From: an archaeon
Lineage (GTDB): Archaea > Asgardarchaeota > Thorarchaeia > Thorarchaeales > Thorarchaeaceae
Direction of reading: 5' to 3'
Length of the DNA stretch: 64,000 nt
Assembly (NCBI GenBank): GCA_024276825.1
Contig: JAJRWI010000015.1
Location: 44,723-108,722 of the forward strand
The translations under genes and the position numbers were made by a program. Below the pieces are notes generated by a model, which did no database searches, was not told where the DNA came from, and worked only from the letters and a program-made list of their open reading frames with translations. Position 1 is the first letter of the stretch. Each line of letters begins with the position of its first letter. Below, piece after piece: positions 1 through 64,000 of the stretch.

Positions 1-330
1 GATGAGATATGTCCAAATTGTGGACTACCCAAGGACTTGTGTGTGTGCGAAACCATAGCACAGGAAGAAGCTCGAATAACAGTGAGGGTCGAAAGACGAA
101 AATGGGGCCGACTTACAACGGTCATTGAAGGTTTTGATAAGAATATTGACATTAATGAGTTGGCCACAAAACTGAAGGGAAAACTGGCATGTGGTGGCGC
201 AGCAAAACATGGTCATGTCGAACTTCAGGGGGACCACCGCGGTGTGATTGTCAGCGTGCTCTCACAGATGGGCTTTCCTGAGGACACCATCACTGTTGAT
301 TGGACCTTTAGTCAATCAAGGCGCCGTTAG
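1..330 (+). CDS. sui1: Translation initiation factor aIF1/SUI1, 5'-partial
   Basis: Frame 1 is open from base 1: DEICPNCGLPKDLCVCE...LKGKLACGG...ELQGDHR, the archaeal SUI1 signature. Confidence 0.95.
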   Translation, partial: DEICPNCGLPKDLCVCETIAQEEARITVRVERRKWGRLTTVIEGFDKNIDINELATKLKGKLACGGAAKHGHVELQGDHRGVIVSVLSQMGFPEDTITVDWTFSQSRRR

Positions 331-399
331 TAATATTATCACTTACCAACAATATCCATTATGACGAGAGGAAGTTAGGAATTCATGATGATCTCAGAT

Positions 400-1347
400 C
401 TATGAGATACTCAATGTGTCAATGCCTAGTTTCTGAACTAGCTCTTTGTATCTATTCCGCACGGTGACCTCTGTTACTCTCGCCACCTCGGCAATTTCTC
501 GTTGTGTGCGCCGCTCATCAAGCATTATTGAAGCGATGTAGATTGCCGCAGCGGCCAACCCTAGTGGATCACGGCCAATGGTCAGGCCAAAGTCTCGACC
601 CCGTTCTAATAGTTCAATTGTTCTAAGCTGCACTCTGCTTGATAATGACAGTTCAGAGATGAATCTTCCAATATAGTCAACAGGATTGCTTAATGGGACC
701 TTTAGATTTAGGCTTCTCAATAAAAGACGGTAACATTGTCCCAGCTTCTTTCTACTGACACGTGAGGCATCTGCCACCTCATCCAGGGGCCTTGGCTTCG
801 AACGAATTCTACAAGCGGCATATATCGTGGCAGCGACCATGGCCTCAATCGATCGTCCTCTGACAAGCTTGTTTTGAATTGACTTTCTGTACAAGAGTGC
901 TGCCAATTCTCTGATCTGCGAGGGAATCTGAAGTTGTGAGGCAAGGCGCTCCAGTTCGTTCATGGCTTGAGCAAGGTTTCTATCAAGAGACGAGTGCACT
1001 CTTGAACGTATCTGCCATTTCCTTAATCGATAAATCTCCGAACGTCTTGTGGGGCTTAACTTGCGACCTGACATGTCTTGGTCCCGCCAGTCTATCATAG
1101 TGGATAGTCCTTTATCGTGGATGGTGTATCTTAATGGAGCACCGACCCTGCTTCGCGCATCTGACTCCTCAGCACTAAAGGCCCGCCACTCAGCTCCAGT
1201 GTCGATTCTCCGGTCGGATAATACAAGACCACACCCTCCACAGACTCTCTCACCCCGTGCAAGGTCATCATGAAAGACTGTTGAGCCGCACTCAGGGCAG
1301 ATATATTCACTGGAAGAAGTGTTTGCACCCTTCTTTCGCCCTGCCAT
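400..1347 (-). CDS. tfb: Transcription initiation factor B
   Basis: CPECG...CGGCG Zn ribbon, EWRAF B-reader, two cyclin repeats (RGRSIE, GRDPLGLAAAAIY, VTEVTVRNRYKEL); start set at MAGRKK. Confidence 0.97.
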   Translation of the reverse strand: MAGRKKGANTSSSEYICPECGSTVFHDDLARGERVCGGCGLVLSDRRIDTGAEWRAFSAEESDARSRVGAPLRYTIHDKGLSTMIDWRDQDMSGRKLSPTRRSEIYRLRKWQIRSRVHSSLDRNLAQAMNELERLASQLQIPSQIRELAALLYRKSIQNKLVRGRSIEAMVAATIYAACRIRSKPRPLDEVADASRVSRKKLGQCYRLLLRSLNLKVPLSNPVDYIGRFISELSLSSRVQLRTIELLERGRDFGLTIGRDPLGLAAAAIYIASIMLDERRTQREIAEVARVTEVTVRNRYKELVQKLGIDTLSIS

Positions 1348-1562
1348 TACTTCTTGCGAACGATCCAATCCCAATCCTCTCTCCAAATGGTTTGGGTCGC
1401 AAAGCTGCCAGAAGTCAAAGAGAGGGTCAAAGTTCTAAGACAAGCTCCCAGACCACACTAATGTCTAAAGGTAAAATTTGCTTTTAATGATTGTGGGAAA
1501 AAGAGCATTAGGCATGAACTCACCACTTTAGCACAATAATTATGGATTTGCAGTATGCCATT

Positions 1563-2504
1563 TCAGGTGGTGCGTTCACAACCATCTTCAGTGATTATGA
1601 CTGTATGTTCATGTTGCGAAACAAACTCGCCCTTCTCTTCTGCAAGGATGTGGTGCGCAATGAGTGCACCATTCTGTTGAAGCTCACGGATTGCCATCTT
1701 TAAAGAAGCGTGTTTCATCTGCCTTGCAAGCCAACGTTCTGCAAATGGGAACTCCTTGTATGACTTGCGGGCAATTCCTAAGAACTGCTTGGTCCCTTTG
1801 AAACGGACAGGTACACGAATGGGTAAGAGTTGATAGATCTGTGGATTTGGCAGGTCAGTGACATTTCCAGAACCCGTGCTAGCGAATGTTTCTACAGCGT
1901 ATACTTCACCCTCTTCAACGATGACCTCGGACTTTCCAGACACACAGGGAATCTGCTTTTCAGCATGAAGTTCCCACTCGTTTAATTGGTGTCCGCTGAG
2001 TTGCTTGATAGGCTTGAATCCTGCACTAACAATGGTGTCTTCAATGAGAGCGCCAATTGTGTTGAGTTTGGCGCCAGGACGTAGCATCTTGATTGCGAGT
2101 TCGGTCGCTTCAACTGACGCATGAACAAGTCCTTCATAATCAGGGTTCAATGCGATAGTGAAGGCGGAGTCAGAGATGCATCCATCAATGTGGGCACCAC
2201 AATCGACAGTGACAAGGTCTCCTTCTTGTATCACAGTTTCATCATTCAATGGTGATGTATAATGAGCGGCGATGTTGTTTATTGACACATTACAGGGGAA
2301 TGAGAGACCTGTGGCATGTTCAAGAATATAGCCCTCAACAGCCTCCACAATATCAATCACTTTTGTGCCGGGCTTAATCATAGGCCTTGCCATTTCAAGG
2401 GCCTCTCTTGCAACAACTCCCGCCTTGCGCCACTTGGCCCAGGGGTCGTCTGATTCCTCAGGCTCATTATCATCAACGGATTCAACAGGCTTCTCTTCCG
2501 GCAC
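1563..2504 (-). CDS. map: Methionine aminopeptidase type 2
   Basis: FPCNVSINNIAAHY, DCGAHIDGCISDSAFT, SGH, AVETF, QHEHT metal-ligand motifs. Confidence 0.96.
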   Translation of the reverse strand: MPEEKPVESVDDNEPEESDDPWAKWRKAGVVAREALEMARPMIKPGTKVIDIVEAVEGYILEHATGLSFPCNVSINNIAAHYTSPLNDETVIQEGDLVTVDCGAHIDGCISDSAFTIALNPDYEGLVHASVEATELAIKMLRPGAKLNTIGALIEDTIVSAGFKPIKQLSGHQLNEWELHAEKQIPCVSGKSEVIVEEGEVYAVETFASTGSGNVTDLPNPQIYQLLPIRVPVRFKGTKQFLGIARKSYKEFPFAERWLARQMKHASLKMAIRELQQNGALIAHHILAEEKGEFVSQHEHTVIITEDGCERTT

Positions 2505-2571
2505 AATATCACCTCAGACTACGAAGGTCAACTGAGTGCACATTATAAAAAGTGTTAGCTTGGTGATTAAT

Positions 2572-2970
2572 TTACAAGATTGATTCTATACTTCTAGCCA
2601 CACGGGTCATCATTAGCAACATGTAGCCAAGATTCACCTTCTTGTTGGTGAGAACAGCAAGCAGAGCATCTTTTCCTGCACCGCTAATTATGATGTATCC
2701 ATGCTCACCCTCGATAAACATTCTCACAAAACCACCGCGTTTCAGTTCATCGAAGACGCGACTTGTTGCATCTTGAATCTGCATGGATCGACCAGCAATC
2801 ACGTCTTCTTCAGGAACTTGGCTCTTGTCAACTTTCTCCGGATAATGGCTACAAATGGGAAGTCCTTGAGAAGTAGAGATAATCATGCTTGCCTGCACAT
2901 TACCCTGGGAGGCACGGTTGAGTCCCTCTAGCAGATTGATCAGTTGTTGGGTCTTACTTGACAAATTCAT
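2572..2970 (-). CDS. Roadblock/LC7 (MglB-like) domain protein
   Basis: ASMIISTSQGLPI...MFIEGEHGYIII...LLAVLT...NLG pattern; 132 aa. Confidence 0.85.
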   Translation of the reverse strand: MNLSSKTQQLINLLEGLNRASQGNVQASMIISTSQGLPICSHYPEKVDKSQVPEEDVIAGRSMQIQDATSRVFDELKRGGFVRMFIEGEHGYIIISGAGKDALLAVLTNKKVNLGYMLLMMTRVARSIESIL

Positions 2971-3030
2971 TCCTCCCGTGGTGAGGTAATAATGTTACTA
3001 GATTATTTAAACATGAATGGTGTCAACTAT

Positions 3031-3801
3031 TCAAATCTTTTCAGCACCCACTGCTTTAAGACCTTCTATGATGTTTCGAAGTCCCTTGCCCTTGTCCTCA
3101 AGAATGTGCTTCTCAAGGTAGGTTCCTTGTACGACAATCGAAGCGCCTGCCTTAACAGCATTGACGACAGACTCGCGATCATTAAAACCACCGCCCGTAA
3201 TCAAGGGTATGTTGGTGAGCTGAGACACAACAGAGATGAATTCTGGTGGAACGCCGCCTCCCTCAGCACCACTACCAGCCTCGAGATAAACAAGTTTGAA
3301 GCCTATCAGTTCTGCCGCCATGGCATATGCCAGTGCAAGCTTTGGCTTGTCCCTTGGAAATACCTTGGCGTCTCCGACCCATGCTGCGGTCTTACCAGGT
3401 GCAACTAGGAGATATGCCATAGAGATAGGTTCAATCTCACTGAGCTTGACGTTAGCTGCCGCTAGAGCCTGTGCGTGAATAATCCAATATGGGTTAGTAC
3501 TATTCAGAAGACTCATGAAGAACATGGCGTCTGCGTATCTCGACACTCCAGATATGTTGCCTGGGAACAATATGGTTGGAATCTCAACAGCATCGGTGAT
3601 TGCCTTGACTGCCTCATCGATGATCCCGAAGGCAGTGCTGCCTCCAATCATTATGGCATCAGTGCCTGCCGACTCTGCAAATCTAGCAATCTTCACACAG
3701 GACTCAACACCCATCTTCAAGGGATCTGGGTCAATCAGACTGAAATGAAGAGCTCCCTCTTTATTGAGCTTCTCAGTGATGTAATTCCATACTCTTCCCA
3801 T
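3031..3801 (-). CDS. Geranylgeranylglyceryl phosphate synthase (group II)
   Basis: LIDPD, IMIGGS, ILFPG, SLLNS, YLEAGSGA, GGG motifs. Confidence 0.95.
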   Translation of the reverse strand: MGRVWNYITEKLNKEGALHFSLIDPDPLKMGVESCVKIARFAESAGTDAIMIGGSTAFGIIDEAVKAITDAVEIPTILFPGNISGVSRYADAMFFMSLLNSTNPYWIIHAQALAAANVKLSEIEPISMAYLLVAPGKTAAWVGDAKVFPRDKPKLALAYAMAAELIGFKLVYLEAGSGAEGGGVPPEFISVVSQLTNIPLITGGGFNDRESVVNAVKAGASIVVQGTYLEKHILEDKGKGLRNIIEGLKAVGAEKI

Positions 3802-3891
3802 TCTAATGGTCTCCTAGAGTTAGAAAGGAGCACGGATGTCCTTCTTTTTATCATTTTGGTGCTCAAGTAATGAGTACAAATCTCAGATTTT

Positions 3892-4524
3892 TCATAAATG
3901 TCGAAGTCTGGGAAACAGCATCCCTGTTGATTTTTGGTATTCAATGTATCTATCACCAAAATATCTTACTAGCATGACTTCTTCCCTTATTGCGACCGAG
4001 TAGTAGCCAGGAATGCCAATCAGAAGCATTAGAGTTACTAGTGAGGGAATTAGAATAAAAAGACCTGTGAAAATCATTATGTATGATGAGTAAGATGGAT
4101 GGCGTATTATCGAGTAAGGCCCCGTAGTCACAAGCTCATGATTTGCACTCATCTCCCACGATATTACTTTTGCCTTACGTTCAGCTCTTGACCATAAATG
4201 AAAAACCAGCCCAATAACAACCATTGTTAGTCCCAGTATCCATATTGGTTCAGGAGGATCAATAATTTGGAATATAATTAAGAAACTAAGCAAGCTGACA
4301 TTTGCAGTCATCCATGATATAATGATCGCAAGAATTACTGCCATTGCTCCTAATGTAGATATAGCCACAGCAACAATTGCAAATGCAGAGTTTTGATCTT
4401 CAGAATTATGATACATTATTTCTGGTCTACTCTTAATCTTCCTGTAGTCATAGTAGAGATGAACAAGTATGTCAATGAATACAATCGGAGTGATGAGAGT
4501 CCCAGTGATGCTCAGATCAAACAT
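3892..4524 (-). CDS. Isoprenylcysteine carboxyl methyltransferase/PEMT-family membrane protein
   Basis: Several TM helices; LVTTGPYSIIRHPSY...EE..L...FG..Y..Y motif. Confidence 0.85.
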   Translation of the reverse strand: MFDLSITGTLITPIVFIDILVHLYYDYRKIKSRPEIMYHNSEDQNSAFAIVAVAISTLGAMAVILAIIISWMTANVSLLSFLIIFQIIDPPEPIWILGLTMVVIGLVFHLWSRAERKAKVISWEMSANHELVTTGPYSIIRHPSYSSYIMIFTGLFILIPSLVTLMLLIGIPGYYSVAIREEVMLVRYFGDRYIEYQKSTGMLFPRLRHL

Positions 4525-4674
4525 GCGATGTTGATTGTATGTCTATTATAAAGAATTTATCAATAGATGATGATTTTTGCAGATTATTGCAATCGTAAGG
4601 CTTTATTACTGCAAGTTCTCTGGCCGCTTGCATCATTCGTGCATTAATATCACTACATACCTGAGGATACAGTC

Positions 4675-6639
4675 ATGGCCGAACCAAGAATAGGAGTTTT
4701 TCTCTGTCATTGTGGAAGCAATATAGCTGGGGTCGTTGATATTCCAAGAGTTCTTGAAGTAGTGAAGGGGCTCCCAAATGTTATTCATGCAGAAGAGTAC
4801 AAATATGTCTGCTCTAAGCCGGGACAGCAGATAATCAAGGACAGAATCAGAGAGCATGGCTTGACCAGAGTTGTCATAGGGGCATGTTCTCCCAGAATGC
4901 ATGAAACCACCTTCAGGCAAACGATGCGAGAAGCAGACCTGAACCCATACCTCCTTGAGATTGCCAATATTCGAGAACACTGCTCATGGATCCATCAGGA
5001 CAACCCTGAAGCTGCTACAGACAAGGCCATTGACTTGGTCAGGATGAGCATTGCACGGGCCAGACTTCTTGAACCGCTTGAGGAAACAGAGGTCGAGATC
5101 AAAAAGGCATCACTTGTGATTGGTGGTGGTATTGCGGGAATCTCAGCAGCCCTTGACCTTGCTAATGCAGGATTCAAGGTATACTTGATTGAGAAACGCC
5201 CATCGATTGGTGGAAACATGGCACGGATTGACAAGACATTCCCCACCCTCGATTGCTCCTCATGTATTCTGACACCACGAATGGCTGAGGCCGGATCACA
5301 TCCAAACATTGAGTTGTTGACACTTGCAAAGGTTGACAAGGTGGATGGATATGTGGGCAATTTCACCGTCACAATCAAGAAGCTGCCAAGGTATGTGGAT
5401 ATTGACAAATGCACATCTTGTGGGGACTGCGCTTCAATCTGTCCTGTAGACATCCCCTCAGAGTTTGATGCATTTCTAGCATATCGAAAGGCAATATACA
5501 TCCCCTTTGCCCAAGCCGTCCCCTCTGCATATGTTTTGGACATGGAAAACTGCCTTGGTGTTGATGCAGTCAGATGTGGAAAATGCAAGACTGCGTGTGA
5601 GGCGGATGCTATAGACTATGATGATCATGAGAGGTTAATCAAAGTAGAGGTCGGTACAATAATTGTTGCAACGGGCTACGAGATCTTTGATGCTTCTCAA
5701 AAGGAAGAGTATGGCTATGGCGAGTTTCCAAATGTGGTCAACTTGATGGAAGTCGAACGAATGTTGAACTCTGCAGGACCGACTCAGGGACACATCACAA
5801 GACCCTCAGACTTAAAGGAGGCCAAACGCATTGTATATGTTCAATGCGTTGGAAGCCGGGATGAACGAACGAACAGTTATTGCTCTCGGGTATGTTGCAT
5901 GACTGCAGTGAAGCAGGCAAGAATGATTCGTGAAAAGACTGGTGCGGAGGTCTATGTGTTCTATATTGATCTGCGCTCATTTGGCAAGGGATATGAGGAG
6001 TTCTATGAAACTACAGCTCGGCAGGGAGTGACGTTCATCCGAGGGCGTGTTGGAGAGATCATTGAGGACCTAGATACTCACAATTTGACTGTCAGGGGCG
6101 AGGACACACTTCTTAGCAAACCAATTGAATTACATGATGTTGATCTCGTTGTTCTCTCCACGGGCATTGTCCCACCAGTTGATGTAAGAGAAGTCGCCAA
6201 AGCTCTTAACCTGAGTTTCTCGCCTGACGGATTTCTCATGGAAGCCCATCCGAAACTCAGGCCTGTTGACTCGTTCAACGATGGGGTCTTTGTTGCTGGA
6301 ATGGCACAGGGCCCCAAAGATATCCCCGACACCGTGGCTCAAGCAAAGGCGGCAGCTGCAGGAGCAATGGCCCTGATGGGTAGAGGAAAGATAACAATCG
6401 AGCCATATTACTCTGTTATAGATGAGGACAGGTGTTCTGGCTGTAAAGTGTGTGTCACAGTCTGCCCATATAGTGCGATCAGAATTAATGAACGAGGGCA
6501 TGCAGAAGTCAATCCTGCTCTCTGTAAGGGATGCGGTACATGCACAGCATCATGCACAAGTGGTGCCATAAAGTCCCAACATTACACCGACGGACAGATA
6601 GCTGCAATGATTGAAGAGTACCTGTCAACTTTTGAGTGA
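4675..6639 (+). CDS. hdrA: Heterodisulfide reductase subunit A-like flavo-iron-sulfur protein
   Basis: RIGVFLCHCGSNI, ACSPR, NIREHCSW, GGGIAG FAD loop, KTFPTLDCSSC, CVGSRD, CSRVCC, ferredoxin motifs. Confidence 0.97.
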   Translation: MAEPRIGVFLCHCGSNIAGVVDIPRVLEVVKGLPNVIHAEEYKYVCSKPGQQIIKDRIREHGLTRVVIGACSPRMHETTFRQTMREADLNPYLLEIANIREHCSWIHQDNPEAATDKAIDLVRMSIARARLLEPLEETEVEIKKASLVIGGGIAGISAALDLANAGFKVYLIEKRPSIGGNMARIDKTFPTLDCSSCILTPRMAEAGSHPNIELLTLAKVDKVDGYVGNFTVTIKKLPRYVDIDKCTSCGDCASICPVDIPSEFDAFLAYRKAIYIPFAQAVPSAYVLDMENCLGVDAVRCGKCKTACEADAIDYDDHERLIKVEVGTIIVATGYEIFDASQKEEYGYGEFPNVVNLMEVERMLNSAGPTQGHITRPSDLKEAKRIVYVQCVGSRDERTNSYCSRVCCMTAVKQARMIREKTGAEVYVFYIDLRSFGKGYEEFYETTARQGVTFIRGRVGEIIEDLDTHNLTVRGEDTLLSKPIELHDVDLVVLSTGIVPPVDVREVAKALNLSFSPDGFLMEAHPKLRPVDSFNDGVFVAGMAQGPKDIPDTVAQAKAAAAGAMALMGRGKITIEPYYSVIDEDRCSGCKVCVTVCPYSAIRINERGHAEVNPALCKGCGTCTASCTSGAIKSQHYTDGQIAAMIEEYLSTFE

Positions 6640-6670
6640 TGGTGGTCAGAGTAGAAGTGAGTGATTTCAG

Positions 6671-7288
6671 TTGAGAGAGAGAGACCTTACTACAGCAGTT
6701 CTTGCTGGGGGCAATTCTGAACGATTTGGGTCATATAAGGCCCTTGCACACTTTAGAGGGACTCCTCTAATCAAACATATGGTAGAGATTGCAAAACATC
6801 TCTCCGAAAAGATACTGATTGTGGTTTCAAATGATGAGCAGAGAGCAGAGATTGAGAACATTGTTAGTAAAGTGAAGATTGTTACTGATCCTGCAAACGC
6901 GCCACGTTGCGCTCTCACAGGAGCCATTACTGCCTTTGAGTTTGCAGACACAAAACACACTATGCTCCTGCCAGTTGATACTCCCTTAGCAAGAGTGGAG
7001 ATACTACAGATAATAGCTGATCTTGCAGGTCTACACGGAGCTGTGATTCCAACCTGGCCCAACGGGTACATTGAGCCATTACATTCAGTGTATCATTCAG
7101 AGCATGCATATGGCCAAGGGCTCAAGGTCATCCGTGAAGGTAGTCACAAAATGAAGGACATGATAGCCTCCCTTGAAAACGTGCTTGGGATCTCAACACA
7201 TGTGTTGAAGCAGTTTGATCCGGATCTGTTGACCTTCAGGAATGTCAACACAAGGGATGATCTGAGAGAACTTGAGAGATTGGTCTAG
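6671..7288 (+). CDS. mobA: Molybdenum cofactor guanylyltransferase
   Basis: VLAGGNSERFG..KAL, PVDTP, EPLHSVY, FRNVNT..DL. Confidence 0.9.
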   Translation: MRERDLTTAVLAGGNSERFGSYKALAHFRGTPLIKHMVEIAKHLSEKILIVVSNDEQRAEIENIVSKVKIVTDPANAPRCALTGAITAFEFADTKHTMLLPVDTPLARVEILQIIADLAGLHGAVIPTWPNGYIEPLHSVYHSEHAYGQGLKVIREGSHKMKDMIASLENVLGISTHVLKQFDPDLLTFRNVNTRDDLRELERLV

Positions 7289-8364
7289 AGGGCTCCGCTC
7301 TCATGATGAATTCTGCAAGTGCCTTCATGGCCGACCATACATGGGCCATATGGGTCTTCGGGAGTGCATCGTTTTCCAAAGAGCTTGCACTCTTTGGGTT
7401 CTATCATTCCCAAAATGACCTCATGGCATCTACAGCCCGGCAGAATGTCAATCGACTCGATTGGGGAAAAGTCGTATCTTTCGCGTGCATCATGTCTTGC
7501 GAACTCATCACGAATGTAGTATCCTGATTTCTTGATGACTCCGAGACCTCGCCATGGTGCGTCATCAATATAGAATGCGTGCCTGAGCATCTTCTGTGCC
7601 ACAAGGTTGCCCTCTGGCTTGACTACACGGGTATACTCGTTCTCAGAAGTCGCCCTGCCATCATTAATCTGGTTAAGGATCATTCTAATTGCCTCTAGTA
7701 CATCAAGAGGCTCAAACCCTGCGGCCACACAGGGCACCCTGTGTTTTTCCGCAAAGGGCCTGAATGCGTTTGTTCCAATGATTGTGCTCACATGCCCTGG
7801 TGTAATAAAGCCATCAACATTGAACCCTTCAAGGCTGACGAGTATCTCCATTGCTGGGGGAATTACCTTAAGAGATGTGAGAATGGAGAAGTTATCAGGA
7901 GGCCCCCTCAGAATCTCAACAGCCATTGTGGGTGCAGTGGTCTCGAAACCAGCACCGATGAAGATCACATCCTTTTCAGGGTTCGCCTTTGCAATCTCGA
8001 CTGCCTCATTTACGCCGTAAACTACTCTAACATCAGCGCCACGCATCCGCTCTTTCACTAGGGAAGAGGAAGTGGATGGGACTTGAATCATGTCTCCAAA
8101 TGATGTAATAATGTGTCCCATTCGTGCCAACTCAATTGCCATATCAACGTCCTCAGCGGCACATACACAGACGGGACATCCTGGACCAGCCACAAGTTTG
8201 ATGTTATTTGGCAGAATCGAGCGTAATCCATGCCTTGTGATTGTGTCTTCATGAGTACCACATACATGAACAATTCGAATGTTCTTCCCTTCACTCAATT
8301 GTTCAATTTCCTGAGCAATGGCCTTGGCATATTTAGAATCTCGGAAAGGACGAGTGTCAATCAT
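7285..8364 (-). CDS. hypD: [NiFe]-hydrogenase maturation protein HypD
   Basis: HVCGTHE, GPGCPVC, GFETTAP, PGHVS, GFEP, GPCMV.HEG.C motifs. Confidence 0.97.
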   Translation of the reverse strand: MIDTRPFRDSKYAKAIAQEIEQLSEGKNIRIVHVCGTHEDTITRHGLRSILPNNIKLVAGPGCPVCVCAAEDVDMAIELARMGHIITSFGDMIQVPSTSSSLVKERMRGADVRVVYGVNEAVEIAKANPEKDVIFIGAGFETTAPTMAVEILRGPPDNFSILTSLKVIPPAMEILVSLEGFNVDGFITPGHVSTIIGTNAFRPFAEKHRVPCVAAGFEPLDVLEAIRMILNQINDGRATSENEYTRVVKPEGNLVAQKMLRHAFYIDDAPWRGLGVIKKSGYYIRDEFARHDARERYDFSPIESIDILPGCRCHEVILGMIEPKECKLFGKRCTPEDPYGPCMVGHEGTCRIHHESGAL

Positions 8365-8432
8365 AATGAATCAGACCATCAATGCAATGATTATTCTGCA
8401 TAAAAGAAGTAGGCTATGGCAAGGCAATCAGA

Positions 8433-8750
8433 TCAATGAGTTTGAAGAGTGACGAACTCATCAATTATGACCATTGCCTCGCCAAGTGATATTGACAGTA
8501 GACTGGCCAATTGTTTTGGCGTTATAGAAGGATTATTGTTCAGAATATTGTTCCATGCGTATCCTGCAATATTGGGATACAGTGGATTTCTCTTGACAGT
8601 TTCCACCAGAATCTCCCAGAAGTATGTACGTTTTAGCTCAGCAATATTAGTATCCAGCATTGGTAATGGAACACTTCCACTGCTCACAATTTCAGGAGGT
8701 TGAATTGGAGAATCATCATCACTGAGATCAGATAGCCTTGCCTGTTTCAC
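8433..8750 (-). CDS. Hypothetical protein (possible C-terminal HTH)
   Basis: 105-aa ORF in the hypD orientation; helical C-terminus (ITPKQLASLLSISLGEA). Confidence 0.55.
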   Translation of the reverse strand: MKQARLSDLSDDDSPIQPPEIVSSGSVPLPMLDTNIAELKRTYFWEILVETVKRNPLYPNIAGYAWNNILNNNPSITPKQLASLLSISLGEAMVIIDEFVTLQTH

Positions 8751-8968
8751 TTAGACGTCCCTTCCCGGCGTTATACGAGTCTGGGCTAAGACTCGAAGTA
8801 ATAATGGAACTATCCCATTATAAGCATTGAGGCGTTCTGTTATGCATTTTAGTTAGAATAGATGATGATTTGATTAAATAAGTAGCAGCGATGAAAAGGA
8901 CTACGTAGGAATATTTAACAGTCTATTATGATGAGGACTACAAGAAATAGACCACTAAGGTCAATAAT

Positions 8969-9283
8969 ATGGGGTTTGGAATCAAAGTGCCTGAAGGAAT
9001 AAGGCGCCTAGTACTAGATGTTTTGAAACCACACGAACCGTTGTTAACGGATTTAGCGTTAATGGTGTCTCGTGATAAAAATGTGAGTGGAGTGAACATC
9101 AGCCTGAAAGAGGTTGATCAGAACACAGAGTCTATCACCATCACACTTGAGGGTGATAATCTGGACTATATGGCAATCAAAGAGATTCTTGAGCAGGCGG
9201 GTGCAGTCATCCACTCAATAGATCAGGTTGTAGCAGGTCGAAGATTCGTTGAGGAAGTGAATTTGCAACCAGAGAATAGTTAG
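8969..9283 (+). CDS. DUF211-family archaeal protein
   Basis: IRRLVLDVLKPHEP...GAVIHSIDQVVAG signature. Confidence 0.9.
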   Translation: MGFGIKVPEGIRRLVLDVLKPHEPLLTDLALMVSRDKNVSGVNISLKEVDQNTESITITLEGDNLDYMAIKEILEQAGAVIHSIDQVVAGRRFVEEVNLQPENS

Positions 9284-9284
9284 T

Positions 9285-9941
9285 TCATGGCGACTTGCCA
9301 TGTATCTCTGAGAGCAATTTTTCACTCTCCTCCTCTATTTTACGCTGAACTAGATTAAACAGTTCCTGCTCGAAGGCAGAGGGAAGAATTTTTACAACAT
9401 TAATGAGTTGATCAACAATTTTCTCAGTCAGAGCATCAGCCGCTTTGAAAACGCCCTTTACAATGCTTCTGACAATTTCTTCACCCACACTATTACGAAC
9501 AACTGAATTGATCACAGAAGTGATTGTTCCCTGCGGGTCTAAGAAGAAGGGCAGATGATTCTTGTCCCGGAGTACTGCAAAACCCAGTTTTTCAGCAATA
9601 CACTCAGTATACCATTCAAGACTGGACTCTTTCAGCAACAGCTTGTTTGCAAACTCGGTCTTTGTGAGGGGGTTTGGATAACTCCATGCATGCCGAATTA
9701 CCATGTACAAGGCGGCACCGAAGAACGGCTCTGACTCGCGAGGGAGACCTTCCTGAAACACATATCTGCGTATGAGATCAAGAGCAAGAAACTCATACCT
9801 TTCGTCCACATTATATTCTGCAAAGAATTCATGAGCATCTCTCACTGTATTCACGATAATGTGGGGACTCGCACCAATGTCAATACCCTCGCTATGATAC
9901 AAATCACGCATATCTCCATGCATTATTAGTTGATAACTCAT
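9285..9941 (-). CDS. Hypothetical protein
   Basis: 218-aa ORF with protein-like composition; no family recognised. Confidence 0.7.
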   Translation of the reverse strand: MSYQLIMHGDMRDLYHSEGIDIGASPHIIVNTVRDAHEFFAEYNVDERYEFLALDLIRRYVFQEGLPRESEPFFGAALYMVIRHAWSYPNPLTKTEFANKLLLKESSLEWYTECIAEKLGFAVLRDKNHLPFFLDPQGTITSVINSVVRNSVGEEIVRSIVKGVFKAADALTEKIVDQLINVVKILPSAFEQELFNLVQRKIEEESEKLLSEIHGKSP

Positions 9942-10001
9942 GATTAAAGCTTAATATTTCTGTTGCATAGAATAGCAGTGGGGCGCGTTAAGAAACTCCA
10001 G

Positions 10002-10592
10002 TCATTTTTCCTTGTATGTCTTCTCAAGAGTCCAACGAACACGTCTCTGAATATCTTTAAGGCGCTCCTCACTTCCATAGTTCTTTATCACGAGTTTCTT
10101 CAATATTCCATCTTCTGCAATCACTTCAAAATCAAAGGCGTCATTCCATTCAATCTCGCCATTCTCCACCCTGTGCCTGTCCTCTTGTTGATATCCGCCC
10201 AATGTGCGTTCGGTCAGAAATCTGGCAAAGGCACCGAGTTTGATGTCATATACAGCATGGTCAGCAGGGATTATTGTGATTGTGCGTTCATCCACTATCA
10301 TTGTTGCAAGATTTAGATTGCGTTGCTTGTTCATCAGGACAATCTCATATGGGAATGTACGCTCGGGCGGTTTGGTCATGGAAGCTTGTGGTGCGGATGA
10401 GGATGTAGGAGGTTCAGCTTTAAGGCCAACATCAGCAGTCGAAAAGCTGCTTTTGCTAATCATCGAGTCAATCAGTTGCAAGTATTCCTCTAATTTGGCA
10501 GTCATGCTTGTTACCTTGTCAATATACTCCACAATGCCTTTCTTCAGGGCCAGGAGGTTCTTGATGGTTTCATCATCCATGGTCAGCACCAA
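10002..10592 (-). CDS. Conserved archaeal hypothetical protein (N-terminal coiled coil)
   Basis: Heptad-rich N-terminus, P/S/T linker, globular C-domain ending IKNYG..ERL..I...VRWTLEK. Confidence 0.75.
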   Translation of the reverse strand: MVLTMDDETIKNLLALKKGIVEYIDKVTSMTAKLEEYLQLIDSMISKSSFSTADVGLKAEPPTSSSAPQASMTKPPERTFPYEIVLMNKQRNLNLATMIVDERTITIIPADHAVYDIKLGAFARFLTERTLGGYQQEDRHRVENGEIEWNDAFDFEVIAEDGILKKLVIKNYGSEERLKDIQRRVRWTLEKTYKEK

Positions 10593-10673
10593 CTCTGCAG
10601 TGCAATTCTTTCACACTATAACATATGATATCTTGTGTTATTGAATTCATGCATTACGTATTTCAAGAAAGAA

Positions 10674-10895
10674 TCATTCTTCTGCATGGACCGAGATGGC
10701 AAAATCCGGGCATTCTAGCTCGCACAGGCGACAGAGCTTGCATGCATCCAAATCTACAACCTCGGGCAGGAAGAAGCCTCTATTATCAACATGTTCAGAA
10801 ACCTTGAGGACATTCTGAGGACACACATGAATGCAAATGTGGCATCCTTTACAGAGTTTGGCATCTATGATTATCGTTGATGCTTTCCTTGCCAT
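10674..10895 (-). CDS. 2[4Fe-4S] ferredoxin (2-oxoacid oxidoreductase delta-like)
   Basis: CKGCHICIHVCP and CKLCRLCELECP. Confidence 0.93.
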   Translation of the reverse strand: MARKASTIIIDAKLCKGCHICIHVCPQNVLKVSEHVDNRGFFLPEVVDLDACKLCRLCELECPDFAISVHAEE

Positions 10896-11014
10896 TTATT
10901 GTTCCTCATGTCGAGCCTGAGCTATTAGTGATATAACAATTCTCATAGGTCAATTTTTGAGTGATGATTATATATTGCAAGTCAGTATTTGAGATATAAT
11001 AAGGTGATTATTGC

Positions 11015-11731
11015 TTGAGGTCTTTCCTTGTGTTTGCCTGCCCAAAGTGCAAGAACTTTACGAATGCGCCTGTTGGACAGAAGAGAAGACGTTGCAGCTA
11101 TTGTGGTCATATAATTGATATCTCAAGGGCGCAATGTGCTCATTTTGACAGTCCAGAGGCTGCACAACATGCAGTAAAGGAGTTCAATGCCTCCCGGGGC
11201 GGTGACGAGTTTCAGAGGGCAGTAGAGCGCTCAAGAGAAAAGATACGATCATTGGTGCCACGAGAAAGAGTTTCAGGAGCGGGTCTGGTTGAAGAGGGCA
11301 CTCGAACCCTACAGACTGGGAAGAGAAGGGTGTTGTTGAATCTTCTCGAACAGTCAGCCAGTCAGAAACCGTGTTCATTGGATGAGTTTGCAGAGTTGTG
11401 CAGAAGACACAATCTGGACTGGTCATGGGTGGAGGAGCAATTGATCAAGTTGTCCAATCAAGGAGTGATTATATTTCCGAGGCCCTGGTCAATTCGGATT
11501 GTTCAGACTCAGAGTCATTCAAAAGCCAAGAAGTCAGCGTCAGCAGACATCACAGGAGAGGTGCGTCATTTTCTCCATGAACATGGGGGTTCAGCAAAGG
11601 TTAGTGATATCATCAGTCATTTCAGTGACAGAGGGATTGCCGAGTCCTTGGTTGATAAGGCCCTAGACAAGATGATGCGCTCTGGCGAGATATATCAACC
11701 TAGTGCGAGTGAGGTCAAGCTGATAGATTAG
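11015..11731 (+). CDS. Zn-ribbon (DUF1922-like) protein with C-terminal winged-helix domains
   Basis: CPKC...CSYCG; C-terminal wHTH-like LDKMMRSGEIYQP. Confidence 0.7.
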   Translation: MRSFLVFACPKCKNFTNAPVGQKRRRCSYCGHIIDISRAQCAHFDSPEAAQHAVKEFNASRGGDEFQRAVERSREKIRSLVPRERVSGAGLVEEGTRTLQTGKRRVLLNLLEQSASQKPCSLDEFAELCRRHNLDWSWVEEQLIKLSNQGVIIFPRPWSIRIVQTQSHSKAKKSASADITGEVRHFLHEHGGSAKVSDIISHFSDRGIAESLVDKALDKMMRSGEIYQPSASEVKLID

Positions 11732-11759
11732 TTCAATAGGCTTTGAATCATGATAATAG

Positions 11760-12158
11760 ATGAGAATTATGCCCATTGTTGAACTGGTCGCAAAGAAGGC
11801 CCTTGAGAGGAATCCAAGCCTAGGGATTAGTGTGATTGACATGATAGTACTCCTATGGCTCTATACCAATCCATACTCCAGCCATAGGAGACAGATCAGC
11901 AGCATGAAAAATGTTCTAAAGATGACAGAGAGCTTGCAGGGTGCAGCTGGTACTGTAGAGATCACCGATGAGGAGCTGACACAGATTGTCCTCTCAAGTC
12001 TCACAAGATTGAAAGAAATGGGTCTTGTGTATCTTCAGTCAGCAGGCATACATTTCATAAAGGGAACACTCACACAGAAAGGGATAGATCTCATTGAGGA
12101 GTCCATCCAGACACCAGTACTAAGGAGGGTGACCTCAGAGTTTGGTAACAACCCATGA
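11760..12158 (+). CDS. Hypothetical winged-helix protein
   Basis: LTRLKEMGLV...LTQKG wHTH wing motif. Confidence 0.65.
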   Translation: MRIMPIVELVAKKALERNPSLGISVIDMIVLLWLYTNPYSSHRRQISSMKNVLKMTESLQGAAGTVEITDEELTQIVLSSLTRLKEMGLVYLQSAGIHFIKGTLTQKGIDLIEESIQTPVLRRVTSEFGNNP

Positions 12159-12189
12159 GATAGAATTTCTGTTGAAAAGGTATTGAAGC

Positions 12190-12415
12190 GAATGTTTAAA
12201 TGTAAAATGTTTCCGAAAAGCCAAGTCGCTCTCTGATGACGACTGTTTCAGAACAGAAGGAAGCAGTGCAAGCCTCTGGTTCTGCTCGCGAGAACGGCTT
12301 GTAAACGTGTGCCGGAAATGTTCTGAAGTGGTCGATTAGGGCGCCAAAAGGACTGACACCTTACGCATAAGTAGTGCGTAGTAATTGCACAGTCAAAACA
12401 CCTGAGGTGAGGCAA
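12190..12415 (+). promoter_or_regulatory. Promoter and long structured 5' leader of the r-protein operon
   Basis: TTTAAA near 12195-12200; several stems (see findings); GAGGTGA Shine-Dalgarno before ATG 12416. Confidence 0.5.
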
Positions 12416-12880
12416 ATGCCATCATATGGATATTCGATCATAGGCATCGATCCTGACAGAACAGCAGTAGCCAGTGGCAGGAATATGCGATGTTCCCCAA
12501 AGCATAGCAGAGAGATATGTAATACTATCAAGGGAATGATGCTTGACAAGGCAATAGAGCTATTAGAGAGTGTGATCGAGCAAAAAGCTTGGATTCCTTA
12601 TAGACGACATAAGAAGAAGAGGGGTCATCATTCAGGAATGAAGAAGTGGATGGCAGGAGGTCACCCTGTAAAGGCGTCCAAATACATTCTCAAGGTGCTC
12701 AAGAATGCGGAAGCCAATGCTGATGACAAAGGACTTGATATCGATAGACTAAGAGTGTTTCATGCAGCTGCACATAAAGGCAGAACATACAAGGCGTACA
12801 TTGAGAGAGCATTTGGAAGAAGCACTCCATATTTTGAGATTACCACTCATGTTGAAATTGTATTGGAAGAGGTGGGCTAG
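12416..12880 (+). CDS. rpl22: 50S ribosomal protein uL22
   Basis: SPKHSREIC..IKGM, P.KA...LKVLKNAEANA, RAFGR, HVEIVLEE. Confidence 0.97.
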   Translation: MPSYGYSIIGIDPDRTAVASGRNMRCSPKHSREICNTIKGMMLDKAIELLESVIEQKAWIPYRRHKKKRGHHSGMKKWMAGGHPVKASKYILKVLKNAEANADDKGLDIDRLRVFHAAAHKGRTYKAYIERAFGRSTPYFEITTHVEIVLEEVG

Positions 12881-13762
12881 TTGTCTGCTGTTAAATACTT
12901 CATAGATATGAACTCCAGGAAGCTCCGAGTAGATGAGTATCTCGCACGAGAACTCAACTCTGCTGGTTATGGTGGAGTCGACATTCGAAAGATCTCGATG
13001 AAGACAGAAGTGATAATCTATGCTTCTAGACCTGGTGTTGTCATTGGAAGGCGAGGGGCAAAGATCAGGGAGTTGACAGACACTCTTGAAAACGAGTTTG
13101 GCATAGAGAAGCCACAGATTGAAGTCAGTGAGATCGAGTCGCCATGGCTAAATGCTCAGGTAATGGCTTCAAGACTGGCCAGACAGCTTGAGAGGGGTGT
13201 CAGATTCAGAAGGATGGCATATTGGATACTGAGAAGAGTAATGCGTGCAGGAGCAATCGGTTGTGAGATCATTATTAGTGGAAAACTATCAAGCAGAAGA
13301 GCACGTTATCAGAAGTTTAGGCAGGGCACTATTGCCAAGACTGGTGAACCATCCGACCTTTATGTCGACGAGGCTTACGACATTGCCATTTTGAAACCAG
13401 GAGTGATTGGAATTAAAGTCAGGATAATGAAGCCTGATGCGAAACTTCCGGGGATTATAAATGTGAAAGTACCAAAGGTGCGTAAGGCCACCGAACTAAC
13501 TCGTAAACCAGAAGTCATTGAGGAGGTGCCTGAGGGGGCAGAGGCCATTGAGGAGGTGCCTGAGGGAATAGCTGACATTGAAGAGCTTCGTGAGCTTGAG
13601 GAGCTTGATGGCTTAGAACTACTAGATGAAACAGAGGTGGAGCCAGAAGAACCACCCGCAGAAGAGAAGCCTCCAGAAGAGGAGGAGGAGGCCGTGGACA
13701 CATCTTCAGTGGATGATCTGAGCGAGTTGGACGAATTGGATAACCTTGACAAGGAGGAGTAA
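12881..13762 (+). CDS. rps3: 30S ribosomal protein uS3 with acidic C-terminal tail
   Basis: AGYGG, RPGVVIGRRG KH domain, LERG..FRR, GCEIIISGKL. Confidence 0.97.
   Translation: MSAVKYFIDMNSRKLRVDEYLARELNSAGYGGVDIRKISMKTEVIIYASRPGVVIGRRGAKIRELTDTLENEFGIEKPQIEVSEIESPWLNAQVMASRLARQLERGVRFRRMAYWILRRVMRAGAIGCEIIISGKLSSRRARYQKFRQGTIAKTGEPSDLYVDEAYDIAILKPGVIGIKVRIMKPDAKLPGIINVKVPKVRKATELTRKPEVIEEVPEGAEAIEEVPEGIADIEELRELEELDGLELLDETEVEPEEPPAEEKPPEEEEEAVDTSSVDDLSELDELDNLDKEE
13516..13566 (+). repeat. Tandem 21-bp direct repeat (period 30) in the rps3 tail
   Basis: CATTGAGGAGGTGCCTGAGGG at 13516 and 13546, encoding IEEVPEG twice. Confidence 0.9.
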
Positions 13763-13764
13763 TT

Positions 13765-13977
13765 ATGGCTAGACTTACTGCTAAAGACATTCGGAACCTC
13801 ACCCCCACAGAGAGAGAGAAGAAGCTAGAGGAGCTCTATAACGAGCTATCCAGTGTCAGGATTCAATTGGCCACAGGTGGGGGTACTGAGAACCCATACA
13901 AGATTCGTTCAATCAAGAGGGCAATAGCCCGAATCTTAACAATTCAGAGAGAAGAAGAACTGGAGGCTTTGAAGTGA
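13765..13977 (+). CDS. rpl29: 50S ribosomal protein uL29
   Basis: ENPYKIRSIKRAIARILT; operon position. Confidence 0.95.
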   Translation: MARLTAKDIRNLTPTEREKKLEELYNELSSVRIQLATGGGTENPYKIRSIKRAIARILTIQREEELEALK

Positions 13978-14258
13978 ACATTGAACCTATGAGTATTATC
14001 AATGCAGAATTAATAGGTCTTCACACTCATGTGGTTGCTTCCAGTGATCCGGGTCAAGTGTGTAATGAAGGCAAGATAATAGATGAAACACGCGAGATGT
14101 TCTACATAAAACAGGACAGCAGAGTGATCAAAGTTCCAAAGAGTATTGCTGTGTTTGACTTCACTTTACCAGATGGCACAATTGTGAGAGTGAATGGTAA
14201 GATACTGAGGGGACGGCCTGAAGAGAGACTGAAGAAGAGCCTGAGGAGGAGATGGTGA
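13974..14258 (+). CDS. rnp1: RNase P protein subunit Rpp29/Pop4
   Basis: ELIGL...G.IIDET...VPK...F.F...G..L.GRPEERLK; canonical position. Confidence 0.93.
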   Translation: MNIEPMSIINAELIGLHTHVVASSDPGQVCNEGKIIDETREMFYIKQDSRVIKVPKSIAVFDFTLPDGTIVRVNGKILRGRPEERLKKSLRRRW

Positions 14259-14259
14259 G

Positions 14260-14622
14260 ATGGCCAAGGCAGGACAAAAAGTTCGAAACATTGGAATCCC
14301 AAATATTGAACCGCCAGAGAGAACATGTGATGATCCAAACTGTCCATTCCATGGAAGCCTACCTGTAAGAGGTAGAATCATGGAGGGCATTATAACAAGC
14401 GTGAAGATGCACAAGACAATAACGTTTCAGATGGATTATCTGGCACTTATCAAGAAATACATGAGATATGAGAGAAGGCGTTCAAAGAAGCATGCACACC
14501 TTCCACCATGTCTGGATGCCAAACCAGGCGACACTGTGAGAGTTGTTGAGTGTAGACCATTAAGCAAGACCGTATCATGCGTAGTAGTTTCGGTGACACC
14601 TGCAAAGATAGAGGAGGAGTGA
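14260..14622 (+). CDS. rps17: 30S ribosomal protein uS17
   Basis: CDDPNCPFHG.L.VRG, KY.RYERR, ECRPLSKT. Confidence 0.97.
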   Translation: MAKAGQKVRNIGIPNIEPPERTCDDPNCPFHGSLPVRGRIMEGIITSVKMHKTITFQMDYLALIKKYMRYERRRSKKHAHLPPCLDAKPGDTVRVVECRPLSKTVSCVVVSVTPAKIEEE

Positions 14623-14626
14623 AAGA

Positions 14627-15049
14627 ATGTCAAGAAAGGTCGGTCGAGGAATCAGAAAGTTCATTCCTAGAATTGCACGAGGCCTCCCGATTGGAGCAAA
14701 GATCATCTGCGCAGACAACTCAGGAGCTCGTGAGTTGAGGATAATCACTGTTCTTGGCTATAAGGGTAAGCTTAGGAAGCTTGGTAAAGCAGGCATTGGA
14801 GACCGTGTCAATGTGTCTGTGACCAAGGGCAAGCAGGAGATGAGAAAGCAGGTGCTTCAAGCTGTGATTGTTCGTCAGAGGAAGCCCTACAGAAGACCAG
14901 ATGGTACATGGATGCAGTTTGAGGATAATGCTGCCGTGTTGATCAAGCCAGGCGGTGAGCCACAAGGTTCTGAACTCAGAGGTCCCATGGCACGAGAGGT
15001 CACCCTGCGATGGCCAAGAGTGGCTGCCATTGCATCGAAAATTGTGTGA
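14627..15049 (+). CDS. rpl14: 50S ribosomal protein uL14
   Basis: CADNSGA, AVIVRQRK, FEDNAAV. Confidence 0.97.
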   Translation: MSRKVGRGIRKFIPRIARGLPIGAKIICADNSGARELRIITVLGYKGKLRKLGKAGIGDRVNVSVTKGKQEMRKQVLQAVIVRQRKPYRRPDGTWMQFEDNAAVLIKPGGEPQGSELRGPMAREVTLRWPRVAAIASKIV

Positions 15050-15060
15050 GGTTGAGATAG

Positions 15061-15447
15061 ATGACAAAGAAACCGAGTCCAAAGTCCCCACGGAAGCAGC
15101 GAAGGCGGATTTACAAAGCCCCCCTTCATGCTAAGAGAAAGTTCCTCAGATGCAGATTGGATCAGTTCTTGCAGGAAGAGTATGGTCTACGTAATCTTCC
15201 TATAAAGAAGGGAGACCTTGTGAAAGTTATGAGAGGACAGTTTAGAGACACAGAAGGCAAAGTAGTAGGCGTGGACTACAGCAAGGTTCGTGTCTATATT
15301 GACAGTGCGACCACAAACAAGGCCAATGGCACAGAGGTGCAAATACCAATCCATCCTTCCAATCTCATGATTGTCAAATTAGAGCTGGACAATGAGAGAA
15401 AACAACTCATAGAGAGTAAAATGGTCCAGATTGCGGAGAGTGAGTAA
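15061..15447 (+). CDS. rpl24: 50S ribosomal protein uL24
   Basis: PRKQR...APLH, KGD.VKVMRG KOW motif, PIHPSN. Confidence 0.97.
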   Translation: MTKKPSPKSPRKQRRRIYKAPLHAKRKFLRCRLDQFLQEEYGLRNLPIKKGDLVKVMRGQFRDTEGKVVGVDYSKVRVYIDSATTNKANGTEVQIPIHPSNLMIVKLELDNERKQLIESKMVQIAESE

Positions 15448-16203
15448 ATGGCAAGAAGAGGCCAAAAGAAACATCTGAAAAGACTACCAGCACCAAGACA
15501 CTGGCCCATTAAGAGAAAGGCAGGAAAGTTCACAACCAGAGTTATTCCTGGCCCTCATCCAAAGGAGCACTGCTTGACTCTTGCAATCCTCCTTAGAGAG
15601 GTTCTTAGTTATGCTGAGAACATGAGAGAAGTGAAGGCCATATTGAACACTGGCCAAGTCATTGTGGATGGCCGTGTGAGAAAGGAGCCTCGCTATCCAG
15701 TAGGACTTATGGATGTAATAGAGATCAAGAACTCTGGCGACAGATTCAGACTCTTACCAAAGAAGGGTGGTGGTCTCAGACTAGTCAGAATTGATGAGAG
15801 CGAGATCGGATACAAGCTCTGCAGAATTGAGAAGAAGATAATGGTGCCTGGCGGAAAGCTTCAGATGACACTTCACGACGGAAGAAACATTTTGTTGGCT
15901 GATGGTGAGAAGCCATCAGACTATAAGACTTTGGACACATTGAAAATCACTGTTCCAGAGCAGAAACTTGTTTCGAAGATTCCTCTTGAAACAGGTGTAT
16001 ACGCAATCGTCACGCAAGGCCGAAACATCGGAATCGAGGGCAAAGTTGTTGAGATTGAGAGAAGATTTGGTACTCATGCCAGTACTGTGACAATTGAAGA
16101 CCCTAATGGTAATAGATTCCAGACAGCTCTCGAGTATGTATTCGCTGTTGGCAAGGATAAACCCGAAGTAAGTCTTAGTTATGAGGGGGTTGTTAACGAA
16201 TGA
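15448..16203 (+). CDS. rps4e: 30S ribosomal protein eS4
   Basis: HLKRL.AP..W, PGPH, VDGRVR...PVGLMDVI, LHDGRN. Confidence 0.97.
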   Translation: MARRGQKKHLKRLPAPRHWPIKRKAGKFTTRVIPGPHPKEHCLTLAILLREVLSYAENMREVKAILNTGQVIVDGRVRKEPRYPVGLMDVIEIKNSGDRFRLLPKKGGGLRLVRIDESEIGYKLCRIEKKIMVPGGKLQMTLHDGRNILLADGEKPSDYKTLDTLKITVPEQKLVSKIPLETGVYAIVTQGRNIGIEGKVVEIERRFGTHASTVTIEDPNGNRFQTALEYVFAVGKDKPEVSLSYEGVVNE

Positions 16204-16784
16204 GCATTCCAGATGAACAACTTGAGAAGATATTCGTTGATGACTGGGAAGCATTCCCCATGAGAAAGCCACATATTTCGAAGGTCGTTGTCGATATGTG
16301 TACTGGCGGTGGGGAACAGCTTAATCGTGCAGAAACTATACTCGAGATGTTGACAGGACAGAAACCAGTCAGATCAAGGGCAAAGCAAACAGTCAGAGAC
16401 TTTGGAATACGAAGAAAGGAGCCGATTGCAGTACGTGTGACGCTAAGACATGAGAAGGCCATTGATTTCTTGAAAAGAGCACTTGAGGCAAAGGAGAATG
16501 TGCTTCTGCTAAAGAATTGGGATGAAGATGGAAACTTCGCATTTGGAATCGCCGAGCACATTGACATACCTGGTGTCAAATATGACCCGCAACTGGGAAT
16601 TCAGGGAATGAATATCACTGTGTGTGTGGAGCGGCCAGGATATAGAGTGAAACGGAGAAGGAAGCAGCGGACAAAGGTACCATATCGACATCGACTAACT
16701 CCTGAAGAGAGTATGATCTTCATCAGGAAAGAGTTTGGAATTGAAATACTGGAGAAGCCAAGAGAGAGGACCTATCTCTTCTAG
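16200..16784 (+). CDS. rpl5: 50S ribosomal protein uL5
   Basis: LTGQKP...AKQT..DFGIR, VTLR, GNFAFGI.EHID.PG..YDP. Confidence 0.97.
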   Translation: MSIPDEQLEKIFVDDWEAFPMRKPHISKVVVDMCTGGGEQLNRAETILEMLTGQKPVRSRAKQTVRDFGIRRKEPIAVRVTLRHEKAIDFLKRALEAKENVLLLKNWDEDGNFAFGIAEHIDIPGVKYDPQLGIQGMNITVCVERPGYRVKRRRKQRTKVPYRHRLTPEESMIFIRKEFGIEILEKPRERTYLF

Positions 16785-16796
16785 AGGTGAGCACAG

Positions 16797-16970
16797 ATGA
16801 GTACAGCGAAGAAAATGAAGGGAAAGAAGAGCAAGAAGATTGGAAAGGGCAGTAGGACTTGCGTTCGATGCCAAACACATCAGGCAATCATACGCTCATA
16901 TGGACTCAACATGTGCCGCCGATGCTTCAGAGAAACCGCTGAAAAGCTTGGATTCCGTAAGTATAGTTAA
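16797..16970 (+). CDS. rps14: 30S ribosomal protein uS14 (zinc type); absent from the ORF track
   Basis: Hand translation, 57 aa: MSTAKK...[10 protein letters not shown]...[23 protein letters not shown]; GAGGTGA SD. Confidence 0.96.
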
Positions 16971-16987
16971 GGGAGGTCGTGAAAGAG

Positions 16988-17380
16988 ATGACACTATTAG
17001 ACCCGTTGGCAGATGCGATGTCAAGCATTTACAATAGCGAGCTTGTGGGCAAGCCAGAGGTAATCATTGCCCCAGCATCCAGCTTGATAGAGCGAGTGCT
17101 GCGTGTGATGCAAGCGAATGGCTACATTGGTGAGTTTGAGAAGATTGATGATGGAAAGGCTGGAAGGTTCAGAATCCAGCTCATGGGACGTACAAACAAA
17201 TGCGGAGTCATCAAGCCACGATATCCCGTAAAGCGTGATGGGTTTGAGAAGTTTGAGAAACGGTTTCTGCCAGCATACAACTTTGGAATACTCATCGTGA
17301 CTACTCCTCAGGGAGTGATGACTCACGAAGAGGCCAAAAGGCGTGGAATCGGAGGCAGACTACTAGCCTACGTGTATTGA
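16988..17380 (+). CDS. rps8: 30S ribosomal protein uS8
   Basis: [42 protein letters not shown]. Confidence 0.97.
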
Positions 17381-17387
17381 GGGATCT

Positions 17388-17954
17388 ATGATGTCTGGAG
17401 AATATATCTACGAGCGAAGGATTAAGATACCTGAAGACTGCAAGGTCACGCTGGAAGGAAAGACTATCACAGTGTCAGGGCCCAAGGGCACACTCACACG
17501 TGACTTTCCTGAACCACAGACCACATTGTCAATTCAGAACGATGAAGTTGTGGCTTACACAACCATCAAGAGAAAGCGTGCCCGTGCTCTTGTAGGGACC
17601 ATTATCGCTCATCTCAGAAACATGTTCATCGGAGTTCAACATGGTTATACTTACGAGATGAAAATTGTCTACAGCCACTTCCCCATCACTGTAGAGGTTC
17701 ATGGTAAAGAAATCTACATCAAGAACTTCATTGGCGAGAGAGGGATCAGGAAGACCCGCATAGTGGGGGATGTAGATATCAAGATCACAGAAGATGAAGT
17801 CATCATCAGTGGCATAGACATTGAACATGTCGCACAGACTGCTGCTAACATTCAGCTTGCGACAAAAATCAGGGACAAGGACAGACGTGTGTTCCTTGAT
17901 GGTATCTATGTCATCAGAAAGAGAAAGGGTGAATCTGTCAAGTCCATAGTCTAG
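17388..17954 (+). CDS. rpl6: 50S ribosomal protein uL6
   Basis: V.GPKG.L, YSHFPI, NFIGE, QTAANI, KDRRVFLDGIY. Confidence 0.97.
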   Translation: MMSGEYIYERRIKIPEDCKVTLEGKTITVSGPKGTLTRDFPEPQTTLSIQNDEVVAYTTIKRKRARALVGTIIAHLRNMFIGVQHGYTYEMKIVYSHFPITVEVHGKEIYIKNFIGERGIRKTRIVGDVDIKITEDEVIISGIDIEHVAQTAANIQLATKIRDKDRRVFLDGIYVIRKRKGESVKSIV

Positions 17955-17965
17955 GAGGCCAAGAG

Positions 17966-18889
17966 ATGTCAAAGAAACCAAAGTTGGGAGATATTCCTGG
18001 TATTGGCCCTAAAATTGAGGAGAAACTCAGAGAGGCAGGCATTAAGACCCCTCTTAAGCTCAGTAGGGCAGATCCTGTAAAGTTGGCGGCCAAAGTAAAT
18101 GGTCTGAGTGAGAAGAAGGCTGCAACACTGATTGAGGCTGCTAAGAAGATCATTCAGGCTCAAGAGGCTGACAAACAAGCCAAGGAAGAGAAGCCCAAGA
18201 AGACAGTCAAAAAGGAGAAGCCTAAGAAGAAGGCTCCAAAGGTAGAAGAGCCCAAGGTGGCTCCTAAGAAGAAGACAACCAAGAAAGTTGAAGAGAAACC
18301 AGAGGCTGCTCCAAAGAAGCAGGAAACAAAGCCAGAACCACCTAAGAAGGAAGCCCCCAAGAAAAAGAGGAAGCCTTCTAAAAGGAAGCAGGCTGAGAAG
18401 CCCAAGAAGGTCACAAAGAAGCAAGAGCCCCTTACCAGGGAAACTCTTGTCGATCCAAGATTATGGAGAATTGCATATGAGAAGCGGCGCAGACAGCCCA
18501 AGTTTCATCATGAGCAAGCTCATCGTTGGGTTCGTGTCAAGAGATCATGGAGAAAGGTTAGAGGTATTGACAGTGCCACACGCGAGAAGCGTAAGGGACG
18601 TCCCATAATGGTGAGTGCAGGATACAGAAAGCCCAGAAAGGCAAGGGGAATTCACCCATCAAGGTATATTGAGGTCCTAGTTCACAGGCCCGAAGAACTC
18701 AAGGGTCTGGACCCAGAGCTTCATGCAGTCAGGATTGGAGGTACCGTTGGTAATCGTAAACGACAGGAGATAATCTCCCAAGCTGATGCAATGCTCATTA
18801 GAGTTCTCAATCCAGGAGCTGCAGAAACTGTGGAGGAGGAGGAACTCTTTGCAGATCTAGAGGGTATTGAAGACCTGGAGGTTGACTAG
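17966..18889 (+). CDS. rpl32e: 50S ribosomal protein eL32 with N-terminal HhH domain and Lys-rich linker
   Basis: C-terminal core WRKVRGIDS..R...GYRKP...RGIHPS; N-terminal IPGIGP HhH. Confidence 0.95.
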   Translation: MSKKPKLGDIPGIGPKIEEKLREAGIKTPLKLSRADPVKLAAKVNGLSEKKAATLIEAAKKIIQAQEADKQAKEEKPKKTVKKEKPKKKAPKVEEPKVAPKKKTTKKVEEKPEAAPKKQETKPEPPKKEAPKKKRKPSKRKQAEKPKKVTKKQEPLTRETLVDPRLWRIAYEKRRRQPKFHHEQAHRWVRVKRSWRKVRGIDSATREKRKGRPIMVSAGYRKPRKARGIHPSRYIEVLVHRPEELKGLDPELHAVRIGGTVGNRKRQEIISQADAMLIRVLNPGAAETVEEEELFADLEGIEDLEVD

Positions 18890-18890
18890 A

Positions 18891-19340
18891 ATGAAACTTA
18901 CAACACAGAAGCGTCTGGCAGCACAAGTAATGGGAGTCGGAGTTTCCAGAGTATGGATTGACCCAGAATTTGAAGATGAGGTTTCACTAGCTATTACCAA
19001 AGACGATATCAGACGCCTTATTGACGAGGGAGCAATCCAGGTCAAGCAAAAGACAGGTGTGAGCAGAGGTCGTGCCCGTTTCAAGCAGGCCCAGAAGAGA
19101 AAGGGACAGAGACGTGGCCCAGGCAGAAGAAAGGGCAAATACACTGCGAAAATATCGCGCAAAGAGCGATGGATGATGAAGATTCGGCCGTTAAGGAAGG
19201 AACTCAAGAGGCTCAGAGATGAGGGCCGAATCACAAGGAAAGTCTATCGCATGTTGTATCTCAAAGCAAAAGGCAATGCATTCAGAAACACTGCTCACTT
19301 GAGGACATATATCGCAGAGAACAAGCTGGAGGTGTCCTAG
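18891..19340 (+). CDS. rpl19e: 50S ribosomal protein eL19
   Basis: QKRLAA, RVWIDP, G.SRGR, G.RRGPG.RKG, LYLKAKGN.F. Confidence 0.97.
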   Translation: MKLTTQKRLAAQVMGVGVSRVWIDPEFEDEVSLAITKDDIRRLIDEGAIQVKQKTGVSRGRARFKQAQKRKGQRRGPGRRKGKYTAKISRKERWMMKIRPLRKELKRLRDEGRITRKVYRMLYLKAKGNAFRNTAHLRTYIAENKLEVS

Positions 19341-20099
19341 ATGGCAAAGGGACCAACGTACAGAGTTAAATTCAGACGACGACGAGAAGGCAAGACAAAC
19401 TACTATCGTAGACGAAGGCTGTTGCTATCGAGGAAACCTCGGCTAGTCGTAAGAAAGACAAACACAAGAACAATTGTCCAGATCATAAATGCACAGGTCA
19501 CTGGAGATGTGACCCTGTCTTCAGCTGTTTCATCCGAACTGAAGAACTATGGATGGAATGCAGGTATTGGAAACACTCCTGCGGCATATCTTACTGGACT
19601 ACTGGCAGGTCGGAGAGCAGTGGAGAAAGGGATCTCTGAGGCAGTATTGGACCTTGGACTTCATCCACCTGTAAGAGGCTCAAAGATATATGCTGCTCTC
19701 AAGGGAGCTGTCGATGCTGGACTTGTGGTTCCCCATGATTCAGAGATTCTCCCCAGTGAGGACAGACTCACAGGTAAACACATAGTTTCTGCTTTCGAGT
19801 ATTATCAAGAGAATCAAAATGACACATTTATGTTCTCTAAACTTGGAAAGAAGAAGACAACCATTGCTACCATTCCCAAACAGTTTGAGAAGACTAAGAG
19901 ATCAATTTTGGAACTTCCTAAGGCTGAATTGACAAAACCAAAGAAGAGGACCACAGCAAAAGCCCCGGCAAAGCCCAAGAAAGCAAAGAAAGAGAGGGAA
20001 AAGCCTGCTATAAGGGCACCTCGCGCGGTTCCGAGAAAACCAAAGCCCAAGAAGCTTGTCGCTAGAAGAGGCAAGAAGGGCAGAAAAGGAAAGAAATAG
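19341..20099 (+). CDS. rpl18: 50S ribosomal protein uL18 with basic C-terminal extension
   Basis: [46 protein letters not shown]. Confidence 0.97.
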
Positions 20100-20112
20100 G
20101 GGATGAACAGAA

Positions 20113-20781
20113 ATGAGTAGAAGAAGACGACCCGCCCGTGTTGAAGCAAATCCTTTGGAAGATTGGACACCCAAGACAAATCTTGGTAGATTGGTCAAAG
20201 AGGGTCATATCAATAGCCTTGAAGAGATTATTGCAAACAATTACGTGATCAGGGAGCCAGAGATTGTTGATGTGCTGTTTCCTGAATTGCGTCAGGAGGT
20301 TGTTGATGTCAAACTTGTTCAGAGACAGTCTGATAGTGGACAGCAGAAAAGTTTCAGAATTACAGTGGTTGTTGGCAATGGGGAGGGCATTATTGGAATT
20401 GGCATGGGCAAAGCCAGTGAGTTTGTTCCCGCGGTCAGATCTGCTGAAGCGAGAGCGAAGATGAACATCTCACTGTTCAGAAGAGGCTGCGGTTCATGGG
20501 AGTGTCGGTGTAGCGACCCGCATAGTATTCCATTCCAAGTTCAAGGTTCATCAGGATCAGTCACAGTTACCTTGAAGCCCGCGCCAAAGGGAACCGGTCT
20601 AGTCACTGGAGATGTTGCAAAGATAGTACTAAGAATAGCAGGGTTGAAAGATGTGTGGTCAATCACAAAGGGACGCTCACGAAGTTCAGCGAACTTTGCT
20701 AAAGCAGTGGTTGATGCACTAATGGCAACTTATCGAATGTTACCACCACAAGAATGGCAGACACCAGGAGTTGTTGAGTGA
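20113..20781 (+). CDS. rps5: 30S ribosomal protein uS5
   Basis: W.PKT.LG, RGCGSWEC, PAPKGTGLV, AG.KDVW. Confidence 0.97.
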   Translation: MSRRRRPARVEANPLEDWTPKTNLGRLVKEGHINSLEEIIANNYVIREPEIVDVLFPELRQEVVDVKLVQRQSDSGQQKSFRITVVVGNGEGIIGIGMGKASEFVPAVRSAEARAKMNISLFRRGCGSWECRCSDPHSIPFQVQGSSGSVTVTLKPAPKGTGLVTGDVAKIVLRIAGLKDVWSITKGRSRSSANFAKAVVDALMATYRMLPPQEWQTPGVVE

Positions 20782-21263
20782 TGAGTGAGAATGAAAAAGT
20801 GATTCTGGCAATTCGAGTAAGAGGTCAGGTGAGTGTCAGACCTCAGATAGAGGAGACTCTCAACAAGCTCCTACTACTCAAACTTCACCATGCGAGAATC
20901 TTCAGACTTACCCCAAGCATAGAGGGGATGATCAAAAAAGCAAAGGACTATATCACTTGGGGTGAAATAAATGATGAAACAGCCAGACTCCTCTTGACCA
21001 AGCGAGGTAGACTCTCTGGAAACCGAAGATTGACTAATGAATATGTCAAGAAGAACTCTTCATTCAAGACAATCAAAGCCTTTGCCAAGGCGCTTGTTGA
21101 GGGGAGGGCTTCAATGTCCGATGTGGAGGGTCTCAAACCAATATTCAGACTCACACCACCATCAAAGGGTTTCAAGGGCAAACGAAATCTGCCTGTTGGC
21201 ATGGGTGGGGTCACTGGATATAGAGGCGCTGGCATAAACGAGCTGGCAAAAAGAATGATTTGA
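20781..21263 (+). CDS. rpl30: 50S ribosomal protein uL30 (archaeal long form)
   Basis: IRVRG, DYITWGE, FRL.PP.KGF, GYRG..IN.L..RM. Confidence 0.96.
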   Translation: MSENEKVILAIRVRGQVSVRPQIEETLNKLLLLKLHHARIFRLTPSIEGMIKKAKDYITWGEINDETARLLLTKRGRLSGNRRLTNEYVKKNSSFKTIKAFAKALVEGRASMSDVEGLKPIFRLTPPSKGFKGKRNLPVGMGGVTGYRGAGINELAKRMI

Positions 21264-21274
21264 GGGTGAGATAG

Positions 21275-21808
21275 ATGAGTTGGGATGATGATCCAGACGA
21301 GAGGCGAAAGGCCTTCAGAAGATGGTTCGGAGATTTCCTCCCAGAGTCCATCTTCAAGGATCTTGAAGAAATGCTAGAGAGAATGATGTCACAGATTGAC
21401 AGAGACCTTTTGGACCCAGACACTCTGAATGAGATCATGCGAGATCCAAGAAGTACAAAGCCTTTCGTGTTTGGATTTAGTATGAGAGTAGGACCCGACG
21501 GCAAGCCAATCATTGAACGGTTTGGTGATCCAACACCCAAAGAGGCCCACGGAGAACTACCACCGCCAATTGAACCACTGGTGGATGTGTTTGAAGAGAA
21601 AAATGAGATCATAATCGTTGCAGACCTCCCGGGTGTTGAGAAAGATGAGATTCGAGTTCGAGTCAAGGGTCAAACATTGACCATTCATGTTGACAACCCA
21701 GAGAGACCATACCACAAAGTGATTCAACTTCCTGCCAGAGTGGCAAGAGAGGAGGCCACCTCATCATTGAGGAATGGAGTACTTGAGGTGCGTCTGAAAA
21801 AGGCATAA
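21275..21808 (+). CDS. hsp20: Small heat-shock protein Hsp20 (archaeal type)
   Basis: FGFSMRVGPDGKP.IE.FG, EPLVDV, ADLPGV.K, NGVLEV alpha-crystallin domain. Confidence 0.95.
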   Translation: MSWDDDPDERRKAFRRWFGDFLPESIFKDLEEMLERMMSQIDRDLLDPDTLNEIMRDPRSTKPFVFGFSMRVGPDGKPIIERFGDPTPKEAHGELPPPIEPLVDVFEEKNEIIIVADLPGVEKDEIRVRVKGQTLTIHVDNPERPYHKVIQLPARVAREEATSSLRNGVLEVRLKKA

Positions 21809-21823
21809 CGAGGGGTATCAATA

Positions 21824-22273
21824 ATGCAAAAGAGAAGACCAAAGAAGATCCATAAGATGAGAGGACGAAGAGCTGCTGGATATGGCTTCAGTGCAGGACA
21901 TAGAGCATCAGGTCAGAGAGGCGGCAAGGGAATGGCAGGTTCAAAAAAGCATCATTACATCAAGGTCATGAAAGAGAACCCACGATACTTTGGTAAGTGG
22001 GGCTTTAAGAGACCTCAAGACTTGAGAGAAGAAGTCACAGTACTCAACATAGGAGAGATTGATGCAGCAGCAGAAAGGCTTGTTTCTCAGGGATCTGCAA
22101 CCAAGAACGGTAGAAGATATACAATTGATATTGCACAATTAGGGATTGACAAGATTCTTGGTGCAGGAAGAGTCACCAAACAGCTAAACCTTATTGGAGT
22201 CAGGGCAATCTCAGAGAGAGCCCGACAAAAGGTCATTGAAAAAGGTGGTACTATTGATCTCCCTGCAGAGTAG
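21824..22273 (+). CDS. rpl15: 50S ribosomal protein uL15
   Basis: RG...G.G...HR..G.RGG.G.AG, FGK.GF, KILG.G, KGG. Confidence 0.96.
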   Translation: MQKRRPKKIHKMRGRRAAGYGFSAGHRASGQRGGKGMAGSKKHHYIKVMKENPRYFGKWGFKRPQDLREEVTVLNIGEIDAAAERLVSQGSATKNGRRYTIDIAQLGIDKILGAGRVTKQLNLIGVRAISERARQKVIEKGGTIDLPAE

Positions 22274-22368
22274 TCGATTGACCACCACATTTTCTCTTTA
22301 TTTTCAGGTAGGTGTTCGCAAAAGTCAAGGTTAATGATTGTATTAGGATTCAAGTATTAAGAAAAGGC

Positions 22369-22392
22369 AAATGGGGCAATATTGCCCCATTT
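22369..22392. terminator. Perfect 24-bp palindrome between convergent genes
   Basis: AAATGGGGCAAT|ATTGCCCCATTT. Confidence 0.55.
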
Positions 22393-22420
22393 ATTCCAAT
22401 GGGAAAGAGTCCTTATGTGA

Positions 22421-22816
22421 TCACCCAGGGTAGAGTTCGTATAAGATATCGCAAGCATTGAGAACACTGCTGATGAACTGGCGAAGCTCATCTGCAGTCA
22501 AGTCAGTGTCGTTGGTTTCTGTAAGGACAACAATATTGTCATTGGGATCAATGCCAAACTTAACACCATTTCTCTCAAAGTTTTTCTTATGCATCTCATA
22601 GGCGAACTGCAACCGCTTACTCTCATCTGCGATTTCAAAGAAGCTGGTGAATTGGGCTATTATATAAAGCCATACATCATTGGGACTGGCCATGATATTA
22701 ACTACAAGATTGTCAAAATGATCTGTTTCCCATGTCATTGAGATAATATCGCCGCGCTGCTCATATTTAATCCCAAGTTCATCCAGTTTTGCTCGAGCCG
22801 TATCTAGTAATCCCAT
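22421..22816 (-). CDS. YbjN/T3SS-chaperone-fold protein
   Basis: About 130 aa, acidic; N....VKFGID.N..I pattern; GGTGA SD before MGLL. Confidence 0.65.
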   Translation of the reverse strand: MGLLDTARAKLDELGIKYEQRGDIISMTWETDHFDNLVVNIMASPNDVWLYIIAQFTSFFEIADESKRLQFAYEMHKKNFERNGVKFGIDPNDNIVVLTETNDTDLTADELRQFISSVLNACDILYELYPG

Positions 22817-23013
22817 AAATATCACCATCAATCAAGAATAATCTCGATGTGTTTTGTGACGGTTGGATTAAGAATTCATAAAATAAATCATGTGTGTATA
22901 TATTACTGGATTATCGTTTTACTTGAATAAATCCAGTTTTTCAGGTTTCAATATAGTCAGTAGCATACTTGGTAAAAATGAAAATAACGGGGGAGTACTA
23001 CTCCCGCGTTGTA

Positions 23014-24516
23014 TTATAGAATTCCAAGGAGTCCTTGTATGCCTTCTCCTCCCATGGAAGCAAGCTGTTCTTTGGCAATCTGTTCATAGTACTGCTTTAT
23101 GATTGACACCATTAGAAGAATTCCTGTTCCACTTGCGAGCGCGCCCATAACATCTGCAACGGCTGCAATCACTCCTATTAGAAAGCCTCCAAGGCCTGCA
23201 ACCACAGGGATGTACCTATCGAGTAGTCGTTCCAAGACCCTCTCGCTCCTTCTGAATCCAGGAACGATGTATCCGCTGTCGAGCAACTGTCTTGCAACGT
23301 CCCTAGGGGCAATTCCTGATATATCAACCCAAATTTTGCTGAAGCCCCAACAGAGCAGTATCATTAGACTTGCATAGACCAAGACATGTAGTGCCCCTTG
23401 AGGTTCGCCGAGGATGCTGAATATTCCTTGAGGCGGTGTTATATAGTAAGCCAATCCGCCCGTTGCGATCATCCTGTTCGATTTTGGATCCAATGTGAAT
23501 ACCCCCAGCCAAGACAACCATGGATTCGTACCATTGGGGTTCCAATTGTTGTATATGATCTGACCAAAGAATAGAATGTTTGCATACAATGCTTGGGCCA
23601 GAATTACAGGTATGTTAGATGTATACAGCAGTTTGATGGGATATCGTGCCTTCATCCCTCTGTATTTTGCATATTGTAGAGGTATCTCCACTCGCACAGA
23701 TTCCATCCAGAGAACCGCGAAGAATATCCCAAATGTCACTGTCAATGACATGATGCTTGGGTCATAGCCATTCCGAATCAGTAGCCACGCCGCATCCACT
23801 GGAGGGCCAGCATCTGTACCAATTCCGAATGCTCGAAGAAGGTTTGCAATCATTGCTGCCACGATGCCCTTTGGTAAGTTCGTTGCAGCCTGTGCATAAC
23901 CAAGAGGAGCACCTCCCTCAGTATTGGTGATGTTGAACATGTTGAACATGACCTGTCCTGCAACATTAGTCATGATAAATAGCGAAACTCCAGATCCGAG
24001 ACCCCAACCCTTCTGAATCAGCTCGTCCATAAGGATGACAATAATGCCTGACATGAACAGTTGTAGCCAGACAATCAGGGCATTTGTTGCAGTCAGTTCA
24101 CCATAAGCGTTACCGATTATATATGCAAATGCCTGAAATGCAGTCATGAACATTGCGAGGACCTTCTGGCCACCAGTGAATAGGGCTCGGTCATCGGGGT
24201 CGCTAAAGTCAACATTGATTATCTTTGATCCAGACAGGAGCTGCATGACAAGTCCTGCAGTGACTATTGGTCCGATCCCTAGCTCCATGAGTGTACCGCG
24301 AGTACTTGCTAGAATCACTCGCATTGCCCAAAGATAGTCTGTTCCAGCCTGTGGCTCCACACCGTATAATGGCAAGTGTGACATTACAAGGAATAGTATT
24401 AGTACCACTGCTGTCCACACAATCTTCTCTCGAAATGATACCTCACGATCAGGTGTCTTCACCTCTGGCATGACACGGACAAAGGGAGACAAAGCACGTA
24501 GGAATGTTGAAGTCAT
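23014..24516 (-). CDS. secY: Preprotein translocase SecY/Sec61alpha
   Basis: RGTLMELGIGPIVTAG, DEL.QKGWGLGSGVSLFI, YPIKLLYTSNIPVIL, PGFRR, SGTGILL. Confidence 0.98.
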   Translation of the reverse strand: MTSTFLRALSPFVRVMPEVKTPDREVSFREKIVWTAVVLILFLVMSHLPLYGVEPQAGTDYLWAMRVILASTRGTLMELGIGPIVTAGLVMQLLSGSKIINVDFSDPDDRALFTGGQKVLAMFMTAFQAFAYIIGNAYGELTATNALIVWLQLFMSGIIVILMDELIQKGWGLGSGVSLFIMTNVAGQVMFNMFNITNTEGGAPLGYAQAATNLPKGIVAAMIANLLRAFGIGTDAGPPVDAAWLLIRNGYDPSIMSLTVTFGIFFAVLWMESVRVEIPLQYAKYRGMKARYPIKLLYTSNIPVILAQALYANILFFGQIIYNNWNPNGTNPWLSWLGVFTLDPKSNRMIATGGLAYYITPPQGIFSILGEPQGALHVLVYASLMILLCWGFSKIWVDISGIAPRDVARQLLDSGYIVPGFRRSERVLERLLDRYIPVVAGLGGFLIGVIAAVADVMGALASGTGILLMVSIIKQYYEQIAKEQLASMGGEGIQGLLGIL

Positions 24517-24776
24517 AGACCAAGGTCTCCTGCAGGTTTTAGTTTTGACGGTCGTAAAGTTATAGACCTTTAAAGATAGTGGTATACGAGAGAGGATGAA
24601 TAAATGATATTAGCGTTTCCAATAGTAAATTTGCTTTCAGGGGTCCGGAGTTTGTGTCCAAATCACAATGATTGTACATAAGTGTACAGTCATGGATTGC
24701 AAAGAACATATATATACTGGATTGCTCAGCATGCATTATCGGTCTCATGACCGTTGATTCACGTGGTGCGTTTCAT

Positions 24777-26615
24777 ATGAAGCGAAGGACTGCAATATTT
24801 ACCCTACTGATTCTTGCAGCACTTGTTCTCTCAGCACTCCCCATTCTTGGAGTGGCAACACCTGTTTCGGGAGGGATCTCTGAGAGTACAACAGTGCGAG
24901 TGACGCGAACCGTTGAGTCATATGTAGTAGAGTAGGATCATCCCTACTCTAACTACTTTGATTACACATGGACCATAACTAAGGATGGTGCAACTCAGAT
25001 ACGTGTACATTTTACAAAGATCGATGTTGAGGACAACTATGACTTTGTATATGTATACGATTATGCCGGTTCACAACTTCACAAGCTCACTGGTCTTTAT
25101 TCTTCTGGTGGATGGAGCGATTGGAGCTATGGTGACACAATCAAGGTCAGGCTCAAGACTGACTACTCAGTCACAGAATGGGGCTTTGCCATAGACCAGA
25201 TAGAATATGAAGGTGGAACTGGTGGAGGTGGTACTACAGACAATGTCCTAGAGAGTGGAGTACCAGTGTCAAGTTCATTGAGCGCCACTGGTGACACCGA
25301 GATGTGGACCATTGAGGTCGCCGCAGATGCTGTCAGCATGCACTCAGTGTTGACTTGTGGTACCAATGACTACGACCTATATGGGCGCCTTGGTGCCGAG
25401 CCAACAACCAGCACCTATGACTGGAGAGGCTACACCAGCGGCGGTGAGGACGTCACCTATGACAATCCTGGCCAGGGAACCTGGTACATCATGGTCAGAT
25501 CATACAGCGGTTCTGGCTCTTATGAACTTACAGTGACTATCACCTATGACACAGGTGGCGGTAGTGGCAGCAATGTTCTTGAGAGCGGTGTACCGGTCAC
25601 AAGCTCTTTGAGTGGTACTGGTGACACCGAGATGTGGACCATTGAGGTTGGGGCAAATGCCATCAGTATGCATTCTGTGCTGACTTGTGGCACTAACGAC
25701 TACGACCTATATGGGCGCCTTGGTGCCGAGCCAACAACCAGCACCTATGACTGGAGAGGCTATACTACTGGTGGTGAGGACGTCACCTATGACAACCCTG
25801 GCGAGGGCACCTGGTACATCATGGTCAGATCATACAGTGGCTCAGGTTCTTACGAGCTCACGGTCACCATCACCTATGACACTGGTGGCGGTGGCGGCGG
25901 AGATGGAGTAGTCACAAAGTGGGCAGTGATTGTTGGAATCAGTGACTATGAAGCTATCAGCGATCTTAGCTATTGTGATGAGGATGCCACCGATTGGTAC
26001 AATTACATGACCAATGTCATGGGTTATGATAACATTAGGGTACTTGGTGACACCCATTCCTCAAACTATCCGGCGTACTATGATCTCGCAACGGAGTATA
26101 ATGTGAAAGCAGCATTGAACTGGATGGTTTCGGGTGCTGATGCGGATGATCAGATTGCCTTCATCACATCAGGCCATGGTTCAGGCGATGGTTCTGGATC
26201 ATCATATCTCTGTATGTGGGACAGCAATAGTGGTGAGAATGGTGAGGATGGTAATCTGTATGACACTGAGCTCGCCTCAATTATTGGGAATGCAGTAGCA
26301 TCTCAGATATTCATCTTCATTGATCACTGTTACAGCGGTGGGCTGATTCCGGAGATTGCAGCATTGAGTAATAGTGCTAACATCTACATGACAACCACCT
26401 GCACAGACAACGGCTATGGGTATGATGATTCCACTCATCAAAATGGTGCGTGGACATACCAATTCCTAGAATATGGCCTTATCAACCACTTTGGAAGTAA
26501 TCCGAATACTCTGATGGAAGACTGCTTTGACTATGCTCTAGCTGCATATCCATACAGTGGTGGAGACACTCCACAGGAGTTTGATGGAAACACATCTGTA
26601 GGATTCAAATTGTGA
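24777..26615 (+). pseudogene. Secreted CUB-PPC-PPC-caspase-like (clan CD) peptidase gene interrupted by an in-frame TAG at 24933-24935
   Basis: Signal peptide (MKRR plus hydrophobic stretch); the frame continues past TAG into a CUB-like domain (E*DHPYSN..DYTWTI...IRVHF...YDFV.VYD), two PPC repeats and a domain with SGHG/DHCYSGG dyad; ORFs 24672 and 25266 share one frame. Confidence 0.85.
25241..25890 (+). repeat. Two near-identical 330-bp PPC-domain repeats
   Basis: ACTGGTGACACCGAGATGTGGACC at 25287 and 25617; 110-aa period. Confidence 0.93.
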
Positions 26616-26648
26616 GGGGATTATTTCCCCCACTACTTTTTTTTTTCT
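26616..26648 (+). terminator. Hairpin plus poly-T terminator
   Basis: GGGGA-ttatt-TCCCC followed by a T-run of about 10. Confidence 0.7.
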
Positions 26649-26705
26649 TCAGGATGTTTGATTAGACAGTAAAGTTCTGAAGGCAGAAATCTGGTCAGAC
26701 TTGTC

Positions 26706-26954
26706 ATGTTAGTCAGGATTGGAATAATGGCAAGGAATCTTGGGGTATCCACATCCACACTCAGACCTTGGGAACGTCAGGGCCTTCTTGCTCCCAGCAC
26801 AAGGACTGCAGGTGGGCACAGACGTTATGAAACCAACCCTACCAAGAATGACCTGTGCAATGGTCCTTCAAGAGCTGTCATCCACCTCCACAAATCGCAT
26901 CATTGGTTTTTGTATGAGCTTAAATTGTGTCTGATGAATTGTCTATTGGACTAG
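26706..26954 (+). pseudogene. tnpA: IS607 serine transposase N-terminal fragment
   Basis: MerR-type HTH LGVSTSTLRPWERQG...RTAGGHRRY; the catalytic YARVS motif has decayed to AVIHLHKS. Confidence 0.8.
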
Positions 26955-26989
26955 CATGTTGGGCATCGAAGAGACCCAGACGTACGAAG

Positions 26990-27323
26990 GCCCGAGGGAA
27001 GAGAGCATCTTCTCGAAGGAGGTCCTCACCCTCTCATGACCATAAAGCATCAAGTGGGAGAGGGTCCGTGGTGGAAGAGTACGTACAGACCAGTCTGTAC
27101 GACGGCGGCCCTGCCATGGTGAGAGATGCGGCAACCCCCACTGTGTCCGGAGATGATACGACCGGGGCAACACAGGGGGAAGGAGGCCAGTTCTGCGACA
27201 ATGCAGAAAAAGCCCCTGCGAACACTAGAGTCTATCTGGTGGGTGGTGACACTTGCAGGGGAAGGGCTGAACGCATGAGTCCTGTTCAGACGAGTTCACC
27301 ACTGCGCGACAAGTCTGAACAAG
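26990..27323 (+). ncRNA. Candidate omega-RNA-like structured RNA at the right end of the IS607 remnant
   Basis: Seven consecutive GC-rich stems seen by eye; location matches where TnpB omega RNAs are encoded. Confidence 0.45.
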
Positions 27324-27409
27324 ATTAGGTTGTCAGTAATACCCAGTGTTCGATCAATAGTTTCACTGAGTAGTTATCTTTAGTGATGTCACCCTTAGTA
27401 TTCCTTAAC

Positions 27410-28516
27410 TTACCGTTTCAATGTCTCATCCAATTCTTCTAGAGGATTATCAACAAGCCATTCCACGCCAGAACGCCAAGTCTTGAATTCTGTATCAAAG
27501 TTATCAGGATAAAACCAGTAAAGACAACTGTGTTTTCTAACTGTGTCCATAGTGAATACTTGAAGGTTAGGTAGATTTTCCCAGAGCGTATAGAAGAGGT
27601 TATGTTCATGTGATGGTGGCATCCGCCCCCAGAGAACCACGCCAGAATCTGACAATAGATCTATGGAGAGTGGAAAAGGAGGCGCGAAGTCCTCAAGAAA
27701 GGCGTTGAATAGTTGATTTCTTCGCCCTTCATCAGGGTTCCTGCTATAGAACAGCTTTGTGGAGGTGACATCAAACTGAGACCTGTCAATCTGAGCGCGA
27801 ATCGACTCGATATAATTGCTCATGATATTGATCACTTTTCGACTCACTGTGCTCTGAGACAAGCCAAGCTTTTTTTGCAGAGCGCTCTGAGGGATTGTGG
27901 CATTTGAAGTCAGTTCTCTTAAGATTATCAGATCGGCAGGGCCAAAATCCAATGTTTCGGGGGGCCTCTCTTTCTGAACAGGCAAGATTGTAGATGCAGA
28001 AATGATCACTTTTCTCCAAGTAGCCCAGTCATAGTTCCATGACATAGACTGCGGGTCAAAAAACTCCAGGTTCGTTGTTGTTGATGTCCTATATCCATTG
28101 CTCAGATGATAGAAAACATCATCACAGACACCTATCTCTTTTAGCTTGTCAAGAAACTGATATAGCTTGTCTAAGCCCTTCGTTGGTATGTCGAATTGAG
28201 CCATGATCCCCGTAAAAGGCCCATATATCCTAGAGCGATAATGAGTGTATGGATGAACATCGCATGCTACTTCAATTCCATTCAGTTGATTCTTAGTGTG
28301 AGCCTTGAATAGCACAATAACCCGGACCAGACCCAATCGGGAGGGGTTGAACACTGCAACAGGGTTGGATAGTACACCAGACTTCTTCAATGACTCAATA
28401 TGCTTGTTTGCAGTGATCCAGCTGGTGTTTGCCTTTTCAGCAATCTCTCGTACTGAGATTGTAGGCTTTAGCTCTATCAGCTGAAGAATTCTAAGGTCTA
28501 ATTCTGTAAGCGTCAT
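27410..28516 (-). CDS. Lrp/AsnC-like regulator with duplicated wHTH
   Basis: LDLRIL...SVREIAEK HTH and a second DLIILREL...LSQSTVSRK HTH. Confidence 0.8.
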   Translation of the reverse strand: MTLTELDLRILQLIELKPTISVREIAEKANTSWITANKHIESLKKSGVLSNPVAVFNPSRLGLVRVIVLFKAHTKNQLNGIEVACDVHPYTHYRSRIYGPFTGIMAQFDIPTKGLDKLYQFLDKLKEIGVCDDVFYHLSNGYRTSTTTNLEFFDPQSMSWNYDWATWRKVIISASTILPVQKERPPETLDFGPADLIILRELTSNATIPQSALQKKLGLSQSTVSRKVINIMSNYIESIRAQIDRSQFDVTSTKLFYSRNPDEGRRNQLFNAFLEDFAPPFPLSIDLLSDSGVVLWGRMPPSHEHNLFYTLWENLPNLQVFTMDTVRKHSCLYWFYPDNFDTEFKTWRSGVEWLVDNPLEELDETLKR

Positions 28517-28596
28517 TACCCATCATCTTGTGTTTGAGTTCAGGCAGAAGAGAGGTGTAGAGTCTTGACATACTACACCTCCTTGAGCAGTAATGC

Positions 28597-29091
28597 TCAT
28601 GCAGCTACTTCTAAGGAACCACAGGGATCGGCATCACCTGAGCCGCCCGGAGGATCAAACACATAGTCAGTAGTACCTGATGTGGCCCCTCCAGTGAATG
28701 ATACAAGGTCAACTGAGAAGATGTAATCACCAGATTCGAGTGCATGGTTATAGAAGTACATTGTACAATGCAGTATCTCTAGCCGAGTGTTGATTGTATA
28801 GGCATAAGTATACTCGGCGCCAGAAGGTAATTCCAATGATGGATAGATATCAAGGGTGTACCGTCGTGTGCCACTAAGCTTGATGTCAAAATATGCCACA
28901 ACATCATCAGCACGACCATCATTGTCTGCATCGGTATATTCTGCTCCAAGAATAGTCAGACTGAGGACAACTCTATCATTCGTACTGGAAACTGTCACAC
29001 TTGACGCGTGCACTGGAGTGATGAATAATCCTAATCCCCCAATCATTAAAAACCCAAGTAGTAGGCTCAGACAAACTGTGAATTTTGACAT
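28597..29091 (-). CDS. Secreted beta-rich protein with a DxDxDG Ca-binding-like motif
   Basis: Signal peptide ending VHA; DADNDGRADD. Confidence 0.7.
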   Translation of the reverse strand: MSKFTVCLSLLLGFLMIGGLGLFITPVHASSVTVSSTNDRVVLSLTILGAEYTDADNDGRADDVVAYFDIKLSGTRRYTLDIYPSLELPSGAEYTYAYTINTRLEILHCTMYFYNHALESGDYIFSVDLVSFTGGATSGTTDYVFDPPGGSGDADPCGSLEVAA

Positions 29092-29216
29092 AATTGGTCG
29101 AGAATGTAAGTAAAATATACTATAAAAATATTGTTAAGAATTGACCCACCACAAAAATTGGATGGATGGCCCGGTATGGGGCCCGTCCCCATACCGTGAA
29201 CCAGTCCAAGTTTCAG

Positions 29217-30521
29217 CTATACGATATATGTATCACTTGTTTCGACATTCAGAGTGGGGTCGTAGGTCCAGTCAGTCTTGGTCACATCAATAACACTCAC
29301 CATATGTTCACCAGATGCAACATCCTGTTGGATGAAATAGGCAACACCACTGGAGTCAGTTGTCGCAGTCAGTCGAATCACAGTACCATCAGGGTGGGTC
29401 CAGTCGATTGTGACATCCGCCCCTGAAACCGGGTTGCCATCTGTGTCAACAATTGTGATGAAACATTCAAGGTCGGTGCGTGGTGTTCTACCATGGATGA
29501 TCACTTCATTCCATGAGATGTCTTGAACATACATGGTCTGTGTTGTGCCAGAGCCGCCTCCAGAACTATCGCCGGTGACTCCTGCCTCAGTGCTAGCATG
29601 ATAGATGAGTTTACCAATAGATGTGGCACCAAGCTGCATGACTTCTACATTCCATGCATATAGCTGGTCGGTGGTGCCTTCAACGGTTATTCCATGATGT
29701 GTTGTAGTGATCTTATTGGTAAAACCATATACAATCTCTTCAAGAAACTCCTGATAGTGATCGCCAACATCCTGTCCCTCATAGCCCAGAGTTCGCCCCT
29801 CACGGTCAGGACCCATGTTTGCATATTGGGCACACCAGAGAGTTTCAGCGGCTGCACTATCATTCACCAATGGCTCAGTCACATCAGGGCGTATGGCATC
29901 GAACTCGTACTCATAGGCCTCCCAAGCCCTTGTTGTTGCCTTCTCGTGGCAGCTGTGATAGCTCATCCTGTAGAAGTACGAACCAACTCTCCCACTGAAT
30001 TCTTCATGCTCTTTTCCACTATCGCTTGCATCATCATCTGTATGCATCGGATTACAAATATCAGAGAGGTAATGTGTCAACAACCCCATGGCCTTTCGTG
30101 CATCAGATGCATATGAAGAGTCAGCGGGTTGTCCTGCATTCACCCAGAGGGTGAGATTGCCAACCACCCAGTCATAGCATGTCTGCACAGCATTTGGGGC
30201 ACCACGGTCTGGTGGGCCTCCCCTATAGCCATAGTCGCCAAAGTCGTAATTATGATTAGTCCAGTCTTGAAGGACCATGTCTGGTACTTCAGTCCAGTAG
30301 AGATATTCAGACATGTCCTCCTCAAGCCAAGTAACAAGTTGAGGAAACTGTTCCTTGACATATATCATTCCGTACTTCGCGAATTGATCATGTGTTCCAT
30401 AATCAGGGTTACTTGGATCGTTGCTCGCACCGCCATTACTCCAGGCATTGGCCACCGTGGGACCAGTGCCAAGTATCATGAGCGAGAGCAAGAACAAAAA
30501 CAAGAGATGTTTTGATCTCAT
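29217..30521 (-). CDS. Secreted Zn-dependent phospholipase C / S1-P1 nuclease-family protein with C-terminal Ig-like domain
   Basis: Signal ANA|W (mature Trp1), GTHD, PD, G..THY.SD..NPMHT, H..HE zinc ligands; Gly linker. Confidence 0.85.
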   Translation of the reverse strand: MRSKHLLFLFLLSLMILGTGPTVANAWSNGGASNDPSNPDYGTHDQFAKYGMIYVKEQFPQLVTWLEEDMSEYLYWTEVPDMVLQDWTNHNYDFGDYGYRGGPPDRGAPNAVQTCYDWVVGNLTLWVNAGQPADSSYASDARKAMGLLTHYLSDICNPMHTDDDASDSGKEHEEFSGRVGSYFYRMSYHSCHEKATTRAWEAYEYEFDAIRPDVTEPLVNDSAAAETLWCAQYANMGPDREGRTLGYEGQDVGDHYQEFLEEIVYGFTNKITTTHHGITVEGTTDQLYAWNVEVMQLGATSIGKLIYHASTEAGVTGDSSGGGSGTTQTMYVQDISWNEVIIHGRTPRTDLECFITIVDTDGNPVSGADVTIDWTHPDGTVIRLTATTDSSGVAYFIQQDVASGEHMVSVIDVTKTDWTYDPTLNVETSDTYIV

Positions 30522-30674
30522 CTTTGAGCCTCCAATGAAAATGGGTATATTATATACCTTATTAATATATAGGATTCATATTTTACCCAACATTTATTAG
30601 GGACTGTATCATACGAAAACCACCAAAATTGACGGACCAGGAGAGGTCAGTCGAGTTGGCAAGGTGAGAAAATA

Positions 30675-31724
30675 GTGAGAAACAAAACCTACGCAGGACT
30701 GGTCTTGTTCTTTCTTGTTGTAGCAGCTTTCCCCATAGTCACAAATGCCATGGCTTTGAACTCAGGCAGAGATGGTTTTGTGATCTATCCAGGTCCACCA
30801 TCATGGCTTGGTGGAGGCGATGACACAACAACATACCCATGGCAAGATGATGACCCCGAAACCCCGTGGGGTATCGAGCGAGTCTTCAATGGAAACTATG
30901 ACGGAGACCAGCCTACCACTTCCGTACAAGTGGCGATACTTGATACTGGAATCGACCTAGACCACCCAGATCTGGCTCCGAACATCGCTTGGGCAGTTGA
31001 TGCTACTGGCGGTGGCAATCCCAATGATGTAAATGGACATGGCACTCATGTTGCAGGCACCATTGGTGCGATCAGGGACAATGCCGGAGTTGTTGGCATG
31101 TATGCCAATGTTGACATCTATGCAATCAAGGTCTTGGGCAATGGTGGTCGTGGTGACTGGGGTGACCTTGCCACTGGAATCTATCTCGCTTGTGCGGGAC
31201 CTGACGGTGTTGAAGGTAATGCTGATGATGCTGATGTCATTAGCATGAGTCTAGGTGGCTCTTCGGCCCCACAGGAGGTTCATGATGCAATTATCCATGC
31301 ATACAACATGGGTATTGTCATCGTTGCTGCAGCTGGAAATGAGGGAGATGGAGACCCATCCACAGAAGAAATCTCATACCCTGCAGCATATGCAGAAGTA
31401 ATTGCAGTTGGTGCAACTGACAAGGACGACAGTATTGCCTCCTTCTCAAACACAGGTTCATATCTTGAAGTGGCAGCACCTGGTGTCAGCATCTATAGCA
31501 CATACAAGAATGGCGGTTATGACACATTATCAGGCACTTCCATGGCATGTCCTCATGTCACTGGTCTTGTGGCCTTGATAATCGCAATCAACGGCAAGAT
31601 GCCTGTTGGCACCTTTGATGACACTGGTACTGACACAATAAGAGGTTACCTTCACAGCACAGCCCTAGACCTTGGCCCATCTGGCTGGGATCCAGCTTAT
31701 GGCTATGGTCTGATTCAGAGATAG
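30675..31724 (+). CDS. Secreted subtilisin-family (S8) serine protease
   Basis: ILDTG, GHGTHVAG, AAAGN, SGTSMACPHV catalytic motifs; signal peptide. Confidence 0.97.
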   Translation: MRNKTYAGLVLFFLVVAAFPIVTNAMALNSGRDGFVIYPGPPSWLGGGDDTTTYPWQDDDPETPWGIERVFNGNYDGDQPTTSVQVAILDTGIDLDHPDLAPNIAWAVDATGGGNPNDVNGHGTHVAGTIGAIRDNAGVVGMYANVDIYAIKVLGNGGRGDWGDLATGIYLACAGPDGVEGNADDADVISMSLGGSSAPQEVHDAIIHAYNMGIVIVAAAGNEGDGDPSTEEISYPAAYAEVIAVGATDKDDSIASFSNTGSYLEVAAPGVSIYSTYKNGGYDTLSGTSMACPHVTGLVALIIAINGKMPVGTFDDTGTDTIRGYLHSTALDLGPSGWDPAYGYGLIQR

Positions 31725-31744
31725 ACATTCAGTGATGCATGTGG

Positions 31745-31793
31745 ATGCAGGCAGACTCAGTTATTGAACAGCCTGCATTCAATCCTTTTTTTC
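31745..31793 (+). terminator. Hairpin plus T-run terminator
   Basis: ATGCAGGC...GCCTGCAT followed by a T-run. Confidence 0.6.
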
Positions 31794-31811
31794 AAAGTCT
31801 TAATTGTCGAT

Positions 31812-32027
31812 TCACCTGAAGTCTGCCAGTGCGTTTCTTAGTTTATCAATAAAGAACTCATCCTCTTCAAGTCTGCGCTTGAACTCGCGCCAAGTGGAAG
31901 AGCATCTCTTATACTCAATTCCAAGGAGTTCATGAATCTTCTTGTCAATCTCTCGTTTGTTCTCCTTGGTAACTTCAACTCCGATCTCCACAAAGATGTC
32001 CTTGATGTGCCGGAAATAACATGTCAT
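31812..32027 (-). CDS. Small conserved archaeal protein
   Basis: MTCYFRH...GVEVT.EN...ID..IH...C..TW pattern. Confidence 0.7.
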   Translation of the reverse strand: MTCYFRHIKDIFVEIGVEVTKENKREIDKKIHELLGIEYKRCSSTWREFKRRLEEDEFFIDKLRNALADFR

Positions 32028-32129
32028 GATTATCACACTCTGTGATGATAGAGTAATCTTCGTCCGGTGCAATAAATCCTATGCCAATCCACTTATATAT
32101 AGTTAAGTTGAGTGTGATGAGGAAGAATC

Positions 32130-33131
32130 ATGAAGTATAGAAGAGTTGGAAAGAGCGGACTGAAGATAAGCGAGCTGTCATTGGGAACATGGCTCACTTT
32201 TGGTGGAACAATGGAGGATGAGGTTGCAGAGCAATGCATCAATACTGCCATTGAAAATGGGATTAACTTCATCGATTCTGCAGAGATCTATGCCCGAGGT
32301 GGTGCTGAAAAGGTCATTGGAGAATGGCTTGCTGAAGAAACTGTTGATAGGAACAAGATTGTGATTTCCAGCAAAGTGTTCTGGCCCACAAGCGATAATG
32401 TTAACGACTGGGGGCTTAACAGAAAAAACATCATGAGTGCCATAGAGGGCACTCTTGAACGTCTGGGCACCGATCACATTGACATCTATTTCATGCATCG
32501 ATTTGATTATACAACGCCGCTGCGCGAAACAGTTGAAGTGGTTGATGACTTGATCCGTTCGGGCATGACGCATTACTGGGGAACATCAGCCTGGACTGCT
32601 GCACAACTTGAGAGGGTTCATGCAATAGCGCGTGAGATAGGCGCACATCCGCCAATTGTTGAACAGCCAATGTATAATATGTTCTTCAGACATATCGAAC
32701 TTGAGATAATGCGGGTTGCAACCGACCTTGGAATGGGATTCACGGTCTTTAGTCCTCTTGCTCAAGGGCTACTTACGGGAAAGTACAATGAAGGCATCCC
32801 AGAGGGTAGTCGGGGCAGCAGATTTGAGTCCCTCAAGAAGAGGCTCACCCCTGAAACTCTGGCCAAGCTGAAAAAACTGGCAGAGATCGCGGAGTCGTTG
32901 GACATAACCATGAGCCAATTGGGTCTGGCGTGGATACTCAGACGACCCGAGATCTCAGCAGCACTGATAGGCGCATCTCGACCCGAACATATCATTGAGA
33001 ATGTGAAGGCCTCCGATGTGAAACTGAACAATAATGTGCTGGAGGAGATTGAAGGAGTTTTGAAAAATAAGCCAGCATGGCCTGAAACATACGAGCCAAA
33101 CATATACTATGAGGACAGGATTAGATATTGA
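32130..33131 (+). CDS. Aldo/keto reductase (Kv-beta-like)
   Basis: GKSGLKISELSLGTW, D.AE.Y, SSK, HRFD, SPLAQGLLTGKY, IGAS. Confidence 0.95.
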   Translation: MKYRRVGKSGLKISELSLGTWLTFGGTMEDEVAEQCINTAIENGINFIDSAEIYARGGAEKVIGEWLAEETVDRNKIVISSKVFWPTSDNVNDWGLNRKNIMSAIEGTLERLGTDHIDIYFMHRFDYTTPLRETVEVVDDLIRSGMTHYWGTSAWTAAQLERVHAIAREIGAHPPIVEQPMYNMFFRHIELEIMRVATDLGMGFTVFSPLAQGLLTGKYNEGIPEGSRGSRFESLKKRLTPETLAKLKKLAEIAESLDITMSQLGLAWILRRPEISAALIGASRPEHIIENVKASDVKLNNNVLEEIEGVLKNKPAWPETYEPNIYYEDRIRY

Positions 33132-33574
33132 ACCTTAGCGATGAACCGTATTACAAGACTTGGTTGTGGATTCCCAAGGTCTGGCTAATTACATATGTTG
33201 TTGCGGTGTTAGCATCATTTTTTTCAGTGCAGATATTTGGTCCAAGGTCCTATAGAATGGCCATCGGACTCGTTGTATTTGGCTTAGGAATTCCCCTGAC
33301 ATTCAAAAGCCTAGTTGGAGTTGGATGTGATGTCAGGTTCCAGATCTGTGCGTTGGTGAAGGGGATGATAGCAGGAGGAGCTTTCCTCCTTCTAACATTT
33401 ATTGCCGATCCTCTCACATGGTCAGTGATCAGTCAGCTCGTTGCATGGACCCCGTTGTCAGATCCCATAGAACTCTGGAGCATCCAGCAGGTCTGGATAT
33501 TTACTGGACTCTTTGGAGGCTTTGCTGCAAGAGTTGTGGAAGTCAAAAGAATTAATGTCAGTTATCGTAGATGA
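33128..33574 (+). CDS. Hypothetical membrane protein
   Basis: About 4 hydrophobic helices; start overlaps the upstream stop. Confidence 0.7.
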   Translation: MNLSDEPYYKTWLWIPKVWLITYVVAVLASFFSVQIFGPRSYRMAIGLVVFGLGIPLTFKSLVGVGCDVRFQICALVKGMIAGGAFLLLTFIADPLTWSVISQLVAWTPLSDPIELWSIQQVWIFTGLFGGFAARVVEVKRINVSYRR

Positions 33575-34320
33575 GAGTTTCAGGCGATTGGAAAGGCTTA
33601 ATTCAAAAAATCCGAAACGAGATTATTAATATGCAAGAAGACAAATATGATTGGGAAACACTGGACTGGCTCGCAAATGCTAGAGAACTTATTCATTGGG
33701 CGAATTCAATAGTCGATGGGGTTCCAGTTCTATTGCTGATCAGGCATTCTCACAGAGAGACCATAGAATCTATGGAAGAGATGGTGGAGAAGAGGATAAC
33801 GCCACTTGGGAAAGAGATGGCTGTTGAGTTTGGAAAACGACTGCCCACTAATCGTGAACTTGAGATAATGCACAGCTTCGTCCCAAGATGTAGAGAGACC
33901 GCTCATGCAATTGCGGAAGGGTTTGAACAGGTGGGTGGAGAGGTACGCAGTATTGAAGATGTTGTCTTTCTTGTCGGACCTCAGGTGTTGGACAGGTCAA
34001 TCTGGGGCAGGCTTGGGACTGATGGAGAGAGTACTGCAGACTTTGTGAATTACTGGGCTGACGGTAAATTTCCAGAACAGAAGATTGAGCCATTTGAACA
34101 GTATATCCACAGAGTCAAAGATGAGTTTGTCAAGCGGCTCATAAGTAGTGAGGATAATGCGCTGCATGTTCATGTCACTCATGATCTCACGCTTTTGAGT
34201 TCAAAACGTCATTTTTTCAGAAATCCCATTGATATAAGCATGAGACCGCCGTATCTTGGTGGTCTGGGGATTACCATTGAGGGCAACAGACTGATGATCT
34301 TTGATCCGATACGTGACTGA
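33571..34320 (+). CDS. Histidine phosphatase-family protein
   Basis: LIRHS, S...RC.ETA, VTHD motifs. Confidence 0.85.
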   Translation: MRVSGDWKGLIQKIRNEIINMQEDKYDWETLDWLANARELIHWANSIVDGVPVLLLIRHSHRETIESMEEMVEKRITPLGKEMAVEFGKRLPTNRELEIMHSFVPRCRETAHAIAEGFEQVGGEVRSIEDVVFLVGPQVLDRSIWGRLGTDGESTADFVNYWADGKFPEQKIEPFEQYIHRVKDEFVKRLISSEDNALHVHVTHDLTLLSSKRHFFRNPIDISMRPPYLGGLGITIEGNRLMIFDPIRD

Positions 34321-34335
34321 GAGGAAGAGCGAGTA

Positions 34336-35565
34336 TCATGGCCAGTCAAATGCTTTGTTCCAAGTGACACTTGAACCAGAGTAGGGATTTTTGTAGACTG
34401 TCTTGTAAAACTCTACGACCTTGTCATTTGATATTGCACGATTAAATGTAGGCAGGACAAAATCTGTTCGGCCAATATAGTAAGTGAACACATAGGGTGC
34501 CCAGAAATTGGGCTGTCCCTCTTCATTCTCAGGCCGGATGAACATCATAACCGCACTGGCGTACTTGCGGTTCTGAAATGTGTGTTCCATAATATAGTCA
34601 ATCGTGTCTTCAGCAGTGTAGCCTTCATGGTTTACCATTATTGCCGCATTTATCGAGATCATCCGTCTCAAGCGATAGTATATCTCAGTGGCCTTGATCA
34701 GAGGACCATTATCCTTCACTCCCAGAAAGTCCTTGGCAGTATCAGCGGTGCCCTCTGAGATCACGCAACGCCCTGTGTGCAGTGGGACTATTGAGAGGTC
34801 TACAAATCCTCTCTCGCGGTAGAACTTCTCCCTCCACAGGTTTGAAACATGATGTTCATATTCATGATATATGACAGAGATCATGGAATACTTGTTGAAA
34901 GTCCTGTCAACATTGAACTGATTCACTGACTTGAAGTTCCCCATATAGTAGTTATAGCCACTCCAAGGTTGACCAGTGACAATCTGATATTCTACACCAT
35001 TATCAGGGACTGTTTCGCCCATGAGCGAAAAGATGTGATTCTGAAATAATTGGCCGACTTCTACCGTCTTCTGTTGAAGTTCGCCCAAGATTAGATTCTT
35101 GAGAGCATCACCCTGGATCATGCCTTCCAAAGTGAGCCGCCGGATGCGTTTCTCCAAGCTCTCATCAGGAAACTCTGTGAGTTGTGTGTCCAGTTCATCC
35201 AGAGTGTCAATAATGACTTCATCTGGAAATTTCTTCACTTTAATGTGAAACAGTTCACTCACAAGTTTGATGTATTCGGGATCCCTGTCATCAAGCCATC
35301 TGACCACTGATGCTAGTGATCTGGTTTCTCCGAGTAGAAAGTCAAGTCTTATTGATGGAGGTAATTCTTCACGTAGGAGGTCGAGCAGTTCTAAAAGGTC
35401 ACTCTCGAGGGTTTCAGCATCCTTGTCATGACTCTGGAGTGTAGGGGACAGTTCTTTGGGTCCAAAGTATGCATCAACCACACTGACTCCTGTAAGACGT
35501 TTTGTGAAATTTCCGACTTCCCCGCAGAGTTTGACAAACAGGCTTGGAGCATCCATTTCAATCAT
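34336..35565 (-). CDS. Putative gluzincin metallopeptidase (DUF885-like)
   Basis: HEYEH (HExxH) with downstream SEG.A; VDAYFGP N-terminal motif. Confidence 0.6.
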   Translation of the reverse strand: MIEMDAPSLFVKLCGEVGNFTKRLTGVSVVDAYFGPKELSPTLQSHDKDAETLESDLLELLDLLREELPPSIRLDFLLGETRSLASVVRWLDDRDPEYIKLVSELFHIKVKKFPDEVIIDTLDELDTQLTEFPDESLEKRIRRLTLEGMIQGDALKNLILGELQQKTVEVGQLFQNHIFSLMGETVPDNGVEYQIVTGQPWSGYNYYMGNFKSVNQFNVDRTFNKYSMISVIYHEYEHHVSNLWREKFYRERGFVDLSIVPLHTGRCVISEGTADTAKDFLGVKDNGPLIKATEIYYRLRRMISINAAIMVNHEGYTAEDTIDYIMEHTFQNRKYASAVMMFIRPENEEGQPNFWAPYVFTYYIGRTDFVLPTFNRAISNDKVVEFYKTVYKNPYSGSSVTWNKAFDWP

Positions 35566-35643
35566 ATGCTGAAGAGATTCTAACTGCTATTGACTATTTG
35601 CTTTTTAGTAGAGAGATTCATATTATGAGTGTTGGAGTATCTA

Positions 35644-36711
35644 ATGGCGAAGATAATGGCAGAGGCTCTTGATCTGAAGTCATACGACCAGAGAGTCATC
35701 ATAAAGGGAATACTTCAGGAGAAGACAGGTACAATAGTCAGATGTCATACTTGTAATCATAACTGCAACATCAGAGAGGGAAGACTTGGAGTCTGCAAGA
35801 CCAGAGTGAATGTCAATGGAGAGATACTGTCTCTCTGCTACGGCAATGTGTCATCAGTGAGTAACAATCCCATTGAAAAGAAGCCATTCTTTCACTTTGC
35901 CCCAAGCACGAAGGCGCTGACTGTGGGGAGTTGGAGTTGTAACGCATCATGCAGCTTTTGTCAGAATCATGACATCTCGAAGACTCCACCTACACCAGGC
36001 TTATCGAAGTATATGAGTCCGGAGAGTTTTGTCGAGCGGGCAAAGAGAAACAGTGATGGAATATCAATCTCCTTCAATGAAGCGGCCACGTTGATGCTGG
36101 AATGGAATCTAGAAGTGTTCAGACTCGCGCACGAACAGGGACTTTACAACACAATCGTCACAAATGGATATATGACGAGAGAAGCCCTCGATTTGATGAT
36201 AGATGCAGGACTGGATGCTGCCAATGTTGACATAAAGGGATGCAGAAAAGAGGTCCTATCAGAATGCAGTATTGATGTTGATAGTGTCTGGAGCAATGTT
36301 GGTCATATGTTAAAGAGAGGAGTACATGTGGAACTGACAACTCTCGTGGTGCCTGGACTCAGCGACAACATGGAGTGTGCAAAAGGCATTGCTCAGCGAA
36401 TTGTTGAGATTGATCCATCAATCCCTTGGCACATCAATAGGTACTTTCCTCACTACAAGTATGGTGCACCTGCAACATCAATCGATCTTCTCAAGATGTT
36501 GTGGAGTCTTGCAAACAGATTAGGTGTTGAGTTTGTCTACATTGGCAATTTATGGAGGAAAGGCTATGAGGATACTATCTGTCCGCAGTGCGGTACCATC
36601 TGTTATGAGCGACATGGATTTAGGTCTTTCAACGCAGGAGTAGATGATGATGGACGATGCATTTTTTGTAAGTATGATCTTGGTATCAAGTTTTGGAGGA
36701 GTTACAAGTAG
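35644..36711 (+). CDS. amrS: AmmeMemoRadiSam-system radical SAM enzyme
   Basis: C..C.H.C....G..G.C..R, PIEKKP.FHF, CNASCSFCQN, YIGN...T.CP.CG. Confidence 0.9.
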   Translation: MAKIMAEALDLKSYDQRVIIKGILQEKTGTIVRCHTCNHNCNIREGRLGVCKTRVNVNGEILSLCYGNVSSVSNNPIEKKPFFHFAPSTKALTVGSWSCNASCSFCQNHDISKTPPTPGLSKYMSPESFVERAKRNSDGISISFNEAATLMLEWNLEVFRLAHEQGLYNTIVTNGYMTREALDLMIDAGLDAANVDIKGCRKEVLSECSIDVDSVWSNVGHMLKRGVHVELTTLVVPGLSDNMECAKGIAQRIVEIDPSIPWHINRYFPHYKYGAPATSIDLLKMLWSLANRLGVEFVYIGNLWRKGYEDTICPQCGTICYERHGFRSFNAGVDDDGRCIFCKYDLGIKFWRSYK

Positions 36712-37404
36712 ATGCTAGTAATTCTGTTCTTATTGGGAATGCTGTTGATGGTTCCACTTCATTTCAGGTCTCTTGAACATATCAAGTTGAGAGAGAAATA
36801 TGGAGAGGAGAAGGGGAAGGAGAGGGGTGCTATTCTGGGGATGATTTCGGGCTGGGGTTTCTTTGGCTTCTGGATTGGAGTCTGGATCGCACCACAACCA
36901 CAGTTTATCATACCACTCTTTGACACCATGATTATCCAGATGCCTGTCATCAACCTTGCAGTCCCAATAGTGCATCTGATTATTGCTCTGGCATTCCTAT
37001 TGTTGGGGGCGTGGCTAGGGATTGTTGGAGTGATGAGCCTTGGGCTGGAGGTTTCCGAGAAGCACCAGCCAAGGAGAGTAATCACTGAAGGGCCCTACTC
37101 ACACATGCGTCATCCTCAATACTTGGGTGGAATATTGGCCCATATTGGAGTGGTCTTCCTACTATCAGCAGGAGCCGCTCTATTGTTCACGCCAATCATA
37201 GTCTTGGTAAATTATCTGATGTGCAGGAAGGAGGAACAGGAGCTGATTCATGAGTTTGGAGATGAGTATTTCGAGTATCAAAGAAGAGTTCCCATGCTTC
37301 CCTTCTTTCACAGAAAGTCAATAAGGAGTAATGGGCCAGAGTCAGGTCTATTACGATCTTCTGATAATGAACACAACTCCAACAATGAAGACAACTGCAA
37401 CTAA
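36712..37404 (+). CDS. ICMT/PEMT-family membrane methyltransferase
   Basis: [28 protein letters not shown]. Confidence 0.85.
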
Positions 37405-38361
37405 CATTGTGAAGGTTTCGGTAGTCAGGAGGGAAGACTGGTCATCAACATCGGGAATGGTTCCATCTGTAGTCAGAGTGGTTGTTTCGGTGGTGTTAGA
37501 CTTCCAGCCGGCAAGTCTGGCAACAAGCCACCAGAGGGCCCTGCCTTTTTGCTCACAACTTGTGAATGTAGTATGACCCGCCTGATCGCCGTTGAAGTCC
37601 TCATGCTCCACAGGGATTGTGTAGGTTGTACCATCGACCTCGTACTGGTAAGTGTTCTGGCTGCCATTGCTCCAGCAGTCAAGGTCTGCAAAGTCAAAGA
37701 GCACCTTGTTGTTTTCAATGCAGTATTGCCTGATCATATTGTTGCGCAACCAGCGATTGTAACCTTCTTCACCTGTTGCCTGCGCATTGCAAGTCATATA
37801 GACAAATGTAACATCAAGATTAGCTGCCTCTAGAGAGGCCATTGCATCAAGATACGCTTGAGCCTGTGCCTCTGAATAATAGTAGAGCTGAGTGCACCAT
37901 GACCACATTGATACGGTAATGCTGGGATTGGCATTAAGGGTATTTTGAGTCAGGGCCAGACCATCACTAGTTTCCCAGTAAAGATCAGGAGTGATATAGG
38001 TCTCAGGAGGATTTCCATCAAGGATGCAGAGGGCATCTTCAACATCTGGTAGTGAACTGTGTGATTGCACCTGCGCATATGCTGCATCATTGCTCTCAAT
38101 TCGATCAAGGCCAGTTATTATTTGACTGCCATGACTTGTGTGAGCATAATGTATCTTGACATTCTTTTGAGCTGCATCAATCCACTCTGATGGAATTGAT
38201 GAGAGATCAATGCAGTTGTGATCAATAATCAGACCGCCAGTCCATTGTGATGCATTCCTCTCATATGACTGCGTTATTGCATTAACATTGCTTGGTACCG
38301 TTGTCAGCACGAGGAGTGCCAGAATCATAGAAAAAGACAGAAATGTGGTGGTTCGCTTCAT
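37351..38361 (-). CDS. Surface-anchored protein, SGNH-hydrolase-like
   Basis: Signal peptide, [15 protein letters not shown], Thr-rich linker, C-terminal TM with RR. Confidence 0.6.
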
Positions 38362-38578
38362 AATTAAAAACTCCAGCAAATATCAATGATATCTCATACC
38401 TTTTTGCTTTTTGCAGACAAAAACTCAACGACCTTAAATCCGCAGCTTTGAATGAAATATTGACATGTTTCATGTCAAGCCTCGAAAATTGGCATCTGCT
38501 CCAGGGAGCGTTTTTTGTGCTCCCACCACTTTTCAAATATGAACTTAAAAAAAAAGAGGGGGAAGTGTTGAACTTCCC

Positions 38579-40324
38579 CTAAGAAGACTTTCGCAGTGAT
38601 ACAGTCCTTATGCCAACAAGAACCAACGCTAAGACTCCAACACCCCCAACGCCAATGGATGCTATCAATACAGAATCGATGAATTGACTCACTTGGCTTG
38701 GAGATTGATTCGGAAAGACTGAGAATATCGGATCGTGCGTGATAGAATAACCACTCCAATTCGAATAGCAAGAGCTATAGTAATACACCTGCCATGTGTA
38801 TGATTCAAGGGCATCCATTGTTCCTGCGGGAGTCATCTCATTAGCGGTTTCTGAATAGAATAGGGACGGCATCACAGCAGTGCTCACATTATAGGTAGCG
38901 CCATTCTTGCCCCATACATAAGTCCCGCCAAAGTCAACCATTGTTCGAATGGCATCCTCATCAATGAACTGCAAAGTCCCATCAGGAATATCCTCGACAT
39001 ATGTGAGGTTTGATGGTATTTCTGGAAGCTCACCAGGTTCATCATAAGTTCCTGTAGGATCCAAGTCTTCATCATATGCCTCAGCAGTTATTGAATAGCT
39101 TGAAAATGAACTCCAGTAGTTGAGGGCTAGACTGAGCCCCTGGATCTCCTCAACTTGACCCCCAGTTTCGGGATCGGAGAAGTCTCCGATATATTGGTCA
39201 ATCTTTAGAACTGCGGCTTCGTCTACAACATCAAACTTGTAGGTCATGGAGAAACTATCCAGATTGACAGCAATAGGTTCTGGGGAGTCAAAAGAGAAGC
39301 CATTGTCATTCCCAAAGCCATAGTCCATCTCATAAAGGTTGTCAAAGTACAAGATAGGAAGCTCTGGCCATAACTCGCCTTCAATATTGGTGACCTCTGC
39401 ACCCCATTGAATCTCACCGTTGTCATTCAGATGAGGAGTTTCAATCTCGCCAATAGTCCCACTCGTGGGGATAAAGTCGTATACATACTCTGAGTTGTTG
39501 AGCTCGTAGTAGACCCAATCAGAGTAATTAGAGTCGTTCTCGTAATTGATAGGAACCTCAGTGTATGAAACATCCATGATGCCATTATTATTGGTGTCAT
39601 TGAATGCTGTCAGGCCGAGGAAGTAATGTTCCATCCATAGACTCTGGTTACCGCTGAGAAACATCTCATTGACATCGTAGCCATAGCCCCCATAGTCCCA
39701 CTCGTACTCGTATTCAATGCTCTCATTCATATAGGAGGCCCATTCGTATCCCTGAGCAAGATAGGGGATTACATCATTTGGATCCACTTCTGTCATGTTT
39801 TCATTGTACCAGACAAAGTCGCTTGAGTAGTACATGTATGAATAGTAGCTCGAGAAATAGAACAGAGAGTATAGAAACACTTCATCTCCTGTGAAGTACT
39901 GTGTGTCTGGCATCCAGAAGAGGTTCCAGATGTCAATGCTCTCGTTTTGCTCCGCAAGAGCTGCCATAACAGATGCATCGGGATCAAGAATAATGGTCAC
40001 CAGTAGACTTGTGAAGTTCCAATTATCCACATAGGAATAGGTGAAGTTGTCCTCAATATAATAGACATTACCATTGATGTCATAGACCTCATAATAGTAC
40101 GGTTCATACTCATATGGGTCATCATTGCCATTATACTCATAATTACCAGTATCGTTCCACCAGTCCCATGCCACATAGACCCCAGGCTTCATCTCAACAA
40201 ATGGATCTACAACTTGGGAAGGCGTGCCATTGGACTCTTGTGCGACCACACTGTTATGAGCGGCATTTAGGACAATGACACTCAACAGCAGGCCCAATGC
40301 AATGAATTGCATGCTTGTTTTCAA
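38579..40324 (-). CDS. Large acidic cell-surface/S-layer-like glycoprotein
   Basis: GGAGG SD and TTG start at 40324; signal peptide; D/E/Y/N-rich with many N-x-S/T sequons; C-terminal TM and basic tail. Confidence 0.75.
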   Translation of the reverse strand: MKTSMQFIALGLLLSVIVLNAAHNSVVAQESNGTPSQVVDPFVEMKPGVYVAWDWWNDTGNYEYNGNDDPYEYEPYYYEVYDINGNVYYIEDNFTYSYVDNWNFTSLLVTIILDPDASVMAALAEQNESIDIWNLFWMPDTQYFTGDEVFLYSLFYFSSYYSYMYYSSDFVWYNENMTEVDPNDVIPYLAQGYEWASYMNESIEYEYEWDYGGYGYDVNEMFLSGNQSLWMEHYFLGLTAFNDTNNNGIMDVSYTEVPINYENDSNYSDWVYYELNNSEYVYDFIPTSGTIGEIETPHLNDNGEIQWGAEVTNIEGELWPELPILYFDNLYEMDYGFGNDNGFSFDSPEPIAVNLDSFSMTYKFDVVDEAAVLKIDQYIGDFSDPETGGQVEEIQGLSLALNYWSSFSSYSITAEAYDEDLDPTGTYDEPGELPEIPSNLTYVEDIPDGTLQFIDEDAIRTMVDFGGTYVWGKNGATYNVSTAVMPSLFYSETANEMTPAGTMDALESYTWQVYYYSSCYSNWSGYSITHDPIFSVFPNQSPSQVSQFIDSVLIASIGVGGVGVLALVLVGIRTVSLRKSS

Positions 40325-40489
40325 ACTTTGATTCCTCCAATAGATTATACCCAGTCCTTGTCGTGAACTATATAGAGTGTTTTTGATGAACGGTTCATAA
40401 ACGGTCAGTATGCAAAAGTCCATAACCTTCAAGAAGTTGAAAAGGGCATTCATAACATCCTGAACCGTTCCAAAACGAGTTTGATGTGA

Positions 40490-40987
40490 TTATCTGATAA
40501 CATCTTGAATAAGGACTATCAGTTTCGTCCGACCTGTGACTGAGCGCGAGATTATCGATTTTCGTTCAAGCGTGCTGAGAGTCACACTGAGGGTTGATTT
40601 GCTCAGACCTGTCAATCTTCTCAGTTCTTCTTGTGTCATCTGGCCCCCGTTCTCTTTCAGCGTATTAATGATACGTCGTTCAGTGTTATTCAGAGTGACT
40701 ATCATAATCTGGTCGTGTGCCGAGGCATTTGGTTTTGATTGAGCGTTGTTCTCGGACAGTCTGACCTCCAGATCTGCAATTCTTCTCTGCATTCTCAGGA
40801 TGACCATGACGATCACGTTGATAATGAGGATTAGAGAGATTACAAGTGAAACAGTAGTGGCCAAAAAGACAACTTCTCTTGCAATGGAGGATGAAACTAT
40901 CCATGTCCATACCGATACGAACAACACTAAGACAGAAATGATGATAAGAATGATGTCTATCCTCTCAAAGGCGTTCTCTCTTGGCAT
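40490..40987 (-). CDS. Membrane-anchored winged-helix regulator
   Basis: Two TM helices, coiled coil, then L...ERRII..L...GG.MTQ.EL...TGLSKSTLS..L..LE. Confidence 0.85.
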   Translation of the reverse strand: MPRENAFERIDIILIIISVLVLFVSVWTWIVSSSIAREVVFLATTVSLVISLILIINVIVMVILRMQRRIADLEVRLSENNAQSKPNASAHDQIMIVTLNNTERRIINTLKENGGQMTQEELRRLTGLSKSTLSVTLSTLERKSIISRSVTGRTKLIVLIQDVIR

Positions 40988-41112
40988 TGTCGCACCTTGC
41001 CTAATATCAGACCTGTTGATTACTAATTAGTTTCGTTTAATAATAAAGTGATGATGAAGTCACGTGACAGTCCGAATTCGCAACATGTATATTGAATATT
41101 ATTGGATAGATA

Positions 41113-41466
41113 GTGATGATGAATTTGAGTCAGCGAATGGAAACGGACCAACTATCACCCGAAGAACTGCAACAGTTAAGGCGCCTACTGATAGTCAAGA
41201 CAAAGCTCAGAAACCTGAAGAGAAAGGGCATCACAGCAGATATAGCGATCTGCCCAGTTTGCAAGAGCCACAGGATTGTCGATCTCACCTCGTTCTTTGA
41301 CCTTGGATATATTGGCAGTCTTCAACCCGCATACTATTGTCTTGACTGCGGTTGGTATGGGAGGATATTGACAATAATGACCAACCGTCCTGAGGATGAC
41401 GCGATCCTCGAGGATCTGAAGGACGCATTTCCATCACTGAGGAGTCCTGAAACCAACGATGATTGA
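41113..41466 (+). CDS. Zn-ribbon protein
   Basis: CPVCKS...YYCLDCGW.G. Confidence 0.7.
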   Translation: MMMNLSQRMETDQLSPEELQQLRRLLIVKTKLRNLKRKGITADIAICPVCKSHRIVDLTSFFDLGYIGSLQPAYYCLDCGWYGRILTIMTNRPEDDAILEDLKDAFPSLRSPETNDD

Positions 41467-41477
41467 TGTAGAGAGCC

Positions 41478-41759
41478 CTATTCGCGACTCAGCTCAAAGA
41501 CAACTTGGTTGTAAGCATCAGGACAGGCATGTGTGGCTCTGCATTGATCTTCCAGCCATGGAAAGTGAGCATTGAACATCATAGCAAATGCCTTTGGCAA
41601 CATCGAATATAGTGCACTAATGCACACTCTCCCATGTACTCCAAGACTTGTGATGCGCACTTCGTCACCAACTTTGTGACCTGCAGCACAATGCCCTTCT
41701 TGTTTAATCACACGACACACAATCTCCCAAGGTTCTTCTCGCACGCATTTATCATTCAT
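41478..41759 (-). CDS. TIGR04076-family protein
   Basis: G.C..GHKVGD, C..A..S..P, CPD..N.VVFEL.R. Confidence 0.85.
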   Translation of the reverse strand: MNDKCVREEPWEIVCRVIKQEGHCAAGHKVGDEVRITSLGVHGRVCISALYSMLPKAFAMMFNAHFPWLEDQCRATHACPDAYNQVVFELSRE

Positions 41760-42003
41760 GAGTAGATATTTGGAGTAAGAAGTCAAAAATCCTTCTGATT
41801 CTTGTCATAATACATCTAGACTGCTGCTGCCGTCTAATTGCAATTCCTCATCATTCTCACCTGTGACCAATAGTTTATGAGTGGCGCTAAAAACTCCCTG
41901 TATTCTGGAAGTTCAAATGCTTTGATCAAGCGGTATTTCACAGCCATTGGTCAAATGGTTTCAAGAATCATAGTAGAAATGGCAACGATGCAAATTCATC
42001 ATT

Positions 42004-42693
42004 TTAATGCGATTGATAATGCTCGCAATAATTAGAGAGGATACAAGAGAAACAGTGAGGCTTTAGTGCTCTACATACCTTACGGCCATGCTGAACTAGA
42101 TTATAATTGAAAGAATACATACATTCATCTGTGACTATTTGATCCAGTAAAATATGAGCTCTCTCGCGAGTGGTGTTTTCAGGAATCAGTCCCAACCTCT
42201 TTGTGATTCTAAAGACATGCGTGTCTACAGGAATCACTGGAAGTCCGAATGAGAAGAGAAGGACTATTGCCGCAGTCTTTGGTCCGACGCCATGCAGGGA
42301 AGTCAGCCAAGCCTTGGCATCTTCAATATCCATGTCTTTCAGCAGGGACAGGTCGAAACCTCCTGTTCGAGAATGGATCTCGGTGAGAATTGCTTTGATC
42401 CTCTTTGCCTTCAGATTGTGAAGACCACAATGACTGATTGATTCTGCAATTCTCTCATGAGAGGCGTTCATGACTTCACTCCAATCAGTGAAATCAGACT
42501 TGAGCTGCTGAAAGGCGCGTTCAGCAGTGATATCAGTGGTGTTCTGTGCAAGCACTGTGATTACAAGCTGATCAACAGGAGGAAGACGGTTGTGATGAAT
42601 GCGTGTGCCATATTCATTCATTATTGCTCTGCAGATGGCAAGTGCTTTCCGCTGTTTTTGTTTCAATTCGTCATCATTCAAGGCTTTACACAC
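42004..42693 (-). CDS. nth: Endonuclease III / HhH-GPD DNA glycosylase
   Basis: L.QNT.D, L.GVG.KTA, PVDTHV.R, C...KP.C..C.L...C 4Fe-4S motif. Confidence 0.93.
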   Translation of the reverse strand: MCKALNDDELKQKQRKALAICRAIMNEYGTRIHHNRLPPVDQLVITVLAQNTTDITAERAFQQLKSDFTDWSEVMNASHERIAESISHCGLHNLKAKRIKAILTEIHSRTGGFDLSLLKDMDIEDAKAWLTSLHGVGPKTAAIVLLFSFGLPVIPVDTHVFRITKRLGLIPENTTRERAHILLDQIVTDECMYSFNYNLVQHGRKVCRALKPHCFSCILSNYCEHYQSH

Positions 42694-42777
42694 TTCAGGT
42701 CTTATCGTACAATAGAGTTCTTATGTCATTTTCAGAAGGCTTTTGAGTCAATTCACTATTCCGAGATAAGAGTAGAG

Positions 42778-43194
42778 ATGACGGTAATAGTAGTGTTCGA
42801 GAGTACACGGGGAAGGACTAAAGCTATGGCTGAGGCAATCTGCGAGGGAGTAAAATCAAAGAGTGTTGATTGCAAGCTTACGAGCGCAAGTCAGTTTGAT
42901 GGGCTTGATGGAGCATGCGCATTTGCAATCGGTAGCTCAACAAGAATGAAAAAGCCATTACCTCTTGTCAGAAGAATACTTGCAGAACTGGATGACCTTA
43001 ATGGACTCCCATCCGCTTCATTTGGATCCTACGGCTGGAGTGGAGAGGCACCAGCGATAATCACAAGTCTTCTTGAGGAGAAGGGGGCCACAATTGTTAG
43101 TAAGCCCATCAGAGCTAAGGACTTCCCAACTGAAGAGATGTTGGAGAAGTGCCGTGGGCTTGGATCGCTTCTAGCGGACAGATGTAATCAGTAG
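42778..43194 (+). CDS. Flavodoxin
   Basis: ESTRGRTKAMAEAI, GSST, FGSYGWSGEA; true start ATG 42778. Confidence 0.9.
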   Translation: MTVIVVFESTRGRTKAMAEAICEGVKSKSVDCKLTSASQFDGLDGACAFAIGSSTRMKKPLPLVRRILAELDDLNGLPSASFGSYGWSGEAPAIITSLLEEKGATIVSKPIRAKDFPTEEMLEKCRGLGSLLADRCNQ

Positions 43195-43238
43195 ATTGAA
43201 AAAGGACAGAATGTGAGTCTTGGAGTGAGCGGTGGTAG

Positions 43239-45134
43239 ATGGGACATATTGCAAGATTAACAAGATATGCTCTAAAGCATAAAAGGCATTTCATTGGCTT
43301 CATGAGCATTGCATCAGTGGCAACCCTGTTCAACCTGTTCACGCCGCTGGTACTCAGGGACATAGTTGATCAGGTCACTTCAGGTGCCAATTTTCAAACG
43401 GCAATATTCTCAATATTCCTGTACCTCAGTCTCTTTGGTTTTTATTGTTTCTTTGACTTTATCCAGAGATACCTCAGCGCATTGATGGCACAGCATGTCA
43501 TCTATGACTTGAGGACTGAACTCTATCAGAGCCTTCTTGAGAAGGACCTTGCATTCTATGACAGAAATGAAACCGGTCAGATTCTCGCCCGGGTCACCAC
43601 TGATGTGACTACCATGCGTCAGTTCTTACTCTGGGGATACAGGGTGATCTTCATCGGTGCTGCAAGTCTTATCGGCACGTATTATGTCATGTGGCTAATT
43701 AATGTCCAATTGACTCTTCTCCTGCTTCCAATTCTCCCCGCACTGCTACTGATCATCTATATTTTTGCCAAGAAGGTCCGACCTGTGTTTTTCTCTGCAA
43801 GAACACAGTATGGCACTCTGAGTGCTGTCTTGCAGGAGAACATTGTGGGAATGCGGGTTGTCCAGTCATATGTGTCTATGGACCGTGAGAGAGAGCGCGT
43901 GCGAAAGGAGAATGAGAGATATCTTGGGCTGGTGGTTGATGCATTTCGCTTGTCAGCGTTTTATTCGCCACTCCTTATTGCGGTCTTAGGGATTGGCACT
44001 GGAGTTCTCATCTATATGGGAGGTGTCCAATTTAGCGCGGGCGTCCTAAGCTATGGTGAGTTTGTGGGCTTTGTCAGCCTAGTAGGGATGTTATTACTTC
44101 CTGCGAGATTTCTCAGCTGGGGCATTGGTCTGTATCAGAGAGCCTCTGCCGCTGCTGAGCGAACATTTTACATCCTAGATGCAAGAGAGGAGATAATGGA
44201 TCCAGAAGATCCTGCTGAGATCAGTGATATTCGTGGAGAGGTCGAGTTCAAAAATGTATATTTCAGTCATGGTGGAGAGAACTGGGTGTTGAAGGATGTT
44301 TCGTTCAAAGTGCAACCCGGGCAGGTTGTGGCATTATTGGGGAGAACTGGGTCTGGAAAGACCAGTGTCGTCAATCTCATTCCAAGGTTCTATGATGTTG
44401 ACAGTCGCAGAGTTGTGGAATACAACGGGAAAGTCTATGCTCTGGACAATAAGGGACATGTCAAGATAGATGGTACAACATATCATGAACACGATGGTTT
44501 CATAGTAGTCAATGGTGAGGAGCTGCAAGTTCAAGATCCTGGCCATATTGAGATTGATGGAGTGGACATTCGATTCTATAAGATAAGTGAGTTGAGAGAA
44601 CAGATAGGAATGGTCCATCAAGACCCATTCTTGTTCTCAGCGTCAATAAAAGAGAACATCGCCTTTGCAAGACCATATGCCACTGATGAGGAGATAGAGA
44701 ATGCTGCAAGGGCGGCAATGATTCATGATTTCATTATGACACTTGATCAGGGATATGACACTGAGGTTGGAGAGCGTGGAGTCACCCTCAGTGGGGGACA
44801 GAAGCAGCGGATTGCAATTGCCCGGGCTTTGCTGGCAGACCCCCGAATTCTGATTCTGGATGACTCAACAAGCTCAGTTGATGCCAATACTGAACTGCAG
44901 ATTCAGAGAGCCTTGGAGAACTTGATGAGGGGGCGTACCACATTCATAATCACTCATAGGCTGTCTACAATCAGAAATGCGGACATAATAATAATGATGG
45001 ACAGAGGACGCATCGTGGAGATGGGCAATCACTCCGAGTTGATTGAGAAAGAAGGCATGTATGCGAGTCTTTTCCAGACATTGTCTAGGATGGCAGCGAT
45101 AGCATTAGAAGAAACAGGAGGGAGGGTATCATAA
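43239..45134 (+). CDS. Heterodimeric ABC exporter subunit 1 (TMD-NBD)
   Basis: Six TMs, GRTGSGKT, LSGGQKQ, degenerate Walker B LDDST. Confidence 0.95.
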   Translation: MGHIARLTRYALKHKRHFIGFMSIASVATLFNLFTPLVLRDIVDQVTSGANFQTAIFSIFLYLSLFGFYCFFDFIQRYLSALMAQHVIYDLRTELYQSLLEKDLAFYDRNETGQILARVTTDVTTMRQFLLWGYRVIFIGAASLIGTYYVMWLINVQLTLLLLPILPALLLIIYIFAKKVRPVFFSARTQYGTLSAVLQENIVGMRVVQSYVSMDRERERVRKENERYLGLVVDAFRLSAFYSPLLIAVLGIGTGVLIYMGGVQFSAGVLSYGEFVGFVSLVGMLLLPARFLSWGIGLYQRASAAAERTFYILDAREEIMDPEDPAEISDIRGEVEFKNVYFSHGGENWVLKDVSFKVQPGQVVALLGRTGSGKTSVVNLIPRFYDVDSRRVVEYNGKVYALDNKGHVKIDGTTYHEHDGFIVVNGEELQVQDPGHIEIDGVDIRFYKISELREQIGMVHQDPFLFSASIKENIAFARPYATDEEIENAARAAMIHDFIMTLDQGYDTEVGERGVTLSGGQKQRIAIARALLADPRILILDDSTSSVDANTELQIQRALENLMRGRTTFIITHRLSTIRNADIIIMMDRGRIVEMGNHSELIEKEGMYASLFQTLSRMAAIALEETGGRVS

Positions 45135-45187
45135 GCCATTCATGGGACGAAGTAGAGAGGACATATGATTATCCAGACTCCGTCTTA

Positions 45188-46915
45188 ATGAAGCGCATAT
45201 TAAGCTACATCCTTGCATATCCAAGATTAGTGATTATTGTCATCATCATGGTGGCAAGCTCAATCATATTCAGTATCTATGCCCCCTTTGTCCTACAACA
45301 TGCAATAGACACCGACTTTGTGAGTGGCGATCTTGATGCCTTGCTGCAGACCTCTCTGCTCTATATCATTCTGGTGATTCTGGTGTGGTTGACATCATAT
45401 GGGCAGGGATACACCACGACCTTAATGGGTCAACGTGCGGTCTACACAATCCGTCAGAGTCTATTTGAGCACCTTCAAAGAATGTCCCAAGCATATTACG
45501 ACAAGACTTCAAGTGGTAGTATTATATCTCGATTGACAAATGATATTGACAGGATGAGCGAGTTGCTGAGTGGGGGACTGATTAACACATTTGCACAATT
45601 CTTCATTGTATTCGGAGTCGCAGTTGTCATATTCACTGTGGACTTTCAACTTGCAATAATCACACTTCTTGTTGTGCCCATTCTTGCTGTTGCCACGCAC
45701 ATCTTTAGGAAACGTGCAAGGGAGGCGTACAGAGAAACAAGAAAGACCATATCAAGAGTGACCGCCAACTTTGCGGAAACAATATCGGGAGCAAAGGTAA
45801 CAAAGACATTCACTCGCGAGAAGGAGAGCATGGAGAAGTTTGATGAATTAAACAGAGATGACTATCAGGCCAATGTTGATGCTGCCAAGTTTGCATCTGT
45901 ATTCTTCCCAGCAATCAGATTTGTTGGCGGGTTAGGTGTTGTGCTCATCCTCTTCTTTGGAGCAGCTAGAATCGTCGAGGGCACACTCACAGTGGGAGTT
46001 CTGTTGTTTTACATCCAGATGAATTCACTATTCTTTAGGCCTGTCATTATCTTGACAAACTTTTATAACACGGTTCAAAGTGCATTTGCAGGGGCCGAGA
46101 GGGTATTCGCTATAATGGATAGCGAGCCAGCAGTTCTTGACAGACCCGATGCAGTCGAGCTAAAAGATGTGAGAGGGCACATAAGATACCGGAATGTGTG
46201 GTTTGCATATGTTGACGAGAACTATGTCTTAGAAGACTTCAATCTCGAGATTCAACCCGGTGAGACTGTCGCCATAGTGGGGGACACTGGAGCAGGCAAG
46301 ACGACCGTGGTAAATCTCTTGAACCGATTCTATGAGGTTCAGTCAGGGTCCATTGAGATTGATGGCATTAATATTAGAGATGTGACCCTCAAGTCCCTGA
46401 GGGCAAACATTGGACTAGTCCTTCAAGACTCATTTCTATTCATGGGCACCATCAAGGACAACATAAGATATGGCAGACCCGAAGCCACTGACAATGAGAT
46501 CATCGAGGCAACCAAGGTCATTGGTGCATATGACCTTATCCAAAGGCTGGAGAAGGGTTTTGACACCGAGGTTGGAGAGAGGGGAGGAAGACTCTCTGAA
46601 GGAGAACGACAACTAGTGAGCTTTGCTAGGGCACTTCTTGCAAACCCCAAGATACTCATACTTGACGAGGCAACAAGCTCGATTGACATCTATACCGAGC
46701 ACACCATACAGAGGGGAATGCAAAAGCTTCTAGAGGGACGAACATCCATTGTTATAGCCCACAGATTATCAACGATTGTCAATGCGGACAGAATTCTTGT
46801 ACTTGAGAACGGCAGGATAGTAGAGTCTGGTACTCATGCAGAACTGATGGCCAAGAGGGAGAAGTACTACTCATTATATGAAAAACAGATCAGACCTAGG
46901 ACAATGGTGTTCTAA
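45188..46915 (+). CDS. Heterodimeric ABC exporter subunit 2 (TMD-NBD)
   Basis: GDTGAGKT, degenerate signature LSEGERQ, LDEAT; start may be at 45131. Confidence 0.95.
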   Translation: MKRILSYILAYPRLVIIVIIMVASSIIFSIYAPFVLQHAIDTDFVSGDLDALLQTSLLYIILVILVWLTSYGQGYTTTLMGQRAVYTIRQSLFEHLQRMSQAYYDKTSSGSIISRLTNDIDRMSELLSGGLINTFAQFFIVFGVAVVIFTVDFQLAIITLLVVPILAVATHIFRKRAREAYRETRKTISRVTANFAETISGAKVTKTFTREKESMEKFDELNRDDYQANVDAAKFASVFFPAIRFVGGLGVVLILFFGAARIVEGTLTVGVLLFYIQMNSLFFRPVIILTNFYNTVQSAFAGAERVFAIMDSEPAVLDRPDAVELKDVRGHIRYRNVWFAYVDENYVLEDFNLEIQPGETVAIVGDTGAGKTTVVNLLNRFYEVQSGSIEIDGINIRDVTLKSLRANIGLVLQDSFLFMGTIKDNIRYGRPEATDNEIIEATKVIGAYDLIQRLEKGFDTEVGERGGRLSEGERQLVSFARALLANPKILILDEATSSIDIYTEHTIQRGMQKLLEGRTSIVIAHRLSTIVNADRILVLENGRIVESGTHAELMAKREKYYSLYEKQIRPRTMVF

Positions 46916-46918
46916 TGG

Positions 46919-46945
46919 TGGCCCCGCCCGAAGCGGGACCTTTTG
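46919..46945 (+). terminator. GC hairpin plus T-run
   Basis: CCCGC-ccgaa-GCGGG followed by TTTT. Confidence 0.55.
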
Positions 46946-46967
46946 ATTTAATTGCAGTCGTTCATTA

Positions 46968-47567
46968 TTATTCAAAAATTCTCTGGATTCCGTGTTTCCC
47001 GATATAGAACGGAACACCTCTATATCCCGTGAGGACAACACCTTGATCGTTGAGTGTCAACATTTTCTGTCCCTTCATTATGAATATGTGGTTTCCATGC
47101 GTGAAGACGATCTTGTCATCTGACAACAAGAGGAGGATTTTCGCATTACTTTCATCAATGCCAAGGAATACTACTGAATTCAATGAGAGTTTCATGTCCC
47201 ATTTCTTGAATGTAAAGAGACCATTATTGACCAACTCTTCAAATGACTTGCCATTCAGGCCGGATTGATTCATCTCTTCGTCGGATGCAACTCTTGACAC
47301 CGATTCTATATTGGCATCACCAAAGTAGAGTTGAACTCCTTGCAACTGACCGCTAATTGACTGACCAATGGCCCCCATTCTGGTTTCTGCAATGGCATCA
47401 ACGGCAAAGGATGACGGGCCAACAAAGGCAATCCCGATTCTTTCACCTTCTTGCATCAGGGAGACCCAGTGGCAGCCAGGTTGAAGTTGAACTAGAGATC
47501 TCTCTTCATCGACCAGCCTTATTGGCTCTTCGAGGACTCTGACTATGTCATCAGTGACTATGTTCAT
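46968..47567 (-). CDS. Hypothetical protein co-transcribed with the ArsR regulator
   Basis: ATGA overlap with the upstream gene; beta-rich. Confidence 0.7.
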   Translation of the reverse strand: MNIVTDDIVRVLEEPIRLVDEERSLVQLQPGCHWVSLMQEGERIGIAFVGPSSFAVDAIAETRMGAIGQSISGQLQGVQLYFGDANIESVSRVASDEEMNQSGLNGKSFEELVNNGLFTFKKWDMKLSLNSVVFLGIDESNAKILLLLSDDKIVFTHGNHIFIMKGQKMLTLNDQGVVLTGYRGVPFYIGKHGIQRIFE

Positions 47568-48304
47568 TCTGACTCCTCCTCGTCTGAGAACTCAATGTCA
47601 ATGTCCTCCTCTTCGGGCTCTTCCTCCTCAGCTGGCATTCCCGTCAATTCCTCCTGCTTCTCAAGGCGATAGGTAAGCCATTGGGCCAGTTTGTAGGCCA
47701 GACGCCCCATTACTGTGATGTAGTACATTCCTCGGACCTCCCCTTTGATGATATAACCCGCTTCAAGTAGTGGTGTCAGATGGTGAGTAAGGGAGCTGCC
47801 AGTCTTGCCAATGTATTGCTCGAGTTCATTGAAGGACTTGCCACCATTTCTGAGGTAGTCGAGGATTCGTAGTCTGTCGACATTTCCTAGGGGGTCCACA
47901 ACTCGTGCAATACGTTCAGGAGGTATTGCTTGGATTGATTTCATACTCCTTGGTCGCTGCCCCTTCATTCGCTTGAGTGGGCGAATTCTGATCTCCTTTC
48001 CGACACCATCCAGACAGCCGACTGCAAGACGAATCTGCTCACCAATTCCCTCCATCATCTCATCAAGACCATCTATCAGAGGGCCCAGATCAATGACTGG
48101 TGGTGGTGGATGAACATGCCTATGCTTGTGTGGAGGACCGGGTTGAGGTGGGCGAGGGTGAGGGCCTGCTTGGGGAGGGGGCGGGCCAGGAGGACCCTCA
48201 GGCATGGGCGGTTCTACGCCCTGCTCTTTTTCGCGTTTCAGGTTTTCAAACTCTCTCTTCAGGTGCTCAATCTCTCTTCGGAGTTCTTCAATATCGTCGC
48301 TCAT
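47564..48304 (-). CDS. ArsR-family wHTH regulator with coiled-coil and Pro-rich N-terminus
   Basis: R.RIL..L..G.KSF.EL....G..GSSL.HHL..L.EAG.I....RG.Y.IT..G. Confidence 0.85.
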   Translation of the reverse strand: MSDDIEELRREIEHLKREFENLKREKEQGVEPPMPEGPPGPPPPQAGPHPRPPQPGPPHKHRHVHPPPPVIDLGPLIDGLDEMMEGIGEQIRLAVGCLDGVGKEIRIRPLKRMKGQRPRSMKSIQAIPPERIARVVDPLGNVDRLRILDYLRNGGKSFNELEQYIGKTGSSLTHHLTPLLEAGYIIKGEVRGMYYITVMGRLAYKLAQWLTYRLEKQEELTGMPAEEEEPEEEDIDIEFSDEEESE

Positions 48305-48312
48305 TGTATTTC

Positions 48313-48332
48313 AACTGTAAATTTTTACAGTT
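48313..48332. promoter_or_regulatory. Palindromic operator candidate upstream of the ArsR gene
   Basis: AACTGTAAA-tt-TTTACAGTT, 8 bp upstream of the start codon. Confidence 0.55.
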
Positions 48333-48517
48333 CTATATTCGGCAAATTTACATTTAAATCTTCGGTTTTTATACATTAATGAGTGAGTGAAATCTGGTAA
48401 ACACATTCGAGAATAAGCCAAAATGGCTGGTTTAATGCAAAATTTGGCACTTTAGCCAAAATACGCTTATAAATAACCAATGTAAAGATAGTTAACCACC
48501 GAAAGGGGGTATATACT

Positions 48518-48715
48518 ATGTCAAAAAAGAAAAAGGCTAAAATCCCAACATTTTTTGTGAAATCCGCTTTGAAGGAGTATGCTAAGGCAAATGGTGTTCA
48601 GATCGGCAGTGATGCATACGATCGCTTCAATCAAGAGATTGCAAATCTATTGAACGCTGCTTTTGAGAGGACTAAGAACAACAAACGCAAGACACTGAAA
48701 GCATACGACTTCTAG
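48518..48715 (+). CDS. Archaeal histone-fold protein with short alpha3 and Lys-rich N-terminal tail
   Basis: Histone fold ending A.ER...NKRKTLKAYDF (RxTxxxxD); N-terminus SKKKKAK. Confidence 0.88.
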   Translation: MSKKKKAKIPTFFVKSALKEYAKANGVQIGSDAYDRFNQEIANLLNAAFERTKNNKRKTLKAYDF

Positions 48716-48822
48716 TTCGTTTACAACTATGGGATAAGGGTGTTAATAACTGCACAATAATCTCAAAGACAGCATAGTGAAGACTTCAAGCGACCAGGAT
48801 TCACACCCTGTCCCGAACATTG

Positions 48823-49512
48823 TCAATTATTTTTTTGTGATTGTATTATACCATTCTGCTCAAGCTCAGAGAAAATATTAACCACAAGTTCAAGAGGGAT
48901 ATCAAGTTCTTTTGCGATTTGAGCGCAGATGTCTTCAAGATTAAACAGATTGCCAAGTGCGAAACGACGAATCAGTTGTATCATACGTATCTGTTTGGCA
49001 TTAAAGGCCAATTGCAATGCCTTCGGGTGGATAGAGTATTCCAACTTTTGCTTTTTAGCAGTGAGGAAGTCCAATAGTTGTTGAGAAGCCCATTCATGAT
49101 CGAAGAATGTCCTGTCGCCTTGCCAGTTGTTAAGAATGAGCCCAAATTCAGATTCAAAATAATCTATGAATCTCTGGAGACGAAGCAGAATGATGTCATC
49201 AATGTTCTTCTTAGATATGATTATGCCAGCAAGATAGGTCCCGTAGCATATTGTTGAGGTCATGTCATCAATCTTCAGGATCATATGTTGCCTGCAGTCA
49301 AACTCAGGGTTTGACTGACTCCTAGCAAGAACAATTGCTGTGAGTAGGGCACTGAATAAATCAGGTTCAATGTCTTCATCGGTTAGAGAGATGTTGAATA
49401 AGGAGAGTCCACTACTTATCTGTGATATGATGACACTGTGGATGTCATTGAGTTCAACCCTGATTCCTGGAGAAACTATTTGCATTAATTTTCCCCCTGA
49501 CAACCTTGGCAA
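48823..49512 (-). CDS. Longin-like domain plus wHTH protein (Asgard-type)
   Basis: SG.SLF...PDLFSALLTAI...F..EF...L.NW.GD..FF pattern; C-terminal wHTH. Confidence 0.55.
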   Translation of the reverse strand: MPRLSGGKLMQIVSPGIRVELNDIHSVIISQISSGLSLFNISLTDEDIEPDLFSALLTAIVLARSQSNPEFDCRQHMILKIDDMTSTICYGTYLAGIIISKKNIDDIILLRLQRFIDYFESEFGLILNNWQGDRTFFDHEWASQQLLDFLTAKKQKLEYSIHPKALQLAFNAKQIRMIQLIRRFALGNLFNLEDICAQIAKELDIPLELVVNIFSELEQNGIIQSQKNN

Positions 49513-49667
49513 TGATCCCCGTTGCCAAGCAGTGATATTTTGTTGTCATATCATATAATAAGTATTATCAGTTTGATGTTAAATTATTTTCTACTAACGC
49601 TAAAACGCACAAATTGAAAAGTTGAGAGAAAAGAGGCCCCCCGAATAATATGAGGAGCCAGTATGAA

Positions 49668-50867
49668 TTATCTCTCAGCCTTGAGACGTTTAATCTCTTC
49701 AATCAGGGCAGGGACAACCTCGAAGAGGTCACCCACAATTCCAAAGTCGGCAATCTCAAATATTGGCGCTTCTGGATCTTTGTTGATTGCAACAATGATG
49801 TCGGATGATGACATTCCAGCAAGGTGTTGAATGGCACCTGATATTCCAAGTGCTATATAGAGTCGTGGACATACTGTTCGGCCAGACTGACCAACTTGCT
49901 GAGTGGGAGGAAGCCAGCCCAAGTCAACAATTGGACGTGATCCACCAACTGCTGCATCAAGCAATTCAGCAAGTCTGCGTGACAAGTCCAGATTTGAAGG
50001 GTCCTTGATCCCACGGCCACTACTGACAATCACATCGGCCTCTTCCACGGATTTCATGCCCTCAGTGACTTCGCTCACTCTATCGAGCACCCGAGTTCGA
50101 ACCTGAACAGGATTGATCTTTGCATCAAACTTCTCAATCTCACCAGTTCTCGAAGTGTCGGGCTCACCAGGTTTGAACACGTTGGGGCGCACAGTGGCCA
50201 TCTGGGGTCGGGTGTAGGGTGATATGATCTCTGCCATGATGTTTCCACCAAAGGCAGGGCGAGTCTGAATCAATTGACGTTCCTCATCAATATCAAGACC
50301 AGTACAGTCAGCAGTAAGGCCAAGACCAAGTCTTGCTGCAATTCTTGGTGCTAAATCTCGACCGTTATTGGTTGCACCAAAAAGAACCACTGCAGGTTTT
50401 GCAGGGGCAATCAGGGATGCAAGAGTAATAGTGTAGGCATCGGTAGTATAGTCCCTGAATATCTTATCATCAGCAACTATCACCTTGTCAGCACCATAAT
50501 GAATCAGAGTTTCTGCCAGCGAAGTTACCTCATGACCTATCAATACAGCGACGAGATTTTCACCGAGTTTGTCAGCAAGCTCCCGACCTTTTGTTACCAG
50601 TTCGAGGGCCACGCTTCTCAAGCGTCTATCTACAGTTTCACAGAAGACCCATACATCTTTGTACTGCGCAATGAGCTCCTTGTCTATCATCTTGCGCTCA
50701 ATGAGAATTGCATCTGCAGGACAGACTGCCTCACATGAGCCACAGAGCACACATTTGTCAAGGTCAAATTTCACCTTGTCGCCATCACGCTCTATCGCAC
50801 CAAAACTGCAGGCCTTGATGCATAGCATGCAACCCGTACATGCATCTCTATCGTAAATCAGCCCCAT
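49668..50867 (-). CDS. etfA: Electron transfer flavoprotein alpha with N-terminal 2[4Fe-4S] ferredoxin
   Basis: Two CxxCxxCxxxC motifs; GLTADCT, RPAFGGN, QVGQSG.TV.P.LYIALGISGAIQH.AGM. Confidence 0.96.
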   Translation of the reverse strand: MGLIYDRDACTGCMLCIKACSFGAIERDGDKVKFDLDKCVLCGSCEAVCPADAILIERKMIDKELIAQYKDVWVFCETVDRRLRSVALELVTKGRELADKLGENLVAVLIGHEVTSLAETLIHYGADKVIVADDKIFRDYTTDAYTITLASLIAPAKPAVVLFGATNNGRDLAPRIAARLGLGLTADCTGLDIDEERQLIQTRPAFGGNIMAEIISPYTRPQMATVRPNVFKPGEPDTSRTGEIEKFDAKINPVQVRTRVLDRVSEVTEGMKSVEEADVIVSSGRGIKDPSNLDLSRRLAELLDAAVGGSRPIVDLGWLPPTQQVGQSGRTVCPRLYIALGISGAIQHLAGMSSSDIIVAINKDPEAPIFEIADFGIVGDLFEVVPALIEEIKRLKAER

Positions 50868-50870
50868 TTC

Positions 50871-51659
50871 TCATATCGCCCCCTTCTTTGCAAGGAACTC
50901 CACAAGTTGCTTGGCCGCCTCTTTGGGGTCCTCAGCCTCAATCTTGATACCGCCAGACCTCTTCTCAGGTGGGAACACTTTCCGCACTGCAGTGGGAGAA
51001 CCCTTTAAGCCAATCAGGTCCTCGTTGACACCAAGAGCTGCTGCATCAACCACCTCGAGGGGCTTTTTCTTCGCCTTCATTATGCCCATTATATTCGGGA
51101 GCCTTGGCTCATTGAGACCCTTTGTGGCTGTAATGAGAACTGGTAGCTTTGCCTTTACAACTTCATAGCCCTCATCAGTCTCCCTATGAGCAATGACTGT
51201 CTTTCCATCTTCAGACATCTCAAGATGCCTGACATAACATATTTGAGGAATTCCAAGTAGTTCGGCCAACTCGGGACCAACCTGTGCAGTATCGCCATCG
51301 ATTGCCTGCTTGCCACATATGATCATATCAAACTCCATCTTCTTGATCTGCTGGGCCAGAGTAAAAGCAGTGGCCCAGGTGTCAGCACCGGCAAAGGCAC
51401 GATCAGTCAAATGAATGGCCCGATCACCACCCATTGCTAGAGCCTTGTACAGCGCATCTACTGCTTGAGGGGGTCCCATAGTGATGATAGTGACCTCTCC
51501 TCCATGAGCCTCTTTGAGTTGGATCGCAGCCTCAACTGCATATTCATCAAAGGGATTCAGAATACTTGGAACACCATCACGTATCAGAGTCCCGGTCTCA
51601 GGATTTATCTTGACTTCTGCAACCTCTGGAACTTGCTTCACTGGCACAATGATTTTCAT
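50871..51659 (-). CDS. etfB: Electron transfer flavoprotein beta
   Basis: VKQVP, NPFD..AVE, MGPP, AGADT.AT, GKQAIDGDTAQVG, NEPR. Confidence 0.97.
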   Translation of the reverse strand: MKIIVPVKQVPEVAEVKINPETGTLIRDGVPSILNPFDEYAVEAAIQLKEAHGGEVTIITMGPPQAVDALYKALAMGGDRAIHLTDRAFAGADTWATAFTLAQQIKKMEFDMIICGKQAIDGDTAQVGPELAELLGIPQICYVRHLEMSEDGKTVIAHRETDEGYEVVKAKLPVLITATKGLNEPRLPNIMGIMKAKKKPLEVVDAAALGVNEDLIGLKGSPTAVRKVFPPEKRSGGIKIEAEDPKEAAKQLVEFLAKKGAI

Positions 51660-51886
51660 CCGGAAACACTCCATTAAATGCGTCATGAATGCATGTAGAC
51701 AAAAAATAATGCCCCATTATAAGCAATACGCACGAGGAATTCAATCGCAACTTTCAATCAGGAATCTATGCAACTGGCCATTCAAAGAAGAATTAAATCT
51801 TACTAGTGGTATTCGTAAGTGGTGTTGAGTTCAATCGGTTGAGTTGAGTGTGAATAAAAATGAGTCCAGTCTATTGGAATTATGAT

Positions 51887-52489
51887 ATGAAACGTGTTTC
51901 AATCATCGTTGTTCTGTTGTCAGTATTGATTGTGATGGTACCAATTGACATCATGCTGAAACTTGAACTTATCGCGCTTGTTGTCGTATTGGCAATCGCG
52001 TGGTGTTTTCGATTGGAAAAGGACTTCAAGGTTGGGAGTTCAAATGATACTGAAGTCTATACGCCTGAAGTGGAGGAGCCAAGAGCGTTCTTAAGTGAGT
52101 TGCCAATTGAAACCATTGAAGGAATTGGTGAGGTTTATGGCAAGAAGCTTAGTGCTGAAGGGATCACTACAGTACAAGACTTGCTAGAGAACGAGCCAGA
52201 GAGAATAGCAGAGATATGCGGGGTGAGAGTTGATAAGGTGGAGGTCTGGGTGGCGATGGCTCGTTTTACATGGCTGGAAGGAGTCACTGAAGAGGATGCA
52301 GAGGCCATTGTTCTTGGGGCCAATATCAGCGAGATCATCGATCTTGCCAATGCTGACGCCAACGAGTTGCTTGAGCAGGTCAGGAATGCTGTGGAACGAG
52401 GGGATGTGAGAGTTCCAGCAGGATACGAATTCACGCTTGAAAGAGTCAAGATGTGGATTGAGGCAGCGAGAAGAGTTTCATCAAAGTGA
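51887..52489 (+). CDS. Membrane-anchored HhH (DUF4332-like) protein
   Basis: Two N-terminal TMs; IETIEGIG..Y..KL...GI.T..DLL; WIE.A. Confidence 0.75.
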   Translation: MKRVSIIVVLLSVLIVMVPIDIMLKLELIALVVVLAIAWCFRLEKDFKVGSSNDTEVYTPEVEEPRAFLSELPIETIEGIGEVYGKKLSAEGITTVQDLLENEPERIAEICGVRVDKVEVWVAMARFTWLEGVTEEDAEAIVLGANISEIIDLANADANELLEQVRNAVERGDVRVPAGYEFTLERVKMWIEAARRVSSK

Positions 52490-52576
52490 GGGCATTATGA
52501 CTTTGGCGCAAGCCTTTTATGATATATGATGTGCATAACTCTCAGTTTGACAATACCCATTAACTGGTGAACTGAC

Positions 52577-52915
52577 ATGGGGAAAGAGAAAATACTTGGC
52601 GGAATCATCTTCATTTTCGCATTATTGTTGATCCTTTACTACACGTGGGGTCTCGTACTACTACCACTATTTCCAGCTTTGGGAGATTGGGTGGACGCAA
52701 CATTCGGAACGGGGACTTTCCTTAACTTGATATTTAAACCAAGTTGGGAGATTCTTGTCATAATTCCAATTTACCTTGCTGCTATACTCATTGGCCTGAT
52801 AGCAATGTGGATTGGATATACAATGCTCACCACTCCTGCACCAGAGCCACTAGAGGACTTTGATTTTGATGAAGAGGAAGTGGCCGAGGAGAAGCCTGAG
52901 GAGTCCACTGAGTAA
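52577..52915 (+). CDS. Two-TM membrane protein, DPM2-like
   Basis: G...YYT..LVLLP.F...P....IIP...WIGYTMLTTP.P followed by an acidic tail. Confidence 0.7.
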   Translation: MGKEKILGGIIFIFALLLILYYTWGLVLLPLFPALGDWVDATFGTGTFLNLIFKPSWEILVIIPIYLAAILIGLIAMWIGYTMLTTPAPEPLEDFDFDEEEVAEEKPEESTE

Positions 52916-52999
52916 AGACTTGACCCAAAAATCATCTAGAGTCGAGGAATGAGTGGGGCGCTAATTGCCCTCTCATCACTCGATCGAATCAGTTCAATT

Positions 53000-54364
53000 C
53001 TAACTATTACTCATTCTAATTGCTTCTTCAATCAGTTTTTTGCCTTTCTCGCACAGTCTATCGGCGGCTTCCTGAGTCTTGCCCTCAGCAAAGCATCTCC
53101 ATAATGGTTCGGTGCCAGAGGGGCGCAATAAGACCCAGCCATCCTTGTAGATCAGTTTGATACCATCGATTGTGATTCTCTCATTGTCCTTTGTAAGTTC
53201 AAGGAGTGGTTCCAAGAGCCTTGTCTTAATCTCACTTGGTACGGAAACTTTGATCTTTGTGCTGTAATATTGCGGAAGTTCATTGACAATCTCAGAGAGG
53301 GACTTGTTCTCAACCGACATTATCTCAACTATTTGTGCTGCAGTCATTGCGCCATCACGCACGGGCTGATGGGGAGGATAGAAGACACCACCATTCTCTT
53401 CACCTCCAAGCTCAGCACCAGTTTCCTTTAGTCTATGAGACACAACAACACTACCAACCACTGTCCAGTCTATCTTTGCACCTGCGTTTCTTGCCACATC
53501 TTCAATCAGCCGTCCGCTACTCACTGGGGTGACAAGTGTGGAACCACTCTTACGTGCAAGAACTCTCGAAGCGACTATAGCAAAAGACTGGTCACCCCAG
53601 AGAATGCGTCCGTTCTCATCGACAAATGTTGCCCTATCAGCATCACCGTCATGGGCGATACCAAGGTCCGCCCCTGTAGATCTCACCACTTCCGCAAGAT
53701 GAACAATGTTCTCAGGAGTGGGTTCGGGGTTTCGGCCAGGGAAGGCACCATCAAGTTGTGAGTTTAGCGATATCACGGTGCATCCAAGTTCTCTCATCAG
53801 TATTGGTGTGACCAGTGATCCAACACTGTTCGCCCCGTCAACGACTACGGTGAGAGATCTCTTATGTATTGCCTCCGCATCAACATGAGATTCTATTGCA
53901 GAAATGTATTGTTCAATGGCTCTGTCATAGTTGCGGGTGGAGCCAATCTCCGCCCAGTCAGCCTTTCTGAAGCTGCTATTGAAGTAGACATCCTCAATCG
54001 ATGACTCAACCTCTCTAGACACTTCAATCCCATCAGCCCCCATGACTTTTATCCCATTGAACTCAGGGGGATTGTGAGATGCCGTGATCATTATCCCGCC
54101 CACACAGTTCAGGCGTGGGATCATGAACTGAAGAGTAGGAGTTGGGGACGGACCGATATCCACAACCGAACATCCAGTTGATAGAAGCCCCGATCTAACC
54201 GCGTTTGTCAACATTGTCCCACCACGCCTTGAGTCCCGAGAGATCGCAATCTCGCCAGGTCCCAAGACCGTGCCCACTGCGCGTGCGAGCCTGAGTGCAA
54301 GCTCTGGAGTCATCTCATCATTGATTCGTCCTCGAACACCATTGGTACCAAACAGGCGCCCCAT
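53000..54364 (-). CDS. glmM: Phosphoglucosamine mutase / phosphomannomutase
   Basis: LFGTNGVRG, TASHNP, DGDADR, GGEENG, RPSGTEP. Confidence 0.93.
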   Translation of the reverse strand: MGRLFGTNGVRGRINDEMTPELALRLARAVGTVLGPGEIAISRDSRRGGTMLTNAVRSGLLSTGCSVVDIGPSPTPTLQFMIPRLNCVGGIMITASHNPPEFNGIKVMGADGIEVSREVESSIEDVYFNSSFRKADWAEIGSTRNYDRAIEQYISAIESHVDAEAIHKRSLTVVVDGANSVGSLVTPILMRELGCTVISLNSQLDGAFPGRNPEPTPENIVHLAEVVRSTGADLGIAHDGDADRATFVDENGRILWGDQSFAIVASRVLARKSGSTLVTPVSSGRLIEDVARNAGAKIDWTVVGSVVVSHRLKETGAELGGEENGGVFYPPHQPVRDGAMTAAQIVEIMSVENKSLSEIVNELPQYYSTKIKVSVPSEIKTRLLEPLLELTKDNERITIDGIKLIYKDGWVLLRPSGTEPLWRCFAEGKTQEAADRLCEKGKKLIEEAIRMSNS

Positions 54365-54441
54365 TGTTCATCACATCAATACTGGCAGAAATCTCAGCAC
54401 TTAAGAGTATAATTGATTGAGGAAATTGTGAGGCTCTGGCA

Positions 54442-55029
54442 TTGGGATTTCTAAGAAGAAAGTCTGACAAGAGATACAAGGAGGCTGCAAGGCTCCTCTC
54501 CGATGGCAGGGCATCAGAGGCCATCTCCATACTGAAAGAGATCTTGCAGCAGGACCCAAAACATTCGAACGCCCTTACCACCCTTGGTGTGGCCCTCCTA
54601 GAGATCCAAGGCAATGCTAAATGGGATGATCCTGGGACACAAGAGGCATTCAGACTCTTTGACAGAGCAGCTGAGATCAATCCTAAGGACCCTGTCCCCC
54701 TGTTTAATAAAGCAGTGAGCCTTCGCAATCTTGACAGACTGGAGGAGGCCCTCGAGGTGTTTCAACAGGTCCTCGATATTGAAGAACGCCTTCCGCTTGC
54801 AATCCTGCATATGGCAGAGATAAACTACGAACTTGGACGATGGGAGAAGGCCATTGAACTCGCACGCCTTGCATTAATCAGAGATCCAGGAATCGGTGAG
54901 GCACTCTCATGGGTCAAGGAAGCAATGCGCAAGGCGGGCTATCTAGATGAAGACGGTAATGTCATCCTAGAAAAAGTCCCGTGGAATGTCGACAAGCTTG
55001 GAAAGAGAAACACCCCAAATGATGATTAA
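54442..55029 (+). CDS. TPR protein
   Basis: Several 34-aa TPR-like repeats. Confidence 0.85.
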   Translation: MGFLRRKSDKRYKEAARLLSDGRASEAISILKEILQQDPKHSNALTTLGVALLEIQGNAKWDDPGTQEAFRLFDRAAEINPKDPVPLFNKAVSLRNLDRLEEALEVFQQVLDIEERLPLAILHMAEINYELGRWEKAIELARLALIRDPGIGEALSWVKEAMRKAGYLDEDGNVILEKVPWNVDKLGKRNTPNDD

Positions 55030-55102
55030 GATTGACATGGTTTTTGATTTCCAGTTGAACGGTGATGTTTGGCAAGTCCAGTTCGCAATGCTTAAATGCT
55101 TA

Positions 55103-55166
55103 TCAATCAGATTGAGCGCGTCTACGGACGAATATATTCACCCCTATCTACATTGTAGGTGATGTC
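55103..55166 (+). promoter_or_regulatory. Structured 5' leader of rps19
   Basis: CGTC-TACG-GACG tetraloop hairpin; TCACC/GGTGA stem covering the SD. Confidence 0.5.
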
Positions 55167-55574
55167 ATGTCTAAAGCTGAACCAATGTATCGCGGCTATC
55201 CCCTTTCTCAACTAGCTAAGATGAGTATGGATGAACTGATTGAGCTACTACCCACTCGTAGACGCAGGACCCTTCGACGTGGCTTGCCCCCACGTCATAA
55301 GAAATTGCTCATGAAACTTCGTGCTGCCCGCAAGACCCAGCGCAAGGGCAAAGAAGTCATCGTCAAGACCCACTGCCGCGATATGGTCATTCTCCCTGAA
55401 ATGGTAGATCTCACTATAGGTGTTCACAACGGCAAAGAGTTCGTCCGTGTCAAGATTCTCCCACAGATGATTGGACATTTGTTGGGGGAGTTTGCAATCA
55501 CGAATAAGCGTGTACAGCACGGCAGCCCAGGAATTGGTGCGACTAAGAGCAGCGCATATGTGCCACTGAAATAG
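55167..55574 (+). CDS. rps19: 30S ribosomal protein uS19
   Basis: YRG, RR.L.RG, KTHCRDM.ILPEM, HNGKEF, MIGH.LGEF, HG.PG.GAT.SS..VPLK. Confidence 0.98.
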
Positions 55575-55624
55575 TCCAAGTGGGGATTCTATCCCACCGC
55601 CTATTGCATCAATTCATTCAGTTT

Positions 55625-56428
55625 CTATAGATGTAAGGTCATTTCATAGAGTCTATGATGCAGCTTGTAGCCGCGCTCATGGCAGAGTTGTGCCAGTTCC
55701 TCGTTGTCAGAGAATGCGATTCTGACGTAGTCAAACTGGGGCAGGCTGTGTTGCTGTAGCCCATACATAAAATCATCAAACACATAGGTCCTATCGATTA
55801 TGAAGGGGTGACATCCTGGAAATGAGGGAGTAAAACGACAGGCACCGACAATCTCTCCAGTCATGGTTCTTAGAACAAGGACCTTATTGCGGTCGGTCTT
55901 GAGGTAACGCCTAATCTGTGTTGGTGGAAATGCTTCGGGATATTTTGCCTCGATAACTACAATCTCTCTTTCTTTGATCAAATCACATGAGAGTTCACCG
56001 CTGGGGGATATTGATTCGAAAGGCACGAAGTAATGCCACATATTGCCTGTGATTGCAAAGCCGAACTTCTTGTAGAGGTGTTGAGCATGAAAGTTGTCCT
56101 GTTGAGTGTAGAGAATTATCTTTGAAACCTCTTTCTTCTTAAACCATTCAATGGCGAAACGCATCAGTTGTGAACCATATCCTTGGTTCTGATATGACTC
56201 CTTCACTCCTATTCTACTAAGATGACCAGCATTTTCGCCGAATATGCCAAGAGAGAGTTGACCAATTAGTTCACCATCATCCAGAAAGAGTCCAAAGAAC
56301 CGATTGGCCTCCACAATGATCTTGAATACCTCGAATGTTATATAATCATCAGGAAAAACTGCTAGGTCCAGATCTGTGAGCTGTTCCCAGTCTAAAACTT
56401 GAAGTGGTCTGATTTCAAACGGTTTCAT
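55625..56428 (-). CDS. GNAT acetyltransferase
   Basis: IGV..YQNQGYG..LM, N..A..LY.KFGF. Confidence 0.9.
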   Translation of the reverse strand: MKPFEIRPLQVLDWEQLTDLDLAVFPDDYITFEVFKIIVEANRFFGLFLDDGELIGQLSLGIFGENAGHLSRIGVKESYQNQGYGSQLMRFAIEWFKKKEVSKIILYTQQDNFHAQHLYKKFGFAITGNMWHYFVPFESISPSGELSCDLIKEREIVVIEAKYPEAFPPTQIRRYLKTDRNKVLVLRTMTGEIVGACRFTPSFPGCHPFIIDRTYVFDDFMYGLQQHSLPQFDYVRIAFSDNEELAQLCHERGYKLHHRLYEMTLHL

Positions 56429-56499
56429 CCAATATTCCCCATTGTGGATGGACTGCGTTAAAACAAAAACACTTGGTCAATGGCCATTGGCCGCACTAA

Positions 56500-57123
56500 T
56501 CACTTCGTCATCCATTTTATCGAGTTGTAAACTCTTTTAATGGCAGGGGGCAGATTCTTTGCCCTCTTCAGTGAGCTATCCGCAATGAGTGAAACGCCCT
56601 CATCAACGCCAAGTTTAATCAGACCTATGCAATTGAATAGTGGAGAGATGTCCAATTCAGATATTTCGTTTTTTGTAAGGGTTAGATTTCGCAGTCTTTT
56701 GCATCTCTTTAGGGGAGAGAGATCTATATTCCTGATACGATTGCCATAGAGATGAAGTGTCTTCAAACCGTGTAGGTGTGCTAGGACACTAAGGTCAATC
56801 TCAGAGAGACGATTGAACGACAGGTCCAGATGTGTGAGATTGACACAGTCACCAAGTGGGGACAGATCGATTGAGTCCAGCTCATTTCCGCCTAGTGAGA
56901 GTTCCATCAATGATGTGCAATTGCTCAGGGGTCCAAGGTCGATTCTCTGCAGTTCGTTGCCTGATAGAGTCAGTACTTCAACATTCTGCATCTGGCTGAG
57001 TGGGGACAAGTCAGTTGATGATATCCGCCTGTCGCTCAGGTCGATTGTGGTCGCTCCTATATCAAAGGACTCAACAACCCTTGCACTCTTCTTTGTTTCA
57101 CTCCATATGGTAATATCCGGCAT
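56500..57123 (-). CDS. Leucine-rich repeat protein
   Basis: About six 22-aa repeats LxxLxLxxNxLxxIDLSPL. Confidence 0.92.
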   Translation of the reverse strand: MPDITIWSETKKSARVVESFDIGATTIDLSDRRISSTDLSPLSQMQNVEVLTLSGNELQRIDLGPLSNCTSLMELSLGGNELDSIDLSPLGDCVNLTHLDLSFNRLSEIDLSVLAHLHGLKTLHLYGNRIRNIDLSPLKRCKRLRNLTLTKNEISELDISPLFNCIGLIKLGVDEGVSLIADSSLKRAKNLPPAIKRVYNSIKWMTK

Positions 57124-57189
57124 TATGTATGCATCTCAAACTAGATTTACATCAGCCTCTAATAAAGTGAGAGGAATCATAAAATTTCT

Positions 57190-57652
57190 GTTCTAGAGAG
57201 AGGAAGAAATAGACATCGCTCAATTTCTCGGGTGAGGCAACAAGTCAAACTGCACGGATATTGTCTGCCTGACCCCCTTAGTTTCTTTAGTAAACTGTCA
57301 GGTCATATGCTGAGAATGCCACCGGAGCTGTCTTAATAAAAGCCAATAAGAACGGTTATCACTTGTTCATAATTGTCAACCTTTAGCCAGCCAAAGGGCA
57401 CACAGGCCGCCATGTCTGAATAGTCAGGTTCGTCTGGCTCCGTTATCTTCTTGATTCCACCTGTGTCTATGTTGTGCTCATGACACTGAGAGGACTACTA
57501 AAGCCTTTCAATAAAGCCTCTGCTGAAATCGACTGATTCGCACTTTCTCGTCAATGATGCAATGCTAGTGAACTTGTGATCAAAATCGCCAGGTGGATCT
57601 GTGTACCACTTGTGAATTCTACAATCCAACATGATAAAAGAGATACCTCTAA
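57190..57652 (-). pseudogene. Decayed copy of the 'DPGPSDDF' protein family; absent from the ORF track
   Basis: Minus-strand hand translation LEVSLLSCWIVEF / DPPGDFDHKFTSI / GIKKITEPD...ILSI*PD aligns with 57739-58251; contains stops and frameshifts. Confidence 0.8.
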
Positions 57653-57738
57653 TGGAGGTATGTACTCCAATCTCATTATAGTTTTATTTAATCAAATTAA
57701 TAGCACATGAGTTCGGTCAGGCGAAACATGATATAATG

Positions 57739-58251
57739 TTATAATCGATTGATCTTGTTTGAACCGCTGCTTCCAGAAGAGGACTCAATTGGCAGAATGA
57801 GGTATACACCATCCCATTTTGCAGGTGCGTTAACAATGAGTTTCAATAAGTTGGTCAATAGCGATCTATCACTCTTCACTGCTTCAACAAGGCCATCAGG
57901 CCAAAGGCCAAGGAGACCAAAGGTGTCATCTGAGTATTCGGCTAATAAACAACCAGTCTGTAGTTTGGTACCATCAATCTCGATAAGTCCTATTAAGGCG
58001 TAAATAGCCTTGTTTGTATACACCTTGCCGTCAGGGGACGTTATCTTCTTGATGTTGCCAATTATTGAATAGTTCTCTCTTGAGGAGATCAGCATTGAGA
58101 TTTCATTGATGAAGTTCTTTGACAGCTTGTAGTCAGACGAGTTTCTTATTATTGACTCAATGCTTGCAAATTCAAAGGTGAAGTCATCGGATGGCCCGGG
58201 GTCTTCACCATCAAACTCAACAACCCAATATGACAATATAGTTACCTCCAA
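57739..58251 (-). CDS. Unknown protein, 'DPGPSDDF' family copy 1
   Basis: Shares W.V.FDG.DPG.SDDFT, IGN.K.I.SP.G, GCLL..Y, LGLWPD with copies 2 and 3. Confidence 0.85.
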   Translation of the reverse strand: MEVTILSYWVVEFDGEDPGPSDDFTFEFASIESIIRNSSDYKLSKNFINEISMLISSRENYSIIGNIKKITSPDGKVYTNKAIYALIGLIEIDGTKLQTGCLLAEYSDDTFGLLGLWPDGLVEAVKSDRSLLTNLLKLIVNAPAKWDGVYLILPIESSSGSSGSNKINRL

Positions 58252-58394
58252 AACATAATTACTTGTTATAGAAACCTTGTGGTTTATTTCTTTTGTGAGG
58301 TTGAATTCATGCAGATTGTGATTGTGCTTTTGTTTGTAAAGTCGAAGTATGAAGGAATCTCAGTTTGGAGAGAAAGCTGACTTGATAGCGAATA

Positions 58395-58679
58395 TCATAT
58401 TGGCTTCAGGTAAATTTGCATCAATGCACGTTGTTGTTCAAAATTAATCTGGAGCTCTTTAATTCGGTCTATATTGGCATAATACAAGGGTTGGCGCATG
58501 TCATTCAGGTTTGGAATTCTTCTACACAGATGAACACTTGTCAGTCTACGAAGAGCTGATGAAACAGAGCGCGGAGATAGACTTACCTCGTTACAGATCT
58601 GCTTTGGAGACATTGGCCCCTTTGTGGCCAGCTCATGCAGTACTACAAGGGCACTGATTGGTAGTGTGATACTTGACAT
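58395..58679 (-). CDS. MarR-like wHTH protein
   Basis: GGTGA SD before MSSIT; L...GPMSPKQI...SLSPRSV..AL..L...R.PNL.D.RQ..Y. Confidence 0.8.
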   Translation of the reverse strand: MSSITLPISALVVLHELATKGPMSPKQICNEVSLSPRSVSSALRRLTSVHLCRRIPNLNDMRQPLYYANIDRIKELQINFEQQRALMQIYLKPI

Positions 58680-58749
58680 GATACTCACCAGATCTTTTTT
58701 GGGGAGGCAAGTTACTCGTTGTTTTCTTGCCATCCCCGTAATAATATAT

Positions 58750-58779
58750 ATGGCAAATAATTTATATTTATTTTGCCAT
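58750..58779. promoter_or_regulatory. Inverted repeat enclosing a TATA-like element between divergent regulators
   Basis: ATGGCAAA-taatttatatttat-TTTGCCAT. Confidence 0.5.
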
Positions 58780-58867
58780 TGAAGTATTTCCAAGAGAATG
58801 ACTGAACAATAGTATCCTATCACAGCCCAATGAGTTTTTGATTGTGATAAATCATATAGATTAGTCA

Positions 58868-59995
58868 ATGGAGAGAACCGAACTGAGAAAAAGAGGGTTG
58901 CTGGATCAGAAGGACTTGGAGATTCTGGATGCACTGGATCAGCTGGGAGGAAATGCAACAGCTCAAGAGATCAGTGAGTTTTTGAGTTCAAAGAACCCTG
59001 AGCAGAATTATCCAGCGAGGACCATTCGATATAGGGTTTCTATGCTTACAGAGAGGGGGATATTGCTTCCACAGTTTCTTCAGACACATGAAAGGAGGAT
59101 TGGTCTGGGAGAAGGGATTCTTCTAGTTCAAGAGGGAGGAAGTATGAGTGAGGTCCTTGAAAGGGTAGCCAGGAATATTCCCATATTCTATTGGTTCTTT
59201 CCCACAATTGGCCAGTTTAATGGTCTAATGATCCATACAATTCATGATGTTCAATCACCTGACATGATTCATAATATTGCCAGAGTAATGATAGAAACAG
59301 GTCTCATCAAAGATTATTCGTTCTTCGATATTGTGGACTATGCCACAAAGAGTGTTGATTTCAGATATTATCAACCAGAGGGTGGCTGGGACTGGAATTG
59401 GAAACGATGGTATAATAATATTCAGTCGAACCTTCAGGAACAAAGAGCCAATCCATTCGTTCTTCAGGAAGATCAACCATTATTCGAGTGTGATGAGGTT
59501 GATATCACCATCCTCAAACATATGAAGATTAACCCCAATGTTTCAATGAGAGAGTTAGCATCAATCACACAGGCGCCATTGCCAGAGGTGCGTGAACGAG
59601 TTCAAAAACTACGGGAAAACGGAGTGATTAGAGGTTCTAAGCGTGCATATGGTCTTATAGGAGAATTACTATGGGTTTCATGTTTTCTCAGAATGAATGA
59701 TAATGTGGGGGGAGTCATGCAATGCATCAGGGAACTGCCATTTCCTGGAGGTATATTGATGCATGATAATGAAAGATATTGTGTTCAGCTCGGGCTTGAC
59801 GCTGATGATCTGAAGCCATTTCTTGAGGGGTTACGAATGATGGGGTCGTTCCTTGATTCATATTCAATTCAAATTCATCTTGCAGATAGAGTTGAGGCGC
59901 ATTATCTGGACATGTTCGACTATTTCGACAAAGAAGAGAAAAGGTGGAAGATACCCGTTGAAGAGTATCTTCGTATGATCACCAAGAAGAAATAA
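58868..59995 (+). CDS. Lrp/AsnC-like regulator with duplicated wHTH
   Basis: LDQKDLEIL..L HTH and a second DEVDITIL...SMRELA...RVQKL.ENGVI; same architecture as 27410-28516. Confidence 0.8.
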   Translation: MERTELRKRGLLDQKDLEILDALDQLGGNATAQEISEFLSSKNPEQNYPARTIRYRVSMLTERGILLPQFLQTHERRIGLGEGILLVQEGGSMSEVLERVARNIPIFYWFFPTIGQFNGLMIHTIHDVQSPDMIHNIARVMIETGLIKDYSFFDIVDYATKSVDFRYYQPEGGWDWNWKRWYNNIQSNLQEQRANPFVLQEDQPLFECDEVDITILKHMKINPNVSMRELASITQAPLPEVRERVQKLRENGVIRGSKRAYGLIGELLWVSCFLRMNDNVGGVMQCIRELPFPGGILMHDNERYCVQLGLDADDLKPFLEGLRMMGSFLDSYSIQIHLADRVEAHYLDMFDYFDKEEKRWKIPVEEYLRMITKKK

Positions 59996-60009
59996 TTGTG
60001 TTGATTTAC

Positions 60010-60405
60010 TCATTTTGCCTTCCGAATTGCCACTAGGTCTTCTATGAAGAGGGTTCCAAATATTAGGTCACCAGTTACAATGAGGAGTAACAATTGCGAT
60101 GCTTGACCAATCAGAAAATAGAATAGTCCAATGATAAAAACCCAGACCTTCTCGAAAGAAGCGATTTTGACCAGTCCATGATTCTCACGAGTGTCAAGAC
60201 TGATTATGTAGAATCCAATACCAAAGGCAAAAACTAGTCCCATGAAGCAGTCAAACCACAGCAGAGTTGGAGGGGCTGGAACATCTCCTGCCAGTGAGAA
60301 ATACGAGATGTCAATTCGTGGCAGTATGAGGAATGTGATTGAAAGTGCCCAGTTCCAGATTGCTGCTATTGTATACATGAGCCTGTGATAGTTCTCCCTG
60401 TTCAA
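60010..60405 (-). CDS. Hypothetical 4-TM membrane protein
   Basis: Four hydrophobic segments. Confidence 0.7.
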   Translation of the reverse strand: MNRENYHRLMYTIAAIWNWALSITFLILPRIDISYFSLAGDVPAPPTLLWFDCFMGLVFAFGIGFYIISLDTRENHGLVKIASFEKVWVFIIGLFYFLIGQASQLLLLIVTGDLIFGTLFIEDLVAIRKAK

Positions 60406-60498
60406 TAGTTCACACCATTTATTGAAGCGCTCAGCCGCCTTAAATCATCTACTAGGCGATGAAAAACTTCATTCGGATTCTTGCGATGGTATATTTGA

Positions 60499-61326
60499 AT
60501 GGTAATGAGGTTCCTCACAGCCAGCGCTGCAAAGGTGATACTCAATGCAATCAGAGCGGGAATGAGTGAGGTGGAAGTTTCACTGGATCTTGGCCGTACC
60601 TCTTCAACAATACGGGTTGATGTGTATGAGCGGGATATTGATAAATTGAAAAAAATAGTGGCAGACCCGAGTTCGGTCTATTTTATTAGAGATGGAGAGT
60701 ATTACAAGGCTGCGATTAGTCGTGATCATTTCTACAAGTTAATGCCCACGGGAGAGAACACAGCACCAGCTCTTGTGATTGATGGAGTATTGATGCACCG
60801 TGTGAAAGAAACAAATCCAATGGATGATGCATCGAGCAAAGCGGTCCACTGCGCAAAGGGGGGCTTTAACATGCTTGAGGTATGTACTGGACTTGGCTAT
60901 TCAACTATAGCCTGCCTGAGTAGAGGAGTGGCAAGTATAATCACTATTGAGAAGGACCATGATGTGTTGGACCTTGCGAGGATAAACCCATGGTCCAAAG
61001 AGATATTTGATAACCCACATGTTACAGTCATTGAGGGGGACGCTATTGATGTGATTAGAGAGTTTGATAATAGGCAGTTTGACAGTATACTACATGACCC
61101 GCCAAGATTCACTATGGCGACTGAGTTGTATACCAAGGAGTTTTACAGGGACCTCTTTAGGGTTTTGAAGTCAAATGGAGTCATGTTTCACTATGTCGGC
61201 TCACCAGGAGCCAGACATCGGAGGATTGATTTGCAGAAGGGGATAATGTCAAGGCTTCGAAAAGTGGGCTTTCTCCAAATTAGGAGGAGGAAGAATGTAT
61301 TCGGCATCACTGCTAAGAAGCCGTGA
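60499..61326 (+). CDS. Class I SAM-dependent methyltransferase (archaeal COG2521-like)
   Basis: IDGVLMH, LEVCTGLGYS, IEKD, NPWS, HDPPRF. Confidence 0.88.
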   Translation: MVMRFLTASAAKVILNAIRAGMSEVEVSLDLGRTSSTIRVDVYERDIDKLKKIVADPSSVYFIRDGEYYKAAISRDHFYKLMPTGENTAPALVIDGVLMHRVKETNPMDDASSKAVHCAKGGFNMLEVCTGLGYSTIACLSRGVASIITIEKDHDVLDLARINPWSKEIFDNPHVTVIEGDAIDVIREFDNRQFDSILHDPPRFTMATELYTKEFYRDLFRVLKSNGVMFHYVGSPGARHRRIDLQKGIMSRLRKVGFLQIRRRKNVFGITAKKP

Positions 61327-61327
61327 G

Positions 61328-62233
61328 TCATGGGACAGTCTTCATACTTGAGGCAGTTCTCATGTTCTTCTTGGCCGCACTGAGTTCTGGGTCTAGCTCC
61401 AATGCACGCTTGTAACACTCGATTGCCCTCTTCACTTCGCCCTTCTCCCTCAAGACAACGCCAAGATTATTCCAGCCCTTAGGATCATCAGGCATGAGTT
61501 CAACGTATCTTTCCAAGATGGGAATCGCTTCGGGCCAACGTTCAATAATCCAGAGAGCAGTGCCATATCTAAAGAGAATCCTTGGCTGATGGGGATTTGC
61601 ACTCAGGCTCATCTCATAGAAGTCCACAGACCTCAAGTAATCGCCCGCCTCATAACACAGGTCGCCCACTAGATTGGAGGCCTCCACCTCTTCAGGATCA
61701 TATTCAAGAGCCATGTTGAGGCTGACGCAAGCTGCGTTGTATCGTGACATTCTTGCCTGACAAATACCGCGAACTCTCCATGCTTCTGCAATCTCTTCAT
61801 CAAGTTCAAGTATTCGTGATGTCACTCTCAGGACAGTTTGGCAGTCATTGTTCTCCAGTGCAGCGTTTACAAGTGTCATCAGAACGCTAATGTCATCGCC
61901 GCCAAGCTTCATGTAGGAGAGCAGGGCATTGACTGACTCGGTCAAGTGATAATATGTGAATTCCAACAGGCCCAGATGTTTCCAGGCCTCAGCCCAGTCA
62001 GGCCGTGCCTTTATTGCATTATCATAGCATTCACGGGCCTTTTGATATTGATTCGCATCCCAGTAAATGTGCCCAAGCGTGTCCCAAGCCTCAGCAAGCT
62101 GAGGGTCAACATCAGTTGCTCTTCTCAAGAACTCCTCAGCTGCGCTGTATTCCCTGAATTTGAAGAACTGCATCCCCTTATGAAATAATCTCAAGGCATT
62201 CTCCGTTCTTTGTTCACTCAAATTGGTACACAT
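61328..62233 (-). CDS. TPR protein
   Basis: About 8 TPRs (AW..LG...A..CY..A...P). Confidence 0.92.
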   Translation of the reverse strand: MCTNLSEQRTENALRLFHKGMQFFKFREYSAAEEFLRRATDVDPQLAEAWDTLGHIYWDANQYQKARECYDNAIKARPDWAEAWKHLGLLEFTYYHLTESVNALLSYMKLGGDDISVLMTLVNAALENNDCQTVLRVTSRILELDEEIAEAWRVRGICQARMSRYNAACVSLNMALEYDPEEVEASNLVGDLCYEAGDYLRSVDFYEMSLSANPHQPRILFRYGTALWIIERWPEAIPILERYVELMPDDPKGWNNLGVVLREKGEVKRAIECYKRALELDPELSAAKKNMRTASSMKTVP

Positions 62234-62372
62234 CCAATAATGGACATATTGTATGAGATGTTTTTAGCCTTAATATTATGAACACGTATCTTTAAAGAGA
62301 AAACTAGAGGGATGGTTTCACCCAGCCCCTCTAGGATACTTTGAATTAAGGCTCCAGCAAGATGTGCTTATC

Positions 62373-62840
62373 TCAACTGGGTACTACTACATCCACGCGT
62401 TCCCAATCATTAGGTGAGCCAATAAAAGCCATCAAGAAACCGCTCAGAATTTCATTGTTCTCCTTCACTGCTTCAGCGAATGGGTCTGGCCAGAGTCCAA
62501 GGATAGCCCAATTTCCCCCCTGATATTGAGCAAGAAGGCATCCGAGTTGAAGGGATGTACCAGTTCCAGTATGAATACCCATTAGAGCATATATCCGTTT
62601 GTCTGAGAGGTCATCACCCTGAGGTGAGATGATTTCCTTTAGATTACCAATGACTGAATACTTGTCGTTATCGCGGCAGAGGTTCAGAAGGTCGTCAACA
62701 TACTTGTCTACCAACACAAATTGATCCTCAGATTTTACGATGTTATCGATGTTTACAAAGGACAATGTGAAGTCGTCAGATGGGCCTGGATCGGCACCAT
62801 CGAATTTTACATTCCAATTAGACAAATACAATTCCTCCAT
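62373..62840 (-). CDS. Unknown protein, 'DPGPSDDF' family copy 2
   Basis: Paralog of 63088-63552 and 57739-58251. Confidence 0.88.
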   Translation of the reverse strand: MEELYLSNWNVKFDGADPGPSDDFTLSFVNIDNIVKSEDQFVLVDKYVDDLLNLCRDNDKYSVIGNLKEIISPQGDDLSDKRIYALMGIHTGTGTSLQLGCLLAQYQGGNWAILGLWPDPFAEAVKENNEILSGFLMAFIGSPNDWERVDVVVPS

Positions 62841-63087
62841 CCCGTTTGGGATTAGTTAATGCATTTGTAAGTTGATTTATGAAGTTTTTGAGTTAATCCC
62901 TCAAAGGCCTATATGGTTGGTTTCCCATTTGAAAAACTGCATATTCCAACTCGCATACCAGATAAGTGGACAAGTGTCAGTCAAATTTTGAAGGCAGCAA
63001 GCTAGAGTGGGAGAAAAAGAAGGAGGCTTCGTCGACTCCCTTCCAATGAATAGGTTATACTGAACTTTACTGTTTCTGTGAGAAGTG

Positions 63088-63552
63088 CTAACCAGTTTTG
63101 GGAATTACTACATCCACGCGTTTCCAGTCATTGGGTGAGATAATAAAGTCCATCAACCAGATTTTGAGAGATTTATGGAACCACTTCACAGACTCCGCAA
63201 AATAATCTGGCCAAAGACCTAAAATCAACCATCCATCATCTTTATACTGACCAAGAAGGCAGCCGAGTTTTTGAGATGTAGCGTGAATTCCCATTAGCAC
63301 GTAAATTTTTTTGTCCGAGAAGTCCGTGCCCCGAGGCGAAATGATTTCTTTTATATTACCAATAACATAGTAGTTATTCCTATTTTCACAGAAACTCAAT
63401 ACTTCATTGACATATTTGTCAGTCAGTGCAAATTGATTCTCGGACTTGACAATGTTATCAAGGTCTACAAAGGACAATGTGAAGTCGTCAGATAAGCCTG
63501 GATCGGCACCATCGAATTTTACATTCCAATTAGACAAATACAATTCCTCCAT
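63088..63552 (-). CDS. Unknown protein, 'DPGPSDDF' family copy 3
   Basis: First 19 residues identical to copy 2. Confidence 0.88.
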   Translation of the reverse strand: MEELYLSNWNVKFDGADPGLSDDFTLSFVDLDNIVKSENQFALTDKYVNEVLSFCENRNNYYVIGNIKEIISPRGTDFSDKKIYVLMGIHATSQKLGCLLGQYKDDGWLILGLWPDYFAESVKWFHKSLKIWLMDFIISPNDWKRVDVVIPKTG

Positions 63553-63611
63553 CCCGTTTGGGATTAGTTAATGTATTCATGGGTTGATTTATGAGATTTT
63601 TGAGTAATCTC

Positions 63612-64000
63612 TCAAAGGTCTATGTGGATGGTTTCCCACTTCACTCGTCCTGCCTCCACCGCCTCCTTAATCTTTCGCTCAGTCCTATTAAGGCGTGCAT
63701 TGCCAGTCTTGACATCAGCCAGCACGACTGTGATTGGTCCATCGGACTCGCCGTCCTTTACACGAGAGTAGCCATCGAAGATAATATAGTCAATTGGAGC
63801 ACCAATGAATCGTGCATCACTTGGTTCGTGTTTGAAAACCGTCTTTAGCAATGGAACAAGATGTTCTGCTATCTTTCCCTTCAACACATATCTACTTCGC
63901 TGAGCTGCATCCTTTCTGAGCCTATCTTCCTGCTCCGCCCACATCTGTCTGAATTCGGCCTCTACGATAGCAATCCTACTTTTTAGATGTTGTTTCATTG
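63612..64000 (-). CDS. Holliday-junction-resolvase-like endonuclease (Endonuc_Holl family), 5'-partial
   Basis: S..VLKGKIAEHL.P, DARFIG.PIDYIIFDG, DVKTG...L...E..I..AV..G.V.W (PD-(D/E)xK fold). Confidence 0.88.
   Translation of the reverse strand, partial: MKQHLKSRIAIVEAEFRQMWAEQEDRLRKDAAQRSRYVLKGKIAEHLVPLLKTVFKHEPSDARFIGAPIDYIIFDGYSRVKDGESDGPITVVLADVKTGNARLNRTERKIKEAVEAGRVKWETIHIDL

Follow-up and report, generated by a model that had tools for sequence, protein, structure and literature searches.

Does an element that has lost its nuclease gene still carry, at its right end, the guide RNA of that nuclease, and is this RNA still in use? The question arises in the 64,000-nt stretch of Thorarchaeaceae DNA analysed here (the window), where a first-pass annotation had pointed to a GC-rich, densely structured segment (26990-27350) inside an IS607 remnant and had proposed it as an orphan omega RNA. 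That description of the segment was borne out. Its plus strand reaches a folding energy of -140.9 kcal/mol, whereas 100 dinucleotide shuffles average -121.5 ± 6.4 kcal/mol (z -3.02) and none of them folded as well (the minus strand gave z -2.9), and the GC content of 0.59 (27000-27300) exceeds the 0.40-0.48 of the flanks. All seven stems listed by the annotation were found in the sequence at the coordinates given; six of them correspond to helices with compensatory changes among relatives or to a re-formed 3′ hairpin, both described below, and the first one (26996-27002 with 27008-27014) is supported by eye only, from the alignment. Restricting the fold to helices conserved in relatives changed the energy from -139.9 kcal/mol (unconstrained) to -135.7 kcal/mol. 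The extent, by comparison, had to be redrawn: the conserved structured unit runs from about 26948 (motif GGACTAG) to 27334 (GGTTGTC), and roughly two thirds of its length have their homologue in the 3′ end of a tnpB reading frame. Rfam gave no match, whether the whole window was searched at the gathering threshold or 26600-27450 at E ≤ 1.

The results presented below, that is colinear homology with tnpB-linked sequences and covariation across them, lead us to conclude that 26948-27334 on the plus strand is a TnpB omega-RNA scaffold within a non-autonomous element, with a probability of about 0.9. A stronger statement adds to this identity that the RNA was, or still is, under selection as a guide RNA; towards it we lean with clearly less assurance. 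The features of the locus are collected in Table 1.

Table 1. Features of the IS607-type element and its surroundings, in window coordinates.
Feature	Position	Strand	Basis
Gene for a secreted caspase/PPC protein, neighbour on one side	25266-26615	+	
Whole non-autonomous IS607-type element, left to right end	26667..27336 (+/-2 nt)	+	similarity to copies starts and stops here, flanks differ
Left end: CNGTAA + TTCTGAAGG, inner terminal inverted-repeat arm at 26692-26705	26667..26705	+	five copies aligned
IS607 tnpA remnant: MerR-type HTH only, ~42 codons	26706..26831	+	Pfam MerR, E 8e-14
TATA-like TTAAAT, ~25 nt 5′ of scaffold start	26920..26925	+	read from the sequence; kept in C28p
Open frame of 133 codons, decayed TnpB C-terminal tail	26927..27328	+	colinear with tail of the 670-aa TnpB of G003:C326
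Omega-RNA scaffold, ~387 nt	26948..27334	+	colinear alignment, covariation, homology end at GGTTGTC
Helix ACCCTCTC/GAGAGGGT with inner hairpin	27028..27065	+	A1 helix 2: 4/7 pairs double-changed, 97.7% paired
Domain closed by CCGTGGT/GCCATGG	27066..27121	+	A1 helices 3-7
Hairpin CGTACAGAC/GTCTGTACG inside the CCGTGGT/GCCATGG domain	27082-27101	+	
Long-range helix ATGCG (27126-27130)/CGCAT (27272-27276), closes 3′ domain	27126..27276	+	A1 helix 8
Hairpin CCCC.CTGTGTCCGG / CCGG..ACACAG.GGGG	27136..27179	+	A1 helices 9-10
Hairpin TTCTGC/GCAGAA	27191..27208	+	A2 helix 11: 2 pairs with double changes
Helix CCCCTGC/GCAGGGG around variable hairpin + conserved GGTGGTGACAC	27213..27261	+	A1, A2 helix 13
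3′ terminal two-tier hairpin TGTTCAGAC/GTCTGAACA, GTTCACCAC at top	27278..27325	+	
Predicted guide, flank beside right end	27335..27356 (start 27335 or 27337)	+	first non-conserved bases in 11 copies
Gene for a double-HTH regulator, neighbour on other side	27410-28516	-	

The element, its ends and its copies

The annotation's assignment to IS607 is supported by a MerR-HTH TnpA start together with both transposon ends. The HTH is 75-77% identical to the N-termini of the intact MerR+Resolvase proteins P0002 and P0003 (190-215 aa); the reading frame it opens (26706-26954) continues past it into unrelated sequence, and the catalytic resolvase domain is gone, which is what a remnant would lead one to expect. 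The ends were delimited by comparison with copies in the same genome, which were found by BLAST of 26690-27360 against its 82 contigs (98.3% complete). This search, on which copy finding rests, returned at least 12 further copies or fragments, located on contigs C28, C12 (both ends), C24 (two), C7, C67 and C35. Among them are a full-length paralog (C28p, C28:81903-82512), which is 75% identical over positions 6-646, and long copies of the right end (both ends of C12, C24:59080-59306 and C7), together with several MITE-like copies in which about 110 nt of left end are fused directly to the last 65-250 nt of the right end. Left-end pieces were also seen at the edges of C36 and C47, and since contigs break inside these repeats more copies could be unassembled.

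The left ends have CNGTAA and TTC(T/A)GAAG in common, which places the left boundary at about 26667-26670. On the right, conservation stops at GGTTGTC (27334) in 11 right ends, usually followed by AG, and the flanks beyond are unrelated. A 14-nt subterminal inverted repeat joins 26692-26705 with 27308-27321 (93% complementary). The element is therefore a gene-less one, with both ends present, several copies, open reading frames reduced to stubs and an omega RNA on board. A search for an empty site in the two genomes of the same genus gave no orthologous locus. Directly after the right end of one MITE copy, at C28:14082-14130, stands a second partial right-end repeat (AAGTTTGAATAAATTCAGGTTGT), an arrangement that looks like a tandem or nested insertion.

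The structured unit is colinear with the 3′ ends of tnpB loci

About 30 intact loci contain a colinear counterpart of the plus strand of 26948-27334: the last ~300 nt of their tnpB and ~125 nt beyond it, to where the similarity of those loci ends. This places the unit where the annotation had placed it, at the right end of a TnpB element, and its claim that the RNA was retained without the nuclease gene also stands, tnpB being deleted in the window element. The TnpB relatives are numerous: 55 of 86 related genomes contain them, in more than 200 matches at E ≤ 1e-20. The homology to the TnpB tail was recognised only through nucleotide alignments, given that a tblastn search of the TnpB encoded on C24 against the element gave nothing significant.

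Compared with most loci, the window family is without two hairpins, one of 27 nt and one of 17 nt that contains the usual tnpB stop codon. Both deletions are common to the TnpB locus of G003:C326 (tnpB at L117:2955-4967), the closest TnpB-linked relative found, whose 670-aa frame reads through the scaffold as the window frame does. The 5′-most covarying hairpin of the TnpB loci is also absent from the window family. In other genera, 10 of 16 DNA matches are TnpB-less and start at about TnpB residue 453 (442-453), at the motif GGACTAGG, with a different left part ahead of this junction, suggesting that the GGACTAGG point may be the functional 5′ limit of the RNA.

A second TnpB-less scaffold family was observed in genera g14 and g16 (L052, L053, L055, L056, L057, L029, L030, L031), in which another ~230-nt left part meets the scaffold where that of the window element does, at GGACTAGG.

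Covariation supports a plus-strand RNA

For the comparison, 31 loci with long open TnpB frames of 545-594 aa were chosen, and the helices were mapped on an alignment of 31 sequences (A1). RNAalifold predicted 70 pairs, of which 41 carry compensatory changes. Across A1, 95.7% of cells are paired, as compared to 43-47% when the partners are slid by 1-3 columns, and double changes were observed in 41 pairs and 227 cells, compared to 12-20 pairs and 30-55 cells in the slid controls. None of 500 shuffles matched A1 on any pairing measure. Many conserved G-U pairs fit the plus strand only, for instance pair 87-163 in all 30 sequences scored, and the RNA strand is therefore the plus strand.

In the long-range helix 8 all five pairs are changed on both sides (99.4% paired), and the window itself has two double changes relative to the consensus CTGTG/CACAG; in helix 13, six of eight pairs are double-changed and 99.6% of cells are paired. 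Copies C12a and C12b replace the CCGG/CCGG of helices 9-10 with CAGGGA/TCCCTG. The two hairpins missing from the window family can be placed on this map: the relatives' extra 27-nt hairpin sits in the domain closed by CCGTGGT/GCCATGG, where it is deleted in the window family, and the hairpin with the tnpB stop codon is enclosed, in relatives, by TTCTGC/GCAGAA. At the 3′ end, the two-tier hairpin with TTCACT in its loop re-forms in about 25 of the 31 sequences despite differing arms (it is not re-formed in L064, L074, L080, L081, L084 and L085), and its 3′ arm doubles as the right-end inverted repeat (I1, I2). Upstream, more hairpins with compensatory changes were recognised in the alignment, by eye only; the annotation's first stem and the 5′-most hairpin lost from the window family are among them.

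The fold is kept in long orphan copies

The copies within this genome bear on whether the RNA mattered after tnpB was lost. In an alignment of 12 of them, 91.5% of cells are paired, compared to 32-47% with slid partners, and the long copies, which differ by 16-23%, retain 86-95% of pairs, although these percentages are inflated by the relatedness of the copies and by the use of the window sequence as source of the test structure. Seven pairs and 15 cells show double changes, and none of 500 shuffles was as good. We then placed each copy's substitutions randomly on the window sequence in 2000 runs and compared the pairing. Simulations paired at least as well as the actual copy in 0 of 2000 runs for C28p, 3 for C12a, 8 for C24m, 13 for C12b and 66 for C24c, and in C28p and C12a the density of substitutions is two to three times lower at paired than at unpaired sites. 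No pairing excess was seen in these simulations for C7m (190 nt) and four short MITE copies (65-100 nt), and C67, with two differences, is too similar to judge. The divergence arose after tnpB loss, because the window and C28p have the same deletion junction. These data argue for selection on the RNA fold in the scaffold-bearing copies: scaffold-only derivatives hold their structure, and shorter MITEs decay.

An inert relic would be an omega-RNA gene by descent, without present function, that persists through recent copying and because its right end is needed in cis for transposition. We regard this as possible but clearly less probable than a selected guide RNA. It would account for the absence of a cognate-type TnpB from the 98.3%-complete assembly, for the short MITE copies being neutral with respect to structure, for the in-frame stop and 5′ truncation of C24c, and for the loss of the 5′-most hairpin from the window family. 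It does not readily account for long copies that keep their pairs beyond random expectation, with compensatory changes, from a single shared deletion junction and hence after tnpB loss, nor for the recurrence of scaffold-only derivatives in other genera. The short MITE copies do indicate that transposition needs only the last ~65-100 nt, and part of the conservation is therefore a cis requirement of the right end.

Predicted position of the guide

The annotation had let the guide begin with TTGTC. This had to be moved: TTGTC(AG) is conserved in all 11 right ends of the genome and is therefore part of the element, so that the guide is expected to start at about 27335-27337. The flanking sequence from there on (27335..27356) is unique in the genome and, holding the first non-conserved bases after GGTTGTC(AG) in the copies, is the guide predicted under the TnpB paradigm. 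A search for second-site targets with the flank "guides" of the 11 copies gave chance-level partial matches only; guides that match their own loci, with no sign of other targets, fit a homing model. As for a TAM, the sequences 5′ of five left ends showed no conserved motif apart from CNGTAA, which belongs to the element itself.

A guide located inside the scaffold was also considered. For Asgard TnpB loci, the segment between a conserved T and GTTCACTCA has been speculated to be the guide (PMC10691335), and in the window, where the variant of this motif is GTTCACCAC at 27295-27303, the corresponding segment would be the spacer-like, variable stretch 27278-27294, between the conserved T and the GTTCAC motif. 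It is indeed the most variable segment among the TnpB loci, and the conserved GTTCACTCA follows it directly. Its bases, however, pair in most of the 31 sequences with the stretch 3′ of the motif, leaving TTCACT in the loop, and its variation is therefore the covariation of a two-tier hairpin; moreover, window-family copies at different genomic sites carry the same segment. An internal guide is thus improbable, and the "hypervariable" guide proposed in the literature is here a hairpin arm.

The right end as a possible DNA-level element

The same terminal hairpin raises the slightly weaker alternative that the segment acts at the DNA level only, by providing hairpins or sites to which the IS607 serine recombinase binds. 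Its 3′ arm (27308-27321) repeats, in inverted orientation, the left-end motif at 26692-26705, and this last part is retained in all MITE copies. Such a role explains the last ~50 nt only, whereas the upstream ~330 nt covary, have G-U pairs that fit one strand and are homologous to the scaffolds of tnpB loci, whose left end differs and which lack an IS607 tnpA. We therefore give a purely cis-acting element very little weight as an account of the whole unit.

Constraint acts on the RNA, not on the protein

The omega-RNA scaffold overlaps the end of an ancestral coding region, and the window frame can still be matched to the TnpB tail (GLACW...KARGK and GLGRW...KAQGK, respectively). The annotation would have taken protein coding in parent elements as an argument against its proposal. 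From 26948 to about 27195 the parental sequence is, formally, coding; the constraint is nevertheless on the RNA, and the overlap does not count against an omega RNA because overlap with the 3′ end of tnpB is normal for this class. In the last ~100 codons of TnpB loci L058-L087 (550-580 aa), variability at codon positions 1/2/3 is flat, 0.29/0.28/0.35, compared to 0.30/0.20/0.58 in the core. In the last 80 codons paired columns vary by 0.20-0.26 and unpaired ones by 0.34-0.39, regardless of codon position. The C-terminal tail of these TnpBs appears to be essentially translated omega RNA.

A functional small protein made from the 133-codon frame can be dismissed: the frame is open in the window and most copies, but it has no Pfam match, shows no third-position excess (differences between this genome's orphan copies fall 83/88/78 on codon positions 1/2/3), is interrupted in C28p and C24c, and corresponds to a low-constraint TnpB tail without nuclease domains.

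A possible partner and mode of action

The sole TnpB in the assembly is a 549-aa open frame on C24 (C24:45302-46951; PF07282), apparently intact, with RuvC-I, alternative Glu and RuvC-III motifs. It belongs to another sub-lineage: its identity to the closest cognate-type TnpB is 44%, and the two hairpins absent from the window family are both present in its scaffold. Since the only TnpB of the assembly is of this other sub-lineage, its role as trans partner of the orphan scaffold is uncertain.

Taking transcription, TnpB binding, guide use and the choice of TnpB from the TnpB paradigm, the element could work as follows. Its layout comprises the left end, the first 42 tnpA codons, an internal deletion and the whole scaffold up to the right end. 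Transcription of the plus strand would start either at the left end or at the TATA-like box (26920), whose sequence makes it a candidate archaeal promoter inside the element for the orphan RNA. The ~390-nt scaffold would fold as mapped, and a 3′ extension into the flank from ~27335 would supply a guide of 16-20 nt. A TnpB supplied in trans would bind the RNA and cut the empty donor site after excision, and recombination following this cut would restore the element.

A broader proposal is that selection maintains the family's scaffold-only elements as dispersed guide RNAs, with one or a few TnpB genes acting on them in trans. We offer it tentatively and consider it doubtful at present; if true, the last ~100 TnpB codons in this lineage would be little more than translated omega RNA.

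Relation to known systems

The omega RNAs (reRNAs) of IS200/IS605 and IS607 elements, for example ISDra2, are described in Karvelis 2021 and Altae-Tran 2021, as cited in PMC10691335 and PMC8730458. The window scaffold resembles them in lying on the tnpB strand, overlapping the tnpB 3′ end, reaching the right end, having a covarying scaffold and being expected to take its guide from the adjoining flank. Unlike the TnpB omega RNAs of those accounts, it is far longer, with ~390 nt in the window and ~430 nt in relatives linked to a TnpB, where it takes in the last ~100 codons; it also has no Rfam match.

Gene-less elements that carry an omega RNA have been reported as well. In Geobacillus stearothermophilus, PATE-like IS200/IS605 elements without genes often encode omega RNAs on which a TnpB would have to act in trans (Meers et al., preprint 10.1101/2023.03.14.532601). 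The window element is like them protein-less and non-autonomous, with both ends and an omega RNA that a TnpB encoded elsewhere would have to use, but its left end is of the IS607 type (MerR-HTH serine recombinase) and not Y1/IS605, its host is an archaeon and it keeps a 42-codon tnpA stub. IS607-family TnpB elements, whose eukaryotic descendants are the Fanzors (PMC10711439, PMC11832414), likewise combine the start of a MerR-HTH serine-recombinase tnpA with a TnpB-derived right end in one element; in contrast to them, no intact tnpA-tnpB parent was found here and the TnpB-linked relatives have no tnpA.

Among Asgard archaea, Altae-Tran et al. 2023 (PMC10691335) described the TnpB groups Cas1H-Asgard-1/2 and RuvC-II-rearranged TnpBs, with Gly in place of the RuvC-II Glu, plus an alternative Glu. 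The TnpBs studied here similarly have IA(I/L)G at the canonical RuvC-II site and a conserved Glu before WTS, and the relatives show the same conserved T, variable segment and GTTCACTCA downstream of tnpB. They depart from the published description in that the variable segment forms an arm of a hairpin, where a spacer had been speculated. Their conserved divergent neighbour is a giant ORF without Pfam or PDB sequence match, in which a Cas1 homologue was not recognised from the sequence.

The annotation's suggestion of an undescribed RNA-guided system is therefore not supported, as the TnpB family is abundant (55 of 86 genomes), Asgard loci with GTTCACTCA have been published (PMC10691335) and so have gene-less omega-RNA elements (10.1101/2023.03.14.532601). 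An orphan omega RNA in an IS607-type remnant is a known kind of element, not a new system. What is added is a covariation-backed secondary structure for an omega RNA of unusual length that Rfam does not contain and that belongs to an abundant Asgard TnpB family; this structure may be of use for the annotation of Asgard genomes and for choosing pairs of RNA and protein for biochemistry.

Search for a parent element

A search for full-length parents, which the annotation had suggested, returned no locus with tnpA and tnpB together, in the 86 family genomes or in the protein index, although a parent that the databases lack may have existed. At 31 of 31 TnpB loci there is no MerR tnpA within 1.4 kb, and 20 tnpA loci of relatives have no TnpB of this family. 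The closest tnpA (G081:C19, L112) stands alone, without a recognisable right end, and the left end of the TnpB-linked relatives differs from that of the window element, carrying TATA-like boxes and no IS607 tnpA. A Heimdallarchaeal IS607 whose HTH is 64% identical was rejected as parent, its TnpB being unrelated and its DNA without similarity.

On a Heimdallarchaeaceae contig (L113:3330-5900), an IS607 tnpA is followed by a tnpB called as two frames of 347 aa and 167 aa; this tnpB appears to be frameshifted and is unrelated to the TnpB family of the scaffold. Other IS607-type TnpAs of about 200 aa (MerR+Resolvase) were noted in the family at L089, L092, L093, L099, L106 and L107, each with a convergent ORF of ~490-500 aa that has no Pfam match and is not a TnpB of the studied family.

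Observations at related TnpB loci

A giant ORF, conserved and divergently oriented, lies about 240 nt upstream of tnpB at 22 of the 31 loci from relatives. It measures 1,765 aa where complete (>1,300-1,765 aa) and is seen at L111:2068-7362 (-), which is G036:C64, L109:2-4000 (-), L108:241-2739 (+) and L117:2-2512 (-). Its sequence gave no Pfam or PDB match and no Cas1 domain at the sequence level; it may be a partner or transposase of these elements, a place for which the literature names an Asgard Cas1 homologue, or cargo.

In three genomes of three genera, the right end of the TnpB element directly adjoins a convergent tRNA-Gly(TCC) gene, at the 3′ end of that gene (L081:3314-3389, L084:1279-1353, L085:1867-1941). 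This looks like an old fixed insertion, in which a guide derived from the flank would match the end of the tRNA gene. At four further loci (L071, L074, L075, L063) the right flank is identical, ACACTACAGGGGC, though the genomes differ, and is probably a shared repeated target, namely another mobile element.
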